Source: an uncultured Candidatus Saccharibacteria bacterium
Lineage (GTDB): Bacteria; Patescibacteriota; Minisyncoccia; Phycocordibacterales; JABMNX01
Length of the DNA: 35,454 nucleotides
Direction of reading: 5' to 3'
NCBI GenBank assembly: GCA_964625905.1
Contig: CAZVBS010000003.1
Location: forward strand, 1-35,454
The position numbers and the translations under genes are program-made. Below the pieces are notes generated by a model. The model saw only the letters and a list, made by a program, of their open reading frames with translations. It made no database searches and had not been told where the DNA came from. Within the stretch, counting starts at the first letter, position 1, and each line of letters starts with the position of its first letter. This document shows, in pieces, positions 1 through 35,454 of the stretch.

Positions 1-1082
1 GTAAGGTGATTAACACGGAACATATCTTTTGTTATTGTAAATTGTCTAAAATCTACTCTTTCTATCATTGAACTAAACCAATTTTTAAAGTCAGTATCTA
101 CTATAAGAAATACGTCCTGTGGTAAAGAATTTGTTTCTGGTAAAAGTTCTTCACAAGCTCTTCCAAATAGTTCAGTCCATTTCTTTTTTTCTTCAGAGAA
201 TATTTCTTGTATATCGGGGTCTTTATTTTGAGAGTCGATTTTTATACGAGTTAATACATCTTCAGGTACACTTTTTGTTTTCTTTACTATGTCTCGTACG
301 ATTGTGTTTTTTCCATATGGAAACGACAACATCTCTTCTAAGGTTGAATTACGAACAATAGCGATTTCTGTTATTTCTCCAGTAACATCTATTAACATAA
401 AATCTTTTACATCAGTAAACATGTCTCTAATAACAGAAAATACAACTAACATGAATGACCTAAATACTAGCGATATCTTTTGATTAAATGTTTGATGTAT
501 AACAGTACTTATTTTAGTGTGAACTGTGTCAGTCACAGTACTATCAAGAAATGTCACACTTAACCTGTTTACATTTTTCCCAATGGGTGATTCTGTTGGA
601 TAACCATTTAAGATTGAATTAATAGCTATTTCCTCAATAACAACAACTGGCTTTTTATTTATTTTTTTGTTATTTAGACGAACCTTAATTAATAGATTAT
701 CCATAACACGATTTGTTACCTCAAATACATCTTCATTTTCTAATGATATGTTTGTTGTTTGTGTATTACTTAATAATGAAGAGAATACACAAACTATTTC
801 TTTTATAGAAATAGTAGCACCGTCTTTACTATGTAATCCATTTTTTTGTATGTCACTTACTACTTGAGTTAGCACTTCATCTATTTGTTGTAGTAGTTGT
901 TTTTCTTCGGAAATTTTTTGAAAAGGAAGCTGTATCCTTACGGTGTAAGATATGTGTGGAACTTTGTTGTTGAAAGACACCACTGCACCACCTATACTCG
1001 CACTTCCTAAATCAAAAATAATAACAGCACTGTTTGATTTTTTATGTCCTATAAATTGTTTTATGTTTTCAAGTAATTTCAT
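1..1082 (-). CDS. FtsA/PilM-like actin-fold protein (partial, runs off left edge)
   Basis: Not in the ORF track. Manual translation from ATG at 1082 (MKLLENIKQF...) stays open to base 1. Contains IIFDLGSASIGG and LIDVTGEITEI, resembling the two phosphate motifs of actin-like ATPases. Confidence 0.65.
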   Translation of the reverse strand, partial: MKLLENIKQFIGHKKSNSAVIIFDLGSASIGGAVVSFNNKVPHISYTVRIQLPFQKISEEKQLLQQIDEVLTQVVSDIQKNGLHSKDGATISIKEIVCVFSSLLSNTQTTNISLENEDVFEVTNRVMDNLLIKVRLNNKKINKKPVVVIEEIAINSILNGYPTESPIGKNVNRLSVTFLDSTVTDTVHTKISTVIHQTFNQKISLVFRSFMLVVFSVIRDMFTDVKDFMLIDVTGEITEIAIVRNSTLEEMLSFPYGKNTIVRDIVKKTKSVPEDVLTRIKIDSQNKDPDIQEIFSEEKKKWTELFGRACEELLPETNSLPQDVFLIVDTDFKNWFSSMIERVDFRQFTITKDMFRVNHL

Positions 1083-1149
1083 TGTTAGTTATTATAACAA
1101 AACAATAAGTTATAAGTATTAATTGGTAGTCATTTTTTATATACTCAAC

Positions 1150-3012
1150 TTACTCCAATACAGCTCTTATACGTCGTATTCCTGACGATATAGACTTCTC
1201 TTTTGTAATCTTGAAGTGACCGAGTTCTTTTGTGTTTTTCACGTGTGGGCCACCACAAAACTCCATACTAAAGTCGCCAATCTTATATATCTTTACAGTG
1301 TTACCATATTTTTCTCCAAATACGCCAATAGCGCCAAGTCTCTTTGCTTCTTCAAGTGGTAATTCTTCATTGGTTACGATAAGTCCAGCTTGTATTTGTT
1401 CGTTTACAATATCTTCTACTTTTTGTTTTTCTTCGTCTGTCATCTTTCTTTCAAATGAAAAGTCAAAACGCATACGCTCTGGTGTGATATTACTTCCCTT
1501 CTGTGCAATACCGTCACCAAGAACCTGCACAAGTGCCTGATTAAGAAGGTGTGTCGCTGTGTGATACTTAATACTCATTTCACCATGGTCAACAAGACCC
1601 CCTTTAAACTTTTGTTCTGCACCAGAACGAGATAGTTCTTGATGTTTTTTCATCTCATCTCTAAAACTTTTTTCATCCACTTTAATTCCTTTCTCTTGTG
1701 CAAGCTCTTGTGTTAATTCAAATGGAAATCCATATGTAGTAAAAAGCACGAATGCATCATGTCCTCCAATATCGCTACTGCTTAATTTTTCAAACTCTTT
1801 CATCCCTTTCTCTAAAGTCTTTCTAAATTGACCTTCCTCATTATTTATAACTTCAGTGATTTGAGTTGCTTGTTGTGCTAATTCTGGATGACTTTCCTTA
1901 TAACTATCAGTCACGATAGTGGCCATACCTGCAAGAGCTCCATACTCAATGTTAAGTTTATCTGCAAATCTAACTGAACGGCGTATCAATCTTCGTAAAA
2001 TATATCCAGCATCAGTGTTAGATGGTGTTACACCATCACCAATCATAAATACAGAACCGCGAATATGGTCCGCAATAACACGGAAAGACTCTTTGTTTTT
2101 ATCTTCAGAATAAGACTCACTTGAAAACACCTCAATTTGGTCAATAATCTTAGCAAACACATCAATACTGAACACATCAGCGTCGTTGTTTGAAGCCGCT
2201 GTAATTCGCTCTAGTCCGCCACCAAAATCGACATTTTTCTGTGGGAGTTGTTCAAAGTTTCCGTCTTCTTTCTTTATGTATTCCATAAAGACATTGTTAC
2301 CTATTTCCATAAACCTCCCACAGTCACAGTTGGGGTGACAGTATTCACCAAAATTTTTGTCGTGTTCTGTGCCGAAGTCATAAAATATCTCGGAGTCAGG
2401 ACCACCTGGCTCTCCCGCTGGCATCTTGTCTGGAGTACCGGAGCGACTCCACCAGTTTTTCTTAGAATCATAGTAAAAAATACGCTCACCTTCTTTCATT
2501 CCTTTTTTATACCCATCTTCTTCAGAGCCGATTTCTACATCAGTAGCTTCTATCCCCTTTTCTTTAAAGAGTCGCTTCCATATCTTCACAGATTCATTAT
2601 CTTTAGGGATGTTAAGACTTTTATCTCCTGAGAAAACTGTAACGTAAAGCTTTTCAGGATTAAGTCCTACTCCATTTTCCTTGTCAGTTAGAAATTCAAA
2701 AACCCAAGAAAGCTGTTCTTCTTTAAAATAATCTCCCAAAGACCAGTTACCAAGCATTTCAAAAAAAGTTGTATGACGATTGTCACCAACTTCTTCTATA
2801 TCTTCCGCTCTAAAACATTTCTGTGAGTCTACAATACGTGTCCCTACTGGATGTTTTTCTCCAAGTAAATACGGAAGCAGTGGTTGCATACCAGAACCCA
2901 CAAAGAGTGTTGTGGGGTCGTTCTCTGGGCGCAGTGAAGCAGAAGGAATTATTGTGTGTCCCTTACCTTCAAAAAACTTAAGATATTTTTGTCGTACTTC
3001 AGAAGTATTCAT
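1150..3012 (-). CDS. alaS: Alanine--tRNA ligase, short form lacking the C-Ala domain
   Basis: HTTFFEMLGNWS, VDFGGGLER, DHIR and GYILRRLIRR motifs; editing motifs HTATH and CGGPH; ends at GIRRIRAVLE. Confidence 0.97.
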   Translation of the reverse strand: MNTSEVRQKYLKFFEGKGHTIIPSASLRPENDPTTLFVGSGMQPLLPYLLGEKHPVGTRIVDSQKCFRAEDIEEVGDNRHTTFFEMLGNWSLGDYFKEEQLSWVFEFLTDKENGVGLNPEKLYVTVFSGDKSLNIPKDNESVKIWKRLFKEKGIEATDVEIGSEEDGYKKGMKEGERIFYYDSKKNWWSRSGTPDKMPAGEPGGPDSEIFYDFGTEHDKNFGEYCHPNCDCGRFMEIGNNVFMEYIKKEDGNFEQLPQKNVDFGGGLERITAASNNDADVFSIDVFAKIIDQIEVFSSESYSEDKNKESFRVIADHIRGSVFMIGDGVTPSNTDAGYILRRLIRRSVRFADKLNIEYGALAGMATIVTDSYKESHPELAQQATQITEVINNEEGQFRKTLEKGMKEFEKLSSSDIGGHDAFVLFTTYGFPFELTQELAQEKGIKVDEKSFRDEMKKHQELSRSGAEQKFKGGLVDHGEMSIKYHTATHLLNQALVQVLGDGIAQKGSNITPERMRFDFSFERKMTDEEKQKVEDIVNEQIQAGLIVTNEELPLEEAKRLGAIGVFGEKYGNTVKIYKIGDFSMEFCGGPHVKNTKELGHFKITKEKSISSGIRRIRAVLE

Positions 3013-3217
3013 AGAATCTTACCTCCAGCAGATATCCAATAACCATAAAGATGATTCCTAAAATTGCAAGATATTTCTCAAAGCGTATCTCACTCAATAC
3101 TATTCCGTCAATCTTGTGCTCTGTAACAATTTTAGCATGAACCTTTATTACCGTAACACCAAGAAGAACCTTGCCTATAACCCCAAACGTAATTCCCCAA
3201 AAAAGTAAATCTATCAT
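2999..3217 (-). CDS. Small two-TM membrane protein
   Basis: 72 aa with two hydrophobic segments; its TGA stop overlaps the alaS start region. Confidence 0.7.
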   Translation of the reverse strand: MIDLLFWGITFGVIGKVLLGVTVIKVHAKIVTEHKIDGIVLSEIRFEKYLAILGIIFMVIGYLLEVRFYEYF

Positions 3218-3265
3218 ACGTACTAGTATACCCGCGCATCAGCATTTATGCTATTATCTCGTGTA

Positions 3266-4528
3266 ATGAAATTACACACAAAAAAACTCAAAAATGGACT
3301 TACAATTCAGATTATAGAAATGCCCGGAACCAATGTTGTCACATCTCTCATTTTAGTTGGTGCTGGCTCTAGATATGAAGATAAAAAAATAAGTGGCATT
3401 TCACATTTCTTAGAACACATGTTCTTTAAAGGTGGGGAAAGATATAAGACACCTAAAGAAGTAAGTAGTGCTATAGACAGTATAGGAGCAGAGTTCAATG
3501 CCTTTACTGGTAAAGAATATGTAGGTTATTATGTTAAGTCCAGTAAAGAGTTTATAGATATTGGTTTAGATGTTCTAAGTGATATGATGCTGAACGCTCG
3601 ATTTCCAAAAGAAGAAATAGAAAAAGAGCGAGGAGTTATTTTAGAAGAGATGGCTATGTACCAAGACTTACCTATCTATCAAGTGTCTTGGGATTTTGAG
3701 AGAGTATTATATGGAGATCAACCACTTGGTAGAGATCAAATTGGAGAAAAAGAACTAATTAATACAGTGAGTCAAAAAGATTTTTTCGACTATAAACAAT
3801 CTCTTTATGTACCAGAAAATACAGTAATAATCTTAGCCGGAGCTGTTAATGATAAAGATATTGATCATATAGAAAGATACTTCACTTTCAACGATTTAAA
3901 GAAAACTAGAGAAGCAGAACCCTTTAATTCAGATATAACAACAGAGAAATTTAGTATTAGAGAAAAAAATACAGAGCAGTATCATATATCTTTCGGAGTT
4001 TGTGGACTTAAAGAAAAAGATGATAGGTATGTAACGCAAAAGGTATTATCTACTATACTTGGTGGAAATATGTCATCACGGATGTTTCAAAATGTAAGAG
4101 AAGATAAAGGGCTTTGTTATTCTATCAAAACAACATCAGAAGGACTTACTGATGTTAGTAGTTTTGTGACTCGTGCCGGAGTTAAACTAGATGATGTACT
4201 AAAAGCTGTTAAAGCAATTGGGTATGAATATGATTTAGTTGCAGAAAATGGAATAACTGACGAAGAACTAGAGAATGCAAAATCTTTTATAAAAGGAAAA
4301 CTAGATTTAGGAACAGAAGATACTGAAGAGGTTGCAATGTATTACGCTACAAACAAACTATTTCATAATTTAGAAGAGTCTTTCGAGGAATTAAAAGAAA
4401 GAGTCTCTAATGTAACAAAAGAAGAAGTAAATATTCTTGCAAAAGAATTATTACAACCAGAGAGATATCGTTTTGCTGGTATTGGTCCAAAAATAGATGA
4501 AGAAAAACTACTCAAGTTAATTTCTTAA
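3266..4528 (+). CDS. M16 family zinc peptidase
   Basis: Inverted zincin motif HFLEHM, NAFT, ERGVILEE, SSRMFQNVRE. Start moved to the second ATG (MKLHTKKLKNGL). Confidence 0.95.
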   Translation: MKLHTKKLKNGLTIQIIEMPGTNVVTSLILVGAGSRYEDKKISGISHFLEHMFFKGGERYKTPKEVSSAIDSIGAEFNAFTGKEYVGYYVKSSKEFIDIGLDVLSDMMLNARFPKEEIEKERGVILEEMAMYQDLPIYQVSWDFERVLYGDQPLGRDQIGEKELINTVSQKDFFDYKQSLYVPENTVIILAGAVNDKDIDHIERYFTFNDLKKTREAEPFNSDITTEKFSIREKNTEQYHISFGVCGLKEKDDRYVTQKVLSTILGGNMSSRMFQNVREDKGLCYSIKTTSEGLTDVSSFVTRAGVKLDDVLKAVKAIGYEYDLVAENGITDEELENAKSFIKGKLDLGTEDTEEVAMYYATNKLFHNLEESFEELKERVSNVTKEEVNILAKELLQPERYRFAGIGPKIDEEKLLKLIS

Positions 4529-4951
4529 TTATTTAAGAGTTATTAAAATTGCGCCACCTGTCATAAGGAGTGCTCCAAGTATTACCTTTATACCAAACCC
4601 TTCTCCTAAGAATATTGCCGCAAGTAATACCACAAAAACAACACTTAATCTATCAATCGCTACTACTTGAGACGCAAAACCTAGCTTTAGTGCGTAGAAA
4701 TAGAAAAGCCATGAAAGAGCTCCAGCAATACCTGCAAGGGCTATTAAAAGCCATTCTTTAGAGCCTAGACTTGTTATAGAAAAACCGTCAAACTTATTAA
4801 GAAAGAAACTCACTATAACTAAGAATCCAGCCATAATAAGAGCTCGGATTGTTGTTGCAAGAGTTGAATCCAAGTCTTCAAGACCTAGTTTTGCAAATAT
4901 AGCAACAAGCGCTGCCATTATTGCTGATAAGAATGCATATATTAACCACAT
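4529..4951 (-). CDS. EamA/DMT family transporter (single domain)
   Basis: 140-aa hydrophobic protein with SWLFYFYALK, VVAIDRLSVV and FLGE motifs. Confidence 0.9.
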   Translation of the reverse strand: MWLIYAFLSAIMAALVAIFAKLGLEDLDSTLATTIRALIMAGFLVIVSFFLNKFDGFSITSLGSKEWLLIALAGIAGALSWLFYFYALKLGFASQVVAIDRLSVVFVVLLAAIFLGEGFGIKVILGALLMTGGAILITLK

Positions 4952-4958
4952 AGTAATT

Positions 4959-5121
4959 TGATATTACCTCCGACTAACCCTTGACCAAGGATGGGTTCTT
5001 AAATTTCGAGCGAGACGAAGTTAAAAATGATGAGACATATTTAAATATGTCGAAATATTTTTAATCAGTCGTAGCCGAAATTTAGGAATACATGGTCATT
5101 GGTTAGTTGGGGGTAGTGTCA
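4959..5121. repeat. ~160-nt long imperfect palindrome (REP/MITE-like)
   Basis: Nested arms: 4959-4979 with 5101-5121 (several G.T pairs), TGACCA/TGGTCA, TTCTTAAATTTCG/CGAAATTTAGGAA, TTAAAAAT/ATTTTTAA, and a central perfect palindrome GACATATTTAAATATGTC at 5034-5051. Confidence 0.8.
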
Positions 5122-5699
5122 GTATACACTTTCTCTAAGAAAGTCTTGTAATTATTAAATGCTTCTTGTAATTTAACAACTAAAAGATGATCTTTACCTA
5201 AGCGCTCTGTAATAACATCAACAATAGTACTGTAAAAAAGTATCCTGTCTTCAGATGCAAAATCTTTTTTGAATGCCTCTATATTATCAGAGTATGCATC
5301 TAATGCTGAATTAAAATTATGAATCTTGTCCGCAGCTGATACAAGAAGTGAATCTTCTGTTCCAGCCTTAAGTCCTATTATGTATTCTTTTTTCCTATCT
5401 ACCCAGTCTATTTTTTCTCCATTTTTTGTTTTTTGCTCACTAACTCCTTCTACAATTTCTCTTATACGAGATCCAAAGTCTTTTTCAAGTTCATCTGCTG
5501 TATATGGAGTATCTTCAAGTGTGTCGTGTAGAAGTCCTGCAATAAGAATATCCTCGTCTTGTGTGTATTCAGATAATATTACAAATACTGAAAAAAGATG
5601 TGTGATATAAGGTAATTTATTACCACCTTTTCTTACTTGATTTTGATGGAGTGATGAAGCTTTTTGAATAGCTTTTTCTATTTTAGGTGTGTATTTCAT
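5103..5699 (-). CDS. HD-domain hydrolase, Mesh1/small alarmone hydrolase-like
   Basis: H.NQVRK..PYITH, LLHDTLEDT, FG..I..IV and ADKIHN, typical of stand-alone RelA/SpoT hydrolase domains. Confidence 0.88.
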   Translation of the reverse strand: MKYTPKIEKAIQKASSLHQNQVRKGGNKLPYITHLFSVFVILSEYTQDEDILIAGLLHDTLEDTPYTADELEKDFGSRIREIVEGVSEQKTKNGEKIDWVDRKKEYIIGLKAGTEDSLLVSAADKIHNFNSALDAYSDNIEAFKKDFASEDRILFYSTIVDVITERLGKDHLLVVKLQEAFNNYKTFLEKVYTDTTPN

Positions 5700-5755
5700 A
5701 GAGTAAGAAAACTATCTAGTTTCTTTAAAGATTATGTATGAGTATACTATAATTA

Positions 5756-6448
5756 ATGCCAGATTCACATAATATTAATATACCGTTAGAGTGGAAACAT
5801 CTTCTTTCTGATGAATTTGAAAAAATGTACTTTAAAAGTCTTACATCTAAAGTACGTAACGAATATCTTACGCAGACTGTTTTTCCTCCACCAAAACAAA
5901 TATTTCGTGCGTTTGAACTATGCTCTATAAAAGATCTCAAAGTTGTAATTCTAGGACAAGACCCATATCACACACCTGGTGTTGCTGACGGGCTTGCATT
6001 TTCTACGCCTTCTCAAAACAAAATACCTCCCTCCCTTCAAAATATTTTTAAAGAAATAGAATTAGAGTACGGACAGGGTAGAAAAGGAATAGTTAACACC
6101 AACCCAGATCTTACGAAATGGGCTAAACAAGGAGTTCTTCTACTAAACACGTCTCTTTCTGTTAGAAGCGGAGAAGCAAACTCTCACGCTGACAATGGAT
6201 GGCATATTTTTACTGACGCAGTAATATCAGCAATTTCAGAGCACAACAAACATATTGTGTTTATGTTGTGGGGAGCATTTGCTCAAAAGAAATCAGAGCT
6301 TATAGATGAAACCAAACACCTTATATTAAAGTCTGTACACCCTTCACCGCTTTCAGCTCATAGAGGTTTCTTTGGTAATAATCATTTCAAGAAAGTAAAC
6401 ATTTATTTAAAAGAAAATAATAGTAAAGAAATAGACTGGGTTTCTTAG
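5756..6448 (+). CDS. ung: Uracil-DNA glycosylase family 1
   Basis: GQDPYH, PPSLQNI, GVLLLN and HPSPLSAHRGF motifs. Confidence 0.98.
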   Translation: MPDSHNINIPLEWKHLLSDEFEKMYFKSLTSKVRNEYLTQTVFPPPKQIFRAFELCSIKDLKVVILGQDPYHTPGVADGLAFSTPSQNKIPPSLQNIFKEIELEYGQGRKGIVNTNPDLTKWAKQGVLLLNTSLSVRSGEANSHADNGWHIFTDAVISAISEHNKHIVFMLWGAFAQKKSELIDETKHLILKSVHPSPLSAHRGFFGNNHFKKVNIYLKENNSKEIDWVS

Positions 6449-6463
6449 TAAAAAATATTATAA

Positions 6464-6495
6464 ATATAAATTAGCGATTAATCGCTAATTTATAT
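6464..6495. repeat. Perfect 32-bp palindrome between convergent genes (possible bidirectional terminator)
   Basis: ATATAAATTAGCGATTAATCGCTAATTTATAT equals its own reverse complement. Confidence 0.75.
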
Positions 6496-6542
6496 ACTAT
6501 TCTCTGTGATGTACAGTCAATTGAACATAATAAAATTTATAT

Positions 6543-6791
6543 TTATATAGCTCCTTCTTCTTTTAGTTTTTTGTATTTTGTATCTTTTCCTCCTCGATTA
6601 TATTCTCCAATAAAACCATCGGAGCCAATTACTCTATGGCACGGGATTTCAGTGTTATAGTTTGCTTTCATAATACTTCCCACAGCCCGAGCAGCCCTAG
6701 GACTTCCAGCTTTCTCAGCCACTTCTTTATATGAAAGAGTTTTTCCTTTTGGAATATTTTTTACAACACTGAGTACTTTTTCTTTAAACAT
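6543..6791 (-). CDS. Minimal O6-alkylguanine-DNA alkyltransferase (MGMT family, C-terminal domain only)
   Basis: IPKGKTLSY, RAVG, and active-site PCHRV. Confidence 0.92.
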   Translation of the reverse strand: MFKEKVLSVVKNIPKGKTLSYKEVAEKAGSPRAARAVGSIMKANYNTEIPCHRVIGSDGFIGEYNRGGKDTKYKKLKEEGAI

Positions 6792-6796
6792 ATTTT

Positions 6797-7687
6797 TTAA
6801 AATAAGGTTCCTGTGTCTATATGATCCACTTTTCCTGCCCCGTTGGAAGTAGCTTCTTTGGGGTCGTTAGTTCTAACAGAGTCTTTTGTTTTAAGTTTTG
6901 TTGATGGCTTATTGCGTTCTCCTGTTTTAGAAAGATGTATCGCTTGAAGTTTTTTCCCTGAGACTTCCCTATAAGGGCAGTATTCGCAACTTTCTCCTGC
7001 ACGAGGAATTGCATCAGATTCTAGGCATTTTTTGATATTTACTAGAACAGCTTCAATCCAACCGTCTTTCCCAATGTATGGAAGTACTTTGATATCGAAC
7101 TCTAGTTTACCGTTAAAAGCGTCAACATCGGTCTTTGCATTTACGTATACAAAGTATCCTGTATCTGAGACTTTGAATCCGTTTTGTCTAAAGAGCCATT
7201 GATATATTTCCATTTGTCTCTTGTATCCATCTTGCCAATCTGCGTCTAGATTTACTTCACCATCTTTACTTGTCGCTTTATAGTCAACGATAATAAGTTC
7301 GTCGTTCGATGTGACCCACACATCATCTATTGCTCCTGAGACAACAAGACCTGTTTCTTTATGTAGGTAATCTATACCTTCAAAGTTTTCACGCCACGTG
7401 TTCATGTCTTTATGCTCATATGGCACAGCGCCAATACCATACTCTGTCATTATTGGATGCGGAGTCTTATTTCTGCGGTGGATATCAAACTCTTTCTTTA
7501 AGAGTGTGTCGACAGCTATATTGAGGTTGAGTGGGTATCCTGGTGGTCGTTTAGTGCCAAGTTTATTATCAAGGTAGAAACACCTAGGACACGACATAAA
7601 AAGGTCTATCTTAGAACGAGAAAGGCGCCACTTTTTACCGCCGTAATTCCAATCTGCTCTTCTGTTTGGGTTATAGTAACCTGCCAT
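6797..7687 (-). CDS. PD-(D/E)XK nuclease, Cas4/RecB-like, stand-alone
   Basis: LSRS..D.F..CPRCFY, GAIDD, IVDYK, RQMEIY and C-terminal CEYC. Confidence 0.88.
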   Translation of the reverse strand: MAGYYNPNRRADWNYGGKKWRLSRSKIDLFMSCPRCFYLDNKLGTKRPPGYPLNLNIAVDTLLKKEFDIHRRNKTPHPIMTEYGIGAVPYEHKDMNTWRENFEGIDYLHKETGLVVSGAIDDVWVTSNDELIIVDYKATSKDGEVNLDADWQDGYKRQMEIYQWLFRQNGFKVSDTGYFVYVNAKTDVDAFNGKLEFDIKVLPYIGKDGWIEAVLVNIKKCLESDAIPRAGESCEYCPYREVSGKKLQAIHLSKTGERNKPSTKLKTKDSVRTNDPKEATSNGAGKVDHIDTGTLF

Positions 7688-7730
7688 GCAACATATTGTA
7701 ACACAGGATTTTACAGAAAATAAAACAAGT

Positions 7731-7766
7731 AAATTAAACGGCTGGAGTACTCCAGCCGTTTAATTT
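7731..7766. repeat. Perfect 36-bp palindrome (AAACGGCTGGAGTACTCCAGCCGTTT family, copy 1)
   Basis: AAATTAAACGGCTGGAGTACTCCAGCCGTTTAATTT; core identical to the copy at 33300-33339. Confidence 0.9.
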
Positions 7767-7787
7767 TTATTGAATAATATAGATTAG

Positions 7788-8306
7788 TTATATACTTTCT
7801 TCTTGGTTTTTTTCTGGTTGGTCATCTTTTATAATTTTAAGACGACTTCTATTATTAAAATATGCATCGAGTTTAGTTTCAATAAACCACAGTACAGTAA
7901 ATACAAGCAGTGTAAGGATTGTTGTAAATATAGCTATTGCATACAAACTGTATCCTACTGCAACACCTATTCCTGCTGACACCCATAGTCCTGCTGCAGT
8001 GGTTAATCCTTGTAGTGAATTTTCTTTAAAGATTATAATTCCTGCTCCTAAGAAACCAATACCTGTAATAATCCCTGCAACAACACGCATTGGATCAAAG
8101 GAAACGAGTCCAATATACTCAGAAGTTACTTGTATTGATACTATAGAGAATAAACAAGCTCCAAGTGCAACAAGTGCATACGTTCGTGTACCAGCTCTTT
8201 TATCAGCAACAACTGAACGTTCTGTGCCAAGAATCATTCCAAGTAAAACAGCAAGAAGGAGTTGTAAAAATATGACAAATGTTGAGTTTAAAAATATTGG
8301 TTCCAT
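7788..8306 (-). CDS. MgtC/SapB family membrane protein
   Basis: G.ER, AGTRT, DPMRV, GIGFLGAG and GLTTAA.LW motifs. Confidence 0.95.
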   Translation of the reverse strand: MEPIFLNSTFVIFLQLLLAVLLGMILGTERSVVADKRAGTRTYALVALGACLFSIVSIQVTSEYIGLVSFDPMRVVAGIITGIGFLGAGIIIFKENSLQGLTTAAGLWVSAGIGVAVGYSLYAIAIFTTILTLLVFTVLWFIETKLDAYFNNRSRLKIIKDDQPEKNQEESI

Positions 8307-8308
8307 AA

Positions 8309-8860
8309 TTACTCTACGATAAATGTAGTTAAGATTGGTTGGTTTCCGTTTTGTAAGAATGGGAAATCTGTTTCAAGACTAAATTCTTTATCTCCATTGT
8401 CTCTATATAATACAGCCCTGTATGTTATACCAACTTCAGTTGTTCGTAGTAACTCTACATTTCCATTATGTTCTCCTTTATCGAATCGTGCTGCACCAAG
8501 AGCATTTCCAATATGACTAGCGGTTCCTTCGTGTATTACAAGCCAACCGTCTTCTTCTAGAATAACTTTTTCTATTAGGACTGACATTCCTGCAGGTTGA
8601 TTACGAACTATAATTGCGCCACTACGAAGTTGTGCTTCTACTGTTTCTAGTTCTTGTACAGGAGTAGCTATATCTTTTACAACAGTCTCACTAACTATCA
8701 CTTCTCCTTGTTCTTTATCTGAAAGAGCATCTTGAGTTGCTGTCCACATCCATAGAAAAAAAGCTCCGATAACTATTCCAATTAAAAACACTCCTAGTAG
8801 CTTTATATTAAAATTTCGTGGTTCTGAATCCATAAATGTATATTTACTAATATGCTCCAT
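8309..8860 (-). CDS. Single-pass membrane-anchored hypothetical protein with extracellular beta-rich domain
   Basis: N-terminal TM (LLGVFLIGIVIGAFFLWMW); tightly packed between neighbouring genes. Confidence 0.75.
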   Translation of the reverse strand: MEHISKYTFMDSEPRNFNIKLLGVFLIGIVIGAFFLWMWTATQDALSDKEQGEVIVSETVVKDIATPVQELETVEAQLRSGAIIVRNQPAGMSVLIEKVILEEDGWLVIHEGTASHIGNALGAARFDKGEHNGNVELLRTTEVGITYRAVLYRDNGDKEFSLETDFPFLQNGNQPILTTFIVE

Positions 8861-8861
8861 T

Positions 8862-9704
8862 CTACACTCCAGTCCCTGGTTTACACAAGTCCCCTATTTC
8901 ATCAAGAATCTCAGGGATCAACTCAGACTTAACTCCATTTGTCTCAAGAATACTATTGTTTTCTTTTATATCTCTACATAAAAGCACCTTATTTTCTATA
9001 AGTCTTTTCCTGTCCCCCTCTGGAATCCTAGTAAGACAGGTTATTGGGTGCAACCCAGTCTCTGCTATAAGTGAGTAAAGGTTTCCTTGATCCTTGTCTC
9101 CTCTAGGATATTCCCAGCTAATCATCTTCAGACCAACACATTTTCCGTATGAGATAGCGTTTTTAGTGAATTTTGTGTTTGTTATAAGGATACCCTCATC
9201 TACTTCTCCTGATTTAATAAGGTCATCAAAACGAGCGTATACATAGAGTGCAACTTTAAGATCTGACTTTATTCCTTGACGGTTATGAAACTTTATTTCT
9301 GCACCGTACGTCCGGTTTTCTTTTTTTGCAAACAAATCAACCTCATGTTCTGCACATTTACCTTTCAACATAATTCCCGTTGAGGACGTGTACCCTTTTG
9401 CTCGATAAATCTCAGCAATAAAATCCTCGAAAGGGAACCCGCTTGGACCAAGGTCAAACACAGCCTTTTTTAGAGAATATTTTGCTGCAGTTGGACCTTT
9501 GTCTTTATCGCGAAGAAGTTCAAAAGCGTTTCTATAAATTTTCTTGGTTGTCATGCCCTCGACCAATCCAGATGTCACGTTCTTTACAACATCTTTTATC
9601 ATAGATGCAGATGCACCGGCGCGTTCAAGAGATTGCTCTAGCTTTGAAGTTTCAAACGGCTCCGTACTCCCATCTGCTTTTTTAATAAGAATTACTTTTG
9701 TCAT
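8862..9704 (-). CDS. ATP-cone domain fused to Mrr-like restriction endonuclease domain
   Basis: N-terminal IKKADGSTEPFETSKL (ATP cone); G.PFE, EVD, EIK and ITNTKFT..A (Mrr-like PD-(D/E)XK). Confidence 0.85.
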   Translation of the reverse strand: MTKVILIKKADGSTEPFETSKLEQSLERAGASASMIKDVVKNVTSGLVEGMTTKKIYRNAFELLRDKDKGPTAAKYSLKKAVFDLGPSGFPFEDFIAEIYRAKGYTSSTGIMLKGKCAEHEVDLFAKKENRTYGAEIKFHNRQGIKSDLKVALYVYARFDDLIKSGEVDEGILITNTKFTKNAISYGKCVGLKMISWEYPRGDKDQGNLYSLIAETGLHPITCLTRIPEGDRKRLIENKVLLCRDIKENNSILETNGVKSELIPEILDEIGDLCKPGTGV

Positions 9705-9759
9705 TAGAGATAGTATACCCTATTTTCTTCTAGGTATAATTACTTAAGTTCTCAAGAAC

Positions 9760-10833
9760 TTAAGTAATTATACCTCCGCCAATACACTCATTCCCATCAT
9801 ATATAACTAAAGATTGTCCACGAGCTAGTCCATGTTGAGGTTCTTTAAATATAACCTTCTCTCCTCCTATTTTACATGGATAAAGCTCCCCACGGTGTCT
9901 AATACGTGCTTGGTACTCTTTTTCACTATTTTTTCCATTTGCTGGTGCTTTTGTTATCCAGTTAGTTTGCTCTAGTAAGATTTCTTTTTTATTAAAATCC
10001 ACATCATTTGGCTTATGGGAAACGGTGATGGTATTTTCTTTTATATCTTTACTTACAATATAGTACGGCTTTCTGTCTGTATTTTTCTCAGAGATTGTAA
10101 AACCATGACGTTGTCCAACGGTATAGATTTCTGCACCACTATGAGTACCAACAACATCTCCTTTAGTATTAAATACATTACCCTTTTTCAGGTCTATGTA
10201 ATGACCAAGAAACTCTTCAAGGTCTACATGACCTAAAAAACAGATTCCTTGGCTATCTTTTTTATCTGCAGTTAATAAGTCATATTTCTTTGCTAATTTT
10301 CTAACTTTATCTTTTTTAAACCCGCCAACTGGAAACAGTACTGAATTAAGTTCTTTTTGTGTTAACGTCCATAAGAAATATGACTGGTCTTTATTCTTAT
10401 CTTCTCCCTGAAGTAGTTTGAACTCGTTATTACTCACTTCTTTAACTTGCGCGTAATGACCTGTTGCGATATAGTCTGCACCCTCTTTCTTAGCAAACTC
10501 CATAAAGCTTCCAAACTTAACGTACTTATTACACATAACATCAGGGTTCGGTGTCCGCCCTTTTTTATACTCAGAGATCATATAGTCTGCCACTTCTTTC
10601 TTGTACTCCTTTTCAAGGTCTAGAGTTAGAAATGGTATGTCGAGACGTACGCAAACACGCATAGCATCTGTTCTTTCCTTTTCCCATTCACAATCTAAGA
10701 AGTCAGGTTGCCATACTTTAATAAAGACTCCAACGACGTTATATCCAACGTCTTTAAGAAGCGCAGCAGAAACAGATGAGTCTACCCCGCCACTAACTCC
10801 AATATACACTGTTTTTTCTTTATTTTTTTTCAT
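9760..10833 (-). CDS. mnmA: tRNA 2-thiouridine(34) synthase
   Basis: SGGVDSS, TPNPDVMCN, ATGHYA, KDQSYFL, DSQGICF and GQR motifs. Start set at the ATG of MKKNKEK. Confidence 0.97.
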   Translation of the reverse strand: MKKNKEKTVYIGVSGGVDSSVSAALLKDVGYNVVGVFIKVWQPDFLDCEWEKERTDAMRVCVRLDIPFLTLDLEKEYKKEVADYMISEYKKGRTPNPDVMCNKYVKFGSFMEFAKKEGADYIATGHYAQVKEVSNNEFKLLQGEDKNKDQSYFLWTLTQKELNSVLFPVGGFKKDKVRKLAKKYDLLTADKKDSQGICFLGHVDLEEFLGHYIDLKKGNVFNTKGDVVGTHSGAEIYTVGQRHGFTISEKNTDRKPYYIVSKDIKENTITVSHKPNDVDFNKKEILLEQTNWITKAPANGKNSEKEYQARIRHRGELYPCKIGGEKVIFKEPQHGLARGQSLVIYDGNECIGGGIIT

Positions 10834-11003
10834 ATCTCCACACACCCATCAATTGAAGGACGTCGGACGAACTCCAATTTGGTTATTATTTGTAAGTACA
10901 GTTATATCACGAAAGCTAGTAAAGTCTTAGTAATTATGGTATAAACCTACCATCGTGACACGTTGGATGAAAAAGTGTTTTACAACAAAAGGAGTTCTTT
11001 GAG

Positions 11004-11408
11004 ATGAGAAAAAGTAAAATTAGCGTAGACCTCGAAACTGATAAAGGGTAATTGATCAGCAGAAGAATGCTTTTGGGGGCTACAGCAGGCTGTCTTAGAG
11101 TTTTAAAGGAGCTCGGTCCATTAGCTGAATTCGTGACTGTTTTTAGGGTCACTTTCAGCCAAATAGCTGCAAGTGGATCTGCTGGACCAACTTTCACTAT
11201 TTATTTTAAGTGTCCACTTGTAGAAGAAATCTCACTTGGCATCGATCATAGATTAATGGGCAATCCTCATGAAAACAACTGTTGCCCATCCGCAATAGAA
11301 ATTTCTAATAAAATCATGAGTCGACTCCCGTATATGATTCGTGAGCGCTTAAAAGAATCTGAAAAAGGATTATCGAGAGTCAAAGATAAAATTGAGTCTT
11401 TTAAGTAA
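11004..11408 (+). pseudogene. Hypothetical gene interrupted by an in-frame TAA
   Basis: AAGGAG RBS precedes ATG 11004; 15 codons (MRKSKISVDLETDKG), TAA at 11049-11051, then 118 more codons in the same frame, followed by a terminator-like hairpin. Confidence 0.5.
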
Positions 11409-11429
11409 TCAAAATCAAACAAGATATAC

Positions 11430-11478
11430 GCCCACTGTAGGAGCAATAAGCTCCTCGGTGCGGTGTTTTTTCTTTTCT
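11430..11478 (+). terminator. Rho-independent terminator-like hairpin
   Basis: AGGAGC-aataa-GCTCCT stem with imperfect extension, followed by a T-rich run. Confidence 0.55.
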
Positions 11479-11505
11479 TCTTAAATCTATTATTTAAGAA
11501 TCAAT

Positions 11506-11530
11506 TTTATGGACGTCCGACGTTCATAAA
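11506..11530. repeat. Short palindrome TTTATGGACGTCCGACGTTCATAAA
   Basis: 12-bp arms around a 1-nt centre; related degenerate copy GGACGTCGGACG near 10858. Confidence 0.65.
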
Positions 11531-11597
11531 TAAATCTATCGATCCACTAATTAACTTGTTTGTCGTAATTTAGTGATCGGACCACTAAGTTGATTAT

Positions 11598-12623
11598 TTA
11601 GTCGATGTATATGGCTTTTTTTCTTGAGTGCTCCGCGAAAGTTTTACTAAAGTGAGTTACTCCGCTTTTATCTGCTAAATAGTAGTAATAGTTGTTTTTA
11701 GTTGGAGTTACTGCGGCTAGGATTGAATCTAGCCCAGGATTTGCAATAGGTCCAGGTGGAAGTCCTGTATTTTTGTATGTGTTGTATGGAGAATCCATTT
11801 GTAAATCTTCAAGAGATAGTTGCGATGTACCCTTTCCGAGAAGATACGCAAATGATGCATCAACCTGAAGAGCCATATTAATATCTATTCGATTCCATAA
11901 CACTCCAGATATTTCGCGTTTTGTTTCAAAATCATTCGCCTCTAATTCAATAATGGATGCCATGGTAATAATATCCTTTATAGAGACATTAGAATTCTTC
12001 ATAAATACTTCTACGTCACCACCTATTTCTTGTAAGCGTATACTAAAATTAGTCTTCATTGTTTTGTACACCTCCTCCTCACTTACATTTGGTAAGAAAT
12101 TATACGTGTCAGGAAACAAATATCCTTCGTCGTTTTTAGATAAAGATATGAACTTCGTCATATCGAATGTCTCTATTGTATTAGATAGATGTAGCGCCAC
12201 CTCTTTGTTATTTAGTCCTTCTGGCACTAAGACTGTTATTGGTGTTAGATTAAATCTACCTTTAGTTATTCTGTAAGAAATTGTAAATACGTTTTCTTTT
12301 TTATTTAAAAGATATTCCCCTGCATGTGAACTTTTTTCACCGCCAAGTAAAATAATCCCAGCCCTAAAAAGAAATGGAGAACGTATAATGTTAAGTGATT
12401 TAAAATCCATAGCAATTTCTTTTAGAATAGAACCTTTTTCTACAATAACAATTTGCTTAATTGGAAAATCTAGAGGGGCACGAACAAAAAGATTATAAAA
12501 AGAAAAAACAAGAATAAAAGCTGAAATAGTTAATGTTACTTTAGTGCGAGATCCAAATAAGGAACCACTTTTGTGTATGTTTAGACCTTTTTGCTGTGAT
12601 TCCTCTTGTTGATGTTCATCCAT
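11598..12623 (-). CDS. mltG: Endolytic transglycosylase MltG
   Basis: N-terminal TM, VPEG, EGYLFPDTY, MASIIELE, LQVDA and SPYNTY..GLPPGPIANPG. Confidence 0.96.
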   Translation of the reverse strand: MDEHQQEESQQKGLNIHKSGSLFGSRTKVTLTISAFILVFSFYNLFVRAPLDFPIKQIVIVEKGSILKEIAMDFKSLNIIRSPFLFRAGIILLGGEKSSHAGEYLLNKKENVFTISYRITKGRFNLTPITVLVPEGLNNKEVALHLSNTIETFDMTKFISLSKNDEGYLFPDTYNFLPNVSEEEVYKTMKTNFSIRLQEIGGDVEVFMKNSNVSIKDIITMASIIELEANDFETKREISGVLWNRIDINMALQVDASFAYLLGKGTSQLSLEDLQMDSPYNTYKNTGLPPGPIANPGLDSILAAVTPTKNNYYYYLADKSGVTHFSKTFAEHSRKKAIYID

Positions 12624-12647
12624 ATCTATTTCTTTTCTGAGATAACT

Positions 12648-13997
12648 TTATTTAGTTGGTAGATTAAATGGAGCATCGCCCTTTGTAGATTGAATACGTC
12701 CAAGAGTAGGGGCCTGCACAACTGAACCAGGGAAATGAAACATAGTAGCTAATTCCTCTGTATTAAGCACAAAAGAAGGTGTCTTATAAGGTGCATGGAA
12801 ATAAGAGCGATGTTTATATGCATCTATTATTTCTCTTTTGTTTCTTTCTTTTTTCCATCCAAAGATATCTTGCCACGGATAGTCATATCCTATAAACCAT
12901 CTTGTTGGAGCAAATCCATTAAGGCTTCCAGAATTGAGTTGTTTGAATGAAGAAGTTAATCCAGCTATATTCGATGGATTAAACTTGCCTGATTTAGCAA
13001 TATATATACCTCTTATTCCAACATCATATCCCGCCTTTGAAATACTTCTCTCTAGTGCTTTTATTTTATCTACTTCTCCGGGGGTAGGATTTGGAAAACC
13101 TTGGCGTTCCTTACCTTGCTCATCGGTATATTTCTGTGTAGCATCATCTCTTATATTTTTTATCTCTTCTTCAGCTTCTTCTTTCCAGCTTGTTGTCTTT
13201 GTAAATAAAGCGCCACCTTTATACTTTCTATCATCTTTTAATTTATCTTTATTTGTACGTATTAAAATCTGAAACCATAATTGTTCATCAGGACCAATAT
13301 GTCCAAGAAACTCGAAGAATCCAGCCATTGGGTCTATCTTAAACTCTTCTTTAGGATCTTTATCAAGTCCATAGTCAACATATGTCTTAATAGGATATGC
13401 ATCCTTTCCTGTTAGTTTAAAGTCACACCCCCATAACTCATACGCGTCAGGACTATATCGTAATTTTTTCGCATAATCGTCTACTTCAATTATTTCAACT
13501 GTGGGATATTGTCCATAAATTTGAGCTTCAACAACGTCCTTAAGAAATTTAGAAGTATATATATAAAAATGTATCTCTCCACCAATAGAAACCATTTCAA
13601 GAGAATACCAAGACCTTACCTTGCCTTGAAAATTTCTATTTATGAAGGTTGTTTCACCCATACCTATATGCATATTACTTAGAACAGTTTCCATTGCTTG
13701 TGGAGACCGTACTATCTCACGTGGTAAACGTATTTCAAGTAAAACGTACTCTTGTTTATTTATAAACTTAGCTCTTATATATTTAATCCACGATTTCCAG
13801 AATATAATAAATAAAATTGGTGGAAATAGAATTGGAGCGGATAATAAAATTATTTCAAAAGATGGACCAATCTTAAGTCCTAAGATATATGAAGCAAACC
13901 ATAATAACCCAAGAAATATAATCACCAAAAACCAAGCTGAAGAAATATTAAAACCATCAATTGTTTTGGAAATACTTTTTAATGGACTTAGAAACAT
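12648..13997 (-). CDS. Conserved membrane-anchored hypothetical protein (CPR-type)
   Basis: 449 aa; two N-terminal TMs; LLEIRLP, YSLEMVS, QIYGQYP and LNTEELATMFHFP. From recall, similar to the N-terminal region of CPR VirD4/TraG-like ATPase proteins, but no Walker A is present. Confidence 0.7.
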   Translation of the reverse strand: MFLSPLKSISKTIDGFNISSAWFLVIIFLGLLWFASYILGLKIGPSFEIILLSAPILFPPILFIIFWKSWIKYIRAKFINKQEYVLLEIRLPREIVRSPQAMETVLSNMHIGMGETTFINRNFQGKVRSWYSLEMVSIGGEIHFYIYTSKFLKDVVEAQIYGQYPTVEIIEVDDYAKKLRYSPDAYELWGCDFKLTGKDAYPIKTYVDYGLDKDPKEEFKIDPMAGFFEFLGHIGPDEQLWFQILIRTNKDKLKDDRKYKGGALFTKTTSWKEEAEEEIKNIRDDATQKYTDEQGKERQGFPNPTPGEVDKIKALERSISKAGYDVGIRGIYIAKSGKFNPSNIAGLTSSFKQLNSGSLNGFAPTRWFIGYDYPWQDIFGWKKERNKREIIDAYKHRSYFHAPYKTPSFVLNTEELATMFHFPGSVVQAPTLGRIQSTKGDAPFNLPTK

Positions 13998-14055
13998 TGT
14001 GTTAAATTATACAACCTGTTTACTCAAGAGCAAAGCGATTGATTTGTAAACAGCA

Positions 14056-14173
14056 GTGCTTTAGTGCTACCGATTTCTCTAGGAGTGAAACGACTAGTTA
14101 GAAATCGCAGTGCAAAGCCAGCACATTAATACAAAAAACCCCATCACGCTGGGGTATTTTTCGTATTAATGTA
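14056..14173. repeat. Structured intergenic element: hairpin with GAGTGAAACGA loop plus terminator-like hairpin
   Basis: CGATTTCT..CTAG-GAGTGAAACGA-CTAG..AGAAATCG, then ACATTAATAC..AAAAA.CCCCA..TGGGG.TTTTT.GTATTAATGT. The loop motif is shared with the 25.5 and 33.5 kb modules. Confidence 0.65.
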
Positions 14174-14182
14174 GTTTAATAA

Positions 14183-15211
14183 TTAGAGTATTGAGTACTT
14201 ACCTCCTTTGTCTTTCTTAAATACATTTGTATCTTGTAAGTTTACTAAGATAGTATTGTCTTTTACATATCTCTCTTTTCGTATTCTGTCTATTAAGTCC
14301 ACTTTAGTTAAAGGACCTTCTGTTGAAAGTATGTCACGAAGAACATCTTTTACAACTCCACTTGAATATCCCCATTCAGAAAGCGCATATAAACCTCTTC
14401 CAACAAGAACAAATCGTTTATCTTTTATAAGTTCATTATGACATGTTGCCACATGAGCTTTTTTGTTAAATAAATCAGTAATCATGTTAGCAACTTCAGT
14501 GAAGTGCATTGGTGAACCATGACGTTTTATTGCTAGATATGCAAAATCTCTCATACCTTTAGCTCGTACATTTGAAGATGATGATTGTCCCCATTCTCCT
14601 AGAGGGTTTTTTGAGATTGTCTTTGAAAGAGATAACCATCTACGAAGTATTTCATCTTGTAAATATTGTTCATTAGTATGCTTCATCTCGTTTAAAAATG
14701 AATCAATTAATTTTGATTCTACAACGAGCTCATCATCTGAAAGATTTAAATAAAGGTTCCGTAGTGCTTTATGTACGTTATTTGCAAGTTCTTCGTCTAT
14801 ATACCATCTTTGAGTAAATTCTGAGTCTTCTTTTTTATATACAAAAGGATTACCAAGTACAAGTAGAAAATGAATGTGGTTTTGTGTGCTTTTATTTTTA
14901 GAAATACTTGAAAGTAATTCTTCTTCCGAAACGATTCCACCTAAAGAGTTGACGTATTCTTCTAATTCATTAAAAGTGTTAGACACTTCTTCAAATTTGT
15001 CTGATTTACGTATACTTATAAGTGCATGATTCTCAATCTGACGAACTCGTTCTCGAGTAATACCATATTTTTCACCAATAGATTCCAGTGTTTTCTTTTC
15101 AGTATCCTTTCCAAGGCCAAAACGACTACTAAGAATATCTCCAGATCTTTCTGGTAGAGAATCAAGTAATATCTTGGATATTTGTTTTGGTTTGAAAGTT
15201 ATTTTCGTCAT
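14183..15211 (-). CDS. Sigma-70 region 4 HTH plus C-terminal winged-HTH protein (not a full sigma factor)
   Basis: RFGL..TLESIG..YGITRERVRQIE; C-terminal HNELIKDKRFVLVGRGLYAL; no region 2 visible. Confidence 0.85.
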   Translation of the reverse strand: MTKITFKPKQISKILLDSLPERSGDILSSRFGLGKDTEKKTLESIGEKYGITRERVRQIENHALISIRKSDKFEEVSNTFNELEEYVNSLGGIVSEEELLSSISKNKSTQNHIHFLLVLGNPFVYKKEDSEFTQRWYIDEELANNVHKALRNLYLNLSDDELVVESKLIDSFLNEMKHTNEQYLQDEILRRWLSLSKTISKNPLGEWGQSSSSNVRAKGMRDFAYLAIKRHGSPMHFTEVANMITDLFNKKAHVATCHNELIKDKRFVLVGRGLYALSEWGYSSGVVKDVLRDILSTEGPLTKVDLIDRIRKERYVKDNTILVNLQDTNVFKKDKGGKYSIL

Positions 15212-15296
15212 ATCTCACGTATTGATAAGTTTTAAATAGTGTACCCTAATTTTTGTCATTTGTCTAGTATTTAGTCAAGTACCACATTATAACCTG

Positions 15297-17678
15297 TTAA
15301 ACAACTATGTTTATAAGCCTATTTTCAATGTAGATGACTTTTTTGACTTCTCCATTAAGCCATTTAGACAATTTACTATCACTCTTAATAAGCTCAAGGA
15401 TAGCTTTCTCATTTGCTCCAGAAATACTCTCTACTCCACCCCTTGTCTTGCCATTAATCTGTACAGCTACAAATACTGTGTCTGAGACAATCTTAGATTC
15501 GTCATATTCTGGCCATTTCTCAAGATGGATAGATGAATTATTTCCTATCTTCTCCCAAAGCTCCTCTGTAATATATGGAGCAAAAGGAGCAAGTAGAACT
15601 AGGAATGTTTCCAGTTGTTTTTTTGTTATAGACTTTTCTTTTTCGGCAATATTAACAAAAATCATCATTGAACTTATTGCGGTATTAAACTTTAGCGATT
15701 CAATATCTTCTGTTATTTTTTTGATTGTCTGATGAAGTGTATTCTCAACTATCTTTATCTCACTTTTAATTTCTTTTATTTCTGACATACGCCATACACG
15801 TTCAAGGAATCTTCTTGGCCCTATAATACTTTCTGTATTCCAAGGTTTTGCATCTTCTATTGGACCCATAAACATTTCATACACACGTAAAGTATCTGCT
15901 CCATAATTTTCTATTACTTCGTTTGGGTTGATCACGTTTCCAAGAGATTTACTCATCTTTCTACCATCCTCAGCTAATATCATTCCTTGATGTCGTAGTT
16001 TTGAAAATGGTTCATCAAACTCAATGTATCCAAGTTTTTTTAGAACCTTTACAAAGAAACGAGAATACAATAGATGAAGCACTGTATGTTCTGCCCCACC
16101 CATATAAAGATCGACTGGCATCCATTTTTTCATTTGCGACTTTGAAGCGAACTCTTTGTCATTTTTAGGATCTGTAAAACGTAAGAAGTACCAACTTGAA
16201 CATACAAATGTATCCATAGTATCTACTTCAGGTGTCCACCCCTCTCCAAATATCTTTTTGGTTCTTTCTTTTAATTCTTTTGATTTAGAAAGAGGAGAAT
16301 ATCCCTTTGGTTCAAAGTCAACGTCATCAGGTAGTAACCAAGGAAGATGTTCTTCAGGTACTGCGTGTGGATTACCTTCAGGGTCATACACGATAGGTAT
16401 TGGTGCTCCCCAGTATCTTTGTCGAGAGATAAGCCAATCACGAAGTTTGTATGTAGTTTTCATTTCCCCACCAACTTTCTTTGTTATCTTTTCTTTTACT
16501 TCTTCACTCGTGAGTCCATCAAATTCTCCTGAGTTTATTAAGGCTCCATCTCCTGTATATATTTCTGTAATATTATCTTTTGAAGACAAAACTTCTTGTA
16601 TAGAAAGATTAAACTTCTTAGCAAACGCAAAATCTCGTTCATCGTGCGCAGGCACTGCCATAATCGCTCCTGTACCATATCCTGAAAGTACATAGTCAGC
16701 AATAAATATAGGAATCTCTTCTTGATTCGCAGGATTAATAGCTTTTACTCCAATGAGCTCCACTCCAGTCTTTTCTTTTTCATCTTTTTGTCTATCAAGG
16801 TCTGTCTTATTTTCTGCTTCTTTTATATACTTTTCCACTTCTTGCCAATTCTCGATTGAACTTTTAAGTTTTTCTACTAATTCGTGCTCCGGTGCAAGTA
16901 CTATATATGTAGTACCAAAGAGTGTATCAGGTCGTGTCGTAAACACGGATATATCTAATCCTGAATCTTTAATTTTAAAGTCAATCTCAGCTCCACTACT
17001 CCTTCCTATCCAGTTTCGTTGATTTGTTACAGTCGATTCTGGCCAGTCAATACTATCAAGGTCATCAACGAGTGCGTCTGCATAATCTGTAATCTTAAAA
17101 AACCATTGAGCCATTTCTCGTTTTTCTACCTTTGCACCTGAACGCTCTGCTGTCCCATCAGCAAGGACTTGCTCGTTTGCTAAGACAGTCTGGTCTACTG
17201 GATCCCAATTTACCTTCGCTTCTTTTTTATACGCTAGTCCATTTTTATATAAAAGTAAAAAGAACCACTGAGTCCACCTGTAATACTCTGGCGTATGTGT
17301 TCCTATTTCTCTACTCCAATCATACGAAATACCGGTACTTTTTATCTGTTCTGTAAAATTCTTTATTGCTTTTGCTGTTGTTTCTTTGGGATGTACTCCT
17401 GTTTTAATAGCGTAGTTTTCTGCAGGAAGTCCAAATGCATCCCACCCAATAGGATGAAGTACATTAAATCCATTCATCCTTTTAAATCTAGAATATATAT
17501 CTGTGGCTGTATAATTCTCTATATGTCCAACATGAAGTCCTTCACCAGATGGGTATGGATACATGTCTAATACGTAACACTTTTCTTTTTTGAAGTCTTC
17601 ATCTGTTGCGTACAGGTCTTTTTTTGCCCACACTTCTCTCCATTTTTTCTCTACATCATTATGATTGTAAAAAGACAT
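15297..17678 (-). CDS. leuS: Leucine--tRNA ligase
   Basis: YPYPSG.GLHVGH, GWDAFGLPAEN, editing motifs FTTRPDT and GTGAIMAVPAHD.RD, KMSKS. Confidence 0.98.
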   Translation of the reverse strand: MSFYNHNDVEKKWREVWAKKDLYATDEDFKKEKCYVLDMYPYPSGEGLHVGHIENYTATDIYSRFKRMNGFNVLHPIGWDAFGLPAENYAIKTGVHPKETTAKAIKNFTEQIKSTGISYDWSREIGTHTPEYYRWTQWFFLLLYKNGLAYKKEAKVNWDPVDQTVLANEQVLADGTAERSGAKVEKREMAQWFFKITDYADALVDDLDSIDWPESTVTNQRNWIGRSSGAEIDFKIKDSGLDISVFTTRPDTLFGTTYIVLAPEHELVEKLKSSIENWQEVEKYIKEAENKTDLDRQKDEKEKTGVELIGVKAINPANQEEIPIFIADYVLSGYGTGAIMAVPAHDERDFAFAKKFNLSIQEVLSSKDNITEIYTGDGALINSGEFDGLTSEEVKEKITKKVGGEMKTTYKLRDWLISRQRYWGAPIPIVYDPEGNPHAVPEEHLPWLLPDDVDFEPKGYSPLSKSKELKERTKKIFGEGWTPEVDTMDTFVCSSWYFLRFTDPKNDKEFASKSQMKKWMPVDLYMGGAEHTVLHLLYSRFFVKVLKKLGYIEFDEPFSKLRHQGMILAEDGRKMSKSLGNVINPNEVIENYGADTLRVYEMFMGPIEDAKPWNTESIIGPRRFLERVWRMSEIKEIKSEIKIVENTLHQTIKKITEDIESLKFNTAISSMMIFVNIAEKEKSITKKQLETFLVLLAPFAPYITEELWEKIGNNSSIHLEKWPEYDESKIVSDTVFVAVQINGKTRGGVESISGANEKAILELIKSDSKLSKWLNGEVKKVIYIENRLINIVV

Positions 17679-17686
17679 AATATAAT

Positions 17687-18640
17687 TTAAAACCTTTCTT
17701 TAATTTGTGGGAACTTATCTGGATCAATTGTTCTTTTAAAACAAACTTCTCCCGCACCGTGTGCCCAGTTTTCGTCATCAAATACACGCCTAAAATTTAA
17801 AGAATTACCATCTAGTTGAATAAGTTTTTCAATATCTTCTTCATAACCACGACTCTCTTTGTTAAAGTCAGCGCAGAGTTTAAATGTAAGCCCTTCAACA
17901 ACTTCATATTTGTAAGATTTTTCTGTCTGTGAATCTTTAGGGAGATTAAACCCCACCAAAGGATCTTCTAAATCTTCTAGTTTTAGAGGAAGTTCACCTT
18001 TTTGTTGATAAAAACTTATAATCTGCCGTTGAATACTTCTTAAGCCACTTATTTTATCCTGATCATAGCGGATATCACGCATAGATTGTGGTGACCCTAT
18101 AATAAAGAATCCTCCAATGATTGTAGATAATACTAAAGCTGAAACGATTCCCCCTATCATCTTTGAAGTTTTTTCTGAATTCTCCCACACTCCTCGCAAA
18201 TCGTATAAGTAATACATAAAAACTCCACCCATAATTACAAGCACAGAAAGAACTTTTAGAATAAATCCATAAGTCATCTCTTCTCCTCCAAGGAATGTGT
18301 TTATAAGTACTATAAGGTCAACAATTATAGTCACTCCTGCAACAAACAAAGTTAAAAAGATTAACCACTTTCTTACACCGATTTCTTTTTTGGCAGAATT
18401 TTGTCTTATATCTTTGTTTATAATACGTGTCAGATATATATATAAAGGAAAGATAACAATCAGTGAAGCAATAGCAAATCTTATTGCTCCAGAGAATGGA
18501 TCATAAAAAGCACTTTTTATTACGTCTCCAAACAATACATCTATATATTGAAAAAGCAGTGTAAGGAGACTGACTGCACTTACGTATAGCGTAATTATTA
18601 TTCCAATCCAAAGGAAGAAATCTTTAGGTGTTGTTTTCAT
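17687..18640 (-). CDS. Multi-pass membrane protein with C-terminal pilin-like soluble domain (DUF5671-like)
   Basis: About 5 TMs, then GSP..R..D......I...I......GELP..L and LCA.F; family assignment is from recall. Confidence 0.7.
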   Translation of the reverse strand: MKTTPKDFFLWIGIIITLYVSAVSLLTLLFQYIDVLFGDVIKSAFYDPFSGAIRFAIASLIVIFPLYIYLTRIINKDIRQNSAKKEIGVRKWLIFLTLFVAGVTIIVDLIVLINTFLGGEEMTYGFILKVLSVLVIMGGVFMYYLYDLRGVWENSEKTSKMIGGIVSALVLSTIIGGFFIIGSPQSMRDIRYDQDKISGLRSIQRQIISFYQQKGELPLKLEDLEDPLVGFNLPKDSQTEKSYKYEVVEGLTFKLCADFNKESRGYEEDIEKLIQLDGNSLNFRRVFDDENWAHGAGEVCFKRTIDPDKFPQIKERF

Positions 18641-18760
18641 ATGGCTTTATATAATTAATAGATACATTACTACTAATTAAAACAAAGTATACATCGCAAA
18701 TGAGGGGTATACAATACGTAGAAAAATGGAGATAAAAAGACGACCCGCTAAGCTTTACGC

Positions 18761-19216
18761 TTACGGGTCGTTCATCAGTTTGATGGTGATGAGGAAATTT
18801 CCTACGCCATTTTGAATGGCTTCTGCGATGAGACCTTTGTCGACAAGTGTTGGAAACCCAAAACTAAATCTGTCGTGTTGCTTAGATTCTCCAGACCATC
18901 CACCTTCTTTTATAGAGGTACCATTAGTTATGGTAATAAAGATTGGTAAAATGATATAAAATTTATTTTTATCAGTTACAAAAACAGGTTCGGGCTTACC
19001 AGCGGTTAAGATGACGCGCGCATCACTGGGATCATCTTCCAAGCATGAAAAACCAAGAAAAGATAAGTTGTTCTCAAGCTCCACATCGATAGAAAATTTT
19101 CCAGATGGGAATATGTAAACACATTCCGATGTAATATCCAGTAGTTTTTCAGCGCCCATCGCTTTAAATCCTAATCCCAAAAACAATGTAAATGCAACAA
19201 AAAATAGGTATTTCAT
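18761..19216 (-). CDS. Hypothetical secreted protein
   Basis: 151-aa ORF with signal-peptide-like N-terminus filling the intergenic gap; a hairpin at 18740-18771 overlaps its stop. Confidence 0.6.
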   Translation of the reverse strand: MKYLFFVAFTLFLGLGFKAMGAEKLLDITSECVYIFPSGKFSIDVELENNLSFLGFSCLEDDPSDARVILTAGKPEPVFVTDKNKFYIILPIFITITNGTSIKEGGWSGESKQHDRFSFGFPTLVDKGLIAEAIQNGVGNFLITIKLMNDP

Positions 19217-19283
19217 TCTATCTCTCCGTCCAAAACAGTATTTATTCTACACAAACCATACCATTTTATTACGTAAAGTCAAT

Positions 19284-20381
19284 CTATATTCTAAACTCGA
19301 TTATGTCGCCATCTTTTACAACATATTGCTTTCCTTCTGTTCGCACGAATCCTTTGTCTCTGGCTACTGCGTATGACTGCGCCTCTATCAGCTTTTCATA
19401 AGAAACTACGTCAGCACGTATAAACTTATCCTTAAAGTCTGAGTGAATTGCACTCCCTGCTTCTGGAGCAGTACTACCTTTAAGTACTGTCCATGCCCTT
19501 GTTTCATCCTCTCCTGTTGTAAAGTATGTAATTAAATTCAACAATATATAACTTGTCTTAATAAATAAACTTATACCGTCTTCTACAACACCAAACTCCC
19601 TTAAGAACTCTTCTCTGTCATCTTCAGACACATCTTTAAGTTCATGTTCTACTCCTGCATCTATAATTACATACTGTGAATCAGATTCTTCTATAAATTG
19701 CATTAACTTTTCATATCTATCTCCGTTCTCTTCATCAATATTAATAGCGTTAGCTTTCTTATTAAAAACATACAACATCGGCTTCATGGTCAAAAGATGG
19801 AGTCCTTTTATTACTTCTGAATCTTTTTCATCAAGTTCAGTTTCTCGAGCGAGTTTACCTTCTTCTAATTTCTGTAAAACTTTAGTAGCAACATCGCGCT
19901 CTTTCACTGCATCCTTATCTCCTCTTTTTACATCACGTTCTATTGAAGAAAGTCGTTTCGTGACAGTCTGCATGTCTGCCATGATAAGCTCCAAATTGAT
20001 TACTGTAATGTCATCAATAGGGCTAATACCTCCGTGCACATGCATTATGTCTGCGTCCTCAAAAAGCCGAACAACGTGCGCAATAGCATCCACTTCACGT
20101 ATATTAGAAAGGAACTTATTACCAAGACCTTCGCCTTCCGCAGCTCCTTTCACAAGCCCCGCGATATCTACAAACTCTATTGCTGTTGGTATAGTTTTTT
20201 TTGACTCAGATAAACGGCTGAGGCACTCCAGCCGTTTATCTGGCACAGCTACAACACCAACCGATGGGTCAATAGTACAAAATGGAAAATTCTCCGCTGG
20301 TACAGAGCGCTTTGTTAAAGCATTAAATAATGTAGACTTACCTACGTTGGGTAGACCTACTATACCGATTGAAAGTGACAT
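19284..20381 (-). CDS. ychF: Redox-regulated ATPase YchF
   Basis: GIVGLPNVGKSTLFNALT, NFPFCTI, DIAGLV and C-terminal TGS (ETRAWT, GKQYVVKDGD). Likely start is MSLSIGIVG at 20381. Confidence 0.97.
   Translation of the reverse strand: MSLSIGIVGLPNVGKSTLFNALTKRSVPAENFPFCTIDPSVGVVAVPDKRLECLSRLSESKKTIPTAIEFVDIAGLVKGAAEGEGLGNKFLSNIREVDAIAHVVRLFEDADIMHVHGGISPIDDITVINLELIMADMQTVTKRLSSIERDVKRGDKDAVKERDVATKVLQKLEEGKLARETELDEKDSEVIKGLHLLTMKPMLYVFNKKANAINIDEENGDRYEKLMQFIEESDSQYVIIDAGVEHELKDVSEDDREEFLREFGVVEDGISLFIKTSYILLNLITYFTTGEDETRAWTVLKGSTAPEAGSAIHSDFKDKFIRADVVSYEKLIEAQSYAVARDKGFVRTEGKQYVVKDGDIIEFRI
20207..20242. repeat. Intragenic copy of the AAACGGCTG..CAGCCGTTT palindrome within ychF
   Basis: CAGATAAACGGCTG-AGGCACTC-CAGCCGTTTATCTG with 14-bp perfect arms. 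Confidence 0.8.
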
Positions 20382-20392
20382 ATTTATTAGTG

Positions 20393-20430
20393 AAAAATTA
20401 AAGTCCAGTACCTTACAGGAGCTGGACTTA
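20393..20430 (-). terminator. Terminator-like hairpin after the putative ncRNA
   Basis: Minus strand: AAGTCCAG-ctcctgtaaggta-CTGGACTT then TAATTTTT. Confidence 0.6.
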
Positions 20431-20431
20431 T

Positions 20432-20527
20432 AGTGGAGGCGACAGCGCCGGGGTGGTTCCTTCATCCGCTGAACAAGCTATCTTGCCTTGAACACAGAAT
20501 TCTTCGGCAACGCCATTGCCCCTCACT
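20432..20527 (-). ncRNA. Putative ~95-nt structured RNA (6S-like architecture, unassigned)
   Basis: GC-rich island in AT-rich intergenic DNA. The 5' end AGUGAGGGGCAAUGGCGUUG pairs with the 3' end CGGCGCUGUCGCCUCCACU through G.U pairs on this strand; internal bubble and apical stem; bracketed by a promoter and a terminator. Confidence 0.6.
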
Positions 20528-20531
20528 CAAA

Positions 20532-20560
20532 ATAATAACTAGAGACGGCTCTTTTGTCAA
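20532..20560 (-). promoter_or_regulatory. Sigma-70 promoter
   Basis: TTGACA (20560-20555), 17-nt spacer, TATTAT (20537-20532). Confidence 0.8.
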
Positions 20561-20635
20561 ATTAAATATCTTCAGATTAAAGGCATGGAATCTACTTCCT
20601 AAAATCAAACTGAAGCGGCAACACTAGCCGCTTTT

Positions 20636-21232
20636 TTATTTTGCTTTTTTCCCAAGCTTACGCATTTTGTTGTGCCACTGCGCTTTGCACTTATCTGTAG
20701 CTTTTTCAGCTGGACCGAACACAGTGCGCCTTACTGGAGAAATACCAGAGAATCCTAAGATTCCGCGGATTATTTCATTAGTGAAGTCTCCAAAATGAAA
20801 CCGTATTTTAACAGGGTGTGTGCCTGTTGTTACTACTACACGTGCAGTTTTACCTTTAAACATTTCTATAAGTTTGTTAGTGCGTTTCCCTTCTTTATCT
20901 TTCTCAAAGTTAAATGCAAAGCCGGGAAGCCACATACGGTCAAACATTCCTTTTAAAATTGCTGGCATTGAACACCACCAGTTTGGATAGAATATTACAA
21001 TATGATCCGCCCATTTAAAATTGTCCTGAACGCGAATTAAATCTGGTTCAAGTGCTTGGATTTCTTTGTATCCTTTGTGTAGCATTGGGTCAAATTGTAA
21101 TTCACCTATGTTTATTCTACGTACTTCGTGACCTTCAGCTTTTGCACCCTCTATGTACGCGCCAGCAAGTGACCCTACTGTTGTATTTGAATCCGGATGT
21201 CCTACTAATACAAAAACTTTCTTCTTGTTCAT
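20636..21232 (-). CDS. Flavodoxin-fold NAD(P)H:quinone oxidoreductase (Flavodoxin_2)
   Basis: GHP, LEPDL, WADHIV..YPNWW..MPAILKGMFDR. Confidence 0.92.
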   Translation of the reverse strand: MNKKKVFVLVGHPDSNTTVGSLAGAYIEGAKAEGHEVRRINIGELQFDPMLHKGYKEIQALEPDLIRVQDNFKWADHIVIFYPNWWCSMPAILKGMFDRMWLPGFAFNFEKDKEGKRTNKLIEMFKGKTARVVVTTGTHPVKIRFHFGDFTNEIIRGILGFSGISPVRRTVFGPAEKATDKCKAQWHNKMRKLGKKAK

Positions 21233-21252
21233 AATGTCTTATTGATAATTTG

Positions 21253-21591
21253 TTAATGAGAGACCATAAAAGTCTCGTAATAATAAAACCCTGTTATAGC
21301 TAAAGTACTCAGTAAACTAATCCAGAACAAGAAAAATAAGATGCGAGATTCTGTATCTCGTCTATCTGAGACCACTAGACTAAGAATATATCCTACAATA
21401 TAAAAGCCAATAAAAGAAATCACCCCTTTCCCAACCCAATGATGAGTGAATATATCAGCTAGCCAACTTTTTAGTGGTTTATATAATTCACTAACTATTG
21501 TAAGGACAGCAATTACAACAATGGCTAGACCAGCACTTATTGCAAAAGCTCGTATGTATTGTGATTTTTTGTTTTTGTTTTTGTTTTCCAT
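21253..21591 (-). CDS. Three-TM membrane protein
   Basis: 112-aa hydrophobic ORF with an HHW.GKG segment; operonic spacing. Confidence 0.75.
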   Translation of the reverse strand: MENKNKNKKSQYIRAFAISAGLAIVVIAVLTIVSELYKPLKSWLADIFTHHWVGKGVISFIGFYIVGYILSLVVSDRRDTESRILFFLFWISLLSTLAITGFYYYETFMVSH

Positions 21592-21617
21592 TTTTTTGTT
21601 ATCTACTTTCTACTTAA

Positions 21618-22073
21618 TTATCCTGCACTTCCACTTATTAATATTCCTGACAAGGTTATAAAGAGCGCTGTAACAAACGATAGTACTGTAATATAAACCA
21701 GAGCCTGTTTTGTCTTTCCTCCTGAAACTATCTCTTTTTCTCTAAAGAAAAATACTAACATTAATATAAATGTAAGAATCGGTAGTAGTAAAAACAAATG
21801 CTCTTTTGTTTCCATAAAGAAAGAGTGTGCGAATGGGTAGTCACCACCTTTAATAAGTGGTTTTACTTCAGGTCCATACCTTAAAACATAATAATATCCA
21901 CCAGAAAACCATGACATAAGGTACGAAACAAACGCGGTAACTGACGCAAACTTAAGAAACCTTATAGAAGACTTTCTCTTAAATAGGTTCATAAGTATTG
22001 CATACAAAGTCATAACACCAATAACACCAGCTATAACATGTGTAATTAATGTGAATGTAAAAATAGTGTCCAT
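21618..22073 (-). CDS. Four-TM membrane protein
   Basis: THVIAG in TM1, AH..FMETKEH before TM3. Confidence 0.78.
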   Translation of the reverse strand: MDTIFTFTLITHVIAGVIGVMTLYAILMNLFKRKSSIRFLKFASVTAFVSYLMSWFSGGYYYVLRYGPEVKPLIKGGDYPFAHSFFMETKEHLFLLLPILTFILMLVFFFREKEIVSGGKTKQALVYITVLSFVTALFITLSGILISGSAG

Positions 22074-22077
22074 AATA

Positions 22078-22581
22078 TTATTTCTTTACTTTATCTAAGT
22101 ATGATTTATTTATAAAAGAAAGAACAACTGTTGTTATTACAACTGCTACAACATACCCAAACATTATTTCCATATAAGAATACGTAATATCATGCCATGA
22201 TCCGAGTATCATAGCTGCGTACCAAGATGTAAGAGAAAGTGAAGCACCGAGCCACATAGGGATTTTATGCAACTGAAGCATGAGTGCGTTTACAACTAGG
22301 ATTATTATTATAGTCATCTTCGCCCAAAGTTTTGGGTCAAGTAGTCGTTCTTCTTGTCCTGTGAATCTATATAACAACAAAAAACCAAATCCAGACAAAA
22401 CAGAAATAATCAAACCGACTCTAAGTACTGAATAGATAGCTTTTAATCCAGATCCTTCTTCTGGACTAACAACACCGTCTTTAAGTGCTCTAAGATAAAA
22501 TATCTCAGCAAATGTTGCAGCTCCAACACCAAGTACTGTTCCAATTAAGTGTGTAAAGATTAGGAGTGTATAAATATCCAT
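22078..22581 (-). CDS. Multi-TM membrane protein
   Basis: THLIG..LG.G in TM1, SG.G, AKM.I...L..N; resembles CopD/DUF2269-like four-helix bundles. Confidence 0.78.
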   Translation of the reverse strand: MDIYTLLIFTHLIGTVLGVGAATFAEIFYLRALKDGVVSPEEGSGLKAIYSVLRVGLIISVLSGFGFLLLYRFTGQEERLLDPKLWAKMTIIIILVVNALMLQLHKIPMWLGASLSLTSWYAAMILGSWHDITYSYMEIMFGYVVAVVITTVVLSFINKSYLDKVKK

Positions 22582-22588
22582 AATATTT

Positions 22589-22816
22589 TTACTTCTTCAT
22601 AAGTTCTTGCATCTCACTCTGGTGAGCTTGCATGACTTCCATTGTTGCAGTCATTTGATCCTTCCCTGATTTCATCTTCGCTTGAATCTCAACTGCTATT
22701 TTCTGAAAGAACTCAGGGTTCTTCTCTACAGCAGACAGAATCATTTCTTGTTGTTCCTCTGGAACGTCTTTCATCTTAGACTTCAAAAGCCTCTTCATTA
22801 ACATATTTTTAAACAT
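22589..22816 (-). CDS. Small helical hypothetical protein
   Basis: 75-aa Met/Gln/Lys-rich ORF, 7 bp from the next gene. Confidence 0.75.
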   Translation of the reverse strand: MFKNMLMKRLLKSKMKDVPEEQQEMILSAVEKNPEFFQKIAVEIQAKMKSGKDQMTATMEVMQAHQSEMQELMKK

Positions 22817-22887
22817 AGTAGTGGATATTATAACAAAAAAAGACGATTAAAAGCTCGTCTGTTGTGGGTAATACTACGTATCTACTT

Positions 22888-23337
22888 TTATTTAAAACGA
22901 CCGTTTTCAGATCCGTTTTTTTTACCTATTTGATGCATAAGCATAGCGCGAAGTGTTCTTCCGCTGTAATACAACGCAAGAAGAAATACTATCGCGAGTG
23001 CCTGTCTTGTGATTGATAAGAAAAAATTATCAAACCCAAAACCAACAACAGCAGCATATTCAAACAGTACAACTGCTACAGCTGCTATTATTAAATCTAC
23101 AGTCACAACCCAACGCTGAAAAGGATTCACAATAGCTCCACCTAGTACAAGTATTACAACAAAGACAGGAAGGAATCCTGTTCCAACTTGGAGTAGGTTT
23201 TTAAAAAAAGGAAGAGTTGCAAGTATGATAATCCCGCCAATTAAAAAAAGTATTCTTACAGTATCACCGTGATAGTGTGGGACTTGTGGAGTACCTTGTG
23301 GTTTTGTAAATTCAAGTGGATCCAACATTATTCTCAC
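22888..23337 (-). CDS. Four-TM membrane protein
   Basis: HYHGD.VR followed by four hydrophobic segments; start uncertain. Confidence 0.75.
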   Translation of the reverse strand: MRIMLDPLEFTKPQGTPQVPHYHGDTVRILFLIGGIIILATLPFFKNLLQVGTGFLPVFVVILVLGGAIVNPFQRWVVTVDLIIAAVAVVLFEYAAVVGFGFDNFFLSITRQALAIVFLLALYYSGRTLRAMLMHQIGKKNGSENGRFK

Positions 23338-23377
23338 TATGTCATAAAGAGTATATTTTAGCTAGCGCTTATGAAAG

Positions 23378-23662
23378 CTAACTGTTTAGTACTTGTTCAG
23401 GGTCAAAATTATCCTTGTTTTGAAGCTTATTTCTCTTTTCAAAGCTACACTCAACACATCTGTGAATTATTTTATATTCCCCGCCGTCCCCCTCAAACGA
23501 AACAGGTCTCATAAGACCACCACATTCAGAAGCTCGATCACCAGGATCAATATCAACATGTTTACTCCACAAACACTGTGGGCAATGGTTTGTAAACCCA
23601 TCTCCATTTACCTGCTTGCCACAATATTCACATTTAAAATCTTCTTTTGTACGTTTAAACAT
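23378..23662 (-). CDS. RNHCP-domain Zn-binding protein
   Basis: F.C..CG, TNHCPQCLWSKHVD..PGDR...CGGLM.P and IIHRC..C. Confidence 0.92.
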   Translation of the reverse strand: MFKRTKEDFKCEYCGKQVNGDGFTNHCPQCLWSKHVDIDPGDRASECGGLMRPVSFEGDGGEYKIIHRCVECSFEKRNKLQNKDNFDPEQVLNS

Positions 23663-23688
23663 ACAAGAATTTTATCATTATTTTAAGT

Positions 23689-23726
23689 TAATAAAAACGC
23701 CCAGTATAACGTGGGCGTTTTTATTA
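23689..23726. terminator. Bidirectional terminator-like hairpin
   Basis: TAATAAAAACGCCCA-gtataacg-TGGGCGTTTTTATTA. Confidence 0.75.
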
Positions 23727-23819
23727 AACAAATTTTATAGAATATATAACTTATAATTTGTCCTTCTCATCACTATTGTTATCACCATGTTCTCTCCTCT
23801 CTTTTTCTACTTCCTTGAA

Positions 23820-24707
23820 CTATCTCTCCACTCTCTGCTTTTCTACCTCTCGAGCTCTCTCTCCAGCTTGCTTTAAAGCTTCTCGCTCTCTTTCAGTTAA
23901 ATCTGAGTCTTCCAATCTTTTCTCTAGAGCCTCTTGCTTCTTGTCTGCTTCATGTTTTAGTTCTTCACGAAAAGATTCTTTTTCGTGATCTTCAAATTCT
24001 TCACTGTCATCATCCAAAAACGGCTTACCTTCGCGGATCAATTCCCTATCATGTTCTTCATCTTCCTTTCTCATTTCTTCTTTTCTGTCCTCTCGGTCTC
24101 TTAACTCAGGAATAGGTATACCTCTTTCTTTTAATTCTTCTAAATGAGATTCAAATTCATTAAATTTCTTTTCAACTCTATCTTCTATTTCTTCTCGTCT
24201 TTCTTTTGACACAGCACGTAGAGCCTCATCTAACCCTCGTGCACTGTGCTCCATTGCACGCATTATTGCTTCTTTCGCCTGTTCAGGTACTTGCTCATAC
24301 ACTCGAGCCAACACTTCTTGGTGTTTAGCAGTTGATTCAGCAAGTTCGGCTAAAACATCATCTACGTCTTTTCCATCTGTTTTTGCTTCATTTGCTTTTT
24401 CTAGTGCTTTTGTTATGCGCTCTTGATACTTTTGCGTCGCTTTTTCTGCTCTTTCTGAATCTCCTTTTTCTGCAAGTTCTTGTGCTTCAGCAAGGCGCTT
24501 ATTTGCAAGAAATGCATATCTTTCAGCTTTTGCTACTTTCCCAAAAGAAAAGAATGTTCCTATACCTTCTGAAGTAATTTTTAGGAAATAAAATGTGCTC
24601 CCTGGAAGTATTCCAGCATCTGGCAAGTCATCTGTTGTTTGTGCACTGGCAACTCCAACGAACATAAACATTGTAACGATAAAAATAAATGATAGTTTTT
24701 TTAACAT
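23820..24707 (-). CDS. Secreted helical protein (DUF5667-like) with charged C-terminal tail
   Basis: Signal peptide ending ASA; LP.AGILPGS.FYFLK...E and A.KRLAE; E/R/K-rich tail. The frame continues 22 codons past the TAG. Confidence 0.8.
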   Translation of the reverse strand: MLKKLSFIFIVTMFMFVGVASAQTTDDLPDAGILPGSTFYFLKITSEGIGTFFSFGKVAKAERYAFLANKRLAEAQELAEKGDSERAEKATQKYQERITKALEKANEAKTDGKDVDDVLAELAESTAKHQEVLARVYEQVPEQAKEAIMRAMEHSARGLDEALRAVSKERREEIEDRVEKKFNEFESHLEELKERGIPIPELRDREDRKEEMRKEDEEHDRELIREGKPFLDDDSEEFEDHEKESFREELKHEADKKQEALEKRLEDSDLTEREREALKQAGERAREVEKQRVER

Positions 24708-24875
24708 AAGATTTTACTTATTTAATAAAAATTTTTAATCTAGTCTGCAACCTATTTGCCCAAGAGCATAGCGTGAAAAGTGCTAAATGCACTTTGCAAG
24801 ACCTTTAGAGGTATTCTTGAGCTTTGTGAAAAGAATATCCTAAAGGCTGAAACAACACCAACGTGTTGTTTCAGA

Positions 24876-24911
24876 AGGTTGTCGATATTTTGAAAAAATA
24901 TCATACAATCT
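24876..24911. repeat. Degenerate copy of repeat module A
   Basis: AGGTTGTCGATATTTTGAAAAAATATC; the centre is inverted relative to TTTTTTCAAAA in the other copies. Confidence 0.6.
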
Positions 24912-25001
24912 GAACAGAATCTGTAAGATTTACAGTTCCTGTAAGGAATGGTTGCAAACAGCAGTGCCCTGTGAGTATAACCTCTTTTACTGCACTATAA
25001 C

Positions 25002-25391
25002 CTAAGAAAGCCACTCTTTCCAATTCTTTGGCACTCCAAGTAGAAACAGTAAAGCTAGAGGAGCACCTATGTTCGCAAAACGTTCTACTGTGTCCCATAT
25101 AGGGTCTCCGATAAATGGCAAAACATGCATAAATGCAGTCCACGAAGTCCATATTACTGCCCAAAGCAAAACTATACGAATAGGCTTAAACAGCACAACA
25201 AGCGCAACTATTACATCAAGTATTCCGACAGCAACCAGTAATTGAGTAGCTAAACTTATATCCCAGCCACCAAAGTCCATTATCCATTGAATCCATTTTT
25301 CTTTTCCTAGTAATGCAAACATTCCATGACCAAAAAATGTGCCGAATACTGAAATACGTAAAACCCACTCTATCTTCTTATAATTATTCAT
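25002..25391 (-). CDS. DoxX-like four-TM membrane protein
   Basis: LRI....F.GHG in TM1 and ERFANIGAPL. Confidence 0.72.
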   Translation of the reverse strand: MNNYKKIEWVLRISVFGTFFGHGMFALLGKEKWIQWIMDFGGWDISLATQLLVAVGILDVIVALVVLFKPIRIVLLWAVIWTSWTAFMHVLPFIGDPIWDTVERFANIGAPLALLFLLGVPKNWKEWLS

Positions 25392-25477
25392 ATTTTAAAA
25401 ACTTGCTGATTTAATTTCCACTAATATTAGTTTGTATTATACCGTTAAAATCTTTAATATAAAACAGAGTTGTTAAG

Positions 25478-25699
25478 TTGTTGTGGATACCCGTTATTAA
25501 GTATATTTCTTCGTTTCACTCGAAATCTACTAAGTGCGCTCAAAGCTATGCCCGGCTCGTGGTTTCTCGTTATCACTCGAAACTTCACTCCGCCTTCCAC
25601 AACTGTTAAAAATGATGCTAATGCATCATTTTTAACATTAAAATAAACAGCCAGAGTACGTTTTGCTGTTTAATTTCATGCTTTTTATAATTTGTGGAC
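25478..25699. repeat. Structured repeat cluster 1 (module B-like, module E, degenerate palindrome, TGTGGAC core)
   Basis: TAAGTATATT..AATCTACTAAGTGCGCTC shared with 33365-33408; CTCCG.CTTCCACAAC..AAAAATGATGC..GCATCATTTTTAACA (25588-25637) shared with 33577-33625; TCGTTTCACTC loops. Confidence 0.85.
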
Positions 25700-25704
25700 A
25701 ACTA

Positions 25705-25732
25705 TTGACTTAAGGTTGTTTTTCGATATAAT
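25705..25732 (+). promoter_or_regulatory. Sigma-70 promoter facing the 3' end of the NYN gene
   Basis: TTGACT, 16-nt spacer, TATAAT. Confidence 0.7.
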
Positions 25733-25736
25733 AACT

Positions 25737-25799
25737 ATGATCTTCGGATCAATTAACTTTATTGCTTAGGGGCTCCGAAAGGAGTCCTTTTGGCTTTTT
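25737..25799 (+). ncRNA. Putative ~60-nt small RNA convergent with the NYN gene
   Basis: UGAUC-UUCG-GAUCA hairpin at the predicted TSS, 16-nt linker, AGGGGCUCC-GAAA-GGAGUCCUU hairpin and U-rich tail. Confidence 0.6.
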
Positions 25800-26556
25800 A
25801 TTTATCCACTTTGTCCTTTATACTTTGTTCTAATTCTTTAGACCAACATGTAAATTCTCTTATTTTCTTAACATCAAAAATATGTACACCTGTAGCATCT
25901 AGTTCTGGTGAAACTTTCCCAGAAGTTGCAAATATCACCACTCTCTTACCATCTTCTGTAATTTGCTGAACAGGATCTGCAAAATCACTGTCTACACTCC
26001 ATATACAATAATTTTCTATATCGTTAGTATCGAAATCGCGCAACATATCGCGACCCATCTCAACATCAAAGTTACATTTTTTATCTTCAATATATTTTTG
26101 TCCTTTCTTGTTTATATCTTGCAGTTTTTTGTTTAAAAATGTAATTGTTGCTATATCAAATAATTCTAATAGTGGTTTCTTTATGAAGTCTTGAAGTAAT
26201 GCAGGTGAATTTTCCGATATACTGCTAGCATCAATCGATCGTCGCATTAACTTAACTGGTTTTGTTATAACATCATAACCAAAACGATTTAATTCTAAAA
26301 TTCCATCTTCAGATTTCTGATTCCCTTCAAGTGTGCCGGTGTAAATTTTTACAGACCTAACTGTATCAAAGGAATCAAAGAGTTGTTTGATCCGTTTAAG
26401 ATTAAAACTCCAACCAAGTTTATCCTGCCAATGAATAACGTTTGACCAATCTATGTATATATTTGTTGGCGCATCAAAAATATCTTCTAGCTCAGTAATT
26501 GTCTTAGAAAACATTTCAGCCAACCCTTCTATTCTTTTTGTTTTTGGAGTAAACAT
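25798..26556 (-). CDS. NYN-domain (LabA/DUF88, PIN-like) ribonuclease
   Basis: Acidic catalytic-type motifs IYIDWSNV, KCNFDVEMGRDM and WSVDSDF. Confidence 0.88.
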   Translation of the reverse strand: MFTPKTKRIEGLAEMFSKTITELEDIFDAPTNIYIDWSNVIHWQDKLGWSFNLKRIKQLFDSFDTVRSVKIYTGTLEGNQKSEDGILELNRFGYDVITKPVKLMRRSIDASSISENSPALLQDFIKKPLLELFDIATITFLNKKLQDINKKGQKYIEDKKCNFDVEMGRDMLRDFDTNDIENYCIWSVDSDFADPVQQITEDGKRVVIFATSGKVSPELDATGVHIFDVKKIREFTCWSKELEQSIKDKVDK

Positions 26557-26647
26557 AATTATTTAAAACCTACCTGAAGTATTTTAATTACTATAACACG
26601 ATATTGGAGCAAAAATTTACACAAAATACAAGCTAAAACAATGGGAA

Positions 26648-26679
26648 AATAAACGCCAAGGGTGCCCTTGGCGTTTATT
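26648..26679. repeat. Near-perfect 32-bp palindrome
   Basis: AATAAACGCCAAGGG-TG-CCCTTGGCGTTTATT. Confidence 0.8.
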
Positions 26680-26770
26680 AACGACGTAGAGTGAGTGAAA
26701 TTGTGAAAGTTTTACTTTCACAATTCCGAGTTGACCGCAGTGTCCGCAGACTGAGTTAATATGCAACCGA

Positions 26771-27011
26771 CCTGTTCGAGAGTGAAGCGATTGAGTACAG
26801 GTTGACGATATTTTTTCAAAATATCTAGCAACCTTTTCAAGTCTTGGACTTGGTCACAGTCGCTAAATATATTGATTCACTTCGTTCTCAATCTACTAAG
26901 CGATCCGACCCGGACTCGGCGACAAGCCTTCCTCGTACCTCGTCGTCTTGTATACTGCCTCCGTCTTTCAAGTCCTGTAATATATTTTGTTGTGGGGTCA
27001 AGTTTCTAAAT
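26771..27011. repeat. Structured repeat cluster 2 (modules A, B, C, D)
   Basis: A 26794-26843 matches 33662-33711 (48/50); B 26846-26900 matches 33347-33401 (52/55); GACTCGGCGACAAG shared; D TGGGGTCAAGTTTCTAAAT 26993-27011 identical to 33435-33453. Confidence 0.9.
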
Positions 27012-27020
27012 GATAGGCAT

Positions 27021-27788
27021 CTATACAGTATCTTCTTTGCGTCCCCATTTATTCCATGCCATAAATCCTACAGCCAATAGTACAATTGTAAGCAAGTAGT
27101 ACCAACTCATATTAAATCCAACTTCTTCGCCAATCTCAGAAGCGCCCACTGCAGCCAATTGGGTTTCCAGAGTGGTTGTAGCAGTTTCGTCTGTTGTTGA
27201 CTCTTCATCTTCTTGTAATCCTGTTTCAGAAGGTGTAGTGGGTTCAGGTGTGTCCACTGTAACAACTTGTGTGTCAGAAGTTTCTGGAGTTACTACTGGT
27301 GTTTGTGTTGCAGTCGCAATAGTAAAACTAACAGCATTAGAGCTTGTTTTTTTGTCTGTGTTTACAGGATCTAGCAGTAAAGAATCCTCCATAACAGTTA
27401 TCGTTGCTGTTCCTGCTATTTTAGCTCGAAATGTAATAGTACCGAAAAGTTTTGTTGAAGTTATTTTCGCTGGAAAACCTCCTGTTTTAACAAGTATACC
27501 AGCAGTATTATCGGTCAAGTCGTAGCCTGGTTGTGCAAGAGCCATCCATCCACTTTCCTGTGAGAATGAAGTAACTTCGAGCATATCGGCTGGGAAAGAT
27601 GCTGAGAGTTTTGCTGTGGTAATTTCTTCTCCTACGCCTGGATTTATATATACTGCAATGTTTATCACCTCATTTGGTGTAAATGCACCTGTATTTGGTG
27701 TAAAGCTAAATGTAGCTGCACTTGCTGTCATAGGGATTACAAGAATTACTGCAAATAGTGTGTACAGAGCTTTTTTCATGATTTTCAT
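27021..27788 (-). CDS. Membrane-anchored cohesin-like domain protein
   Basis: Signal peptide (ASA); beta-rich domain with FPADMLEV and LFGTITFRAK.AGTATIT (cohesin-type pattern); T/P/E-rich linker; C-terminal TM plus basic tail. Confidence 0.75.
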   Translation of the reverse strand: MKIMKKALYTLFAVILVIPMTASAATFSFTPNTGAFTPNEVINIAVYINPGVGEEITTAKLSASFPADMLEVTSFSQESGWMALAQPGYDLTDNTAGILVKTGGFPAKITSTKLFGTITFRAKIAGTATITVMEDSLLLDPVNTDKKTSSNAVSFTIATATQTPVVTPETSDTQVVTVDTPEPTTPSETGLQEDEESTTDETATTTLETQLAAVGASEIGEEVGFNMSWYYLLTIVLLAVGFMAWNKWGRKEDTV

Positions 27789-27822
27789 AATTAATGTGTG
27801 TTATTGAGACGTTTTGTCAGTT

Positions 27823-28446
27823 TTAGGACTGCCAGCTAGCCATTAATAAGTTGAAGTCAAAGATATCTACGTCTCCATCTCCGTCAGCATCACCCATAGC
27901 TTTCGTGGCACCTGAAGTTGTACCCCAGTTAGCCATTAGAACGTTGAAGTCAAAAATGTCGATTTGTCCGTCTTCGTTAAAGTCAGTAGCTTCTGTTGAT
28001 GGAGTGGAGATAATTCCACCTCCTCCTCCACCTCCACCACCACCTCCTCCGCCTGATGGAGGATTAATGGCATATGCGAAGACTATAATAGAAGATGATA
28101 TGTTGTTCGCATAACACGAGATTGCTTCAATAAGTAAGCTAGAGGAAACTTCAATAGCACTGCTGTAAGTGTTTCCAGATGAACATGAAGCTTCACTTCC
28201 GTCTGTTGTGTAGTGAATAGATTGTATGCCGCTAGCTCCGCTTAGGACGACGTTTTGTGTGGAAGTATACGTACCTGCATCTGGACTAGCTGAAGGTTGT
28301 TCTATAACCAATCCGGTTACGCCGTTGCCAGTACTCACACCCGTTTCTAAGGTACCAGTAACTTCAGAAGCAAAAGTTGGAGATGCCATCAAAAAGAACA
28401 GTATAAATGCTGAAAGATATTTCATATTGTTTTTAATTAAGGCCAT
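27823..28446 (-). CDS. Secreted protein: Fn3-associated/chitobiase-like domain, poly-Gly linker, dockerin-like C-terminus
   Basis: P.ASP.AGTY...V.L..IHYTTDGS; Gly run; tandem Ca-loops DFNEDGQIDIFDF and DADGDGDVDIFDF. Confidence 0.82.
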   Translation of the reverse strand: MALIKNNMKYLSAFILFFLMASPTFASEVTGTLETGVSTGNGVTGLVIEQPSASPDAGTYTSTQNVVLSGASGIQSIHYTTDGSEASCSSGNTYSSAIEVSSSLLIEAISCYANNISSSIIVFAYAINPPSGGGGGGGGGGGGGIISTPSTEATDFNEDGQIDIFDFNVLMANWGTTSGATKAMGDADGDGDVDIFDFNLLMASWQS

Positions 28447-31400
28447 TAGTTAGACTGTACTCCGTAACTTCCTGAATACGACCCTCCTGCACTTAATACA
28501 GGAACCTTCATCTCTACTATTACCTCAATTTGTCGCCCAGGTGTTCCCGCTTCTAAATCAGCGTCAAGTGTAATAACACTACTGTAGGTGTCAGCAGCGA
28601 GAATAGTAACCGCAGTCGTTGATGCTGAGTTAACTGATGCTTGTACAGTGTAGAAGCGAATATTGCCTGCCGCTGCGATAGAGTTGGCGCCACTAATGAA
28701 GTCAGAGAACTTCATTTGGAAATCTGTTTCATTAGTTGGAACAGTAACGTGGTATACCCAACTCCATCCGTTTGCGTATGTGTCATCTGCTGTTGCGTAT
28801 GTCTTCACTGCATCGATTCCAGTGACAACTAAATCTGCGCTGTCGTCAAAATCTGCAGTAACTTCATAGGATACAGTTATGTTTGCTGTGTCTCCAGTTG
28901 ATGAAGTAACAACAACATTGTATACATGCAAGCCAACTGTAATCGCATCTGAGTCGGACACAGCTGTAACAGTTGCGCTAGCTGTAACACTTGAGCCATT
29001 AACTGTAACGCTCGCTGCATCTGTAGTGTCAAACTGTAGTCCAGATAGGAACCGAGCTGTAGCTTCAGTGACTGTGTACGAAGATACGATTGTCGCTCCG
29101 TTAATAACAATAGTTGGAATAACAGGAGTTACTGCTGGGTCAACGACTATAATGGTTCGTGTTTCTTCTACTGCCAAGTTACCAGCTGTGTCCGAAACGT
29201 TGTAAGTAACAGTGTACGTTCCTGCATTTGCTGTATCAACAGTTCCAGAGCCTGCAACTGTTCCTAAATCACCGTCAACATCGTCACTTGCTGTTGCTCC
29301 TGGGTCTGTGTATGTGTCTCCAACAGTTAGAGTTAGTGGGTTTTGTCCGAGTAATGTTATAACGGGAGGTGTGTTGTCTACTCCAGTAGTAGTAAATGTG
29401 TTGTCACCAGAAGTTCCAACATTTGAGGATGCATCAAGTGATATAACCCTAAAGTGGTAGTTAGTACCCTCAGTAAGAGAAGTTAGGTCAACAGAGTGGC
29501 TCGTTACCATGTTGGCATCAACGGTAGTAAGAGTACCGTATGAAGAAGTTGTGCCGTACTCCACTTGTGATTTTGAAGCCTCATCAGTGTCCCAAGTAAT
29601 TGTAACTGTATCGGTACCTATTGCTGATACTTGAATATTGGTGATGATAGGTGCCGTTACATCACTACCTGCGACAAACTCTATTGTTCCGGAACCGGTT
29701 GCACTGCCTCCAACCTCTAGCGCAGTAACATTTACATTTCCTGTAATAGTATTGGTGATTGTCGTATCGGTGTCTCCGTCTGCTTCCATGGTAAGTAGAG
29801 TTGAGCCAAATGATGAACCATTGTCTCCGGTAAGGCTAACTCCGGTTGTCGTGTCATTTACTACCAAGTAATTCAATGCATCTCGTGCAGTTACCGTAAG
29901 CGTTGCAGGGTTATTTACCGCCTGCGAAGTTGGGTTAAAGTTTAGATCAAAGTAGTCAATAGGGTCGGTTGATACAAGGTCAGTAAGAGCGTCACTATTA
30001 TAGAATGGGCTGAACTTTACGTAACTAGTTTCCCCATCATCTACCGCTGGCCATACTGCAACACCCGATCCGCTTGGATTTGAATTTGCATTATATGGAC
30101 CAGTCGCATCTCCCCACCAGTTCATTGAAGCATCAAGTACCCCTGCACCAGTCGCTGCTAGAGCTGGATGTAATACAACACCTAGAGCAGAGTTGCTCAT
30201 CTTATTATTTGTTACAGTAATTGTCGCAATACTTGGGTTTGACTCAAAGAAGATTGCAACTTCGTCTATGTTCCCTTTGTGGTCAGTTAAATTGCTTATT
30301 GTGTTCCCTGTAACAACAGCACTTGGCGTGTCATTTTCAAGACCGATACCGTGCGCCCAAAGACCTTCAAGTGTGCTAATGATGTTATTAGTAATTTGTA
30401 ATCCAAGTATTGCATTGTGATTTGCCAAGATACCATATGCACCTCGTCCAGCACTCCATGCTGCTGTGGACGCAAATACATTACTTATGTCGTTACCATC
30501 TATCACCACTCCGGAGAAATTGTTTGTGCTTGGTGAAGAATCGCCAAGGAATATTCCCTTAGCGCTAGTTCCACTACCAGCTACAAGTGTCAAGTTACCA
30601 ATGTTTGTGATTGTGTTGTTAGATATAGTTAGGTTAGTCACATCTACAGAGCTACTTTTTACATACACACCTTGTGCTGATCCTGAAGCGAGAGTTGTAC
30701 CAATATTTTGTATTGTATTATTTGTAATTGTAAGATCGTTAACGTCAGTTGCTTGAATTCCGTATCCAGCTGTTGGATTCTCGATGGTCATTCCGTCTAT
30801 GGTAACTCCATCAACAGTAACCTTAAGAGCCGTACCTCCGGGCGCAGTAAGCACTGCCCCACTATTACCTTGGATTGTTACATCTTGGTCAACTATCACA
30901 TTCTCAGAATAGGAGCCTGATGCAACATTTATTTCTGTGATTCCGCTAACCCAAGCGTCAATTGCTCCTTGGATAGTTCCAAAGTCTGGAGTTCCTGTTT
31001 GAGCAACAGTAAGAATTCCATCAGTATCTACTACAAAGTCCTCAGAATCTTCATCTATATTCCCTGCCAAGTCTGTTGCTTTAAATGTCACAGTTTGTCT
31101 ACCGTCAACTAATGTTAATGTCTGAGGGGAAGTACAGCTTGGTAAGTCTGTGTACGCTCCCGTGCCAATTTTGTAAGCACACGTATCTAGATTCGTGTCA
31201 GTTGCAACAAAAGTAAATGCGACATTCCCTGCTACATCGTGTACTACCAAGTCAGTAGTTGGGTCACTAATAGCCATTGATGGACTTACTGTGTCTACGA
31301 AGATATTATATGGCACAAGCGTTTCCGTGGAGGTGTTACCAGCTTCGTCCTCAAAGTTGATTTTTACTTTATATTCGCCGTCTGGAGCGTACACTGCACC

Positions 31401-32963
31401 ACCAGTTTCGTACCCATCCCACCGCTTCATTACATAAGCATCGAAACTTAAGATACTAGTATAGTATCTCGTTGCTGTTCCATCATCACAAACACCGTCT
31501 GCTTCTTCACAAATATAGATTCGTGTGTATTTAACTGGCTCGTTCGCTGTAATATCAATTTTTGCGTTATCAGTGTTTGAGTTAAAGAATGTGTCTACTG
31601 TAGCGTCGTCGAGTTCGTACGAGAGCACGCTCGGAGCTGTGTTATCTACCAAAATTGTATTGTTACTTTCTACAGGATTGTTATTTCCTGCAAGGTCTTC
31701 TGCATCAATAGTGATTGTTGCAGTACCATCACCACCATCGGTAACTGTCCAAGCGTATGTCCATACCAAACCTGAACCAGTCATGGTTACGGCGGAAACA
31801 TCCCCCGTACCGTCAACATCGATTGAGATTTTTGGATCGTTTACAGTTGTATCAAGCGCTTCGTTAAAAAATGTTGCCGTAATAGTCACAAGATCAGTAT
31901 CTTTTACCGGTCCATTGTTTGAATACGTAATAGCAACTTCTGGTTCTACAGTGTCACCGGTTACTGGCTGTGTGATTGAGCCGCCACTAAGTTCATTGTC
32001 AGCAGCATCTTTAATGGTGCCACCAACTAAGTAGGCAACAAATATTTCATCAGCTCCATTCTTTAGCCACTCCATGTCAGTTGCTTCATCAAGCGTTACT
32101 GTCAATACCTTGGTTGAATAAGAGAAGTTCGCATTTGTAAGACTTAGTGTGACACCACCTGAACCCTTCTTAAATACAAGTTCGTTGGCTGACCACATAC
32201 TGTCAACTACAACCACTTCTTCGTCAAAGGTAACTACAATAGTGTCGCCTGCACCTTGAATAGTTGTTCCGGTAAGTCCAATCATTCCAGGAGCGGTATT
32301 GTCAGTGTTGAGTAGTCCTACAAGTTCATACCCAATATTTCCTGCATTATCTGTTGCTTTTACACAAAGGTAATCGTCATGGTCGCCAATAATGTCAAAG
32401 TCGTTTCCTGAAGTAAAGGCTATATTTATAGTGTCTCCGACGTTACAAACATTATCTCCACTAAAGCCATATTCCTGAGAAGCTATGCCACTTTCGTTTG
32501 CAGGGACAGTCTCAGCTACGGTCACATTTATGGTATCGGTCTGTACTGGCCCAGTATCTGTGCCGTTGTTTACAGTAAATATAGGAGCCGTGTTGTCTAC
32601 TGTAAAATTAGATGCGCTTACATCATCGATAACACCGTCTGTTACCTTGATTTTATAGACACTCCCATCTGGAGTACCAGTAGTATCCCACGAGTAAGTG
32701 CCATCTGTTGCGTTAACACCACTGATGAGGTCTGAATAACTACTACCACCATTGGATGAAAGTGCAATTGATATCGTATCACCTGAATCGGCTGTAGCAG
32801 TCCATGTAACACTTTGTGTTCCTGCCAAGTACTCACCTCCCGTTGGAGCTGTAAGAGAAAACGAAGTAACTGTCGCAAATGCAATCGAAATTAATAAAGT
32901 AAACAAAAAAATTGCCACTGCAATTACTGCAAGTGACTTTCCGAAATAAGTTCTAGTATTCAT
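28446..32963 (-). CDS. Giant secreted adhesin/surface protein (Ig-like repeats, beta-helix, FN3, DUF5011-like)
   Basis: 1505 aa; signal peptide; repeated D.AGN/DNTAP Ig boundaries; TIQGAIDA and ITNNTI.N beta-helix repeats; TITWDTDE..QVEYGTT..YHFRV (FN3); PPVITLLG.NP...YTDPGATA.DD.DG. Confidence 0.88.
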   Translation of the reverse strand: MNTRTYFGKSLAVIAVAIFLFTLLISIAFATVTSFSLTAPTGGEYLAGTQSVTWTATADSGDTISIALSSNGGSSYSDLISGVNATDGTYSWDTTGTPDGSVYKIKVTDGVIDDVSASNFTVDNTAPIFTVNNGTDTGPVQTDTINVTVAETVPANESGIASQEYGFSGDNVCNVGDTINIAFTSGNDFDIIGDHDDYLCVKATDNAGNIGYELVGLLNTDNTAPGMIGLTGTTIQGAGDTIVVTFDEEVVVVDSMWSANELVFKKGSGGVTLSLTNANFSYSTKVLTVTLDEATDMEWLKNGADEIFVAYLVGGTIKDAADNELSGGSITQPVTGDTVEPEVAITYSNNGPVKDTDLVTITATFFNEALDTTVNDPKISIDVDGTGDVSAVTMTGSGLVWTYAWTVTDGGDGTATITIDAEDLAGNNNPVESNNTILVDNTAPSVLSYELDDATVDTFFNSNTDNAKIDITANEPVKYTRIYICEEADGVCDDGTATRYYTSILSFDAYVMKRWDGYETGGAVYAPDGEYKVKINFEDEAGNTSTETLVPYNIFVDTVSPSMAISDPTTDLVVHDVAGNVAFTFVATDTNLDTCAYKIGTGAYTDLPSCTSPQTLTLVDGRQTVTFKATDLAGNIDEDSEDFVVDTDGILTVAQTGTPDFGTIQGAIDAWVSGITEINVASGSYSENVIVDQDVTIQGNSGAVLTAPGGTALKVTVDGVTIDGMTIENPTAGYGIQATDVNDLTITNNTIQNIGTTLASGSAQGVYVKSSSVDVTNLTISNNTITNIGNLTLVAGSGTSAKGIFLGDSSPSTNNFSGVVIDGNDISNVFASTAAWSAGRGAYGILANHNAILGLQITNNIISTLEGLWAHGIGLENDTPSAVVTGNTISNLTDHKGNIDEVAIFFESNPSIATITVTNNKMSNSALGVVLHPALAATGAGVLDASMNWWGDATGPYNANSNPSGSGVAVWPAVDDGETSYVKFSPFYNSDALTDLVSTDPIDYFDLNFNPTSQAVNNPATLTVTARDALNYLVVNDTTTGVSLTGDNGSSFGSTLLTMEADGDTDTTITNTITGNVNVTALEVGGSATGSGTIEFVAGSDVTAPIITNIQVSAIGTDTVTITWDTDEASKSQVEYGTTSSYGTLTTVDANMVTSHSVDLTSLTEGTNYHFRVISLDASSNVGTSGDNTFTTTGVDNTPPVITLLGQNPLTLTVGDTYTDPGATASDDVDGDLGTVAGSGTVDTANAGTYTVTYNVSDTAGNLAVEETRTIIVVDPAVTPVIPTIVINGATIVSSYTVTEATARFLSGLQFDTTDAASVTVNGSSVTASATVTAVSDSDAITVGLHVYNVVVTSSTGDTANITVSYEVTADFDDSADLVVTGIDAVKTYATADDTYANGWSWVYHVTVPTNETDFQMKFSDFISGANSIAAAGNIRFYTVQASVNSASTTAVTILAADTYSSVITLDADLEAGTPGRQIEVIVEMKVPVLSAGGSYSGSYGVQSN

Positions 32964-33173
32964 ATTTTTTTAATAATTAGTTTATAAACAGCACTCAATA
33001 GTCTCTTATTAGAGTCTGTGTAAATGTTTACACACAAACCACCAACATTAAGCCAACAATGTATCATAAATGATTCATTATCGCTCTTCATTAATTACTT
33101 TTTTAATGTGACTATTTATGTCACATTAAATGCCCATGCTCTTTAAGACGAAGCCTCAAAGAAAACTAAATTT

Positions 33174-33201
33174 ATTGTACTTAAGGCGAGTTCAAAGTCA
33201 A
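33174..33201 (-). promoter_or_regulatory. Candidate sigma-70 promoter for the adhesin operon
   Basis: TTGACT, 16-nt spacer, TACAAT, about 200 nt upstream of ATG 32963. Confidence 0.5.
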
Positions 33202-33299
33202 TCGTAAAAACAATCTCGAAAGAGCTTGTCACTTATGTCAATATTTGCTCAATTTGCTTAAACATACAAAAGAAACCAGGTCAGCCACCATTTTTGTCA

Positions 33300-33339
33300 T
33301 TAAAATAAACGGCTGGAGTACTCCAGCCGTTTATTTTAA
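33300..33339. repeat. Perfect 40-bp palindrome (AAACGGCTGGAGTACTCCAGCCGTTT family)
   Basis: TTAAAATAAACGGCTGGAGTACTCCAGCCGTTTATTTTAA. Confidence 0.9.
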
Positions 33340-33778
33340 CCCGATAGGACTTGGTCACAGTCGCTAAGTATATTGATTCACTACGTTCTTAATCTACTAA
33401 GTGCGCTCGACCCCGACTCGGCGACAAGTTCTTATGGGGTCAAGTTTCTAAATTCGCTACGCTCATTAAGAACTTCCTAGCTCTGCACTTGATTATGTAA
33501 TTCGTTTCACTCATAACATAATCTACGCCTGGACTCATGGTTTTATTTTCTAGTAAAAATGAAAAATAAAACATCGCTCCGTCTTCCACAACGAAAAAAA
33601 TGATGCATTGGCATCATTTTTAACAGTTGTGGACCCGACAGGACTTGAACATTACATGTTCAGTACAGGTTGTCGATATTTTTTCAAAATATCTGGCAAC
33701 CTTTTCAAGTCCGAGCCACACCCAGCCAGCACAAAAATACCCCCGTAAAACACGGGGGTTATTTTAATGCTGTGGACC
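33339..33778. repeat. Structured repeat cluster 3 (modules B, C, D, E, tRNA-like end, A, hairpin)
   Basis: Contains all modules seen in clusters 1 and 2, in a different order; TGTGGACC at 33628 and 33771. Confidence 0.88.
33629..33650 (-). other. tRNA/tmRNA 3'-end fragment (att-like)
   Basis: Minus strand GTTCAAGTCCTGTCGGGTCCAC reads as T-loop, 3' T-stem, acceptor strand and discriminator A; no 5' half is present. Confidence 0.6.
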
Positions 33779-33831
33779 TCTCTATAACTGGTTGGAATGG
33801 ATTGATCCAAGAGTTGAGAGAATTAAATAAA

Positions 33832-35454
33832 TTAGATGCTTAGTTGTTTGAATATAAAGGCTAACATATCAGCTTCCATTGCTACTTTACGAGACACAGC
33901 TGGAGAACTACTATGCCCTGCTTTCTTCTCAACCCTAAGAAGAATTGGTTCGGCCGACGAATTATTTTTAGTAAGCAATGCTGTAAACTTAAAAGCATGA
34001 GCTGGAGATACTCTATCGTCCTTATCACCTGTAATAATTAAAGTTGCAGGGTATTTAGTTTTTTCTTTTATATTATGATAGGGGCTATATTTTAATAAAA
34101 ATTCTCTGTCCTTTTTATCGTCAGGATTACCATATTCATCTATCCAATGTTTACCACTGTCAGGATATTTATGAAACTTCATCATATCTATAACAGGAGC
34201 ACCTATTATTACAACTTTTGCTAAATCAGGGCGCTGTACCATTACTGTTGCAGTTAATAGTCCCCCATTAGACCATCCGAATATTCCAAGATGTTCTGGC
34301 GACGTGTAGTTGTTTTTAAATAACCATTCAGCTCCGTAGATAAAATCATCAAACACATTCTGTTTTTTATCACGCCTTCCTGATTCATGCCAATCTTCTC
34401 CAAATTCATTACCTCCACGTAAGTTAACTACCACATAAATTCCACCGTTCTCTATAATTGGTATAGCACTGGCTCGAAAGCCAGGTTGTGTATTTACATT
34501 AAAACCACCATAACCATAAAGAAGTACTGGTCGTTGTCCGTCTTTTACTAAATCTTTTTTATAAACTAAAAACATTGGTATTTTAGTTCCATCTTTTGAT
34601 GTAAACCAAACTTGCTCTGTAACATAATCAGAGCTGTTAATACCTACGTCTATTTCATTATAAAGAACTGTTTCTCCAGAATGAACATCAGAACGAAAAA
34701 CTTTTGAAGGGGTAGTGAAAGATGTGAAGCCAAAGAAAAATTCTTTACCCTCATCTTCGGCTCTAAAACTTGTGATTGTACCTAGCTCTGGTAGTTTGAT
34801 TTTTCGTATTAATTTACCATCAAGAGAATGTTGGGATAATAAAGAGTGGACATTCTCCAAACGTTCAACAAAAATATAATCACCAACAACTTTATATCCG
34901 TTAAGTACATTCTCTGTTTCTGAGATTATTACATTTGCATTATTAATATTTCCCTCCTTAAAAGCTTCTTTAATTAAAATTCCTATTACTTTTCTATTAG
35001 GAGCTTCGTGATTTGTCTCAATAAAAAGTGTCCCCCGATGAGCTTTCGCATTAAATTCAGCGCCCATACCCTGAATTATTGGTACAAATACAGGTGTTTT
35101 AGATTTTCTATCATAAACATATATATCATTGGATCTTTTGCCGGTACCTGATATGTACACATTTATTAACAAAAACTTTCCGTCACTAGAGACATCAGCA
35201 ATAGGTATGTGTTGTATCGACAAATTATCACCAAAAACATATACATCTTCTTCCCAACTATTCCCTAGAGAATGATAAAAGACTTGTCTGTAATATTTTT
35301 CTTCCCCTTCTTTCACTTCTATTGGTCCACGTCGGGTATACCAAAAACCAGTATTATCGGGATTCCATGTCACACTTCCTGGATATAAATAATCTGGAAT
35401 AGTGTCTAGTTTTAGCTCACCGGTTTCAACATCAAGAACATGAATTGACGCCTT
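33832..35454 (-). CDS. Prolyl oligopeptidase S9A (partial, starts beyond right edge)
   Basis: SKDGTKIPMF, YGYGGF, RGGNEFGE.WH and catalytic GWSNGG / DDRV / AGH; the frame is open to base 35454. Confidence 0.96.
   Translation of the reverse strand, partial: KASIHVLDVETGELKLDTIPDYLYPGSVTWNPDNTGFWYTRRGPIEVKEGEEKYYRQVFYHSLGNSWEEDVYVFGDNLSIQHIPIADVSSDGKFLLINVYISGTGKRSNDIYVYDRKSKTPVFVPIIQGMGAEFNAKAHRGTLFIETNHEAPNRKVIGILIKEAFKEGNINNANVIISETENVLNGYKVVGDYIFVERLENVHSLLSQHSLDGKLIRKIKLPELGTITSFRAEDEGKEFFFGFTSFTTPSKVFRSDVHSGETVLYNEIDVGINSSDYVTEQVWFTSKDGTKIPMFLVYKKDLVKDGQRPVLLYGYGGFNVNTQPGFRASAIPIIENGGIYVVVNLRGGNEFGEDWHESGRRDKKQNVFDDFIYGAEWLFKNNYTSPEHLGIFGWSNGGLLTATVMVQRPDLAKVVIIGAPVIDMMKFHKYPDSGKHWIDEYGNPDDKKDREFLLKYSPYHNIKEKTKYPATLIITGDKDDRVSPAHAFKFTALLTKNNSSAEPILLRVEKKAGHSSSPAVSRKVAMEADMLAFIFKQLSI

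Follow-up and report, generated by a model that had tools for sequence, protein, structure and literature searches.

The SymE/SymR pair of E. coli has a nuclease-linked toxin and, controlling it, an antisense RNA of type I style that covers the start codon and 5′ end of the toxin gene; txpA/RatA of Bacillus subtilis is a type I pair whose antisense RNA overlaps the 3′ end of its partner, and PrrC is a nuclease toxin embedded in a type I restriction-modification operon. Two further type I pairs of B. subtilis, bsrG/SR4 and yonT/SR6, are likewise described with 3′-overlapping antisense RNAs in the accessible portions of their reports (PMC3834814; PMC5848175). The type III systems ToxIN, CptIN and TenpIN, as presented in the available text of two papers, consist of an endoribonuclease and a dedicated structured RNA and are linked to phage defence (PMC5086642; PMC3475682). 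A 2017 survey, in the part available, reports PIN-like toxins in type I restriction-modification operons with ‘missing antitoxin elements’ and treats the function of bacterial LabA-like NYN proteins, which are very numerous, as unknown (Matelska et al., 2017; PMC5499597), and the accessible part of a preprint characterizes a CRISPR-associated bacterial NYN protein as a Mn-dependent, sequence-nonspecific nuclease or trimmer of single-stranded RNA (Chi and White, 2024).

The locus described here joins a gene for a NYN-domain nuclease to a gene for a predicted small RNA, of a family that we call R1, on the opposite strand. As in the B. subtilis type I pairs, in what the accessible text shows of them, a convergent RNA with its own promoter would run over the 3′ end of the toxin message, with the terminator stem-loops facing each other. 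Unlike those pairs, whose toxins are membrane peptides of fewer than 60 amino acids, the partner is a 252-aa globular NYN enzyme, and the predicted RNA has near-invariant sequence beyond the needs of complementarity. The locus resembles type III systems in pairing, to judge from sequence alone, an endoribonuclease with a dedicated structured RNA and no protein antitoxin; a phage contig that bears a copy of the R1 RNA also recalls phage PhiTE with its pseudo-ToxI, as that phage appears in the available text. It departs from them in its fold, which is NYN rather than ToxN/AbiQ-type, and in its RNA, which is single (81 of 83 loci), downstream and convergent where type III RNAs form an upstream tandem-repeat array on the same strand. 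SymE/SymR shares with it an antisense RNA and a nuclease-linked toxin in place of a membrane peptide, but here the RNA lies at the 3′ end and SymE is unrelated to NYN. Like the nuclease toxins embedded in restriction-modification operons, the module sits between hsdM and hsdS at four loci (L028, L035, L064 and L079) and lacks a protein antitoxin; unlike them, it has a conserved RNA gene in the place of the ‘missing’ partner, and roughly nine in ten loci are not beside restriction-modification genes. The protein belongs to the same domain family and fold as the LabA-like NYN.COG1432 proteins (PMC5499597; 2qip) and the CRISPR-associated NYN protein, as far as the accessible portions of those sources describe them, but it has a predicted RNA partner, which those portions mention for neither (PMC5499597; Chi and White, 2024). 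Literature searches over the main texts of openly accessible articles brought up no account of an RNA partner for a NYN nuclease.

The NYN gene and the small RNA gene at its 3′ end

The window, by which we mean the whole stretch of 35,454 nt that was analysed, is contig 3 of a source genome of 687 kb in 73 contigs. Patescibacteria (CPR) typically have genomes of this size. Positions 25705–26556 read, on sequence grounds, as a self-contained module of two genes, one for a catalytically intact NYN endoribonuclease and one for a structured RNA of about 60 nt; its transcription, repression, toxicity, protein binding and DnaA input are what we infer. The features of the region are as follows.

25693–25701, minus strand: DnaA-box-like 9-mer TTGTCCACA, one mismatch to TTATCCACA, 4 nt upstream of the −35 hexamer
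25705–25732, plus strand: sigma-70-type promoter of the small RNA, TTGACT-16-TATAAT, 11 of 12 consensus positions
25738–25799, plus strand: predicted small RNA of about 60 nt, R1 family, its start placed by the promoter
25738–25751, plus strand: hairpin 1, ugauc-UUCG-gauca, about at the expected transcription start; compensatory changes at 4 of 4 modelled pairs
25752–25763, plus strand: single-stranded linker AUUAACUUUAUU, 12 nt; family consensus AWWUCUARW
25764–25794, plus strand: hairpin 2, the predicted terminator, with an outer GC/GC clamp, a U.U internal loop, a 9-bp stem and a GAAA loop
25795–25799, plus strand: terminator U-run, whose final bases make the NYN stop codon of the opposite strand
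25798–26556, minus strand: NYN-domain nuclease gene, an ORF of 252 aa with catalytic-type residues intact
26558–26587, minus strand: weak promoter-like site on the upstream side of NYN (TTAAAA, 18-nt spacer, AATAAT), a consensus match only, 9 of 12
26646–26679, no strand assigned: palindromic hairpin AAACGCCAAGG..CCTTGGCGTTT, the module’s upstream boundary, of a repeated hairpin family (D2, I12)

The PF01936 (NYN) profile matches the 252-aa protein with an E value of 1.1e-14 and 55.6 bits, against a curated cut-off of 24.2. Its AlphaFold model (pLDDT 93.3) predicts a PIN-like NYN fold, with the LabA-like structure 2qip as the top PDB match (E 2.1e-6, target TM 0.73) and the MARF1 NYN domains 5yaa and 6fdl next, in agreement with the fold named in a first-pass annotation of this DNA; the protein differs from the LabA-like and CRISPR-associated ones in a helical pair at the N-terminus and an insert near residues 100–150. 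Residues D36, N39, D164, E166, D189 and D191 are without variation in 60 NYN orthologue sequences, and we take the conserved acidic residues among them (D36, D164, E166, D189 and D191) to be catalytic. On the upstream side, the terminator rule does not call the palindromic hairpin at 26646–26679.

The covariance model built for R1 matches the window at 25725–25800 with 72.9 bits. The near-consensus promoter that the first-pass annotation had seen aimed at the NYN stop codon is there, as is the UUCG hairpin at the predicted start (tgatc-UUCG-gatca). The GAAA hairpin with a U-tail ending at the NYN stop likewise stands: the terminator-like core of hairpin 2 spans 25768–25789 on the plus strand, with nine pairs and the GAAA loop before the tail TTGGCTTTTT, and the U-run ends where the complement of 25798–25800 supplies the stop codon; the RNA strand carries the GC-rich hairpin and following U-run of an intrinsic terminator. 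The annotation was right about two hairpins joined by a linker but gave the linker 16 nt; because the GC of GCUU, among the last bases of that stretch, pairs with the invariant GC after the hairpin, the linker shrinks to 12 nt. Hairpin 2 also contains a wobble pair, G25772.U25785. The computed folding energy of the 62-nt plus-strand RNA is −22.8 kcal/mol (z −3.75), a value that 2 of 200 shuffles equal or better, and that of its complement is −12.0 kcal/mol (z −1.83).

Rfam 15 gave no match in the window at gathering score, and permissive thresholds brought up a single overlap, with Histone3 on the opposite strand, whose 16.2 bits (threshold 34) are at chance level. A conserved small ORF inside the RNA was considered and rejected, since an ATG ORF of at least 8 codons occurs in just 18 of 85 alignment rows; the 10-codon ORF that can be read by eye in the window’s own RNA is without conservation. 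Taken alone, the window has two promoter sites matching at least 11 of 12 positions, where 40 Markov resamples average 1.8, and two terminator-like sites against 1.4 ± 1.3 expected. A promoter and a terminator in a single window are therefore not beyond chance; with the comparative data, the arrangement is far beyond it.

Conservation, structure and pairing of the RNA

A tblastn scan of one genome per species confirmed at least 481 NYN relatives, and the best 80 of these were kept. By record label, these best 80 are mostly Patescibacteria, and other labels of relatives include Omnitrophota, Acidobacteriota, Planctomycetota, Gammaproteobacteria and Syntrophales. The antisense layout is common to the window and the loci of three relatives (4 of 4), with differing hairpin-1 stems. 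The R1 model, of 77 positions and 15 pairs, matches 83 of 84 orthologous NYN loci at 41–86 bits, always antisense at the NYN 3′ end, and the sole miss (L085) lies on a contig that stops inside the gene. Two loci, L045 and L070, have two tandem copies, and two pairs among the NYN loci are mutually identical copies. Beside six distant NYN paralogues (L009–L014) R1 found no match.

Shuffles of the R1 model alignment, which has 85 distinct rows, leave 85.4 ± 0.5% of cells paired and 45.9 ± 11.6 cells with double changes, against 98.7% and 201 in the alignment itself (none of 500 shuffles reached that many double changes); these statistics overstate the case, because genomes that are related do not count as independent samples. 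When the 3′ partner is slid by 1–3 columns, pairing falls to 60% or less. Since this alignment was fitted to the structure, it leans towards it; a plain MAFFT alignment still has compensatory changes at 11 of 15 pairs. The stem of hairpin 2 has such changes at 7 of 9 pairs and an invariant GC clamp, and hairpin 1 covaries as well, so that the conserved promoter and covarying two-hairpin motif anticipated downstream of NYN homologues have been found. Of the 85 rows, 81 retain the wobble in the middle of hairpin 2, G.U or U.G cells in the structure number 130 and A.C or C.A cells 9, and GNRA or UNCG loops close hairpin 1 in 60 of 85 rows and hairpin 2 in 50 of 85, with none on the other strand, which extends to the whole family the earlier remark that favoured tetraloops occur on the plus strand only. 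The excess of G.U pairs, the kept wobble and the one-sided loops together place the fold on the strand opposite NYN.

In 62 of 85 rows the linker is 11–12 nt long. Of the 83 R1 matches, 50 have a promoter that agrees with the consensus at 10 or more of 12 positions, against 3 of 83 on the other strand, and the −10 hexamer keeps a fixed model position in 72 of 83. At protein identities of about 50%, clamp, wobble, U.U loop and linker hardly vary, with or without overlap of the coding sequence. The small RNA gene is real and new to Rfam 15.

The first-pass annotation had called the RNA dedicated to this nuclease, and its distribution agrees: R1 occurs only beside this NYN subfamily, which has no conserved protein partner. 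Full-length NYN orthologues, at 48–56% identity, occur in 3 of 60 relatives and in none of six same-genus genomes, and strong R1 matches are confined to the 4 of 61 genomes with a full-length NYN gene, adjacent to it each time. Among 151 phylum-wide genomes, five have a full-length NYN gene, and the RNA adjoins it in all five. The exception is genome G175, where the RNA gene (68.9 bits) and its promoter are intact but only the last 24 NYN codons remain, in a 257-nt fragment that is 90.7% identical to locus L050; this orphan RNA and the one in a phage record described below are single cases and could be scars of recombination. Two weak R1 matches arose in the 61-genome set (G035 and G022), and the former was rejected as an ordinary same-strand terminator after a 130-aa ORF that by eye resembles ribosomal protein L7/L12. 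Clustering of all flanking ORFs disclosed no second gene common to the 84 loci; a cluster with members at 46 loci was discarded as a shadow frame within NYN, and a 70-aa KTSC-domain gene lies just upstream in nine loci. Same-genus genomes gave no insertion boundaries, both flanking genes being without a match in five of them.

The layout extends to other NYN clades. A distant homologue in genome G063 has no R1 match even with filters off, and this homologue and paralogues of about 200 aa have a convergent promoter and a short hairpin RNA of their own that ends at the stop codon. We applied a fixed rule, an antisense terminator ending −20 to +55 nt from the stop codon with a promoter of at least 9/12 lying 25–110 nt upstream, which picks out 14 of the 26 distant paralogues and 3 of the 182 control genes; with a promoter of at least 10/12 the figures are 12 of 26 and 0 of 182. 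Of the 12 paralogues that fail the rule, four show the unit by eye, and here too the related genomes are not independent samples. The RNA types track protein clades, and their sequences are unrelated between clades. For one 200-aa clade, we retained the best 80 of 307 confirmed metagenomic relatives, and a second covariance model, R2, matches 78 of these 80 loci, the two misses being without downstream DNA, as well as all five genome loci of the clade. R2 has no cross-match to the window or to other RNA types, pairs 97.0% of its alignment cells, has 167 double-change cells against 35.9 ± 7.4, and has compensatory changes at 12 of 13 pairs. Across the genomes compared, these alignments establish, for the predicted R1 RNA, its conservation, structure, strand, promoter and strict pairing with NYN, together with the generality of the layout.

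Genomic context and DnaA-box-like sites

Besides the four loci where it separates hsdM from hsdS in type I restriction-modification operons, the module stands beside hsdS at three others (L022, L075 and L084). Methylase_S (7), N6_Mtase (6) and ResIII (6) are the commonest Pfam families among 149 nearest neighbours at 81 loci, and with restriction-modification genes beside about one locus in ten, we regard the link as real, though modest. PADLOC matches the protein weakly to ‘NYN’ (E 3.4e-8) and to ‘HEC-09’. Known plasmids and a phage collection gave no match at E 1e-10 or better. Among viral contigs, one 7-kb record holds both NYN and the RNA, and a 33,962-bp record with tape-measure and tail-fibre genes, estimated to be 63% complete, has, where its late genes end, a 48.7-bit match to the R1 linker and hairpin 2; this second record contains no NYN gene. 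A looser viral pattern added five loci, of which two have weak R1 matches (23–25 bits) and three have none.

The DnaA-box consensus is TTATCCACA, and we counted as DnaA-box-like any 9-mer within one mismatch of it, in either orientation, just upstream of the −35 hexamer. Such a site accompanies 26 of 83 R1 matches, against 2.3% expected per 57 nt, and occurs in 35 of 66 R2 loci against 4% expected. Among promoter-like sites of at least 10/12, it accompanies 15 of the 52 that belong to the RNA and 8 of the 194 others. Across the whole window, the motif shows no enrichment.

Proposed modes of action and their consequences

On balance we lean, modestly, towards a toxin or defence role for the NYN gene under the control of the RNA: a toxin-antitoxin-like, probably defence-linked module in which the RNA would hold the nuclease in check. 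An abundant RNA with its own strong promoter would run towards NYN and terminate on its stop codon, and it could act in two layers. In one, linker and hairpin 2 would be recognized directly, most likely by the NYN protein, much as would be a pseudo-substrate or a type III RNA antitoxin, which binds and inhibits a toxin that in turn processes the RNA; in the other, the RNA, which in this position must be the complement of the 3′ end of the NYN mRNA, would act in a manner resembling the 3′-overlapping type I pairs of B. subtilis. The DnaA-box-like site beside the −35 hexamer, present at about a third to a half of loci, may tie the supply of RNA to replication status. We counted the invariant acidic residues, the NYN fold, the patchy distribution, the restriction-modification neighbours and the weak PADLOC matches for a toxin or defence role, and also the RNA without a full NYN gene in G175 and in the phage contig. 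Counted against it were the single downstream RNA, which is unlike type III, the presence of restriction-modification genes at only about a tenth of loci, the 12 of 26 distant paralogues that do not pass the fixed rule, and the lack of a match in the plasmids and phage collection.

The main rival is pure antisense control in the manner of type I systems, in which the RNA would pair with the 3′ end of the NYN mRNA and the duplex would be cut, for example by RNase III, or the converging polymerases would interfere with each other, either of which would set NYN expression, with no recognition by protein; we consider this unlikely. The first-pass annotation had set antisense action aside on the ground that the RNA barely overlaps the coding sequence, an argument that proves weak, as it ignores the 3′ UTR: the NYN stop falls inside the last 1–6 nt of the R1 match in 39 of 83 cases, the coding sequence overlaps by 23–51 nt in 30, and in 69 the RNA overlaps either the coding sequence or the stop codon. 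Only 9 of 80 loci have a terminator-like site in the NYN sense within the RNA gene, and an RNA-sense terminator is called at 71 of 80; with so few in the NYN sense, the mRNA probably reads through the RNA gene and, by this inference, would be complementary to the RNA along its full length. Across all RNA types, moreover, the one feature kept is the convergent 3′ layout, and this strict position across unrelated RNAs points to position-dependent antisense action or interference rather than protein binding; SR4 and SR6 of B. subtilis, in the accessible parts of their reports, work in such a manner (PMC3834814; PMC5848175). Complementarity, however, is automatic in this layout and leaves the near-invariant clamp, the wobble and the linkers of R1 and R2 unexplained, and the putative toxin is an enzyme of 252 aa, not a small membrane peptide. 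Pairing of the RNA with the NYN translation start region was no stronger for cognate than for non-cognate partners (−17.6 against −17.0 kcal/mol, p 0.20), and within its own mRNA, outside the 3′ overlap, the linker pairs no better than shuffled probes (−12.2 against −12.3 kcal/mol, p 0.77). We counted towards sequence-specific recognition that clamp, wobble and linker are kept regardless of overlap with the coding sequence and that the linker has no better mRNA target, though the conserved G.U and U.U could merely strengthen the hairpin in the RNA and weaken it in the complementary mRNA. Computation cannot separate the antisense and protein-binding layers, and we favour both together.

Three other explanations address the same observations. 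The RNA could be a trans-acting regulator tied to DnaA and replication, with NYN as the dedicated enzyme that processes it or turns it over, or the two could form an RNP that acts on other RNAs, without any toxin logic. The enrichment of DnaA-box-like sites at the RNA promoters of both families, the conserved single-stranded linkers, the RNA copies that survive without NYN and the bacterial NYN protein reported, in the available part of the preprint, as a non-specific trimmer of single-stranded RNA (Chi and White, 2024) would suit it, but a patchy accessory distribution fits a housekeeping regulator poorly, no target was found and the module is linked to restriction-modification genes, so that we regard this explanation as improbable. 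That the hairpins are a DNA-level element, such as a recombination or mobility site of a NYN cassette read as single-stranded hairpins, is very improbable: the cassette is mobile across phyla by record labels and a 257-nt RNA-gene fragment stands alone in G175, but the fixed-spacing promoter, strand-specific G.U pairs and GNRA loops are features of RNA, and no recombinase is conserved nearby. Scarcely credible, and already contradicted, is the notion that nothing here is functional beyond a terminator of NYN or its neighbours and a chance promoter-like site, as the chance-level counts in the single window would allow; the promoter position is fixed in 72 of 83 matches, hairpin 1 covaries, the terminator acts on the strand opposite NYN, and no control gene of 182 shows such a unit at 10/12 or better.

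Returning to an RNA that restrains a NYN toxin, a broader version can be put together, which we offer tentatively and think is probably not right in full. Single-domain NYN proteins of Patescibacteria and other phyla would form a large superfamily of RNA-controlled toxins with clade-specific, co-diversified convergent RNAs, of which at least two covarying classes and at least three further types are visible. Each RNA would serve both as antisense to the mRNA and as a protein-bound pseudo-substrate, combining a type I layout with a type III action, and its promoter would be gated by DnaA, so that loss of DnaA during replication arrest or phage takeover would stop the RNA and free the nuclease, while phages might counter with an RNA copy of their own.

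Our findings suggest that, for two NYN clades and probably for others, a covarying and strictly linked RNA supplies a testable logic in which a nuclease is held by an RNA. The RNA is accordingly a candidate for the ‘missing antitoxin’ of nuclease genes inside type I restriction-modification operons, and R1 and R2 are two RNA families absent from Rfam 15. Such modules are kept even in genomes of about 0.7 Mb and, if the DnaA link is true, control of the toxin would be connected to the replication status of the cell.

Repeats and a surface-type gene around the module

Near the module, in which an NYN nuclease gene is paired with a convergent small RNA, the window carries a surface-type gene, a smaller gene next to it and two families of repeats, of which the intergenic elements flank both the module and neighbouring minus-strand genes:

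27823-28446: 207-aa protein with a 13-glycine run and two dockerin-like repeats (repeat D9)
28446-32963: 1505-aa surface-type protein, adjoining the 207-aa protein
24740-24920, 25470-25680, 26680-27000 and 33290-33720: repeated intergenic elements
7731-7764, 20196-20239, 23690-23723, 26646-26679 and 33302-33335: repeated palindromic hairpin, AAATAAACGGCTGGAGTACTCCAGCCGTTTAT and variants, at gene ends

Because the flanking genes have no matches in five same-genus genomes, the region round 27823-32963 looks variable. The intergenic elements are built from common blocks whose order is permuted between copies in the window, and they contain a domain of about 125 nt closed by GUUGUGGA...UCCACAAC; the minus-strand fold of 25476-25612 has a z-score of -2.68. 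Contigs 23 and 32 hold additional partial copies of this family, which has no Rfam match. The palindromic hairpins have the look of REP-like elements or two-way terminators.

Neighbours of the NYN gene at other loci

In 9 of the 84 orthologous NYN loci compared, a gene for a 70-aa protein with a KTSC domain (PF13619, E 1.5e-21) stands directly upstream of NYN:

L007, 1279-1494: KTSC-domain gene
L022, L024, L075, L087, L090, L092, L093 and L095: KTSC-domain gene

Two loci carry tandem RNA genes of the window's family, R1, with two copies behind a single NYN gene (L045, 1388-1555; L070, 816-991). Downstream of other NYN clades, additional RNA types are visible by eye (L010, L117, L012 and L013; L126 and L130; L116 and L009), one of them reading as a hairpin, AGGGUnCUACAUCC, a WAGGG-stem and a U-run; these further types are matched by neither the R1 model nor that of the second family, R2.

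R1 copies apart from a full NYN gene

Two R1 copies lie outside the complete gene pair:

L108 (genome G175), 1998-2072: orphan R1 RNA gene that keeps its promoter; NYN reduced to its last 24 codons
L109, 10729-10819: linker plus hairpin 2 of R1, lying where the late operon of a phage contig with tail genes ends

In G175, a direct repeat some 50 nt long borders the 257-nt fragment with one copy on either side; L050, an R1/NYN locus, has this repeat too. The phage contig has no NYN gene, nor a canonical promoter at its R1 copy; this copy may serve to mimic an antitoxin or may be a scar left by recombination.
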